Positions 1 to 32,000 of a DNA stretch of 32,000 nt are shown here, one piece after another. Origin of the DNA: Rhodobacter capsulatus SB 1003. GTDB taxonomy: Bacteria; Pseudomonadota; Alphaproteobacteria; Rhodobacterales; Rhodobacteraceae. Made by a program: the position numbers and the translations under genes. Location of the stretch: NCBI RefSeq assembly GCF_000021865.1, contig NC_014034.1, positions 2,790,001-2,822,000 of the forward strand, given 5' to 3'. Positions within the stretch are counted from its first letter, which is position 1. Every line of letters starts with the position of its first letter. The notes below the pieces were generated by a model that did no database searches, was not told where the DNA came from, and was given only the letters and a program-made list of their open reading frames with translations.

Positions 1-170
1 CGCCCGCGGAGCCCGCCGTTTCGGCCGAGCCGCAGGCGCCCGCCCCGGCCGAGGCCGCGCCGCGCGCCGAGACCGCGCCGGAGCCCGCGCCGCAACCTGT
101 GCCGCAGCCCACGCCGGACTGGCAAGCCACTTCCGAGACGGCAGAACCGAGTCTCGACGTCGTGCGCTGA
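1..170 (+). CDS. 3' end of an unidentified protein with a Pro/Ala/Glu-rich C-terminal tail (partial, continues upstream of the window)
   Basis: Frame 3 is open from nt 3 to TGA at 168-170. It reads PAEPAVSAEPQAPAPAEAAPRAETAPEPAPQPVPQPTPDWQATSETAEPSLDVVR*. A hairpin follows at 175-195. No recognisable domain, so the product is unknown. Confidence 0.35.
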   Translation, partial: PAEPAVSAEPQAPAPAEAAPRAETAPEPAPQPVPQPTPDWQATSETAEPSLDVVR

Positions 171-174
171 ACAC

Positions 175-195
175 GGCCGGGCTTGCGTCCCGGCC
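175..195 (+). terminator. GC hairpin just after the upstream stop codon (possible terminator, no T-run)
   Basis: ggccggg (175-181) pairs with cccggcc (189-195) around a 7-nt loop, 5 nt after the TGA at 168-170. There is no U-tract, so this is weak. Confidence 0.25.
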
Positions 196-466
196 CTGCG
201 CATCCTTCGCACGCCCGCGCCGCGCGGGCGGTGTTGCGGATCTTCGGCCGCACCGATGCCTTGCCGCCGTCCCTCCGGGTCGCGCGGCCGATGGCACAGG
301 TGCGGCCCGTTTTCATCGCGAAATCCGCCCGCCCGGGACCCTCCGGAGCCTTTCCCCTGCGTCATCCGTTCACGCTTTCCTCGCCCGCGCGCCTCGCGTA
401 TAAGCGGGGCACATGAACGCGCCCCATCGATGCCCCGGGGCCCCTGAAGAGTCTTCCGAGGACCGC

Positions 467-964
467 ATGACCAAACAATCGCATGAAAACGACGTCGCCT
501 TCATTCAGGCGCTGGCGGAGTTGCTGAACAAGAACGACCTGACCGAAATCGCGGTCGTGCGGGAATATGGCGAAGACGACAGTCTTGAAGTGCGCGTGGT
601 GAAACAGGCGACCGTCGTTGCCGCGCCCGCCCCGGTCTATGCCGCCCCGGCGCTGGCAGCCCCCGTCGCGGCCGCGCCCGCCGCTGCCGCCGCCCCTGCC
701 GCCGCGGCCGACGCCGATCCGGCGAACCACCCGGGCGCCGTCACCTCGCCGATGGTCGGCACCGCCTATCTGGCCCCCGAGCCGGGCGCCTCGGCCTTCG
801 TCAAGGTCGGCGACACGGTCAAGGAAGGCCAGACGCTGCTGATCGTCGAGGCGATGAAGACGATGAACCACATTCCGGCGCCGAAATCGGGCACGGTGAA
901 GCGCATTCTCGTCGACGACGGCTCGCCGGTCGAATACGGCGCGCCCCTGATGATCGTCGAGTGA
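467..964 (+). CDS. accB: Acetyl-CoA carboxylase biotin carboxyl carrier protein (BCCP)
   Basis: Biotinyl-lysine motif EAMKTMN. The Ala/Pro-rich hinge ([30 protein letters not shown]) and lipoyl-like C-terminal domain are present. ATG at 467 is preceded by GAGGA (458-462); the track ORF start at 413 adds an unlikely 18-aa extension. accC follows immediately. Confidence 0.95.
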
Positions 965-971
965 GGTCGCA

Positions 972-2318
972 ATGTTCGACAAGATCCTGATCGCCAACCG
1001 GGGCGAGATCGCGCTGCGCGTGATCCGTGCCTGCCGCGAGATGGGGATCGCCTCGGTGGCGGTGCATTCCACCGCTGACGCCGACGCCATGCATGTGCGC
1101 ATGGCCGATGAAAGCGTCTGCATCGGGCCGAACCCCTCTTCGGAAAGCTACCTTTCCATTCCCGCGATCGTCGCCGCCTGCGAAATCACCGGCGCGCAGG
1201 CGATCCACCCGGGCTATGGCTTCCTGTCGGAAAACGCCACCTTCGTGCAGGTGCTCGAAGATCACGGCATCACCTTCATCGGCCCGAAGGCGGAACATAT
1301 CCGCATCATGGGCGACAAGATCACCGCCAAGGACACGGCGAAAAAGCTGGGAATTCCGGTGGTTCCGGGCTCTGACGGCGGTGTGCCCGACTTCGAGGCG
1401 GCGAAGAAGGCCGCCGCCGAGATGGGCTATCCCGTCATCATCAAGGCCACCGCGGGCGGCGGCGGGCGCGGCATGAAAGTGGCGCAATCGGAGGCGGAAC
1501 TCGAAATCGCCTTCCGCACCGCGCGCAGCGAGGCCAAGGCCGCCTTCGGCAATGACGAGGTCTATATGGAGAAATATCTCCAAAGGCCGCGTCACATCGA
1601 GGTGCAGATCTTCGGCGACGGCCGCGGCCGCGCCGTGCATCTGGGCGAGCGCGATTGCAGCTTGCAGCGCCGCCACCAGAAGGTGTTCGAAGAGGCCCCC
1701 GGCCCCTGCATCACCCCCGAACAGCGCGCCCGCATCGGCGGCATCTGCGCCAAGGCGATGGGCGAGCTGGGCTATTCCGGCGCGGGCACGATCGAATTCC
1801 TCTATGAAGACGGCGAATTCTACTTCATCGAGATGAACACCCGCCTGCAGGTGGAACATCCGGTGACCGAGGGCATCTTCGGCGTCGATCTCGTCCGCGA
1901 ACAGATCCGCGTCGCGGCGGGCGAAGAAATAGAATTCACGCAGGAAAACCTGCAGATCCGCGGCCATGCGATCGAGGTGCGGATCAATGCCGAACGGCTG
2001 CCGAACTTCGCCCCCTGCCCCGGCAAGATCACGCAATACCACGCCCCCGGCGGGCTGGGGGTGCGGATCGATTCGGCGCTTTATGACGGCTACAAGATCC
2101 CGCCCTATTACGACAGCCTGATCGGCAAGCTGATCGTGCACGGCCGCGACCGCAACGAGGCGCTGGCCCGGCTGAACCGCGCCTTGGGCGAGCTGATCGT
2201 CGATGGCGTCGACACCACGATCCCGCTGTTCCGGCAATTGCTGGAAGAGCCCGACATCCTGAAGGGCGATTACTCGATCCACTGGCTCGAGAAATGGCTG
2301 GCCAAGACCTACGGCTGA
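972..2318 (+). CDS. accC: Acetyl-CoA carboxylase biotin carboxylase subunit
   Basis: 448 aa starting [29 protein letters not shown]-grasp motifs ([31 protein letters not shown]). Starts 8 nt after accB. Confidence 0.97.
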
Positions 2319-2323
2319 CGAAA

Positions 2324-2346
2324 GCGCCCCCGCAAGGGGGCGTTTT
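2324..2346. terminator. Bidirectional rho-independent terminator between convergent accC and the methyltransferase gene
   Basis: gcgccccc (2324-2331), loop gcaa, gggggcg (2336-2342), then tttt (2343-2346). It is preceded by aaa (2321-2323), so the hairpin plus U-tract reads on both strands. Confidence 0.8.
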
Positions 2347-3053
2347 CAGCTCTTCGGCCGCAGCACGCAGGTGGCGCGGCGCTTGCCGGTGGGGCGGAAG
2401 TAATCCGCGACAAAACGCCGCTTGTTCGGCCGCACGTCGGACCAATCCACCCAGTCGGTCCGGTAGCCCAGCACATCCGCCATCGCCTCGAGCGCGCCAA
2501 GGCTCGGAATGCCGATCAGCGCCTTTTCCTGCCCCGCGACCTGCGCCAGCGCGTTCAGATCCTTGCTGGGATCCTCGCGCACCAGATCGATGACCTGCCC
2601 CGGCCGCTGCGAGAATTCGCTGTCGAGCAGCACCAGCCGCGGCTGGAACCGCGTCACCAGCTGCAGCAGCCGGAAATGGTCCATGATGTGGTAAAAGATG
2701 CCCAGCACGCCGATCACGTCATAGCGCGCGCCCGCGGCCAGATCGGCCTCCATGCCGTCGAAAATGTCGCCGCAGCGCAGCGTGACCCGGGCGGCGGCTT
2801 CGTCTTGCGGAAATTCGGCGAAGCGCTCGATCAGATGCGGTCGGCCCTCGATCCCCACCACCTCGGCCGCCCCCGCCGCGGCAAAGGCATAGGACCAGCG
2901 CCCGTCATGCGCCGCCAGATCCAGAACCCGCGCCCCCGCCAGATCGGCGGCAATCGGCGCGATCAGCTTGCGATGGCGCTGATTGAGCCGCCCGATCGCG
3001 TAATCATCGCTTTCATACCGCGCGACCGATCGCAAAAAATCGAAAAATCCCAT
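2346..3053 (-). CDS. Class I SAM-dependent methyltransferase (substrate unknown)
   Basis: Rossmann-type SAM motif VLDLAAHDGRWSYAFAAAGAAEVVGIEGR. The ATG at 3053 (MGFFDFLRS...) is preferred. The track start at 3077 is a TTG, so the start is uncertain. Confidence 0.8.
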   Translation of the reverse strand: MGFFDFLRSVARYESDDYAIGRLNQRHRKLIAPIAADLAGARVLDLAAHDGRWSYAFAAAGAAEVVGIEGRPHLIERFAEFPQDEAAARVTLRCGDIFDGMEADLAAGARYDVIGVLGIFYHIMDHFRLLQLVTRFQPRLVLLDSEFSQRPGQVIDLVREDPSKDLNALAQVAGQEKALIGIPSLGALEAMADVLGYRTDWVDWSDVRPNKRRFVADYFRPTGKRRATCVLRPKS

Positions 3054-3117
3054 GGCATTGCCGCGCTTTCGTGTCAAACTCGGGAAAGTCTATGGATCGG
3101 GGTGATGGTTGGCAACA

Positions 3118-3756
3118 ATGACGGCAGGGCTTAGTCCGGAATTACTGCTTTCGGCCTATGCGCAGGGCATTTTCCCGATGGCAAGCGCCAGAGACGCGGC
3201 GGATCTGCATTGGTTCGAACCGCGGCTGCGCGGCGTGGTTCCCTTGCAGAATTTCCACATCTCGCGGTCCCTTGCCCGGGTCATCACCCGCGAGACTTAT
3301 CAAATTCGAACAAACACCGCGTTTCGGGCCGTGGTCGAAGGCTGCGCCGACCGGCCCGAGACCTGGATCAACGCGGCGCTGTTCCGCCTCTATGACGCCC
3401 TGCATGAGCTCGGCGCCGCCCATGCGGTCGAGGTCTGGCAGGGCCCGGATCTGGTGGGGGGGATCTTCGGGGTGACGCTGGGGGGGGCGTTCTTTGGCGA
3501 AAGCATGTTCTCGCGCGCGCCGAATGCGTCGAAAGTGGCGATGGCCTATACGGTCGACCGGCTGATCCGCGGCGGTTTCAGCCTCTTCGACACGCAATAT
3601 CTGACGCCGCATCTGCAAAGTCTGGGCGGGGTCGAGATCCCCCGGATCGAATATCGCAGGCGCCTGCGGGTGGCGCTGGGGCAGAGCGCGGACTTCACCG
3701 CCCCGCCAGCCGCAACGGCTCAGTCGATCTTGCAGCGCAGAACCCAGACGTCGTAG
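3118..3756 (+). CDS. aat: Leucyl/phenylalanyl-tRNA--protein transferase
   Basis: LLSAYAQGIFPMA...LHWFEPRLRGVVPLQNFHISRSL...GESMFS...FDTQYLTPHLQSLGG is the typical L/F-transferase signature. ATG at 3118; the track start at 3109 is TTG. Confidence 0.9.
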   Translation: MTAGLSPELLLSAYAQGIFPMASARDAADLHWFEPRLRGVVPLQNFHISRSLARVITRETYQIRTNTAFRAVVEGCADRPETWINAALFRLYDALHELGAAHAVEVWQGPDLVGGIFGVTLGGAFFGESMFSRAPNASKVAMAYTVDRLIRGGFSLFDTQYLTPHLQSLGGVEIPRIEYRRRLRVALGQSADFTAPPAATAQSILQRRTQTS

Positions 3757-4088
3757 CGCTGATGATCCAGCGCCGAAAGCGCCGGGTTCTGCGCGATCAT
3801 CCAGCCGCGAAACACCTCGCGGCCGATCGCGGTATCGGTGATTTCCAGAAAGGCATAGGCGTTCGAGGCCGGGTCATCGGCCGGATAGCGGCAATCGGTC
3901 AGCCGCACCGAAAGCGAGCCATAGTCAAGGCTTTGCCCGACCGACAGCGGCAGGTCGGTCGCCGCCCCGGCGATCTTGTCGAGCCCGCGCAGGGTGGCGC
4001 CGGGGGCCTCGGCCAGGCCCTCGGGGGCCTCCTGCGCGCCCGCGGCCCCGGCCGTCAGCAGAACCGCGACCAGCGCCGCGCGAATCAT
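3720..4088 (-). CDS. DUF2155 domain-containing periplasmic protein
   Basis: 122 aa with signal peptide MIRAALVAVLLTAGAAGAQE. LRGLDKIAGAATDLPLSVGQS...FLEI...WM core is typical of DUF2155. The start overlaps the mlaD stop (ATGA at 4085-4088). Confidence 0.8.
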   Translation of the reverse strand: MIRAALVAVLLTAGAAGAQEAPEGLAEAPGATLRGLDKIAGAATDLPLSVGQSLDYGSLSVRLTDCRYPADDPASNAYAFLEITDTAIGREVFRGWMIAQNPALSALDHQRYDVWVLRCKID

Positions 4089-4558
4089 GGCGCCGCCCCC
4101 TCGGGGGCTTTCTCGCCATCCTTGGCACCGGCGAATTTCATCATCAGACCCAACGCCGAGACCGCGCCCTGGGTATCGACGATCTCTTCGCCCGGGCCCA
4201 GATTGACCGGGCTGCCGCCGGGCAGGATCTCGACGAAGGCGCCGCCCAGAAGCCCCTCGGTCGCGATCAGGATCTGGCTGTCATCGGGAATGTCGACGCC
4301 CGGTTTCATCGCCACCGTGGTATCGGCAAAAAACGTCTGCGGGTTCAAAGCGATATCGGTGACCGAGCCGACCTTGACCCCGGCCATCCGCACATCGGTG
4401 CCGACGGTGATCCCCTCGACCGAGCGGAACGAGGCTTTCAGCGGATAGCCGCTAGCCGCGGTGCCGAAGCTGTGCCCCTGCCCCGCCCACAGAAAAAATC
4501 CGACCGCGACGGCCAGAACGGCCGCCCCGGTAAGCACTTCGACGCGATTTTCACTCAT
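4085..4558 (-). CDS. mlaD: MlaD-family (MCE domain) outer-membrane lipid asymmetry maintenance protein
   Basis: MSENRVEVLTGAAVLAVAVGFFLWAG N-terminal anchor, followed by an MCE domain (YPLKASFRSVEGITVGTDVRMAGVKVGSV). ATG at 4556-4558. The 299-aa track ORF is an upstream open-frame extension across the neighbouring gene. Confidence 0.85.
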   Translation of the reverse strand: MSENRVEVLTGAAVLAVAVGFFLWAGQGHSFGTAASGYPLKASFRSVEGITVGTDVRMAGVKVGSVTDIALNPQTFFADTTVAMKPGVDIPDDSQILIATEGLLGGAFVEILPGGSPVNLGPGEEIVDTQGAVSALGLMMKFAGAKDGEKAPEGAAP

Positions 4559-4602
4559 GATTTCCAGCCGGTTGCACGGAAGGACGGGGGATGCGGGCGC
4601 GG

Positions 4603-4977
4603 TTACTCCGGCTGCCAGGCATCGTAATCGCTGCGGGCCGCGGGCTCGGCCCGACGCAGCGAGCCCGGCGGCACGAAAGCGGTGGCCAGGCCGGTCTGAT
4701 TCTGCTGATGCGGCAGTTCCCAGGGCTTGTGATCCAGCGGCGCCCGGGTCGGCGGCTCGTTCCAGGTGAAATGGATCCAGCCGTGCCAATCGGGGGGGAT
4801 GCGGCTGGCCTGCACTTCGCCGTTGTAGATCACCCAGCGCCGTTTGCCATCCTTGCTTTGGTAGTAGCAATTGCCCTCGGCATCCTCGCCGACCTTCACC
4901 CCGTGACGCGCGGTGAAGATCTGGGTGCCGAGAGTCTGGCTGTTCCACCACGTCAGCAGGCGCAGCAGGAATTTCAT
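4603..4977 (-). CDS. NADH:ubiquinone oxidoreductase subunit NDUFA12-like protein
   Basis: [76 protein letters not shown] is the characteristic NDUFA12/B17.2 family sequence. Confidence 0.9.
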
Positions 4978-5057
4978 ATCTCACCTCCGCATCTTTGGCC
5001 CCGTTATAGCGGCAGGGCCACCAAGGTCCAGTGTTTTGCGGACCCGTTCAGCACAAA

Positions 5058-5075
5058 GGGCGGGTTTCCCCGCCC
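5058..5075 (-). terminator. Rho-independent terminator downstream of clpX
   Basis: gggcggg (5058-5064), loop tttc, cccgccc (5069-5075). On the minus strand the hairpin is followed by CTTTGTG. It lies about 25 nt after the clpX stop (5100-5102). Confidence 0.6.
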
Positions 5076-5099
5076 CTTCCGTTTCACGACGACCGGGGC

Positions 5100-6374
5100 T
5101 CAGCCAGCGGTCTTCGGTTCCTTTTTGCCCGAGGTCTCGGCGTAGATCAGCAAGGGCTTGGCGCCATTGGCCATTTCCACCGCCTCGTCATTCACCACCA
5201 CCTCGCGCACGCCTTCCATGCCCGGCAGTTCGAACATCGTGTCAAGCAGGATGTCCTCCATGATCGAGCGCAGGCCGCGCGCGCCGGTCTTGCGCTTGAT
5301 CGCGCGGGCGGCAATCGCCTTCATCGCATCGGGGGTGAAGGTCAGCTTCACGCCCTCGATCTCGAATAGCCGCTGGTATTGCTTGACCAGGGCGTTCTTC
5401 GGCTCGGTCAGGATCGTCACCAGCGCGGCTTCGTCCAGATCTTCCAGCGTCGCGATCACCGGCAGACGGCCGACGAATTCCGGGATCAGACCGAATTTCA
5501 GCAGATCTTCCGGCTCGAGTTCCTTGAACAGCTCGCCCGCGCCCCGCGATTCCGGGTCCTTCACATCGGCGCCAAAGCCGATCGCCGAACCCTTGCCGCG
5601 CTGCGCGATGATTCGATCCAGCCCCGCAAAGGCGCCGCCACAGATGAACAGGATGTTCGTCGTGTCCACCTGCAGGAATTCCTGCTGCGGATGCTTGCGC
5701 CCGCCCTGCGGCGGAACGCTGGCCACGGTGCCTTCCATGATCTTCAAAAGCGCCTGCTGCACCCCCTCGCCCGAGACATCGCGGGTGATCGAGGGGTTGT
5801 CCGACTTGCGGGTGATCTTGTCGACTTCGTCGATGTAGACGATGCCGCGCTGCGCCCGTTCGACGTTATATTCGCTGGCCTGCAGAAGCTTCAGGATGAT
5901 GTTTTCGACATCCTCGCCGACGTAACCGGCCTCGGTCAGCGTCGTCGCATCGGCCATGGTGAAGGGCACGTCCAGAATCCGCGCCAGCGTCTGGGCCAAG
6001 AGCGTCTTGCCGCAGCCGGTCGGACCGATCAGCAGGATGTTCGACTTCGCCAGTTCCACATCCTGTTTCGAGCCGTGGTTCAGACGCTTGTAATGGTTGT
6101 GCACCGCAACCGAGAGCACGCGCTTGGCATGCATCTGCCCGATCACGTAATCATCCAGCACCTTGCAGATGTCGCGCGGCGTCGGCACGCCATCCGTCGC
6201 CTTGAGACCGGTGGTCTTGGTCTCCTCGCGGATGATGTCCATGCACAACTCGACGCATTCATCACAGATGAACACGGTCGGACCCGCGATCAGCTTGCGC
6301 ACCTCGTGCTGGCTCTTGCCGCAGAACGAACAGTAGAGGGTGTTCTTGCTGTCGGAGCCGGAATTGTTCGCCAT
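5100..6374 (-). CDS. clpX: ATP-dependent Clp protease ATP-binding subunit ClpX
   Basis: N-terminal zinc-binding CSFCGK...CDECVELC. Walker [13 protein letters not shown] pore-2/ClpP-docking loop. ATG at 6374 (MANNSG...) has GAGG 6 nt upstream. The alternative ATG at 6380 abuts the SD sequence. Confidence 0.97.
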
Positions 6375-6410
6375 CGTCATCCTCGAATGGCCCGACCCGG
6401 GCCTTTGGGG

Positions 6411-6438
6411 GCTGTCCTGGGCCGAAGTCTAGGACAGC
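6411..6438 (-). other. 8-bp stem hairpin in the clpP-clpX intergenic region (possible attenuator or processing site)
   Basis: gctgtcct (6411-6418) pairs with aggacagc (6431-6438) around a 12-nt loop. A second 6-bp hairpin is ccgctc (6466-6471) / gagcgg (6479-6484), just after the clpP stop. Confidence 0.3.
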
Positions 6439-6495
6439 ACCACGTTCTTCTCAATCGCAAATTCCCCGCTCCGGTTAAGAGCGGTCATCGATTTG

Positions 6496-7125
6496 TCATT
6501 TTCCGCCGTCGAGGCTCGGCCGCGCCGAAAGAATCTCGTCGAGATGGCCCCATTCCAGCGCCTCCTCGGGCGACATGAAGCGGTCGCGTTCCAGCGCCTC
6601 GGCCACTTCCTCGAGCGAACGGCCGGTGTGGCGGACGTAGATCTCGTAAAGCCGCTGCCGGATCTTCTCGGTCTCGCGGGCGTGGATCATGATGTCCGTC
6701 GCCTGACCTTGGAACCCGCCCGAGGGCTGGTGCACCATGATGCGCGAATTCGGCAGCGAGAAGCGCATGCCCTTTTCGCCCGCACAGGCGATCACCGAGC
6801 CCATCGAGGCCGCCTGCCCGATCACCAGCGTCGAAACCTTCGGCCGGATGTATTGCATGGTGTCGTAGATCGCGAGGCCCGAGGTGACGACACCGCCGGG
6901 GCTGTTGATATACATGGAAATTTCCTTCGAGGGATTCTCGGCCTCGAGGAACAGCAGCTGGGCGCAGATCAGGCTCGACATGCCGTCATGGAACGGCCCG
7001 GCCAGAAAGATGATCCGCTCCTTGAGCAGACGGGAATAGATGTCATAGGCCCGCTCGCCGCGCGAGGTCTGCTCGACCACCATCGGCACCAGCGTATTCA
7101 TGTAAAGGTCGACCGGGTCTTTCAT
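6496..7125 (-). CDS. clpP: ATP-dependent Clp protease proteolytic subunit ClpP
   Basis: [41 protein letters not shown]. Catalytic GQAASMGS and MVHQPSGG motifs. ATG at 7123-7125 with GAGGAAAGG upstream. The track start at 7179 adds 18 aa. Confidence 0.97.
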
Positions 7126-7332
7126 TCGCTGCCTTTCCTCGTGATGTCCGCCAAGCCTTAGCGCGCGTCTCTTACCCAAGTCTTAGTGTCGCGCGGCCCC
7201 CCCTGCAAGGGCAGCGACTTAAAAGAGAGGAGTTGGAATGATTCTTGGCGATTAATCGGGCGGAAAGAGTTGCGCGCTAGGCTGTGCGACAAATGTTCTC
7301 GGGGGAACCGTCCCCGCAACCGGAGCCAGCCC

Positions 7333-7902
7333 ATGAAATCCAGCGCAGCGATGCTTGTTCTCGCGCTTCTCGCCCTGCCCGCGCAGGCCGAGGATATTTC
7401 ACCGCAAGTCAAGGAAATCGTGGAAAAAGAGCTGCGCGCCTGGGCCGCGGATCCGGCCCTTGTCGCGGCGGTGATCGCCGCGAACGAAGCCCATGCCGCG
7501 CTGAGCCAGCCGCAGATCGAGTCGCTCGACGCCGCCTGGCGGACCGAACTTGAAACCAGCACCCGTCCGACCATCGATCCGATCCTCGCCGCGCCGGAAT
7601 CGCAGGCGCTCAAGGCGAAGATCGAGGCTGGCGGCGGCCGCTTCACCGAGGCTTTCGTCACCGACAGCCACGGGCTGAACGTCGCCCAGGCCGGTCCGAC
7701 CTCGGACTACTGGCAGGGCGACGAGGCGAAATTCCTCGAAACCTTCCCGAAGGGCGCCGAGGCCATCCATGTCGGCGAGGTGGAATTCGACGAATCCTCG
7801 CAAAGCTACTCGGTGCAGGCCTCCTTCACCGTGATCGACCCCGCCAGCAAAGCCCCGATCGGGGCGATGACGGTGGGTCTCAATGCCGAAATGATCCAGT
7901 AA
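7333..7902 (+). CDS. Secreted (periplasmic) PDC/Cache-like sensor-type protein of unknown function, probably co-transcribed with the downstream MCP
   Basis: ATG at 7333 with GGAG at 7322-7325. Sec signal [21 protein letters not shown]. The mature part has an alpha/beta sensor-like pattern ([27 protein letters not shown]...[26 protein letters not shown]). The stop lies 13 nt before the MCP start. The fold assignment is inference. Confidence 0.7.
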
Positions 7903-7915
7903 TCCGGGGTCCGAG

Positions 7916-10558
7916 ATGAGCGCCAAGACGTCCGCTTCCGTCAGCTTCTTCCATTCGAGTTTCTTCCGCGCCACCCTTCTCGTCGCCGCCTCGGTGCTGG
8001 CGGTCGTGGTCTCGATGACGCTTTACAACGTGCACACGACCACCGAGCTGGCGCTGAAACAGCTGCAGCAACAGGCCCAGGGCGCCAGCGGCATCATCGC
8101 CAAGCAGCTGGTCGGGCCGATGCGCTTTTCGGACAAGCTGCAGCTGGGCAAGGCGCTGCAGGACGTCGTGGACGATCCCTCGAACCCCGCCGACATGATG
8201 ATGGCGGTGAACGAAAAGGGCGAAGCGCTGGCCACCTATGCGGCCGAGGGCGCCGACACGGCCGAGCTGACGGCGATGGCGCAGACGCTTGCCGGACAGA
8301 AATCCGTCGTCACCTCGGAAGACGGGCTGACCATCGCCACCCCGGTCACCGGCGCGACCAGCGGCACCGTCCTTGGCTATGTGCTGTCGCACTGGTCCGA
8401 GGAACAGACCGATGCCGCGATCGCCTCGGCCACCCGCACCAGCCTGATCGTCTCGGGCCTGATCCTGATCGCGGCGATGCTGCTCACCAGCTTCTTCTTC
8501 CGCGCGATGATCTCGCTGCGGCTGGGCCGGATCAACACCGCGATGTCGGCGATCGCCGACGGTGCCCTGGCCACCGAGGTGCCCTATACCGGGACCAAGG
8601 ACGAAATCGGCCATATCGCGAAATCCCTTGAAGCCTTCCGGCAATCGCTGGAGCAGGCCGAAGCCACGAACCGCGTCGCGCTGATGCGGGGCACGGCGCT
8701 CGCCTCGGCCTCGACCGCGATCATGCTGACCGACACCGCGCATGTCATCACCTGGGCGAACGAGGCGATGGTGAAGCTGATGCGGGTGCATGCCGCGGCG
8801 ATCCGGGCGCGCAATCCGGATTTCGACCCGGACAACATGATCGGCTATCGCGCCGACCGCATCGTCGAGGGCGGCACCGAGATCGCGGGCGAGATGGACG
8901 CCGGGAGCCGGGCCTCGCTCCGCATCGAGCAGGATCTGGCCTCGGGAACCCTGGTGGTGGAAGCGAACCCGGTGATGACGCCGGATGGCACCAAGATCGG
9001 CCATGTCGCCGAATGGCATGACATCACCGAGGCGCGGCGCAATATCGCGATCACCGAGGCGATCGATGCGACGCAGCTGCGGGTGGAATTCACCCCGGAT
9101 GGCCGGATGAGCGCGGCGAACGTGGCGATGTGCGTGATCTCGCAGCGCGACGAGTCGCAGCTGATCGGCATGGATTTCTCGCGGCTGGTGCGGGTGGCCG
9201 CGACCGGGGAAATGGCGTTCGAGGCGATTGCGCGCGGCGAAAACGTGATCGGGCGGCTTCTCCTGTCGATCGACGGCCAGGAATTGCTGCTCAACGGCGC
9301 GATGACGCCGGTGCGCGACCGCAAGGGCACGATCCGGCGCGTCGTCGCCATCGGCACCGACATGTCGGAGATCGAATCCCGCGAGGCGCACGCCCGGATC
9401 GAGCGCGAACGCGCCGCCGCCGAACAGCGTCAGGTGGTCGACCAGCTGCGCGACGCGCTGCGGCATCTGGCCGAGGGCGATCTGACGCAGGCGATCCGCG
9501 AGCCCTTCCCGGGCGATTACGAGACGCTGCGGGTCGATTACAACGACGCCACGGCGAAGCTGCGCGAAGCGATGGCGATGGTGCTGGAAAACTCGAGCCT
9601 GATCCGCACCGAATCGGGCAGCATCTCGCGCGCGGCCGAGGATCTCTCGCGCCGGACCGAGCAACAGGCCGCGACGCTCGAGGAAACCGCCGCGGCGCTG
9701 AACGAGCTGACCGCCTCGGTGAAATCGGCGGCCGATCGCACCTTGAAGGCCAATGACATGGTGGCTCTCGCCCGGCGCAACACCGAATCGAGCGGCCAGG
9801 TCGTGCGCGAGGCCGTGCAGGCGATGGGCGAGATTTCCGAAAGCTCGAACAAGATTTCGCGCATCACCTCGGTGATCGAGGAAATCTCCTTCCAGACCAA
9901 CCTTCTTGCGCTGAACGCGGGGGTGGAAGCCGCCCGTGCGGGCGAAGCCGGGCGCGGCTTTGCCGTCGTCGCCTCGGAAGTGCGGGCGCTGGCGCAACGG
10001 TCCTCGGAAGCCGCGCGCGAAATCGCCGGTCTGATCTCGGATTCGGCCGGTCAGGTGAAACGCGGCGTGGAACTGGTCGGACAGGCGGGCAGCGCGCTGG
10101 ACGGCATCCAAGGCTCTGTCGCCGAAATCGTCACCTTCATGTCGGACATCACCGCCTCGACCACCGAGCAATCGGCCGGCCTGAGCGAGGTCAACACCGC
10201 GATCCTGCAACTGGATCAGGTCACCCAGCACAATGCCGCGATGTTCGAGGAAACCTCGGCCGCCAGCCAGTCCCTGGCCCGCGAGGCGGACGGGCTGAAC
10301 GACACGATGAGCCGGTTCCGCCTTGGCACGCAGCAGGGCACGGGGGCTGCCGCAAGCAACTTCCGGTCGACCCGCCCGGTGGCAGCGCCGGTCGCGCCCG
10401 CCCCCGCCGCCGAGCCGAAGGCGCCCACGCCGATCCGTGCGGCCACCCCGGCCCCGGCTCCGGCTCCGGCCCCGGCTCCGGCGCCGCGCGCCAGTGCCCG
10501 GGCCTCGAATCTGGCGGTCAAACAGGCGCCTGCCGAGGACAACTGGGAAGATTTCTGA
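7916..10558 (+). CDS. Methyl-accepting chemotaxis protein (two TM segments, periplasmic domain, HAMP, two PAS domains, MA signalling domain, C-terminal NWEDF pentapeptide)
   Basis: TM1 is [17 protein letters not shown] and TM2 is [22 protein letters not shown]-like blocks ([18 protein letters not shown]...; [17 protein letters not shown]...). The highly conserved MA hairpin is [50 protein letters not shown]. The protein ends ...[10 protein letters not shown]. Confidence 0.95.
10448..10486 (+). repeat. Imperfect hexanucleotide (ccg-gcn) tandem repeat encoding a (Pro-Ala) run in the MCP C-terminal linker
   Basis: ccg gcc ccg gct ccg gct ccg gcc ccg gct ccg gcg ccg translates to [13 protein letters not shown] in the MCP reading frame. 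Confidence 0.85.
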
Positions 10559-10564
10559 TCCGGC

Positions 10565-10921
10565 TCAACTGCCGCGATAGGTCGAATAGCCGTAAGGCGA
10601 CAGCAGCAGGGGCACATGGTAATGTGCCCCTGCGTCATTCATCCCGAAGCGGATCGGAATTTCGTCCAGAAACAGCGGCTCTGCCGCGCCCTGTCCGTTC
10701 CGGCGCAGATAGGCGCCGACGTGGAAGACCAGTTCGTAACAGCCGGTCGCAAAATCCGCCGCCGCCAGGATCGGCGCATCGGTCCGGCCATCGGCATTGG
10801 TGCGGCTTCGGGCCAGCGGATGGCGCCCCGCGGCGTCGATGCGGTTCAGCTCGATCTCGATGCCCTCCGCCGGGCAGCCCCGCGCGGTATCGAGCACATG
10901 GGTCGTCAGATATCCGGCCAT
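10565..10921 (-). CDS. uraH: 5-hydroxyisourate hydrolase (transthyretin-like)
   Basis: [20 protein letters not shown]...[18 protein letters not shown] with the diagnostic C-terminal YRGS tetrapeptide. ATG at 10919-10921. The track ORF start at 11077 is an upstream extension. Confidence 0.93.
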
Positions 10922-11054
10922 AGCCCCCCTCTTCCGCCGTGCCCCCGCTCGCCGCGATGTCGCACGGCGAGATGCGAAACGGATGATTTCCTTTTCGAAA
11001 AAAACCTGAAACTCTCTGTCATGCAATCCCCCTGCAGCCGGACCGGAGGCTAAG

Positions 11055-12470
11055 ATGACCCGATATCCCAGAGACATGCGCGGCTATGGCGGCTCTCCGC
11101 CCGATGCGCGCTGGCCCGGGAAAGCCCGGATCGCGATTTCTCTGGTGCTGAACTACGAAGAGGGCGGCGAGAACTGCATCCTGCATGGCGATGCCGCCTC
11201 GGAAGCCTTCTTGTCCGACATCGCGGGGGCCGCCCAATGGCCCGGCCAGCGCCACTGGAACATGGAATCGATCTATGAATACGGCGCCCGCGCCGGGTTC
11301 TGGCGGCTGCATCGGCTGTTCACCGGGATGGCGCTGCCGGTCACCATCTATGGCGTCGCCACCGCGCTGGCCCGCAGCCCCGAACAGGTCGCGGCGATGA
11401 AGGCGGCGGGCTGGGAAATCGCCAGCCACGGGCTGAAATGGGTCGAGCACCGCGACATGCCCGAAGAGGAGGAACGCCGCCAGATCGCCGAGGCGATCCG
11501 GCTGCATGCCGAAGTCGTGGGCGAACGCCCCCGCGGCTGGTATACCGGGCGCTGTTCGGCCAATACCGTGCGCCTGACCGCGGAAGAAGGCGGTTTCGAC
11601 TGGATTTCAGACACTTACGACGACGACCTGCCGTATTGGCGGCGCTTCGGAAGCCACGAGCAGCTGATCATCCCCTACACGCTCGAAGCCAATGACATGC
11701 GCTTCGCCACCGCGCCGGGCTATATCGAGGGCGAGCAGTTCTTCACCTATCTGAAGGACAGCTTCGACACGCTTTACGCCGAGGGCACGGCCGGGACGGC
11801 AAAGATGTTTTCGATCGGCCTGCATTGCCGCCTGATCGGGCGGCCGGGCAAGATCGCGGGGCTCAAGCGCTTTCTGGACTATGCCCGCAGCCATGAGGGG
11901 GTCTGGTTTGCCACCCGCGGCCAGATCGCGGCGCATTGGGCCGCCACGCATCCGCCGCAAGACTTTGACCGGCCAAGCGAAATGACGCGAAGCGACTTCG
12001 TGGCCGCGTTTGGCGCGATTTACGAACACAGCCCCTGGATCGCCGAAAAGGCCCATGCGCTGGAGCTTGGCCCCGCGCATGACTGCGCCGAGGGCATCGC
12101 CAGCGCGCTGGCGCGGGTGTTCCGTTCGGCCCCGGAAACGCAGCGGCTGCGCGTGCTCAAGGCCCATCCCGATCTGGCCGGAAAACTTGCCCGGGCGCGG
12201 CGGCTGACGGCGGAAAGCACCGCCGAACAGGCCTCGGCCGGGCTCGATGCGCTGACCGATGCCGAACGGGTGGCATTTGAGGAGCTCAACCACGATTACA
12301 CCGAAAAATTCGGCTTCCCCTTCATCATCGCGGTGAAGGATCACACGAAACCGGCGATCCTTGCGGCCTTCCGCCGCCGGATCGCCAACGACCGCGCCAC
12401 CGAATTCGCCGAGGCCTGCCATCAGGTCGAACGCATCGCCTGGCACCGACTGAAGGACCTGCTGCCATGA
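11055..12470 (+). CDS. puuE: Fusion protein: PuuE-type allantoinase (polysaccharide-deacetylase fold) plus OHCU decarboxylase
   Basis: N-terminal about 305 aa: [36 protein letters not shown]...[11 protein letters not shown] (PuuE pattern). C-terminal part from about nt 11980: [21 protein letters not shown]...[10 protein letters not shown]...FPFIIAVK (OHCU decarboxylase / UraD pattern). GGAGG lies 5 nt upstream of the ATG. Confidence 0.88.
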
Positions 12471-13297
12471 CCGGCTATTACACCCCCACCGGCGGCCTGC
12501 CGCCGCAAACCGCGCTGATGACCGGCCGCGCGATCTTTACCGAGGCCTATGCGGTGATCCCGAAAGGCTGCTTTTCCGACATCGTGACCAGCTTCCTGCC
12601 GGGCTGGACGAAGACGCGGATGTGGCTGATCGCGCGACCGATGAGCGGCTTTTCGGAAACCTTCAGCCAATATGTGATGGAGGTCGGGGCCGATGGCGGG
12701 GCCGACCTGCCCGATGCCGACCCCGGCGCGGAACATGTGCTTTTCGTCACCGACGGCGCGATGTGGCTCTCGCTTGATGGCCAGGACCACGAGCTGGCTT
12801 CGGGCGGATATGCTTACATTCCCGCGGGCTGCAGCTGGTCGGTCAAGAACGGCGCCGATGATCCGCTGCGTTTCCACTGGATCCGCAAGCTTTGGGAACC
12901 GGCGCCGGGGCTGGAAAAACCCGCCGCCTTCGTGACGAACGAGCGCGAGATCAAGCCCGTCGCGATGCCCGAGACCCAGGGCCGCTGGGCCACCACCCGC
13001 TTCGTCGATCCGACCGATCTGCGCCATGACATGCATGTCAACATCGTCACCTTCCAGCCCGGCGGGCTGATCCCCTTCGAGGAGACGCATGTGATGGAGC
13101 ACGGGCTTTATGTCCTTGAAGGCAAAGCGGTTTACAAGCTGAACCGGGATTGGGTCGAGGTCGAGGCGGGCGATTTCATGTGGCTGCGCGCCTATTGTCC
13201 GCAGGCCTGCTATGCCGCCGGGCCGGGGCCGTTCCGCTATCTGCTTTACAAGGATGTCAACCGCCACGCCCGTCTGCGCGGCGTGCTTGGCCGCTAA
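12467..13297 (+). CDS. allE: (S)-ureidoglycine aminohydrolase (bicupin, AllE/YlbA family)
   Basis: [34 protein letters not shown]..., then two cupin modules (GGYAYIPAG...; FMWLRAYCPQACYAAG). ATGA overlap with the upstream gene at 12467-12470. Confidence 0.85.
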   Translation: MTGYYTPTGGLPPQTALMTGRAIFTEAYAVIPKGCFSDIVTSFLPGWTKTRMWLIARPMSGFSETFSQYVMEVGADGGADLPDADPGAEHVLFVTDGAMWLSLDGQDHELASGGYAYIPAGCSWSVKNGADDPLRFHWIRKLWEPAPGLEKPAAFVTNEREIKPVAMPETQGRWATTRFVDPTDLRHDMHVNIVTFQPGGLIPFEETHVMEHGLYVLEGKAVYKLNRDWVEVEAGDFMWLRAYCPQACYAAGPGPFRYLLYKDVNRHARLRGVLGR

Positions 13298-14556
13298 AGG
13301 ATCAGGAAAGCCCGGAAATCGTTGACATTCGTCAGCGTCGGTCCGGGCTTCACCTGGGTTCCCAGCGCGGCGAAGAAGCGATGCGCATCATGCCCGGCCA
13401 GCGCCGCCGCGGGGTCAAGCCCCCGCGCGCGGGCCTTGGCCAGACTGTCCGGGCCAATCACCGCCCCCGCCACCTCGGCCGCGCCATCGACGCCGTCGGT
13501 ATCGGCCGCCAGCGCCCAGATCCCCGGCGCGGCATCCAGCGTGCGCAGCGCCGATAGCAGAAATTCAACATTCGGCCCGCCCAGACCGGGGTTTTCCCGC
13601 AGGGAAACTGTACATTCCCCACCCGAGAGCAAAACCAGCGGCGCCCCCCCCGGGCGACGGGCGCTGGCATAGGTCCGCGCCATCCGCGCCAGTTTCGCCC
13701 CCAGATCCGCGGCTTCGCCGGTCAGCGCATCGCCTTGCACCCGCACCGCGCAGCCCTCTGCCCGGGCCAGGGCCGCCGCCGCCGCGAGCGATTGCGCGGG
13801 GGCGGCGACGATGACGGTCTCGCAGCGCGACAGCGCAAAGGCGCCCGGGGCCAGCACGCCCGAGCCCGCACGCAGCCGCGCCAGCACCTTCGGCGGCACC
13901 TCGATGCGATGATCTTGCAGGATTTTCAGCGCCTCGGCCGGGGTGGTGCCATCCCCCACCGTCGGCCCGGAGGCGATGAAGCTCGGGTCATCTCCCGCCA
14001 CGTCGGAAATCAGCAGCGCCCGCATCTGCGCCGGAAAAGCCGCCGCCGCCAGCTGCCCGCCCTTGACCGCGCTCAGATGCTTGCGCACCGTGTTGATCTG
14101 CTCGATCGGCGCCCCCGAGGCCAGCAGCGCCGCGGTCACCGCCTGTTTCTCGGCCAGCGCCAGCCCTTCGGCCGGGGCGCAAAGCAGCGCCGAACCCCCG
14201 CCCGAAATCAGCGCCAGCACGAAATCCCCGGGCGCCAGGCCGCGCAGCAGATCCAGCATCCGCCGGGTCGCCGCAACCCCCGCCGCATCGGGCACAGGAT
14301 GCGAGGCCTCTATGATTTCAATGCCTTGGCACGGCCGTGCATGGCCATACCGGGTGATCACCAGCCCCTCGCAGGGGCCCCAGAGGCTCTCGACCGCCTC
14401 CGCCATCCGCGCCGAGGCCTTGCCCGCGCCGATCACCACCACCCTTCCGGGCGGGCGCGGGCCCAGCACCCGCGGCAGAACCTGCATCGGGTCCGCCGCC
14501 GCCACGGCCGTTTCGAAAAGCCTGTGCAACAAGTCCGTCGGGGTCAGGAAAGCCAC
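13294..14556 (-). CDS. Glycerate 2-kinase / hydroxypyruvate-reductase-like protein (DUF4147 + MOFRL, TtuD/GckA family)
   Basis: LFETAVAAADP...VVVIGAGKASARMAEA...LISGGGSALL...LLSGGECTV...LAADTDGVDG are typical MOFRL-family blocks. GTG start at 14554-14556 overlaps the upstream cupin gene by 13 nt. Confidence 0.85.
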   Translation of the reverse strand: MAFLTPTDLLHRLFETAVAAADPMQVLPRVLGPRPPGRVVVIGAGKASARMAEAVESLWGPCEGLVITRYGHARPCQGIEIIEASHPVPDAAGVAATRRMLDLLRGLAPGDFVLALISGGGSALLCAPAEGLALAEKQAVTAALLASGAPIEQINTVRKHLSAVKGGQLAAAAFPAQMRALLISDVAGDDPSFIASGPTVGDGTTPAEALKILQDHRIEVPPKVLARLRAGSGVLAPGAFALSRCETVIVAAPAQSLAAAAALARAEGCAVRVQGDALTGEAADLGAKLARMARTYASARRPGGAPLVLLSGGECTVSLRENPGLGGPNVEFLLSALRTLDAAPGIWALAADTDGVDGAAEVAGAVIGPDSLAKARARGLDPAAALAGHDAHRFFAALGTQVKPGPTLTNVNDFRAFLIL

Positions 14557-15230
14557 GTTTCATAATCCGAGACCAGCAGATGAAGCGGGTCCTCGTCCTC
14601 TTCGATATCCGCGAAACGACCGATCGGATCGCGGAAGATGTTGTCGGTGCGGTCGTCATTGACCGTGGAAACCTCGCCGATCAGTACATCTCCCCCCTCG
14701 CCCCAGAAGGCGTGCCAGTTGCCCGGCATCAGGGTCACGCTTTCCCCGGGCGCAAGCCGCAGGATACCGCCCGCAGGCAGGCATTTCGTCACCCCGTCCG
14801 AGGCGACAACGACGGGCGCCCCGGGGTCAAGCGCCCCCGCGGCATCCGAACTGAACATCTCGACCGCCAGCGTCGCGCCACCGCGATTGATGATATCTTC
14901 CGCCTTGACGATATGGCGGTGCAGGGGCGAGAGCTGATTTTCCCGCGAAATCATGATCTTCTCGGCGTAGCACAGGCCCCCGCCCCGGGCGAGATCCGCG
15001 GCCCGGCCATTGCGGGCGGTGAACAGGAACAACCCCATCCGGGCGAAATCGCCCTGACCGTAATCGGTGATGTCCCAGCCCAGACGGGCCGAGACGATGC
15101 CGTCGATCTCGGCGCGTCGCGCCTGCATCTCGCGCGGGGACCAATGGGCGAAGGGGGGCAGGATCTGGCCGAAGCCGCGCAGGAAGGCCTCGGACTGGCG
15201 CAAGATGGTGTTGATCTCGGATCGCTTCAT
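14544..15230 (-). CDS. D-lyxose/D-mannose ketol-isomerase family cupin
   Basis: MKRSEINTILRQSEAFLRGFGQILPPFAHWSP...LGWDITDYGQGDF...YAEKIM...EDIINRGG...GEVSTVNDDRTDNIF matches my recollection of the enterobacterial/Bacillus D-lyxose isomerase family. ATG at 15228-15230. Confidence 0.8.
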   Translation of the reverse strand: MKRSEINTILRQSEAFLRGFGQILPPFAHWSPREMQARRAEIDGIVSARLGWDITDYGQGDFARMGLFLFTARNGRAADLARGGGLCYAEKIMISRENQLSPLHRHIVKAEDIINRGGATLAVEMFSSDAAGALDPGAPVVVASDGVTKCLPAGGILRLAPGESVTLMPGNWHAFWGEGGDVLIGEVSTVNDDRTDNIFRDPIGRFADIEEDEDPLHLLVSDYETWLS

Positions 15231-15284
15231 GGCCGCACCTCTGCCCCGAGGGTTGCGCAACACCCGATCACAAGCAAGTGAAAA

Positions 15285-15305
15285 GCGGGGGGAAATCCCC
15301 CCCGC
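15285..15305 (-). terminator. Rho-independent terminator downstream of the 5'-nucleotidase gene
   Basis: gcgggggg (15285-15292), loop aaat, cccccccgc (15297-15305). On the minus strand it is followed by CTTTTCAC. It lies 22 nt after the stop at 15327-15329. Confidence 0.7.
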
Positions 15306-15326
15306 GACGCAATCCGGGCGAAGTCT

Positions 15327-16892
15327 CTACTTTCGGGTGATCCGGCCATCGACGGCCGCCGCATAGGGCGAGTGCCGTGCCAGAAATTCCGCCGTCACAT
15401 CGGCCAGATCGGGACCGAAGTCATAGGCATTCATCCCCTCGGCCGCGAACATCCTGTAGCCGTCGCCGCCGCCGCGCAGGAAGTTGTTGGTCACCACGCC
15501 ATAGGTTGCCGTTACGTCAAGCGGCGCCCAGCCGAGCGCGGTCGCCACCTGCACCGCGCTGACGCGCGCCCCCGCGGGCTTGGCCGGATCGAAGCTGTAT
15601 CTCAGCCCCGCCACCTGCGGAAACCGCCCCTCGCCCTCCTCGACCGCGCCGACGCCGTTTTCCAGCGCCGCCAGAATCGTCGCCCCCTTCGCCTCGAAGG
15701 TCGAGAGCGTGTTCTGGAACGGCAGAACGGTCAGCACCTCGCCCATCGTCACCGGCCCGGCATCGATCGAGGCCCGCAAGCCCCCGCCATTCGTGATCGC
15801 AATCGCGATGCCCTGATCCTTGACCCGGTCCAGCATCGCCTCGGCCACCAGATTGCCCATCGCGCATTCCGTCTGCCGACAATGATCGCGCGATCCGTCG
15901 ATCTCGGAGGTGCTTTCGGCAACGACCTTGTCGCGGATCTCCTGCAGCGGCTTGGCCAGCTCCGCCACCCGCGCCGCCACCGCCGCATCGGGCGTGACCG
16001 AGGCATCGAGCAGAATGGGTTCCCCGCCCGCCGATTTCAGATGGCCCGCATCGTCGAAGGTCAACACCAGATGGCCCAGATATTTCGAATAGGCATAGGC
16101 CGAGACGACCGGCACCCCGCCGACCATCGTCGGATAGGCGGCGCCCTTCGGGCCGAACAGCGTGTGCGAATGCCCGCCCACCACCGCGTCGATCCCCGGA
16201 ACGGCGGCGGCGATCTCCTGATCCTTGACGAAACCCGTGTGCGGGATCGCAATGATCTTCGTCACCCCCTGATCGGTCAGCGCCTGAACATCGGCCTTCA
16301 GGCTTTCGATCTCGTCCTGAAAGGTGATGTCGGGCCCGGGCGAGGAAGTTTCCACCGTATCGGTCGCCAAAGCCGAGACCAGACCGATCTTCTCGCCCCC
16401 GGCCTGCAGCACGACCGTATCGAAGATCTTGTCCTTTAGCGATGAGCGGCTCAGATCCAGGTTGCCGGAGACCAGCGGAAATTGCACTTTTGCAACAAAA
16501 GCCGCCAGACCCTCGGGACCGTCGTCGAATTCGTGGTTGCCCACCGCCATCGCATCATAGCCGATCTTCGACATGAATTCGGCGGTGTCCGCGCCCTTGT
16601 AGGTGGTGTAGAAAAGCGAGCCCTGGAACTGATCGCCCGCATCCAGCACGATCACATTCTGCCCCGCCAGCTCTGTCCGCAGCGCCGCCACCTTCGCCGC
16701 GACGCGGGCGATGCCGCCAAAGCATTTCGCCTCGGCGGCGTCCTTCTCGGAACAGGTGCTGTCGTATTTGTTGATCTCCTCGATCCGCGAATGCAGATCG
16801 TTCGTATGCAGGATGTGCAGCGTGTAATCGGCCTGGGCCGCCCCGGCGGTCAGGGCCAGCGCGGCGGTGGAAAGCAGCAGACGGACGGACAT
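15327..16892 (-). CDS. Secreted bifunctional metallophosphatase / 5'-nucleotidase (UshA family)
   Basis: Signal peptide MSVRLLLSTAALALTAGAAQA/D. Metallophosphoesterase motifs (ILHTNDLHSR, DAGDQFQGS, GNHEFD, GGHSHT) and a C-terminal 5'-nucleotidase domain. GAGGAGG sits upstream of the ATG. Confidence 0.92.
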   Translation of the reverse strand: MSVRLLLSTAALALTAGAAQADYTLHILHTNDLHSRIEEINKYDSTCSEKDAAEAKCFGGIARVAAKVAALRTELAGQNVIVLDAGDQFQGSLFYTTYKGADTAEFMSKIGYDAMAVGNHEFDDGPEGLAAFVAKVQFPLVSGNLDLSRSSLKDKIFDTVVLQAGGEKIGLVSALATDTVETSSPGPDITFQDEIESLKADVQALTDQGVTKIIAIPHTGFVKDQEIAAAVPGIDAVVGGHSHTLFGPKGAAYPTMVGGVPVVSAYAYSKYLGHLVLTFDDAGHLKSAGGEPILLDASVTPDAAVAARVAELAKPLQEIRDKVVAESTSEIDGSRDHCRQTECAMGNLVAEAMLDRVKDQGIAIAITNGGGLRASIDAGPVTMGEVLTVLPFQNTLSTFEAKGATILAALENGVGAVEEGEGRFPQVAGLRYSFDPAKPAGARVSAVQVATALGWAPLDVTATYGVVTNNFLRGGGDGYRMFAAEGMNAYDFGPDLADVTAEFLARHSPYAAAVDGRITRK

Positions 16893-17051
16893 TCGATCCT
16901 CCTCGGTTGAGAATGGGCCTACTGTGACGCGCGCGGGGCGGCGCTGTCAAAACCGGATTGGGCTTTTCCGCGGCCTGCCGCGGGACGGCGCCGGGACGAA
17001 AGCCCGCTGCCGGGGATTGACCATTTTCCGGGCAACGGGCATGAAACCTGC

Positions 17052-17390
17052 ATGCTGATCTACAAGATCCTCCGCCGCCCCGAATGGGATGCGCTGTGCG
17101 CCGCGGGTGAGACCGCGGGGGCCCCCGTCGATCTGGCCGATGGCTTCATCCATTTCTCCACCGCTGCGCAGGTCGTCGAGACTGCGGCGAAGCATTTCGC
17201 CACCGAAAGCGATCTGGTGCTGGTGGCGGTGGCGATCGAACCGCTGGGCGCCGATCTGAAATGGGAAGTGTCGCGGGGCGGCGCGCTTTTCCCCCATCTT
17301 TACCGCCGCTTGCGCCGGGCCGATGTGGTGTGGGACACCGCATTGCCGCTCGGCCTTTGCGGCCATATCTTCCCCGAGGCGCTGTTATGA
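17052..17390 (+). CDS. DUF952 domain-containing protein
   Basis: [15 protein letters not shown]...[12 protein letters not shown]...[16 protein letters not shown] is the DUF952 signature. The stop overlaps the pyrD start (ATGA at 17387-17390). Confidence 0.85.
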
Positions 17391-18445
17391 ACATCACCGA
17401 ACGGCTGGGGCTGACGCTCCTGCACGGGCTTGACCCGGAAACTGCGCATGGTCTGGCGCTGAAAGCCCTGCAGATGGGGCTTGTGCCCGGTTGCGGCCCG
17501 GTGACCGGGGCGCGGCTGGCAACGACGGTGGCGGGGCTGGCGCTGCGGAATCCGGTGGGGCTGGCGGCAGGATTCGACAAGAACGCGGTGGCGCTGGGGC
17601 CGCTGATGCGGGCAGGCTTCGGATTTCTCGAGGTCGGCGCCGCGACCCCGCGCCCGCAGGAAGGCAATCCGAAACCGCGGCTGTGGCGGCTGGCGGAAGA
17701 TCGCGCGGTGATCAACCGCTTCGGTTTCAACAACGAGGGGATGGAGCCGATCGCGGCCCGTCTGGCGGCGCGGCCCGCGGGCGTGCCGGTCGGGCTGAAC
17801 CTTGGCGCGAACAAGGACAGCGCCGACCGGGCCGCCGATTTCGCCACGGTGCTGAAGCGCGCCGGCGCGCATATCGACTTTGCCACGGTGAACGTGTCCT
17901 CGCCCAATACCGAAAAGCTGCGCGACCTGCAGGGCAAGGAGGCGCTCGCGGCGCTTTTGCGCGGGGTCCTTGCAGCGCGGGCGGAACTGGGCCGTCCGCT
18001 GCCGGTCTTCCTGAAGATCGCGCCGGATCTGAGCCCGGCGGAGCTGGAGGACGTGGCCGAGGTCGCCCGTGCGGTGGGGATCGACGGGATCGTGGCGACA
18101 AACACCACGCTCTCGCGCGAAGGTTTGAAAAGTGCAAGTTCAAGCCAGGCGGGCGGGCTTTCGGGCGCGCCCTTGTTCGAAAAGTCCACGCGGGTACTGG
18201 CACATCTCTCGAAGCTGACAGAGGGGAAACTGCCGCTGATCGGCGTCGGCGGGATTTCCTCGGCCGAGGAAGCCTATGAAAAGATCCGCGCCGGGGCCTC
18301 GGCGGTGCAGCTTTACTCGGCGATGGTCTACAAGGGGATCGGTCTGGCGGCCGAGGTCGCGCGCGGCCTGGATGCGCTTTTGGCGCGCGACGGCTTTGCT
18401 TCGGTCGCGGAAGCCGTGGGCACCGGTCGCAGCCGCTGGCCCTGA
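17387..18445 (+). CDS. pyrD: Dihydroorotate dehydrogenase (quinone), class 2
   Basis: [26 protein letters not shown]...[12 protein letters not shown]...[20 protein letters not shown]...NRFGFNN...VNVSSPNT...GLSG...IGVGGI. The track start at 17261 is an out-of-context extension across DUF952. Confidence 0.95.
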
Positions 18446-18458
18446 CCCGCCCGTAGCT

Positions 18459-18479
18459 GCGGGGGTTTCACACCCCCGC
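18459..18479 (+). terminator. Hairpin downstream of pyrD (terminator-like, weak U-tract)
   Basis: gcgggggt (18459-18466), loop ttcac, acccccgc (18472-18479), 14 nt after the pyrD stop. Confidence 0.45.
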
Positions 18480-18573
18480 ACCCCCGTGGCGTATTTGCGC
18501 CAAGAAAAAGCACAGACTTTTGCCCGTTCACCCTGGCGCAAATCTCCCGGGGGGAGAGTGGCGCAGGCAAGTC

Positions 18574-18590
18574 GGGGGGCGGCGCCCCCC
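18574..18590 (-). terminator. GC hairpin immediately downstream of acs (terminator-like)
   Basis: gggggg (18574-18579), loop cggcg, cccccc (18585-18590), 9 nt beyond the acs stop at 18599-18601. No clear U-tract. Confidence 0.35.
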
Positions 18591-18598
18591 GCCTCCGG

Positions 18599-20569
<1,971 letters not shown>

Positions 20570-20611
20570 CTGTCCCTCCCTCTCTGACGGCGCGTCCCGG
20601 GCCTTGGAAAC

Positions 20612-20750
20612 CCGTCACACCCCAAGGCATCATTCCCCTAGGGCAATGTAAAGGGATTGTCACACCCAATGTAATTGTCCATTCCGACTAGGGGATTTTG
20701 TAAATTCGTTCACAGTGGGGATGGGCATTTTTGTAAATTTCGTGACTTTC
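20612..20750 (-). promoter_or_regulatory. AT-rich, repeat-dense putative control region upstream of acs
   Basis: Locally AT-rich in a GC-rich genome. TGTAAATTCGTTCACA (20699-20714) is a TGTnA-N6-TCACA palindrome. Direct repeats are ATTTTGTAAATT(T)CGT (20695-20709 and 20728-20743), CAATGTAA (20644-20651 and 20667-20674) and GTCACACCC (20614-20622 and 20659-20667). Confidence 0.45.
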
Positions 20751-20874
20751 CCGCCCTGTTCACGGTTTCGGGAGCAGGAGCACGGGCCGGGGCGCGAGGG
20801 CGCGGGGGGGCCGCGGCGATCTGCCGCGGCAGGGCTTGTGGCGCCCGGATCCGCAACGGCGGCCGAATCGTCGC

Positions 20875-22524
20875 TCAGGCGGCGTCGAGCCTCGCCAGCG
20901 CCGCCTCGGTGTCGGGGCAATAGCACAAGAGCGGTTCGGTCAAGCCCTGGGCGCGCATCGCCGCCTCGATCGCGGGCGTGGCGCCCAGCACCATCAGCCG
21001 CTCTCCGCGACGTCCCAGTTTCTGCGCCATCTGCCCGATCATCCGCGCCCCGGTGCTGTCGACGAAGCCGACCCCGGAGACATCGAGCAGAACCGCCCGC
21101 GGATGGCTGGCGATCCGGTCCAGCACCGAGCCCAGCCGCGCCACCGAGCCGAAAAACACCGCCCCGCGCAGGTGATAGGTGACGACATCGCGCCGCGCGG
21201 GACCGGTGCTGCGGGCATGCGTCACCCCCTCGTCCAGCGCGGTCATCTCGGACATGTGGCGGATGAAGACCAGCCCGCCCAGCGCGAAGCCCAGCACGAT
21301 GCCCTCGGCCAGATCGCGAAAGACGACGACGACGAAGGTGACGATCAGCACCAGCGCATCGCCCTTGGAAGAGCGGATCAGGGCGGCCATCTCGTGCCGC
21401 TCGATCATGTTCCAGGCAACGATGCCCAGAAGCCCGGCCAGCGCGGCCAGCGGGATGTAGCCCGCCAGCGGCGCGGCGACGATCATGAAACCGAGGATGA
21501 AGAGCGCATGAAACATCCCCGCCGCGGGGCCGCTGGCGCCGGCGCGGACATTGGTTGCGGTGCGCGCGATGGTGCCGGTGACGCAAAAGCCGCCAAAGAG
21601 CGCCGCCCCCATGTTCGCCACGCCCTGCGCCACCAGCTCGATGTTCGAGCGGTGCTGCGTGCCCGACATGCCATCGGCGACCATCGCCGACAGAAGCGAC
21701 TCGATCGCGCCCAGCAGGGTGAAGCTGAAAGCCCAGGGCAGCGCCGCCCGCACCGTCTCGAGCGAGATCTCGGGCAGGGCCGGGGCGGGCAGAAGCCGCG
21801 GCAGGCCGCCAAAGCGCGACTGGATCGTCTCGACCGGCAGGTTCAGCAGCGTCGCCGCGAGCGTGATCGTGGCGATGCCCAGAAGCAGGCTGGGCAGACG
21901 GGGGGCAAAGCGTTTGAGCGCCTCGATCAGCGCGACGGTGGCCAAAGCCACGCCCACCGCGGTCGGGCTGACCGTGTCACGCGCCGCCCAGAGCGCGGAG
22001 AGTTTTTCCAAGATCGGCCCGGGTTCGCCCCCCGCCAGGGTCAGCCCGGCCATATCCTTGATCTGGCTGGCGAAAATGATCACCCCGATGCCCGAGGTGA
22101 AGCCCACCGTGACCGGATAGGGCATGTAGCGGATCGTCGAGCCCAGCCGCAGAAGACCGAGCACCGCCAGCATCCCCCCCGACAGGAACGTCGCCAGCAC
22201 CAGCCCCGAAACCCCGGTCGCGGTGACGCAGGCCAGCACCAGCACGATGAAGGCCCCCGCCGGACCGCCGATCTGATAGCGCGATCCGCCCAGCGCCGAG
22301 ATCAGGAAGCCGCCGATGATCGCGGTGAACAGGCCCCGCTCCGGTCCCACCCCCGAGGCAATGGCGATCGCCATCGACAAGGGCAGCGCGACAATCGCCA
22401 CCGTCAGCCCGGCCAGAAGATCGGCACGCAGCCGCGCCAGATCGTAGCCCTCGGCAAAGGCGGTGACGGACATCGGCAAAAGGGGCTCGGCCCCGACCCT
22501 TGCGGGCAGGCTTTCATTGCGCAT
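20875..22524 (-). CDS. SulP-family inorganic anion transporter with C-terminal STAS domain
   Basis: LRADLLAGLTVAIVALPLSMAIAIASG..., multiple TM segments, and a STAS tail (YHLRGAVFFGS...LLDVSGVGFVDSTGARMI...LMVLGA). ATG at 22524 is preferred. The track start at 22557 is a TTG. Confidence 0.9.
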   Translation of the reverse strand: MRNESLPARVGAEPLLPMSVTAFAEGYDLARLRADLLAGLTVAIVALPLSMAIAIASGVGPERGLFTAIIGGFLISALGGSRYQIGGPAGAFIVLVLACVTATGVSGLVLATFLSGGMLAVLGLLRLGSTIRYMPYPVTVGFTSGIGVIIFASQIKDMAGLTLAGGEPGPILEKLSALWAARDTVSPTAVGVALATVALIEALKRFAPRLPSLLLGIATITLAATLLNLPVETIQSRFGGLPRLLPAPALPEISLETVRAALPWAFSFTLLGAIESLLSAMVADGMSGTQHRSNIELVAQGVANMGAALFGGFCVTGTIARTATNVRAGASGPAAGMFHALFILGFMIVAAPLAGYIPLAALAGLLGIVAWNMIERHEMAALIRSSKGDALVLIVTFVVVVFRDLAEGIVLGFALGGLVFIRHMSEMTALDEGVTHARSTGPARRDVVTYHLRGAVFFGSVARLGSVLDRIASHPRAVLLDVSGVGFVDSTGARMIGQMAQKLGRRGERLMVLGATPAIEAAMRAQGLTEPLLCYCPDTEAALARLDAA

Positions 22525-22611
22525 GGCGGCTTCTTCGTTATGGATACGGGGCAGCAAACAGCGCCGCCACGGTCGCTGTCAAGCCCGATGCCCTCACCAT
22601 TCGGAGAGACA

Positions 22612-23091
22612 ATGTCCGAAACGCGAAAAGATCCCGTGCAACCCGCCGATGACGAGGCCCGCCAGCTGGCGCGGGAGCTGATCACCGCCGCCCGCTTTGC
22701 CGCGCTGGGGGTGATCGACCCCGAGACCGGCTTTCCCTTCGTCAGCCGCATCGCGCTTGGCACGACGCCCGAGGGCGGTCTGTGCACGCTGGTCTCGGGG
22801 CTTTCGGCGCATTCGCGCGCGCTGCGGGCCGATCCGCGGGTGTCGCTGCTCGTGGGCGAGCCCGGGACAAAGGGGGATCCGCTGGCCCATCCGCGGCTCA
22901 CGCTTCTGGCCACGGCCAGCCCCCTGCCCCGGACCGCGGCATTGCAGGCGCGCTGGCAGACCGATCACCCCAAGGCGAAGCTTTACATCGATCTGCCGGA
23001 TTTCTTCTTTGTCGGCTTTTCCTTGCGCGCGGGGGCGCTGAACGGCGGCTTCGGCCGCGCCTTTCGCCTGGCCCCCGCGGATCTGACCTGA
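22612..23091 (+). CDS. Pyridoxamine-5'-phosphate-oxidase-like FMN-binding split-barrel protein (HugZ/heme-utilisation-like family)
   Basis: ARQLARELITAARFAALGVIDPETGFPFVSRIALGTTPEGGLCTLVSGLSAHSRALRADPRVSLLVGE is the typical PNPOx-like N-terminus. ATG 22612 has GGAGAG at 22603-22608. It is the only credible part of the 751-aa track ORF that is antisense to SulP. Confidence 0.75.
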   Translation: MSETRKDPVQPADDEARQLARELITAARFAALGVIDPETGFPFVSRIALGTTPEGGLCTLVSGLSAHSRALRADPRVSLLVGEPGTKGDPLAHPRLTLLATASPLPRTAALQARWQTDHPKAKLYIDLPDFFFVGFSLRAGALNGGFGRAFRLAPADLT

Positions 23092-23100
23092 GGCCCCGCC

Positions 23101-25392
23101 TCAGTTCGGCGTGTCGATGCGGATCACCACGTTGATCTTGCCCTTGGCGGCCTCGGGCCAGGTCACGTTGACCAGATTTTTCCCCGCGCCCTGCTCGGCG
23201 GTGATGAAGGGCATGGCCGTGACCCGGGCGCCCGCGGCATTGGTGATCGCCCCCACCGCCACCACGCTTTCGACATGCCGCGCCCAGCCGCCAAAGGGCA
23301 GATAGGCCGCGGCATCGGCGCTCCAGACCGATTGCGCGCTCGACTGCGTCACCTGCACCATCACCGGGTTCACCGTCATCTGGCTCACCGCGTTGAAAAT
23401 GTTGTTCTGGAACGTGATGTTGCGCATCCGCGCATAGTCGAGATCGGCAAAGCTCGTGTCCACCTTCTCGATCCGGTTGATGTTGCCGTTCAGCGCCTTG
23501 AAGACGTTGTTCGACACCGTCAGCCCCTGGATGTAATGGCCGCTGCCATAGGGCTTGATCGAGAGCCAGGTCACCCAGGCCGCGACATCATCCATGATGC
23601 AGGTGTTGCCGGTCATCGTCAGCCCGCCAAAGGAATATTGCGTGCCGAGGTTCGGATCGGGCGAATATTCGTTCGTCCATTCGATGAAGTTGTTGTCGAT
23701 GTAATTGCCGGTCACCGTCGATTGCACGTTGGGCGTGGTGAAGACCAGCCCCGGCACCCGCGGCCCGTCCACCTGCCCGTCGCCCTGGAACCAGTGGTTG
23801 CCCACGATCACATGGCCGGTGCCGTCCAGCACCATCGTCGTGCCGAAGCGCACGAAACGCGAATCGCGGATCTTGGTGTCATTCGCATTGACATTGACAC
23901 AGACCGAGGTCCGGTTCTCGACATTGACATCCAGCTCGTTCGACAGGAAATCGCAGCGGTCGATGTAGAGGTTCTGGCACCCCCGCCCGATCGAGGTGAT
24001 GGCGCGGTCCTTCGGCTTCACCATCCAGCAATCGCGCAGCCCGAACGTGTCGCCCTCGCGCGCCAGCAGGATGCCGCTTGCCACCCCGCCCAGCAGGAAT
24101 TCGACATTGTCGATGGTGAAGCGGGCCAGATAGTCGAAGCCGGAAAAATCAAGCGCGTATTTGTAGCGCCGGAACGTGTAGCTGCGCGTGCCCGAACCGC
24201 CGTAAAGCGGCTGCGACAGCGTCAGCTTGGCCGCGCCGGGATCGACCGCCAGCACATAGACCTCGCGGCCGACGCCGGTGCCGCTCACCCGCGCGCCGAC
24301 CGGGATGTTGGCGATATTCGTCACATTGCTCAGCGTCGTCGATTGCGACGTGGAATAGGTCGCGTTCGAGGTGACGGTGGTGGTGCTCCAGGCCGTGTTG
24401 TCGCTGACCGAGATCTGCCCGTTCGCCAGCACCCGCCGGTTCGACCAGCTCGAAGTATCGGGCACCGCCGCCTTGACATCGATCGGCCCGGTCAGATCGA
24501 CCCGCCGCCCGCACAGATCGAAGATGTTGTTGTCGGTATAGGACAAAAGCGCCTGCAACCCCTTCCTCAGCGCCAGTTCCTCGTCGCCGAAGGCCTTCGC
24601 ATAGGTCGGAAAGTCGAAATTCTTCTGCAGCACCAGCCGCGCCGCGGTCGGCATGATCAGCGTGCCGGTGAAGCGGATCGGGCTGTCGATCGAGAGCGAG
24701 GACCCGATGCGGTAGCTGCCCTCCGGCACGATCAGGCTGCGCCCGTCGGCGGCGGCATCGGCGGCCAGAAAGGCGGCGCGGTCATCGGTGGTGCCGTCGC
24801 CCTTGGCGCCATAGTCGCGCACATCGACCACATCCATCATGTCGCGCAGGAAAGCTTCGGTGATATCCTCGATGACGATATCCTCGATCCGCACCACGCC
24901 CCCGGTCTGCCCGGTCAGATCCAGCCCGAAATGGCCATAGACAGGCACCGTGCCCCAGGCCATGTCGACACCCGCGCGCGTGCCCGAGCCGACGATCGCC
25001 TGCACCGTCACCACCTTGCCATAGGTGGTCAGCGTGACCGGGCTGGCCACTTCGACCAGCCCGTTCACATGCGCATTCGCCGCGCTCATCGCATAGCCCG
25101 CGATCCGCACCGCGCAGAAATTGCCCGAGACCGCCTTCACCTTGGCGGTGATGCGCAGATAGACGCCGGGCAGGATCGGCGTCTGCCCCATCCAGCGCAG
25201 CTTCTGCGTGCTCTGGGTCTTGGTCATCTCCAGACAGGTGCCGAAATCGGCATCCGCCGGCACCAGCGCCGCATTCACGGCCCCCGCATAGGTGGCCGAT
25301 CCCGCCGTGCCATTCTCGCTCGACCATTGGCCCAGCCCCAGTTCGAAAGCAGAGGGGGTCAGGTTCACCCCATCGGTGATCGCGATGTTCAT
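23101..25392 (-). CDS. Orphan tailspike/tail-fibre-like protein: N-terminal jelly-roll (CBM-like) domain plus right-handed beta-helix (pectate-lyase-3-type) domain, no signal peptide
   Basis: ATG at 25390-25392 has AAGGAG 6 nt upstream, giving 763 aa. The N-terminus is MNIAITDGVNLTPSAFELGLGQWSSENG... (CBM4/9-like N-L-x-P-x-x-F-E-x-G-x-x-x-W). The VRDYGAKGDGTTDD motif (DYGAKGDG at nt 24793-24816) is typical of Pectate_lyase_3 / phage tailspike N-caps. Many N/G-rich beta-helix rungs are present (TGNYIDNNFIEW, TMTGNTCIMDD, VSNNVFKALNGNINRIE, ITFQNNIFNAV). There is no Sec/Tat leader. Confidence 0.8.
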   Translation of the reverse strand: MNIAITDGVNLTPSAFELGLGQWSSENGTAGSATYAGAVNAALVPADADFGTCLEMTKTQSTQKLRWMGQTPILPGVYLRITAKVKAVSGNFCAVRIAGYAMSAANAHVNGLVEVASPVTLTTYGKVVTVQAIVGSGTRAGVDMAWGTVPVYGHFGLDLTGQTGGVVRIEDIVIEDITEAFLRDMMDVVDVRDYGAKGDGTTDDRAAFLAADAAADGRSLIVPEGSYRIGSSLSIDSPIRFTGTLIMPTAARLVLQKNFDFPTYAKAFGDEELALRKGLQALLSYTDNNIFDLCGRRVDLTGPIDVKAAVPDTSSWSNRRVLANGQISVSDNTAWSTTTVTSNATYSTSQSTTLSNVTNIANIPVGARVSGTGVGREVYVLAVDPGAAKLTLSQPLYGGSGTRSYTFRRYKYALDFSGFDYLARFTIDNVEFLLGGVASGILLAREGDTFGLRDCWMVKPKDRAITSIGRGCQNLYIDRCDFLSNELDVNVENRTSVCVNVNANDTKIRDSRFVRFGTTMVLDGTGHVIVGNHWFQGDGQVDGPRVPGLVFTTPNVQSTVTGNYIDNNFIEWTNEYSPDPNLGTQYSFGGLTMTGNTCIMDDVAAWVTWLSIKPYGSGHYIQGLTVSNNVFKALNGNINRIEKVDTSFADLDYARMRNITFQNNIFNAVSQMTVNPVMVQVTQSSAQSVWSADAAAYLPFGGWARHVESVVAVGAITNAAGARVTAMPFITAEQGAGKNLVNVTWPEAAKGKINVVIRIDTPN

Positions 25393-25596
25393 CCGAAACT
25401 CCTTCGTGTTCGGCCCGCCCCAAGATGCGGCACGCAAAGGCCGGGCGCGGCGCAAACACGCCACGCGACCGCCACCGGCGCTCCGCAGGATCGGGGATTT
25501 CACCGGGCCATCACGCCCCGGCCAGACCAGACCTAGCCGTGAAAATTGAAGAAGATCTGACGACAGCGCGCGCTGCCCGGCCCCCGGACAACGCGC

Positions 25597-25611
25597 GCAA
25601 AAGTCTTTTGC
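25597..25611. promoter_or_regulatory. Perfect 7-1-7 palindrome GCAAAAG-T-CTTTTGC between lysK and the tailspike-like gene
   Basis: Read directly from the sequence. It lies 21 nt downstream of the lysK stop (25632-25634) and about 205 nt upstream of ATG 25392. A 1-nt centre makes a protein operator more plausible than a stable terminator. Confidence 0.3.
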
Positions 25612-25631
25612 ATCAAGGGCTCAGCCCGTGA

Positions 25632-27236
25632 TCAGGCCTTGATCAGCCCGCCCGCCAGCGCGGTTTCCATCAGCGCGATGGTTTCGCTGACGCCATAAAG
25701 CGCGATGAACCCGCCAAAGCGCGGCCCCTGGCTTTGGCCCAAGAGCACCTCGTAAAGCGCGGTGAACCAGTCTCGCAGCGGCTCGAACCCGTGTTCGGTG
25801 CCGACGGCGAAGACGATCGTCTGCAGCCCCTCGGACGGGTCCTCGAATTGCAGATGCAGGTCGGTCGCGGGCAGCGCCTTCAGCCGTGCCAACAGATCCT
25901 CCATCGCCGCGCGTTCCTTGTCGGAGGGCAGCCGGAAGGTCCGGGTCGGCGCGACGAAATCATGGAAGTAGCGCACCGCAAAGCCCGCCGCCGCGTCCAG
26001 ATCGGGGTGGGTTTCGGGCGTCGCCTCGGGCGCATAGCGCTTGATGAAGCCCCAAAGCCCGGCCTTGTCGCTTGCCCCCGCCACCGAGGCGAGGTTCAGC
26101 AGCATCGCAAAGGGCACCACCAGGTTCGACTCGGGCGGCTGGCCGCCGTGAATGTGCCAGACCGGGTTGTCGATCTGCTTCTCGACCGGCTGCGTCGGAT
26201 AGGCGCGCAGCTGCTGATGGTATTCATCCACCGCTTTCGGGATCACATCCCACCACAGCCGCTTCGCCGTCTTCGGCTTTTGATACATGAAATAGGACAG
26301 GCTTTCGGTCGCCGCATAGCTCAGCCATTCGTCGATCGTCAGCCCGTTGCCCTTCGACTTGGAAATCTTCTGCCCCTGATCATCCAGGAACAGCTCATAG
26401 GTGAAATGCTCGGGCTTCCTGCCGCCCAAGACCTCGCAAATGCCGTCATAAATCGGCGTGTTGGTCGAATGGTCCTTGCCATACATCTCGAAATCGACAT
26501 CCAGCGCCGCCCAGCGCATGCCGAAATCGGGCTTCCACTGCAGCTTCACCTTGCCGCCCGTCACCGGCAGCGTCCATTCGCGGCCGTCCTCGTCGTCAAA
26601 GGTGATCAGCCCGTTCTTCGCATCGACATGCTTCATCGGCACGTAAAGCACGCGGCCGGTTTCCGGATGGATCGGCAGGAAGCAGGAATAGGTCTGCTGA
26701 CGTTCTTCGCGCAACGATTTCAGCATGATCGCCATGATCGCGTCATAGCGTTCGGCGCAAAGCATCAGCATCTCGTCGAACTTGCCGGACTTGTAATAAT
26801 CCGTCGCGCTGGCGAATTCATATTCGAACCCGAACGTGTCCAGAAACCGGCGCAGCATGGCGTTGTTGTGATTGCCGAAGCTGTCGAATTCGCCGAACGG
26901 ATCGGGCACGGCGGTCAGCGGCTTTTGGATATTCGCGTAAAGCAGCTCCTGCTGCGGCACGTTTTCGGGCACCTTGCGCATGCCGTCCATGTCGTCGGAA
27001 AAGCACAAAAGCCGCGTCGGAATGTCCGAGATGATTTCAAACGCGCGGCGGATCATCGTCGTGCGCGCGACCTCGCCAAAGGTGCCGATATGCGGCAGCC
27101 CACTCGGGCCATAGCCGGTCTCGAACAGCACATGGCCCTTTTTCGGCGGCGCCTTTTCGTAGCGTTTGAGCACCCGACGCGCTTCCTCGAAAGGCCAGGC
27201 TTTGGAGTTCATCGCAGCGTCGCGCAGGGTGGTCAT
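25632..27236 (-). CDS. lysK: Lysine--tRNA ligase, class I
   Basis: [15 protein letters not shown]...[31 protein letters not shown] (class-I HIGH-type motif) and KISKSKGNG (KMSKS-like). ATG at 27234-27236 has GAGGA about 7 nt upstream. The track start at 27305 adds 23 aa. Confidence 0.95.
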
Positions 27237-27340
27237 GGTCAAATCCTCATCCGGGCGCCCCATGCGCCTCGCGCCTGACCTATTGAACGGGGCCTGAAAC
27301 GTCAATAATTCTTGCGGCAGACCCAGAAAAGGAAACGCCC

Positions 27341-27763
27341 GTGACCGACACCCTGCCCTCGCTTTCGCCGCAAGACGCGCTTGTCGCCGTGATGGTCGCC
27401 GTCTCGGCCTCCGACGCGAAGATCCGCACCGCCGAACTGGTCGCCATCGAGCGGATGGTGAACCACATGCCGATCTTTGCCACCTATGACATCGACCGCA
27501 TCCGCATCGTGGCGCAGACCGTCTATGCGCTCTTCGAGGAAGAGGAAGGCATCGCCGCCCTGTTCGGTCTCGTGCGCGCGGCGCTGCCCAATCATCTTTA
27601 CGAAACCGCCTATGCGCTGGGCTGCGACGTGGCGGCGGCCGATGGCGTGCTGCACCAGCCCGAGCTGCGCATGCTGGAAGAAATCCGCGACGAGCTGACG
27701 ATCGACCGGCTGCATGCGGTGGCGATCGAATGGGGGGCGCGGGTGCGCCACGTCACGCTCTGA
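27341..27763 (+). CDS. TerB-like (tellurite-resistance TerB family) protein
   Basis: GTG start at 27341 with AAGGAAA upstream. [29 protein letters not shown]...[29 protein letters not shown] is the two-repeat helical pattern typical of the TerB/DnaJ-like-N family. Confidence 0.7.
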
Positions 27764-27808
27764 CACCGCCCGATGTCGGCCAAGCGCCCCGACACGCCGC
27801 AAAGCCGA

Positions 27809-27837
27809 TTGACACCGCCCCATCGCGCCCCCATCTT
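27809..27837 (+). promoter_or_regulatory. Putative sigma-70 promoter for the riboswitch transcript
   Basis: TTGACA (27809-27814), a 17-nt spacer, then CATCTT (27832-27837). The predicted TSS is about 27844-27846, at the 5' edge of the riboswitch. Confidence 0.45.
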
Positions 27838-27842
27838 CAGCG

Positions 27843-28006
27843 GGCCTTGGTCCTGCGGCACGCCGCCGCGGGGTAATAGGGAAGCCGGTGCAACTCCGGC
27901 GCTGCCCCCGCAACTGTCAGCGGCAAGCCTTCTGCAACACCCACTGGCCCCGGCCGGGAAGGGGCAGCAGGCGCCCGAGCCGCAAGCCAGGAGACCTGCC
28001 AGGCCA
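27843..28006 (+). promoter_or_regulatory. Cobalamin (B12) riboswitch
   Basis: The conserved core is AATAGGGAAGCCGGTGCAACTCCGGCGCTGCCCCCGCAACTGTCAGCGG (27875-27923). The B12-box is AAGCCAGGAGACCTGCC (27984-28000), preceded by CCACTGGCCCCGGCCGGGAAGGGGC. It sits upstream of ATG 28102. Confidence 0.9.
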
Positions 28007-28101
28007 AAGACCATCCCGGGCGGCGGGCCCGGAGGCATGGACCCCGCTTGCGCGGGCCGCGCCTGTCCGCCCTCGGCCCGACACAACGGAGCGGCCAGGC
28101 C

Positions 28102-28446
28102 ATGGAACCGAAAGACACGACAACGAACACCGCCTTCAAGGGCTACACGAACAGCACCTGCCCGTTCCTGCCCTGCCATCCGGGGGTGAAGCGCGCCTTC
28201 AACTGCCTGTTTTGCTACTGCCCGCTCATCGCCTATGAATGCCCCGGTCCCTATCAGACCTACACCGACCGCAACGGCTTGACGCGCAAGGATTGTTCCG
28301 CCTGCACCCTGCCCCATGACGGCTACGAGCAATCCTGGAACTTCATCCAGAAATGGCTCGACTATCCGCAGCCCTGGTCGGGCAAGCCGCAGACCGAGCC
28401 GCCCACCCCGCGCCCCCGTCCGCCGGGGGCAACCGATCAGCCGTAA
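28102..28446 (+). CDS. Cysteine-rich small protein (8 Cys + 2 His in 53 residues), function unknown, under the B12 riboswitch
   Basis: ATG 28102 with ACGGAG at 28086-28091. The sequence is MEPKDTTTNTAFKGYTNSTCPFLPCHPGVKRAFNCLFCYCPLIAYECPGPYQTYTDRNGLTRKDCSACTLPHDG..., with Cys at residues 20, 25, 35, 38, 40, 47, 65 and 68 and His at 26 and 72. It resembles my recollection of the 'cysteine-rich small domain' family. The tail is Pro-rich. Confidence 0.75.
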   Translation: MEPKDTTTNTAFKGYTNSTCPFLPCHPGVKRAFNCLFCYCPLIAYECPGPYQTYTDRNGLTRKDCSACTLPHDGYEQSWNFIQKWLDYPQPWSGKPQTEPPTPRPRPPGATDQP

Positions 28447-29885
28447 AGCGTCGCCCAGCGGGTGATGAGCTGGCTCTGCAGCAGTTTCGAACGCCCGACC
28501 CAGCCGCGCGAGCCCTCCGCCTGCTCGGCCTCGCGCGATTGCGCCCGCCGCGCCAGATCGCCGGTGAAGATCGCAAAGGTCAGCTCGGTGCCGTCGGGCG
28601 CCGTGATATAGCCGGTCAGCGTCGAGACGAAATTCAGCGTCCCGGTCTTCGCATCGACGCGGATCTGCGCGCCCTTGACCTTGCCGCCCGCCTCGTCGCG
28701 CAGGTTGAACGGCTTCATCAGGCCCCGCAGCCCGACCTTCGGCCCCAAAAGCGTCACCGCCCTGACCATCTCGATCGGCGCGATCCGGTCATCGCCGCCC
28801 AGACCCGAATGATCGACGAACCGCGCCCGCGTGCCGCCCAGCCGCCCGCTCAGCCAGTCGCTCATCGCCGCGCCCGAAGCGCCGCGCGCCGCATTCGCCC
28901 CCCGCGCCGCCGAGGCCGTCATCCCCACCGCCTCGGCGGTGATGTTGGTCGAATATTTCATCATCGAGCGCAGGATCTTCGGCAGCGCCTCCGAGGGCTG
29001 GCCGACCAGAACCCGCGCCCCCGCAGGCAGCGCCCGCACCGGCTCGGGGGCGGGCAGATCAATGCCGCGCGCCCGCGCCAGCGTCTGGAACACGTCGCCC
29101 GCATAGGCCTCGGGCAGCCGCACCGGCAGCCAGCGGCTGCCATCCTTGCCCAGCGCGCTTGCCGCCACCGTCCAATGCTCGCGCCCGCCCGCCTGCCGAT
29201 ACTCGAACAGCGGCGCCTGCCGCGCCACCGCCGCCACATCGGCCGTATAGACCTTGGGCACATGGCGCTCGGAGCGCGCATCCATCGCCAGCGCATAGCC
29301 GCCCTTGGCCCGCTTCCATTCGAAATGGACGCGGTTGTAATTCAGGATCAGCCCGGAAATCGCCGGGTTGTAGCCCACATGCACCGGCTGATCGGCCGCG
29401 ATCGCCTCGGCATAGGGCAGCGCGCCGCCCCAGACCAGAAACCGCCCGCGCACGCCCGTCACCCCCTGTTGCGCCAGCGCCGCCGCCAGATCGGCCAGCC
29501 CGTCGGTGCTCAGCGTCGGATCGCCGCCCCCCGCCAGGATCAGATCGCCCTCGACCCGCCCGCCCGAGACCGGCCCCGTCGCCAGCACCCGGGTCTGAAA
29601 GCGGAACTGCGGCCCCAGCGTTTCCAGCGCATAAAGCGTGGTGATCGCCTTCGCGGTCGAGGCGGGCGCCATCGGCTTGCCGCCATCGCGCGCCTCCAGC
29701 ACCAGCCCGCTGCGCGCATCGGCCACCACATAGCCGACATCGCCGCCCAGCCGCGCCGCCGCGATCAGCTCCTCGCCCGACAGCAGTCGCAGCGCCGCAC
29801 CCTCGGCCCGCAGCACCGCGGGCGTGGCCAGACCGGCCCCCACCCCCAGCATCCCGCCCAGGATCCCCCGCCGCGTCACGTCCAT
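28437..29885 (-). CDS. dacB: D-alanyl-D-alanine carboxypeptidase/endopeptidase (PBP4, peptidase S13) with Tat-type signal
   Basis: [27 protein letters not shown] (twin-arginine leader). SxxK is [11 protein letters not shown] is DAKTGTL. ATG at 29883-29885 with GGGAG upstream. The 743-aa track ORF is an open-frame extension through nadD. Confidence 0.9.
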
Positions 29886-30505
29886 GCCCGTCTCCCTTCC
29901 GCTGCGTCCCGCCAATCGCCCCCGGCCCGGATCGCAGACGAGGACAGATCGGACATCGGCATCTGCACGAAACACCAGGCGGGCAAGTCCGCGCAAGCCA
30001 GAAGCCGCGCCTGCGCCGCACGAAGCCGTGCGCGTGCGAAGATCCGGGCCGCAAGCGCCTGCCGCGCCACCATCCGATGCCCCGGCCGCGCCAGCACCCC
30101 CACCGGCACCGCCGCCAGAATCGACCGCCAGTCCTCCCAGCGGTGGAACTGCGCCAGATTGTCGGCGCCCATCAGCCAGACGAATCGCACGCCCGGATAA
30201 AGCGCCTTCAGCCGGGCCAGCGTCTGCGCCGTGTAGCGCGTGCCAAGGCCCGCCTCGAGCCCGGTGACCACCACTTTCGGATCGGGCATCACCCGGCGCG
30301 CCCGGGCGATGCGTTGCGCCATCGGCGCCGGGCCGCGGGTCTTCAGCGGATTGCCCGGGCTGACCAGCCACCAGACCTGATCCAGACCGAAGCGGCGCAG
30401 CGCCTCGCGGGTGATATGGGCATGCCCGGCGTGGGCCGGGTCGAAAGACCCGCCCAGAAGGCCGATGCTCTGGCCGCGCGTGGCGATCGGAAACCCCTGT
30501 CTCAT
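29876..30505 (-). CDS. nadD: Nicotinate-nucleotide adenylyltransferase
   Basis: [42 protein letters not shown] contains the (H/T)xGH nucleotidyltransferase motif. The 3' end overlaps the dacB start by 10 nt. Confidence 0.9.
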
Positions 30506-30582
30506 GCCCCTGCCCTACCCGATCGGTCCGGGCTGCGCCACCGGCTTGTGACAGCGCCGCGACAGCCGTTCGGGCCGGCGGT

Positions 30583-31644
30583 TCAGGTCTGCGACCGCGA
30601 CCCGAAGCGCAAGGGCGCGATCGTCCAGCGCCCGCGCCCGGCGCGTTTCGATTGATACATCGCCGCATCGGCCTCGGCCATCAGCTCCTCGGCCAGCGCG
30701 GGACGGCATTCCAGCGCGATCGCCACCCCGATCGAGGCCGAAATCCGGCAATCCACCCCGTCCAGCCGGATCGGCTCCTCGATCCGGCCGATCAGCCGCT
30801 CGGCCATGGCCTCGATCATCGACCGCTCGACCGGGCCGCGCAGCAGGATGATGAATTCGTCGCCGCCCAGCCGCGCCACCAGATCGCCGCGGCGCACCTC
30901 GTCGCGCAGCACATGCGCCGCCCGCACCAGCACCGCATCGCCCGCCGCATGGCCCAGGGTGTCGTTGACCTGCTTGAAGAAATCCAGATCGAGATGCAAA
31001 AGCGCAAAGTTCCGCCGCCCACGCGTCGCCGATTTGACCGCATGGCCCAGCGCCGCATCGAAGGCACGCCGGTTCGCCAGCCCGGTCAGCGGATCCAGCT
31101 GCGCCTCGGTCTCGGCCTCGGCCTTGGCCAGCCGCAGCCGCCCGGTCAGGGCGGTCAGCTCGCCCAGAACCGCCGCCTTCGCCTCGGCCAGAAACAGGAA
31201 TTCCATCGCCAGATCGGAAGCGGCGAAATCCGCCTCGGTCAGGCCGAAATAGCGCACCGCCTCGGACAGCTGGATGCCAAAGGACAGGTTCACCAGCACA
31301 TCGGCCTGTTCGCCCGGGCCCAGCGCCACCGCAAGACCGCGCAGGTTGAACATCGGATAGCGCACCAGCGTCATCACCAGCCGCCGCCCGGTCAGCGCGA
31401 CCTCGCGCCCGGGCTCGACGCCCCGGGCCCGGCGCAGGGTGAAATGGCGGGCGAAATCCGCCCCCTCCGCCCGCTCCGGCCCCTGACCGACGATCCGCGC
31501 CAGCGTCGGCCCCATGGCGCGGATCCGCCCGCGCGCATCCAGCCACAGAAACATCGGCATCAGCCGCGCCAGCATCTCGGTGTTCAGCGTCAGCACCGGC
31601 TCCGGCGCCGGGACCGACGCGGCCACGGGCAGGATCCGGGTCAT
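30583..31644 (-). CDS. Diguanylate cyclase (N-terminal sensory/PAS-like domain, coiled coil, GGDEF domain with RxxD I-site)
   Basis: DPLTGLANRRAFD...EVRRGDLVARLGGDEFIILL has both the RxxD I-site and the GGDEF active site. The ATG overlaps the upstream H-NOX stop (ATGA at 31641-31644). Confidence 0.9.
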   Translation of the reverse strand: MTRILPVAASVPAPEPVLTLNTEMLARLMPMFLWLDARGRIRAMGPTLARIVGQGPERAEGADFARHFTLRRARGVEPGREVALTGRRLVMTLVRYPMFNLRGLAVALGPGEQADVLVNLSFGIQLSEAVRYFGLTEADFAASDLAMEFLFLAEAKAAVLGELTALTGRLRLAKAEAETEAQLDPLTGLANRRAFDAALGHAVKSATRGRRNFALLHLDLDFFKQVNDTLGHAAGDAVLVRAAHVLRDEVRRGDLVARLGGDEFIILLRGPVERSMIEAMAERLIGRIEEPIRLDGVDCRISASIGVAIALECRPALAEELMAEADAAMYQSKRAGRGRWTIAPLRFGSRSQT

Positions 31645-32000
31645 GACGCCTCTCCCATCTCGGGGGCGGCCAGATCGAACTGGCGCGCAACATGATAGGT
31701 GGTGAAATGCAGCTCGACCTGCACCCGTTCCGCCCCCTCGCGCGGCTCGAGCAGGTCGATCAGCACCAGGGCGCCGTAATCATCGGCCATCGCCCGCATC
31801 AGCCCCGCCATCACCGCGCCCCAGCCCGGAAAACGGCCGCGCACCAGCAGGGTGAACCGCCCCTGCGCCTCGGATTGCAGCGTCAGTTCCGGCAGTTCCA
31901 GATCGGGCAGCGCCATCTGCGCGCGGCCCTGCAGATCATCAAGCGAAAACAGGAATTCCAGATAATCCGGGCCGCCAAAGCGCAACAGCCGCCGCAGCGG
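31641..32000 (-). CDS. Heme NO-binding (H-NOX / HNOB) domain protein, C-terminal part (gene continues beyond the window)
   Basis: The frame is open to the window edge (...PLRRLLRFGGPDYLEFLFSLDDLQGRAQMALPDLELPELTLQSEAQGRFTLLVRGRFPGWGAVMAGLMRAMADDYGALVLIDLL...). This matches my recollection of the alphaproteobacterial HNOB family. The M at 31985 in the track is internal. Confidence 0.7.
   Translation of the reverse strand, partial: PLRRLLRFGGPDYLEFLFSLDDLQGRAQMALPDLELPELTLQSEAQGRFTLLVRGRFPGWGAVMAGLMRAMADDYGALVLIDLLEPREGAERVQVELHFTTYHVARQFDLAAPEMGEAS

Follow-up and report, generated by a model that had tools for sequence, protein, structure and literature searches.

An orphan beta-helix gene beside lysS in Rhodobacter capsulatus SB 1003 is very probably tspA, the tailspike gene of the gene transfer agent RcGTA

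Identity of the gene

The stand-alone gene analyzed here is almost certainly tspA (rcc02623), a gene of the host chromosome that forms part of the dispersed 'genome' of the R. capsulatus gene transfer agent (RcGTA); this is the best explanation of the evidence as a whole. That the product is a GTA tailspike is already known, having been described in a preprint of July 2026 (bioRxiv 10.64898/2026.07.19.739414). What is added beyond that preprint is limited to a comparative promoter observation and to independent confirmation of the gene's conservation, its synteny and its absence from phages. The functional evidence for TspA comes from this one preprint, which is not yet peer reviewed (Bardy et al., 20 July 2026). 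The window, the whole stretch of DNA that was analyzed, is 32,000 nucleotides long. A first-pass annotation made from its sequence had proposed a dispersed GTA-linked tailspike or adsorption module, or else a co-opted exopolysaccharide depolymerase, set free by lysis and not by secretion, and the match to rcc02623 together with published co-regulation supports that proposal.

The product encoded in the window and R. capsulatus ADE86353.1 share 100% identity. A literature search for papers citing this accession, made to map its locus tag, found none; the identity with rcc02623 rests on sequence features. Among the residues named in the preprint, 20 of 22 are found at the stated positions, including the C-terminal Asn763. 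The figure-legend labels M687 and D675 disagree with the window sequence, whereas the Met678 of the preprint's text agrees with it, and the two labels therefore look like labelling slips. The domain limits of an AlphaFold2 (AF2) model of the 763-aa product coincide with the cryo-EM domains of the preprint, which also places lysS (rcc02624) next to rcc02623 (bioRxiv 10.64898/2026.07.19.739414). Organism, length, residues, domain plan and lysS neighbor all agree between the protein described here and the preprint's Rcc02623, and nothing of substance differs.

The gene and its setting

The tspA coding sequence occupies 23101..25392 on the minus strand (763 codons plus a stop at 23101-23103, from the ORF list and its translation), within a listed ORF of 23101..25503 (-). 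A Shine-Dalgarno sequence, AAGGAG (25399..25404, minus strand), is followed after a 6-nt spacer by the ATG at 25392. Met1-Asn2 is invariant at the N-terminus of 35 homologue sequences aligned with the product, and because the homologues share this beginning, the start at 25392 is correct. A 753-aa ORF on the other strand, 23275..25536 (+), is a shadow frame of the GC-rich sequence; it is the minus-strand product for which there are thousands of homologues, one Pfam match and a confident AF2 model (pLDDT 88.3).

Immediately adjoining tspA on its upstream side is the gene for a class-I LysRS (lysS/lysK; PF01921). Downstream lie a convergent PNPOx/CREG-like gene, then SulP, then acetyl-CoA synthetase, and the remaining genes of the window are housekeeping genes (accC, aat, clpX, an MCP, purine catabolism, pyrD and dacB). 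Of the ORFs that were scanned, none has an integrase, capsid or terminase domain, and ARAGORN found no tRNA genes in the window. The GC content of tspA (0.62-0.66) resembles that of its surroundings. Three statements of the first-pass annotation are borne out by these results: that the AAGGAG sequence fixes the start at 25392, that the gene is an orphan between lysK and a PNPOx-like gene, and that it does not lie within a prophage. A scan of 22900-25750 found no sigma-70 consensus promoter sites. Two terminator-like hairpins are not above chance and fall within coding sequence.

Domain architecture

The N-terminal domain (residues 1-180; 24853..25392, minus strand; limits from the preprint) is a CBM-like beta-sandwich. 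AF2 models residues 1-176 in this way, all-beta across 41-176, and Foldseek matches the domain to the CBM16 structures 2zey and 3oeb. Beyond this domain the model continues as a right-handed beta-helix, interrupted by an inserted barrel and ending in a C-terminal barrel; this remainder matches beta-helix proteins. The first part of the helix (residues 181-336; 24385..24852, minus strand) includes the cap DYGAKGDGTTDD, which accounts for the PF12708 (Pect-lyase_RHGA_epim) match, confined to residues 189-245 (32.4 bits, cut-off 27). A PDB sequence profile search with TspA likewise gave matches to the cap only, and these do not discriminate the enzyme class. AF2 strands at 338-415 then break the helix to form the insertion beta-barrel (residues 337-411; 24160..24384, minus strand; limits from the preprint). 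The second part of the helix (residues 412-674; 23371..24159, minus strand) carries both inter- and intra-subunit cleft residues, and a C-terminal beta-barrel (residues 675-763; 23104..23370, minus strand; AF2 strands 677-758) completes the protein. The structure prediction is of the AF2 monomer; the trimer and its attachment to the baseplate are taken from the cryo-EM and cryo-ET of the preprint.

Foldseek gives E values of 1e-8 to 1e-6 to the Sf6 and HK620 tailspikes, with further fold matches to Klebsiella K64-1 and K1 lyase and to many BFVD tail spikes. Neither Lys nor Arg occurs in the first 30 residues, MNIAITDGVNLTPSAFELGLGQWSSENGTA, and this segment lacks a hydrophobic core. The architecture proposed at first pass, a CBM- or jelly-roll-like N-terminus joined to a beta-helix with the DYGAKGDGTTDD cap, is upheld by AF2, Foldseek and PF12708, and the N-terminal sequence bears out the accompanying statement that the protein lacks a Sec or Tat leader.

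Attachment, activity and phenotype

The preprint reports the structure of TspA at 2.0 A as a homotrimer, and its cryo-EM and cryo-ET place six loosely bound trimers on the RcGTA baseplate, in contact with the tail tube, the distal tail protein and the megatron (bioRxiv 10.64898/2026.07.19.739414). Loop 26-36 of the N-terminal domain touches the megatron, and the domain shifts when substrate binds. The C-terminal barrel is reported to be the trimerization domain and to contact the tail tube, a 1-674 truncation being monomeric. According to the same source, TspA is a Ca-dependent, biofilm-degrading enzyme in which His533 and Asp566 are essential, since substituting either abolishes activity. The protein is also reported to be abundant in GTA supernatants (bioRxiv 10.64898/2026.07.19.739414).

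Disruption of rcc02623 in 2016 indicated that the gene is not required for RcGTA gene transfer activity (Hynes et al. 2016, PMC5026251). The preprint reports that TspA raises gene transfer under anaerobic conditions and that deleting tspA lowers the number of transfer events by 70%, an effect seen only if the recipients had been grown anaerobically (bioRxiv 10.64898/2026.07.19.739414). The knockout is thus not transfer-null, and its phenotype is conditional.

The published work describes the following course of events. GafA activates tspA along with the GTA structural cluster, and the leaderless protein folds in the cytoplasm and forms homotrimers, six of which dock weakly on the GTA baseplate. 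TspA would leave with the particles on lysis of the producer cell, part of it presumably being released free besides the particle-bound fraction. According to the preprint, the cleft formed by Asp505 of one subunit and His533/Asp566 of the other degrades the biofilm matrix when the protein is Ca-bound and closed, leading to more gene transfer into matrix-embedded recipients. The cleavage chemistry and the exact glycan substrate we can only infer.

Regulation and the promoter

Four transcriptome comparisons yielded 26 ORFs that are co-regulated with RcGTA, and rcc02623 is one of them (Hynes et al. 2016, PMC5026251, Table 1). The preprint, which draws on EMSA, RT-qPCR and proteomics, reports about 1000-fold, GafA-dependent induction of tspA in a GTA overproducer and binding of GafA to the tspA promoter (bioRxiv 10.64898/2026.07.19.739414). 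The dependence of tspA expression on the GTA regulators GafA, Rcc00280 (and CtrA) is taken from the literature (PMC5026251; bioRxiv 10.64898/2026.07.19.739414).

The equivalent of PtspA#2, a fragment of 50 bp that GafA shifts in the EMSA of the preprint, lies at 25443..25492 on the minus strand (-100..-51 from the start codon). Alignment found no counterpart of this segment upstream of the R. lacus and R. maris orthologues, and in a five-species alignment the part of the promoter that is conserved lies outside the GafA-shifted fragment. The best-conserved upstream block, GCAGCGCGCGC ... TCAGATCTTCTTCAATTTTCACGGCTAGGTCTGG, is at 25527..25576 on the minus strand (-184..-135; five-species alignment and motif search). 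It occupies the position of a TTAAC-N6-TTGATAC element of other Rhodobacterales, the TTAA core of which has been lost in R. capsulatus. This CtrA-box-like motif is found upstream of most orthologues and is degenerate in the window; TTAAC/GTTAA occurs upstream of 66 of 83 orthologues, compared to 12.8 +/- 3.1 in shuffles. On sequence grounds, the motif of the orthologues is consistent with control by GTA regulators, and we infer a role for the conserved block itself. The main text of PMC9638019 gives no GafA consensus sequence. The available text of the preprint discusses neither a CtrA-type box nor the block at -184..-135.

Could the protein instead be an ordinary cellular polysaccharide hydrolase, lyase or epimerase, acting on the envelope of its own cell or on a glycan outside it, with no relation to the GTA? 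The database names 'glycosyl hydrolase family 28-related' and 'GH55' might suggest so, and in fold the protein matches GH110, GH87, GH28 and AlgE epimerases just as strongly as it matches tailspikes. Vertical inheritance at a housekeeping locus, slow evolution and the negative search for phage homologues (see below) are also what one would expect of such an enzyme. However, the protein has no export signal, GH55, GH28 and epimerase sequences match only the generic cap, and the GH28 catalytic domain PF00295 gives no match to TspA at E<=1. In the four transcriptome contrasts the gene goes together with RcGTA in its regulation (PMC5026251), and the preprint describes binding by GafA, a high level of the protein in GTA lysates and its density on the baseplate in cryo-EM. 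The published co-regulation and structure have already largely refuted this explanation, and we consider it very unlikely.

Conservation and locus of the orthologues, and the search for phage homologues

The inter-subunit cleft residues Asp505, His533 and Asp566 are all present in the window protein, as are the intra-subunit cleft residues Glu571, Glu575 and Asp645 of the second helix part and the inter-subunit Ca-site residues Glu271/Asp287/Arg297/Asp299 of the first. Across the 81 aligned Rhodobacterales orthologues, Asp505, His533, Asp566, Glu377, Glu571, Glu575 and Asp645 are invariant (81/81), and the Ca ligands Glu271, Asp287 and Arg297 are kept in about 80%. Conservation is about equal over all domains, the N-terminal one included, and orthologues are ~753-790 aa long, most of them 760-765. 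The best 80 genome loci for TspA homologues are all in Rhodobacterales. A comparison of synteny across the order, which had been proposed at first pass, showed that orthologues share the locus; of 82 loci, 55 have lysK on the upstream side and 44 have PNPOx on the downstream side. In one relative (L004), a real prophage lies directly downstream of the tspA orthologue.

Several apparent departures from this pattern were considered. Four shorter sequences (P0145, P0146, P0148 and P0162; ~570-606 aa) suggested a subfamily without the N-terminal domain, which was rejected after a check of P0145 alone; its nearest relatives are 763-aa proteins of Hasllibacter, Gymnodinialimonas and Roseicyclus, and P0145 is therefore probably a truncated metagenomic gene call. 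A loss of catalytic residues seen in a poorer alignment vanished in a better one for the full-length relatives from these three genera. Four sequences of 30-35% identity (P0140, P0141, P0147 and P0152) were rejected as candidates from outside the order, the seeded genome scan having given only Rhodobacterales/Paracoccaceae and broadly labelled MAGs. Three full-length representatives (P0128, P0130 and P0136) have a substituted catalytic triad.

A tblastn search of 50,697 phage genomes found no TspA homologues. In IMG/VR, matches were limited to cap residues 185-254 apart from three contigs with the gene at a prophage boundary, and these contigs were rejected as prophage-boundary artefacts.

An orphan tailspike gene might also be the decaying remnant of a prophage, with no present function. 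The tailspike-like architecture would fit such an origin, as would the prophage immediately 3' of the L004 orthologue. The distribution of the gene argues otherwise: it has kept its full length and its locus in at least 80 Rhodobacterales species, with invariant cleft residues and purifying selection across the order. Neither a dN/dS near 1 nor frequent frameshifts, which would favor a remnant, were seen. The GC content like that of the surroundings, the lack of phage genes and tRNAs in the window and the lack of phage homologues beyond the cap also count against a remnant, which is even less likely than an unrelated cellular enzyme.

Comparison with phage tailspikes and other dispersed GTA genes

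TspA has its cap motif and a beta-helix that forms trimers in common with the depolymerases of Sf6/HK620/P22, Klebsiella K64-1/K1 and phi29 gp12. The preprint describes an active cleft between subunits, as in Sf6, and the digestion of polysaccharide to reach the cell, as by phage tailspike depolymerases in general. There are also clear differences. The N-terminus of TspA is a CBM-like sandwich, whereas phage tailspikes have a particle-anchoring domain there, and according to the preprint TspA binds the particle weakly and reversibly, unlike phage tailspikes. In addition, tspA is a stable, slowly evolving chromosomal gene, in contrast to the fast-evolving cassette of a phage tailspike.

Together with rcc00171 (tail fibre), ghsA/ghsB (rcc01079/80; head spikes), rcc00555/6 (lysis genes) and gafA (rcc01865), tspA lies outside the 17-gene cluster and is co-regulated with it, and all of the dispersed loci listed alongside tspA aid the particle's recognition of cells (PMC5026251). 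No sequence relationship links tspA to these other loci. The rcc00171 and head spike genes are fast-evolving, with phage or prophage homologues (Hynes et al. 2016, PMC5026251), whereas tspA is conserved throughout the order, has no phage homologues and is non-essential for transfer. The first-pass annotation had named a stand-alone tail-fibre gene among the scattered RcGTA loci; that gene is rcc00171, which encodes a DUF2793 protein at another locus. That TspA is itself the Rcc00171 tail fibre or a paralogue of it is barely credible and the identity is ruled out by domain content and locus: both are GTA-associated host-recognition proteins encoded off the main cluster, but Rcc00171 is a DUF2793 (PF10983) protein encoded downstream of EPS synthesis genes, with rcc00919 as its sole stated paralogue (Hynes 2016), and TspA has no DUF2793 match and adjoins lysK.

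Likeness to cellular enzymes and possible origin

The sandwich-plus-helix plan of TspA is shared with GH87 alpha-1,3-glucanases and GH110 alpha-galactosidases (Foldseek: 7c7d, 6k0m, 5zru, 9beu, 7jw4), a likeness known here from the fold, with sequence identity of about 10-12%. GH28 structures match only the cap, at residues 180-245. In the preprint, HHpred matches residues 37-669 to the S. thermodiastaticus GH87 enzyme (bioRxiv 10.64898/2026.07.19.739414). The GH87 and GH110 enzymes are secreted, unlike TspA, which is a particle-bound trimer without a leader.

A joint reading of the fold and the promoter can be offered tentatively, as one that is possible and on balance rather doubtful. TspA, instead of being a domesticated phage tailspike, may have been a cellular CBM-plus-beta-helix glycanase of the GH87/GH110 plan, recruited to the GTA baseplate by an early Rhodobacterales ancestor, and its gene may have had an ancestral CtrA-type box, the TTAA core of which was lost in the R. 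capsulatus lineage, where GafA is relied on instead. The lack of a phage homologue beyond the cap, the roughly equal conservation of the domains and the fixed housekeeping locus would fit such recruitment of a cellular enzyme. On this reading, the promoter block with the best conservation (-184..-135) falls outside the GafA-binding fragment.

Significance

A prediction of a GTA-linked tailspike or depolymerase, made from sequence with nothing more to go on than architecture, a missing leader and an orphan context, was correct. Gene transfer agents are a model for the cellular domestication of viruses. TspA is a GTA component that is missing from the phage relatives, a releasable depolymerase that clears biofilm matrix on the way to recipient cells, and it is also a potential anti-biofilm enzyme.

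Identity of the gene

The product of the minus-strand gene at 23101-25392 is identical (100%) to R. capsulatus ADE86353.1 and, judged by its translation, this gene is tspA (rcc02623), the founding member of the TspA family. Its product has been described as the tailspike of RcGTA, the R. capsulatus gene transfer agent, in a preprint that is not peer reviewed (Bardy et al. 2026, bioRxiv 10.64898/2026.07.19.739414). The finding is thus already known, with no novelty against the literature. The preprint ends TspA at Asn763, places the gene beside lysS (rcc02624), and divides the protein into domains at residues 1-180, 181-336 plus 412-674, 337-411 and 675-763. The identification follows from the agreement of the named residues, the Asn763 end and the lysS neighbour. 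Twenty of the 22 residues named occur at their stated positions in the window translation: the Ca ligands Glu271, Asp287, Arg297, Asp299, Asp542, Asp602 and Asn635; the cleft residues Glu377, Glu571, Glu575 and Asp645; the inter-subunit cleft residues Asp505, His533 and Asp566; and Met186, Met672, Met678, Tyr697, Glu708 and Asn763. The remaining two labels, M687 and N-D675 (Gln687 and Asn675 in the window), are confined to the legend of Fig. 3 of the preprint, whose text gives Met678 and "1-674", both of which fit.

The mechanically called open reading frame begins at a GTG at 25503. A Shine-Dalgarno sequence, AAGGAG (25399-25404, minus strand), lies six bases 5' of the ATG at 25392, Met1-Asn2 is invariant in 35 homologues, and the published numbering and the window translation both end at Asn763; on these three grounds the ATG is the real start. 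The first-pass annotation had fixed the start of this 763-aa frame from the AAGGAG, and its choice is confirmed by the spacing, the homologue alignment and the published numbering. An antisense frame of 753 aa (23275-25536, plus strand) covers nearly all of tspA, and comparable long shadow frames lie over acs, sulP and lysK; these are artefacts of the codon usage at 66% GC rather than genes.

The RcGTA tail fibre, rcc00171, is a different gene, encoding a DUF2793 protein and adjoining EPS genes; the stand-alone tail-fibre gene mentioned in the first-pass annotation is rcc00171, not tspA. TspA also falls outside GH28, despite the GH28 name in databases.

Fold, trimer and active cleft

The sole Pfam match is PF12708 (residues 189-245, the DYGAKGDGTTDD cap). 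The same stretch gives the PHROGs matches, solely to tail, tailspike and pre-neck-appendage families, and a sequence-profile search of the PDB found no match outside this cap. A confident AlphaFold2 model built on 35 homologues (pLDDT 88.3) contains a beta-sandwich over residues 1-176, then a right-handed beta-helix into which a small barrel is inserted (about 338-415), and a C-terminal barrel (about 677-758). In Foldseek searches of the PDB the model matches GH110 and GH87 enzymes, the Sf6 and HK620 tailspikes, Klebsiella depolymerases and AlgE epimerases, with CBM16 at the N-terminus; many phage tail spikes in BFVD share the fold at 10-14% identity. The architecture predicted from sequence, a CBM/jelly-roll-like N-terminus followed by a cap and beta-helix, is therefore borne out by Pfam, AlphaFold2 and Foldseek. 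By direct reading, residues 1-30 lack Lys, Arg and a hydrophobic core, and hence a Sec or Tat leader, as had also been proposed.

The preprint reports a 2.0 Å cryo-EM structure of a TspA homotrimer that is held by the C-terminal domain and whose closed active state is Ca-dependent. The H533Q and D566N proteins are inactive yet still compete with wild-type TspA, which places the active cleft at the subunit interface, like that of the Sf6 tailspike. Cryo-ET and a 2.7 Å map place six trimers round the baseplate; the interface is weak (ΔG -1.5 kcal/mol), which explains the loss of TspA during purification.

Expression and activity

In each of the four transcriptome contrasts of Hynes et al. 2016 (PMC5026251, Table 1), rcc02623 and rcc02730 were co-regulated with RcGTA; both were dispensable for transfer. 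According to the preprint, the Δrcc00280 overproducer has about 1000-fold more tspA transcript, and transcript levels drop without the GTA regulator GafA, while neighbouring genes do not respond; GafA shifts an upstream fragment at -50 to -100. In GTA supernatants TspA matches the capsid protein in abundance. Transfer falls by 70% when tspA is deleted, though solely for recipients grown anaerobically, which are EPS-rich, and added purified TspA mitigates the drop. At 500 nM, TspA removes 66% of established SB1003 biofilm, and concentrations down to 60 nM almost completely prevent biofilm formation. The authors infer that TspA is released with cell lysis and that a free pool exists.

The first-pass proposal of a GTA-linked tailspike or depolymerase is supported in substance by these published data, in which TspA is trimeric, dependent on GTA regulators and present on particles. 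A knockout phenotype in transfer is likewise published, though as a conditional one.

Distribution and relation to phages

The homologue search found 3863 proteins at E<=1e-3 among 8000 candidates scored, and 142 cluster representatives at E<=1e-30. A genome-locus search seeded also with the most divergent representatives gave more than 551 loci, the best 80 of which all belong to Rhodobacterales/Paracoccaceae. Asp505, His533, Asp566, Glu377, Glu571, Glu575 and Asp645 are invariant in 81/81 aligned orthologues, across which the first Ca site is mostly retained and the second varies. The N-terminal sandwich (mean identity 58%) is at least as conserved as the catalytic helix (50%), unlike the fast-evolving receptor-binding proteins of phages. 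In three divergent full-length representatives (760-763 aa, 39-46% identity) the Asp505/His533/Asp566 triad is substituted, as G/H/D in P0128, G/R/S in P0130 and Y/E/M in P0136; these may be forms that only bind, or may have another active site.

No phage homologue was found at E<=1e-3 by tblastn of 50,697 phage genomes. Of the 80 matches in IMG/VR, 77 are limited to residues of about 156-295, mostly 185-254, and the three longer ones lie at contig edges (L003 and L004, full-length; L005, residues 3-450). Contig L004 (UViG_2617271277_000006) carries at 2398-11321 a genuine prophage with an integrase, a capsid-protease fusion, a portal and a large terminase, about 110 bp 3' of the tspA orthologue and with no tRNA nearby. 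Because the gene abuts this prophage, the match is a boundary artefact, and neighbouring prophage explains why this contig, and also L003 and L005, were filed as viral. The 3' flank of tspA may be an integration site. The tblastn and IMG/VR results reproduce the absence of TspA from phages stated in the preprint. TspA works like phage tailspike depolymerases but, unlike them, has no phage homologue, phage-type anchor domain or prophage context.

Genomic context

The 5' neighbour of tspA is a class-I LysRS gene. On the 3' side a PNPOx/CREG-like gene (rcc02622; 22594-23091, plus strand) converges with it across a 9-nt gap (23092-23100), in which a scan found no terminator-like hairpin. SulP, acetyl-CoA synthetase, TerB, a Cys-rich small protein and DacB are encoded around it, the other genes of the window are housekeeping genes, the window has no tRNA, and the GC content is unremarkable. 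Neighbour annotation thus upholds the original description of an orphan gene in housekeeping DNA, between lysK and a PNPOx-like gene. Among 82 loci, 55 have lysK and 52 have TerB 5' of tspA, and 44 have PNPOx 3' of it. In Thioclava, R. lacus, R. maris and Phaeovulum a CHAD-domain gene on the opposite strand separates lysK from tspA (locus L001 6916-7770, L163 1938-2816, L164 1935-2813, L165 1933-2769); R. capsulatus and Paracoccus lack it, and in these lysK borders tspA directly.

About 17 kb separate tspA from clpX (5100-6380, minus strand), also in the window. Mature RcGTA particles require ClpXP, which degrades CtrA (PMC9638019); the proximity is probably coincidental.

A CtrA-box-like element upstream of tspA orthologues

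Upstream regions came from loci L001, L002 and L083-L166; the 200 nt 5' of 83 tspA orthologues were scanned with dinucleotide shuffles as control. TTAA-N7-T[TCA][AG]A occurs in 29/83 (shuffles 0.8 ± 0.9) and perfect TTAA-N7-TTAA in 6/83 (shuffles 0.1). The CtrA half-site pentamer TTAAC/GTTAA occurs in 66/83 (shuffles 12.8 ± 3.1), and an iterated weight matrix, G-TTAAC-N6-TTGATAC-YTC (that is, TTAA-N7-TTGA), matches above the 95% shuffle level in 74/87 sequences, a circular count, as these sequences also trained the matrix; neither 66/83 nor 74/87 is a probability, since the orthologues share kinship. Across Rhodobacterales the sites lie about 55-190 nt upstream, mostly at about 80-130, with the peak bin at -100 to -81. 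A sigma-70 consensus scan found no sites.

The R. capsulatus block at the corresponding position is TTCTTCAATTTTCACGGCTAGGTCT (25529-25553, minus strand, -161 to -137), which has lost the TTAA core; TTCAA or TTCAG replaces it here and in close relatives. Together with GCAGCGCGCGC (25566-25576) it forms the sole well-conserved intergenic part among R. capsulatus, R. lacus, R. maris and Phaeovulum. The conserved upstream block (25527-25576, minus strand, -184 to -135) lies partly outside the 150 bp tested by EMSA in the preprint, and the segment shifted by GafA (25443-25492, -51 to -100) falls opposite a gap in the R. lacus and R. maris sequences. CtrA is not discussed for the tspA promoter in the preprint; rcc02623 does respond to loss of ctrA (PMC5026251). 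From comparison of upstream regions we infer a functional role for the CtrA-box-like element and the conserved block, and this comparative promoter observation is a small addition beyond the preprint.

Follow-up and report, generated by a model that had tools for sequence, protein, structure and literature searches.

A cobalamin riboswitch precedes a single gene in Rhodobacter capsulatus, crdX, which encodes a small cysteine- and histidine-rich protein with a likely role in cobamide metabolism

Cobalamin riboswitches of the Rfam family RF00174 usually control a biosynthesis or transport operon or the gene for a known isozyme, whereas the example described here has as its cargo one small protein whose function is unassigned. 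It was found in a 32-kb window (the whole stretch of Rhodobacter capsulatus SB 1003 DNA that was analysed), and sister copies of the same element at neighbouring loci lie upstream of cbiM, nrdDG, and unannotated ORFs. Flavodoxins and ferredoxins classically serve MetH reactivation, BchE and NrdG (both radical-SAM enzymes), and the Co(II)-to-Co(I) reduction ahead of the CobQ step, as known from the biochemistry of Escherichia coli and Salmonella.

The protein belongs to Pfam family PF04071 (“Cysteine-rich small domain”), for which we found no functional study in the literature; a family member is mentioned only in two Sulfurospirillum papers. SMUL_1548 of Sulfurospirillum multivorans is induced along with the entire cobamide cluster, with a log2FC of 7.2 (PMC7755780), was detected solely in the soluble fractions of PCE-grown cells, and was suggested by Goris et al. 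in 2015 to be a protein that “might be redox-active” (PMC4585668). Some sources already carry the family name [quoted passage not shown] and the proteins so labelled include direct orthologues from Rhodospirillum rubrum, Cereibacter sphaeroides, Rhodobium, Blastochloris, and Roseibacterium. The name is no more than an annotation label, and we found no paper that describes it. The link between CrdX and B12 is present in prior annotation and literature and is not new. The present analysis adds a long subfamily in purple phototrophs, a count of riboswitch-bearing loci (11 of 39), a set of neighbouring genes, fusions to Cob domains, and an AlphaFold model with no neighbour in the PDB.

A cmscan search returned RF00174 as the sole Rfam match in the 32-kb window, at 122 bits and E = 2.1e-30, where the gathering score is 31.5. 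The match spans model positions 1-189 of 189 and is not truncated. Two stretches align to the signatures of the Rfam consensus, namely the conserved core GGGAAGCCGGTGCAACTCCGGCGCTGCCCCCGCAACTGT, which was read from the sequence at 27879-27917 and carries GGGAA..GGUGCAA.UCC..GCUGCCCCCGCAACUGU, and the B12 box, which contains GCCAGGAGACCUGCC. A preliminary description of this DNA had reported a canonical B12 riboswitch with core and B12 box and had called for an Rfam search, whose outcome confirms that report. The aptamer occupies the 5′ leader of crdX, on the same strand and 85 nt upstream of the gene, and this pairing of riboswitch and gene is kept in relatives. Four further R. capsulatus assemblies carry the same element. 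We considered that the riboswitch might be a decayed relic, but the full-length, high-scoring match and the presence in these four assemblies argue against it. As judged from sequence, the element is very probably a functional B12 OFF riboswitch that controls crdX alone.

Table 1. Features of the riboswitch–crdX region, in window coordinates
Feature	Position	Strand	Basis and remarks
TTGACA, -35-like hexamer, presumed promoter of the riboswitch-crdX unit	27809..27814	+	Sequence reading
Cobalamin riboswitch aptamer	27831..28017	+	RF00174, classical AdoCbl-type model including P6 extension
CATCTT, weak -10 candidate	27832-27837	+	Sequence reading
B12 box AAGCCAGGAGACCTGCC	27984..28000	+	Sequence reading; aligned to conserved GCCAGGAGACCuGCC of the Rfam consensus
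Post-aptamer hairpin CCGGGC-GGCGG-GCCCGG	28016..28032	+	P13-like; conserved
SD-like GGAGG that overlaps the hairpin's 3′ arm, then ATG at 28037	28031..28039	+	Sequence reading
Candidate leader ORF	28037-28189	+	Frame differs from that of crdX
crdX Shine-Dalgarno GGAG	28088..28091	+	Sequence reading; 10 nt upstream of ATG
crdX (114-aa PF04071 protein, 8 invariant Cys and 2 invariant His)	28102..28446	+	Pfam, alignments, dN/dS
dacB (PBP4, Peptidase_S13)	28437..29885	-	PF02113, 193 bits; TIGR00666, 163 bits; convergent with crdX

The TTGACA hexamer is invariant across the window, R. capsulatus SP18, and Cereibacter, and its first base coincides with the start coordinate of the preliminary description (27809). 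Because a consensus scan gave no full sigma-70 match, the hexamer is assigned promoter function only presumptively. In a paper on sRNAs, RNA-seq of R. capsulatus is reported to have yielded small transcripts that match five cobalamin riboswitches.

The hairpin that follows the aptamer probably serves the expression platform as its regulatory helix. Together with its 3′ flank it is identical in Cereibacter, and in nine distinct B12 leaders from alphaproteobacteria the paired cells amount to 92.6%, with compensatory changes at four of the six pairs. The covariation score was reached by none of 500 shuffles, and slid controls scored lower. Minimum-free-energy folds of the leader were no better than those of shuffled sequence (z = 0.61 and -0.04), and a search of L5 for a loop-loop partner of the hairpin loop GGYGG, as expected from a kissing-loop model, gave no convincing candidate in the two leaders inspected (window and Cereibacter). 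The start codon beside the hairpin opens the candidate leader ORF, and an equivalent SD and start codon open a uORF of 5-7 codons in the leaders of Rhodopseudomonas, Rhodoplanes, and “Rhodovulum” sp. PH10. Function of the leader ORF in the window is doubtful because the SD and the ATG are separated by just 1 nt. A conserved N-terminal extension of crdX beginning at the post-hairpin ATG was also considered. Cereibacter and Rhodovulum imhoffii have this ATG in the crdX frame, whereas in the window it lies in another frame, and the extension was rejected.

We propose that transcription would begin at a promoter near 27809 and proceed through a classical adenosylcobalamin-type riboswitch and the conserved hairpin, reaching crdX approximately 70 nt further on. 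When cobalamin is plentiful, the ligand-bound leader would turn crdX off. Because an intrinsic terminator is absent, the likely route of this shut-off is occlusion of the ribosome-binding region beside the hairpin, with or without Rho-dependent polarity.

The crdX reading frame is a real coding gene under purifying selection, with dN/dS values of 0.10 relative to R. capsulatus SP18 and 0.12 relative to Cereibacter, compared with values above 3 in shifted-frame controls. The exact protein is found in R. capsulatus assemblies. Its ligand pattern reads C20-x4-C25-H26, N34-C35-x2-C38-x-C40, C47, and C65-x2-C68-x3-H72, followed by a Pro-rich tail, precisely as the preliminary description had given it for an ORF of this position and length. 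The “cysteine-rich small domain” family named there was recovered by a Pfam search, in which residues 14-74 match PF04071 with a score of 46.9 bits (cutoff, 27). This is the only Pfam match of CrdX, and a search of NCBIfam gave none.

Because crdX ends 10 nt inside the convergent dacB gene, the unit is monocistronic, with dacB (a called gene of 482 aa at identical R. capsulatus loci) marking its end. Two further points of the preliminary description thus stand: the 8-Cys/2-His protein is the sole cargo of the riboswitch, and the transcript runs head-on into dacB. Its statement that no cob, cbi, or btu gene follows is correct for the window, in which none was found downstream of crdX, but does not extend to most relatives, where such genes adjoin.

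The 10-nt overlap of the two 3′ ends could also be taken to mean that the protein is incidental and that the transcript is a B12-dependent antisense RNA, or acts by transcriptional interference, against dacB. B12 riboswitch-controlled antisense RNAs have a precedent in Listeria, and the plus strand carries no site resembling an intrinsic terminator before 30628. However, crdX is under strong purifying selection, its riboswitch is kept in genera in which the downstream gene is wholly different, and crdX-dacB synteny occurs only in R. capsulatus among the loci examined. We therefore regard an antisense function as extremely improbable.

Among the 39 purple-bacterial crdX loci, a B12 riboswitch is located ahead of the gene at 11 (10 genomes directly and one operon case) and is absent at about two-thirds. 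The arrangement recurs in Cereibacter (124 bits), Rhodovulum, Rhodopseudomonas, Rhodoplanes, and Rubrivivax, and at loci L012, L024, and L036. The R. capsulatus SP18 lineage has the riboswitch deleted and crdX kept.

The operon case is that of Rps. faecalis, in which crdX comes third in an operon, behind the riboswitch, nrdD, and nrdG. One possibility, for which this operon speaks, is that CrdX serves B12-independent back-up enzymes, for example by supplying electrons to the NrdG activase of class III ribonucleotide reductase, and is on only when B12 is scarce, as are metE and nrdDG. It is also in keeping with this proposal that B12-independent isozymes are known to be gated by B12 riboswitches. 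We consider it very improbable nonetheless, as the nrdDG arrangement is seen at one locus only, most contexts contain cob or btu genes or B12-dependent enzymes, and the fusion partners described below are enzymes of cobamide biosynthesis. CrdX itself shows no homology to the isozymes MetE, NrdDG, or NrdEF, PF04071 being its only Pfam match, and at 114 aa it is too small to be an enzyme of these types.

The genes that surround crdX and its homologues point toward cobamide metabolism. At approximately 16 of the 39 purple-bacterial loci, cobQ (NF001989, 590-617 bits) is found within 6 kb; metH is directly downstream of crdX and co-oriented with it at 10 loci, and bchE (TIGR02026, 744-803 bits) is adjacent or nearby at 7. 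Further loci carry btuF-like genes, cysG, a cobT-like gene, or nrdJ. For unannotated loci these assignments come from crude ORF calling, and three apparent neighbour clusters (“RNase_T 440-aa,” “127-aa,” and “289-aa”) were discarded because they are ORFs in alternative frames that overlap cobQ or a gene for a tetrapyrrole methylase. Distant PF04071 members occur as fusions with CobT or CbiE (each scoring above its curated cutoff) or with CobD-like or CobC-like domains. In Sulfurospirillum the gene order is cbiP-cobT-(PF04071 gene)-cobS-cobC, with overlapping stop and start codons.

Other contexts are of a different kind. In Ilyobacter the PF04071 gene follows trxB inside a thioredoxin/flavodoxin cluster, and in Phaeospirillum crdX follows a Redoxin gene. 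In gut anaerobes only about 20% of the immediate neighbours of PF04071 genes are cob or btu genes, and at several purple-bacterial loci (L017, L025, and L026/L091) a B12 gene was not seen nearby. The association of PF04071 with cobamide genes is an enrichment and is not exclusive. In the window the riboswitch is its only manifestation; in relatives it is evident from cobQ, metH, bchE, btuF, the cobT-cobS position, and fusions to Cob enzymes. The tabulated neighbours and fusions thus provide the association of homologues with corrinoid genes and riboswitches that the preliminary description had proposed to look for, and the relatives' riboswitches, neighbours, and fusions, along with the Sulfurospirillum operon position, support its suggestion of an uncharacterised corrinoid-related function. 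We hold it to be likely that CrdX works in cobamide metabolism.

These associations also bear on whether CrdX might handle cobalt as a buffer, store, or metallochaperone that is co-regulated with cobalt uptake at low B12. The protein is rich in Cys and His, Cereibacter crdX resides in the same region as riboswitch-controlled cbiM and cobW, and cobalt transporters are commonly under the control of B12 riboswitches. However, the genes and fusions with which it is associated represent late, post-cobalt steps (cobQ, cobT, cobS, and cobC) and B12 users rather than chelatases, and no fusion of PF04071 to CobN, CbiK, CbiX, or CobW was seen. Cobalt handling is consequently an improbable function.

The PF04071 profile is matched by at least 7,997 clusters at 90% identity. 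Among the matches listed, the family occurs only in anaerobes and purple phototrophs, and the long CrdX subfamily only in purple phototrophs. The purple-bacterial subfamily is distinguished by a C-terminal W-x-F-I-Q-K-W-L helix extension and the Pro-rich tail. The ligand residues C20, C25, H26, C35, C38, C40, C47, C65, C68, and H72 are invariant in alignments of 25 sequences (A1), 19 sequences including distant ones (A4), and 74 sequences (A5), and this set of eight Cys and two His extends from purple bacteria to Clostridia. Together with dN/dS ratios of about 0.1, this invariance answers the question of ORF conservation that the preliminary description had raised.

An AlphaFold model of CrdX (pLDDT 83.7, pTM 0.70) and an earlier model (pLDDT 71.5) were compared with the PDB by using Foldseek, with best E values of 1.8 and 1.2, respectively. 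No zinc-ribbon or zinc-finger fold was recognised with the pLDDT 83.7 model (TM ≤0.18 at the best PDB E value); a few ribosomal zinc ribbons in the output cover only 16-20 columns. Profiles built from A1 and A5 found nothing but noise among PDB sequences. Likewise, CrdX does not group with 2x[4Fe-4S] ferredoxins, given that it has no Fer4-type Pfam match at E ≤ 0.01, no Cys spacing of the form CxxCxxCxxxCP, and no Foldseek neighbour. This result rules out membership in the ferredoxins, not the presence of an Fe-S cofactor.

The explanation that we prefer, with moderate confidence, for the locus as a whole is a B12-repressed monocistronic unit whose product is an accessory redox partner on the supply side of cobamide metabolism. 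CrdX would be a small soluble protein with a core of approximately 75 aa organised around the ten invariant Cys/His ligands, which would most likely hold two metal centres (Fe-S and/or Zn). As an accessory electron-transfer partner, it would serve reductive steps near late cobamide assembly and in the activation of B12 and radical-SAM enzymes. Taken separately, the specific assignment to redox chemistry or electron transfer is tentative, and we place it a little below an even chance. It is suggested by the classic flavodoxin/ferredoxin clients among the enzymes encoded next to crdX, by the trxB and Redoxin neighbours, and by the distribution in anaerobes and purple phototrophs among the matches listed. 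Against it, the Cys spacing is not that of CxxCxxCxxxCP, no Fe-S family of Pfam is matched, and the fusion partners CobT, CobC, and CobD catalyse non-redox steps.

These non-redox fusion partners speak for another reading, in which CrdX is a structural Zn-binding adaptor or a corrinoid chaperone that transfers no electrons. Such a protein might tether or escort intermediates among CobT, CobU, CobS, CobC, and CbiB, or might pass finished or imported cobamide to MetH, BchE, and NrdJ. The placement of the Sulfurospirillum gene between cobT and cobS, where stop and start codons overlap, would fit, as would the fact that crdX adjoins B12 users (metH, bchE, and nrdJ) and btuF alike. The predicted structure contains two CxxC knuckles beside a beta-hairpin, as is typical of zinc ribbons, and JGI and COG-style names for the family read “Zn-finger protein.” However, a core of about 75 aa that consists mostly of ten metal ligands leaves little surface for a corrinoid of 1.3-1.6 kDa, and Foldseek gave no fold match to a zinc-finger or chaperone structure. 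In addition, the restriction to anaerobes and purple phototrophs among the matches listed is more in line with an O2-sensitive cofactor than with a Zn site. Overall, we judge the adaptor or chaperone function to be unlikely, although it merits more weight than cobalt handling.

A broader form of the electron-transfer proposal is possible but doubtful. Here CrdX would be a general component of cobamide metabolism, a small metal-cluster electron carrier of a fold not seen before, and its dedicated long form, evolved in purple phototrophs, would link the supply of B12 to bacteriochlorophyll synthesis. Its task would be to hold corrinoid cobalt in the reduced state or to prime MetH, BchE, NrdG, and the CobA/CobO step that precedes CobQ, and the alphaproteobacterial riboswitch may act through the leader ORF and not directly on the crdX ribosome-binding site. 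A role as a BchE-specific activator was rejected. The family is also present in non-phototrophs, and because BchE is B12-dependent, an OFF switch responding to B12 has the wrong logic for a BchE helper.

PF04071 is a large family with ten invariant metal ligands that comparative evidence ties to B12, and CrdX bears on helper functions in cobamide biosynthesis and on the in vivo reductants for cobalt reduction and for the activation of MetH and BchE. R. capsulatus offers the cleanest test case, with one gene, one riboswitch, and a genetically tractable host. B12 shortage is visible in this organism because loss of BchE activity blocks bacteriochlorophyll synthesis, and the SP18 lineage provides a natural variant that lacks the riboswitch. 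If CrdX were required for B12 supply or activation, it would be a new component in a textbook pathway, with relevance to the engineering of B12 production and to the annotation of cobamide operons in gut bacteria and methanogens.

Compared with RF00174 leaders of proteobacterial cob, btu, and nrdDG genes, such as that of E. coli btuB, the window leader shares the full-length match to the model, including the B12 box, and likewise forms the 5′ leader of a B12-related gene on the same strand. It differs from other RF00174 leaders in that the start codon of its gene lies some 70 nt past the regulatory hairpin and a terminator is absent. The resemblance of CrdX to flavodoxin and ferredoxin reductants, such as FldA of E. 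coli and Salmonella, is a functional analogy only, based on the clients MetH, BchE, NrdG, and the pre-CobQ step encoded near crdX; there is no relationship in sequence or fold, as searches of the Pfam flavodoxin and ferredoxin families and of Foldseek gave no match. CobW, a cobalt metallochaperone regulated by B12 riboswitches, is like CrdX an accessory, non-catalytic metal-binding protein of the alphaproteobacterial B12 regulon, but is a GTPase (PF02492) of about 400 aa, whereas CrdX has a 75-aa Cys/His core without a nucleotide-binding motif.

SMUL_1548, the “cysteine-rich domain protein” of the norcobamide cluster, belongs to the same family as the window protein, with 37% identity over the aligned part. 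It lacks the C-terminal helix extension and the Pro-rich tail of the purple-bacterial subfamily, and its gene is flanked by cobT and cobS in an operon induced by PCE, whereas crdX has its own riboswitch. The identically placed protein of Sulfurospirillum sp. “SP” matches the family profile with an HHalign probability of 99.8% and conserves all ligands. SMUL_1548 has eight cysteines and a mass of approximately 10 kDa, and it is soluble and co-expressed with cobamide biosynthesis.

The only hit to any family that Rfam cmscan returned from the whole window is to the Cobalamin riboswitch (RF00174); it scores 122 bits, against a gathering score of 31.5 (E = 2.1e-30), and covers 189 of 189 model positions without truncation. 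The conserved core and B12 box are found where the preliminary description had located them, and an Rfam match is likewise present at all four other R. capsulatus loci examined. Beyond the leader lies a single open reading frame, crdX, named after orthologues that some sources call "cobalamine-related hypothetical metal-binding protein CrdX." Its sequence bears out the Cys/His pattern and Pro-rich tail described earlier for the 114-amino-acid product. Because the 3′ end of crdX overlaps that of the convergent PBP4 gene dacB by 10 nt, tail to tail, crdX is the only cargo of the riboswitch, as had been claimed. The riboswitch-crdX unit is genuine and its original interpretation is correct.

An identical CrdX protein is encoded by many R. 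capsulatus assemblies, and all of these share the order lysK (class I LysRS), TerB-domain gene, crdX, followed by convergent dacB, nadD, and a GGDEF gene. The minus-strand reading frame adjoining lysK carries a domain that precomputed Pfam annotation assigns at identical R. capsulatus loci (see the table); it is unrelated to crdX. Terminator-like sites were detected neither between the aptamer and crdX nor downstream on the plus strand before position 30628, a stretch of about 2.2 kb past crdX. Therefore, B12-dependent transcription of crdX could continue antisense through dacB and nadD.

Coordinates of features in the window and at related loci (L-numbers denote loci of relatives around crdX homologues)
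Feature	Sequence	Position	Strand	Remark
ORF adjoining lysK	window	23101-25503	-	~763-800 aa; Pect-lyase_RHGA_epim (pectate-lyase-like) domain
RF00174 match	window	27831-28017	+	
Conserved riboswitch core	window	27879-27917	+	read from sequence
B12 box	window	27984-28000	+	read from sequence
Hairpin CCGGGC-GGCGG-GCCCGG	window	28016-28032	+	directly 3′ of aptamer
GGAGG-C-ATG (uORF equivalent)	window	28031-28039	+	poor spacing
GGAG of crdX	window	28088-28091	+	read from sequence
crdX	window	28102-28446	+	
crdX/dacB overlap	window	28437-28446		
dacB	window	28437-29885	-	
Leader of R. capsulatus SP18	L005	5849-6000		compared with window 27809-28101
Riboswitch, nrdD, nrdG-like gene, crdX	L013 (Rps. 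faecalis)	2742-6327		
Tandem cobQ	L001 (Cereibacter)	8638-11701	-	both full-length; by crdX or bchE
Tandem cobQ	L089	7384-10488	+	both full-length; by crdX or bchE
Tandem cobQ	L090	8345-11472	+	both full-length; by crdX or bchE
crdX-bchE-cobQ-cobQ	L089	5042-10488		
crdX-bchE-cobQ-cobQ	L090	6001-11472		
uORF leader	L010	~5840-5870		
uORF leader	L012	~5745-5775		
uORF leaders	L024, L036			just 3′ of aptamers
uORF leaders	L013, L012			minus-strand riboswitches

The crdX reading frame is a real gene. Its dN/dS is 0.10 against the SP18 orthologue (93% identical) and 0.12 against that of Cereibacter, while both other frames of the same DNA give values above 3; conservation in relatives, on which the original proposal depended, is plain, and homologues are plentiful. 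The Pfam search that had been proposed assigns the product to PF04071, "Cysteine-rich small domain" (46.9 bits, cutoff 27), and no NCBIfam model matches it. A word-index search yielded 132 close homologues, each a small single-domain PF04071 protein. Among 1.8 billion cluster representatives, a profile search found 823 matches at E <= 1e-3 and 10 at E <= 1e-30, and a second profile search matched no fewer than 7,997 clusters (90% identity), indicating a large family with a small long subfamily to which CrdX belongs. In every alignment made, from purple bacteria to Clostridia, the ligands C20, C25, H26, C35, C38, C40, C47, C65, C68, and H72 are invariant, as are P24, P41, and G49.

Among the matches listed, all named hosts of the long subfamily are anoxygenic phototrophs of the Proteobacteria. 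These comprise Alphaproteobacteria (Rhodobacter, Cereibacter, Rhodovulum, Rhodospirillum, Pararhodospirillum, Rhodopseudomonas, Rhodoplanes, Rhodoblastus, Rhodomicrobium, Blastochloris, Rhodobium, Phaeospirillum, Roseospira, Rhodospira, Elioraea, and Roseibacterium), Betaproteobacteria (Rubrivivax and Rhodocyclus), and Gammaproteobacteria (Chromatiaceae, Ectothiorhodospira, and Halorhodospira). In species-representative genomes, which were scanned as a sample rather than a census, the best 33 loci among the matches listed (>=54% identity) all belong to purple phototrophs, below which identity falls to <=44% in Clostridia, Coriobacteriia, and others. Within 72,556 plasmids, homologues occur only in Cereibacter and a few anaerobes.

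Ten genomes, including that of the window species, carry a same-strand Cobalamin riboswitch directly 5′ of crdX as judged by Rfam: R. capsulatus, two species-level loci of Cereibacter, Rhodovulum imhoffii, R. bhavnagarense, Rhodopseudomonas pentothenatexigens, Rps. pseudopalustris, “Rhodovulum” sp. PH10, Rhodoplanes elegans, and Rubrivivax gelatinosus DSM 1709. To these is added Rps. faecalis, where the riboswitch precedes nrdD (PF13597), an nrdG-like radical-SAM gene, and then crdX, bringing riboswitch-linked crdX to 11 of 39 non-redundant purple loci. Because only 54 nt separate crdX from the gene ahead of it, crdX is the distal gene of a predicted B12-repressed operon for the B12-independent class III RNR. 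This 12-kb locus holds three cobalamin riboswitches. At the Chromatiales loci scanned, no same-strand riboswitch lies upstream of crdX, the sole match being divergent, in Halorhodospira.

Strain SP18 retains the TerB-crdX-dacB synteny, the TTGACA element, the 5′ part of the leader, and an intact crdX. Its leader is about 140 nt shorter, with the aptamer core and B12 box deleted and no riboswitch match in Rfam. SP18 thus carries a natural riboswitch-less allele, and crdX expression there should be constitutive. The locus is also rearranged inside one named species: in Rubrivivax gelatinosus DSM 1709, crdX is preceded by a riboswitch scoring 59.9 bits and followed by a tetrapyrrole methylase gene, whereas in strain IM 151 the riboswitch is absent and cobQ genes converge on crdX.

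Neighbours were compared by clustering reading frames within about 6 kb of crdX at 36 purple loci and annotating representatives and individual neighbours with Pfam and NCBIfam; three loci with precomputed Pfam annotation were added later, for a total of 39. At least one B12-linked feature occurs at about 32 of these, the exceptions being L005 (the riboswitch remnant of SP18 only), L015 and L016 (both truncated contigs), L017, L025, and L026/L091. The cobyric acid synthase gene cobQ (NF001989, 590-617 bits) is near crdX in about 16 loci, and forms a tandem pair in Cereibacter, one Rhodospirillum rubrum assembly, and Ectothiorhodospira. All copies in the L001 and L089 pairs score 579-614 bits, well over the NCBIfam cutoff, and the L090 pair was identified at the Pfam domain level only. 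A co-oriented metH, encoding five-domain B12-dependent methionine synthase, directly follows crdX at 10 Chromatiaceae loci, and bchE (TIGR02026, 744-803 bits), whose product is the radical-SAM cyclase that bacteriochlorophyll synthesis uses with B12 as cofactor, adjoins or is close to crdX at seven. The order bchE-cobQ-crdX-metH-btuF is seen in the Chromatiaceae Thiorhodococcus, Chromatium, and Thiocystis (L030, L034, L038), while R. rubrum and Ectothiorhodospira (L089, L090) show crdX-bchE-cobQ-cobQ; none of these five loci, whose conserved clusters mix B12 users and suppliers, has a riboswitch within 6 kb. Other neighbours include btuF-like binding proteins accompanied by an ABC ATPase. Rhodoblastus has cobB and a tetrapyrrole methylase near crdX, Halorhodospira has cysG, Elioraea a cobT-like gene, and Rps. 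pentothenatexigens a CobC-like phosphatase; in a gammaproteobacterial MAG, a B12-dependent class II RNR is encoded directly upstream, and in Phaeospirillum a Redoxin gene precedes crdX.

The wider family shows the same tendency. Distant PF04071 members are fused to CobT (TIGR03160, 359 bits, cutoff 319) or to a CbiJ fragment/CbiE (TIGR02467, 121 bits, cutoff 93); CobD-like and CobC-like partners are best matches yet fall under the curated cutoff, and a GNAT fusion is likewise present. On an annotated Sulfurospirillum plasmid, an 85-amino-acid PF04071 protein (99.8% probability against the family profile) is encoded within cbiB, cobD-like, cobU, cbiP, cobT, [PF04071], cobS, cobC, cbiK, btuCDF, an array in which stop and start codons overlap. 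Co-oriented neighbours at 46 anaerobe loci include CbiA, CobU, CobS, CobT, CobC, TP-methylases, CbiJ-CbiET, BtuF, and FecCD. The association is not universal: cobamide and transport genes make up only about one-fifth of immediate neighbours at these anaerobe loci, so the B12 link is a strong enrichment rather than a rule. In Ilyobacter, the gene follows trxB inside a thioredoxin/flavodoxin/peroxiredoxin cluster.

The hairpin after the aptamer is a candidate regulatory helix of the expression platform. Cereibacter has the same hairpin and flank in a leader that otherwise diverges, and in Rhodopseudomonas, Rhodoplanes, and PH10 the stem is altered (TTCGAC-GGYGG-GTCGAA) with the GGYGG loop retained. 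Across nine distinct leaders, in a small, hand-made alignment of related sequences, 92.6% of hairpin cells are paired, compensatory changes occur at four of six pairs, and the covariation score was reached by none of 500 shuffles. Directly after the hairpin come a purine run resembling an SD and then a start codon. In the Rhizobiales-type B12 leaders (Rhodopseudomonas, Rhodoplanes, PH10), these constitute a good SD and a uORF of 5-7 codons (e.g., MTEFS*, MYTRS*, MPIRS*, MIIRV*), and the main gene or crdX starts 100-300 nt beyond. This arrangement suggests riboswitch control through a leader peptide, of which we know no description. In the window, the corresponding 50-codon leader frame enters crdX out of frame. 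Ligand binding may stabilize the hairpin region and block ribosome loading there, thermodynamic folds alone being neutral; crdX expression would then drop via lost translation and possibly also Rho-dependent polarity.

A riboswitch that is OFF when B12 is abundant groups crdX with genes for B12 supply or for B12-independent back-ups, and is ill suited to a helper required only while B12 enzymes are active. A role late in the cobamide pathway is indicated by the Cob-enzyme fusions together with the gene orders cobT-crdX-cobS and cobQ-crdX. MetH, BchE, NrdG, and the Co(I)-dependent adenosylation just before CobQ each require a low-potential one-electron donor; in E. coli and Salmonella, flavodoxin serves as such. 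Given this shared need, the thioredoxin/redoxin contexts, ten invariant ligands inside about 55 residues, and a family confined, among the matches listed, to anaerobes and purple phototrophs, our best single hypothesis, drawn from genomic context and held tentatively, is that CrdX is a small metal-cluster redox partner. The main alternative, drawn from the same context, that CrdX is a non-redox Zn adaptor or chaperone, seems unlikely. An AlphaFold2 model built from a 74-sequence alignment (pLDDT 83.7, pTM 0.70) has scant regular secondary structure, limited to a β-hairpin (52-64) and a single helix (75-86), as would be expected of a fold held by metal sites. Foldseek found no match to the model in the PDB (best E = 1.8, TM <=0.18) and sequence profiles found no relative there; thus, the predicted fold is without a solved relative.

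A literature search found no paper testing CrdX function or describing the riboswitch-crdX unit. The Sulfurospirillum multivorans family member SMUL_1548, a 10-kDa protein with eight cysteines and no assigned function, was seen only in soluble fractions of PCE-grown cells, and the authors raised the possibility of redox activity (PMC4585668); its mRNA rises (log2FC 7.16) together with the entire cobamide cluster (PMC7755780). The Methanococcus maripaludis family member MMP0231 is listed among the genes that one Tn-seq method rated as possibly essential (PMC4418687). The R. capsulatus unit offers a clean, tractable way into this widespread, uncharacterized family of cobamide-associated metalloproteins. 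Compared with known systems, the riboswitch itself is standard and the CrdX family is already flagged as B12-related, though by annotation; what is contributed here is a CrdX subfamily specific to phototrophs and linked to bchE, cobQ, and metH.
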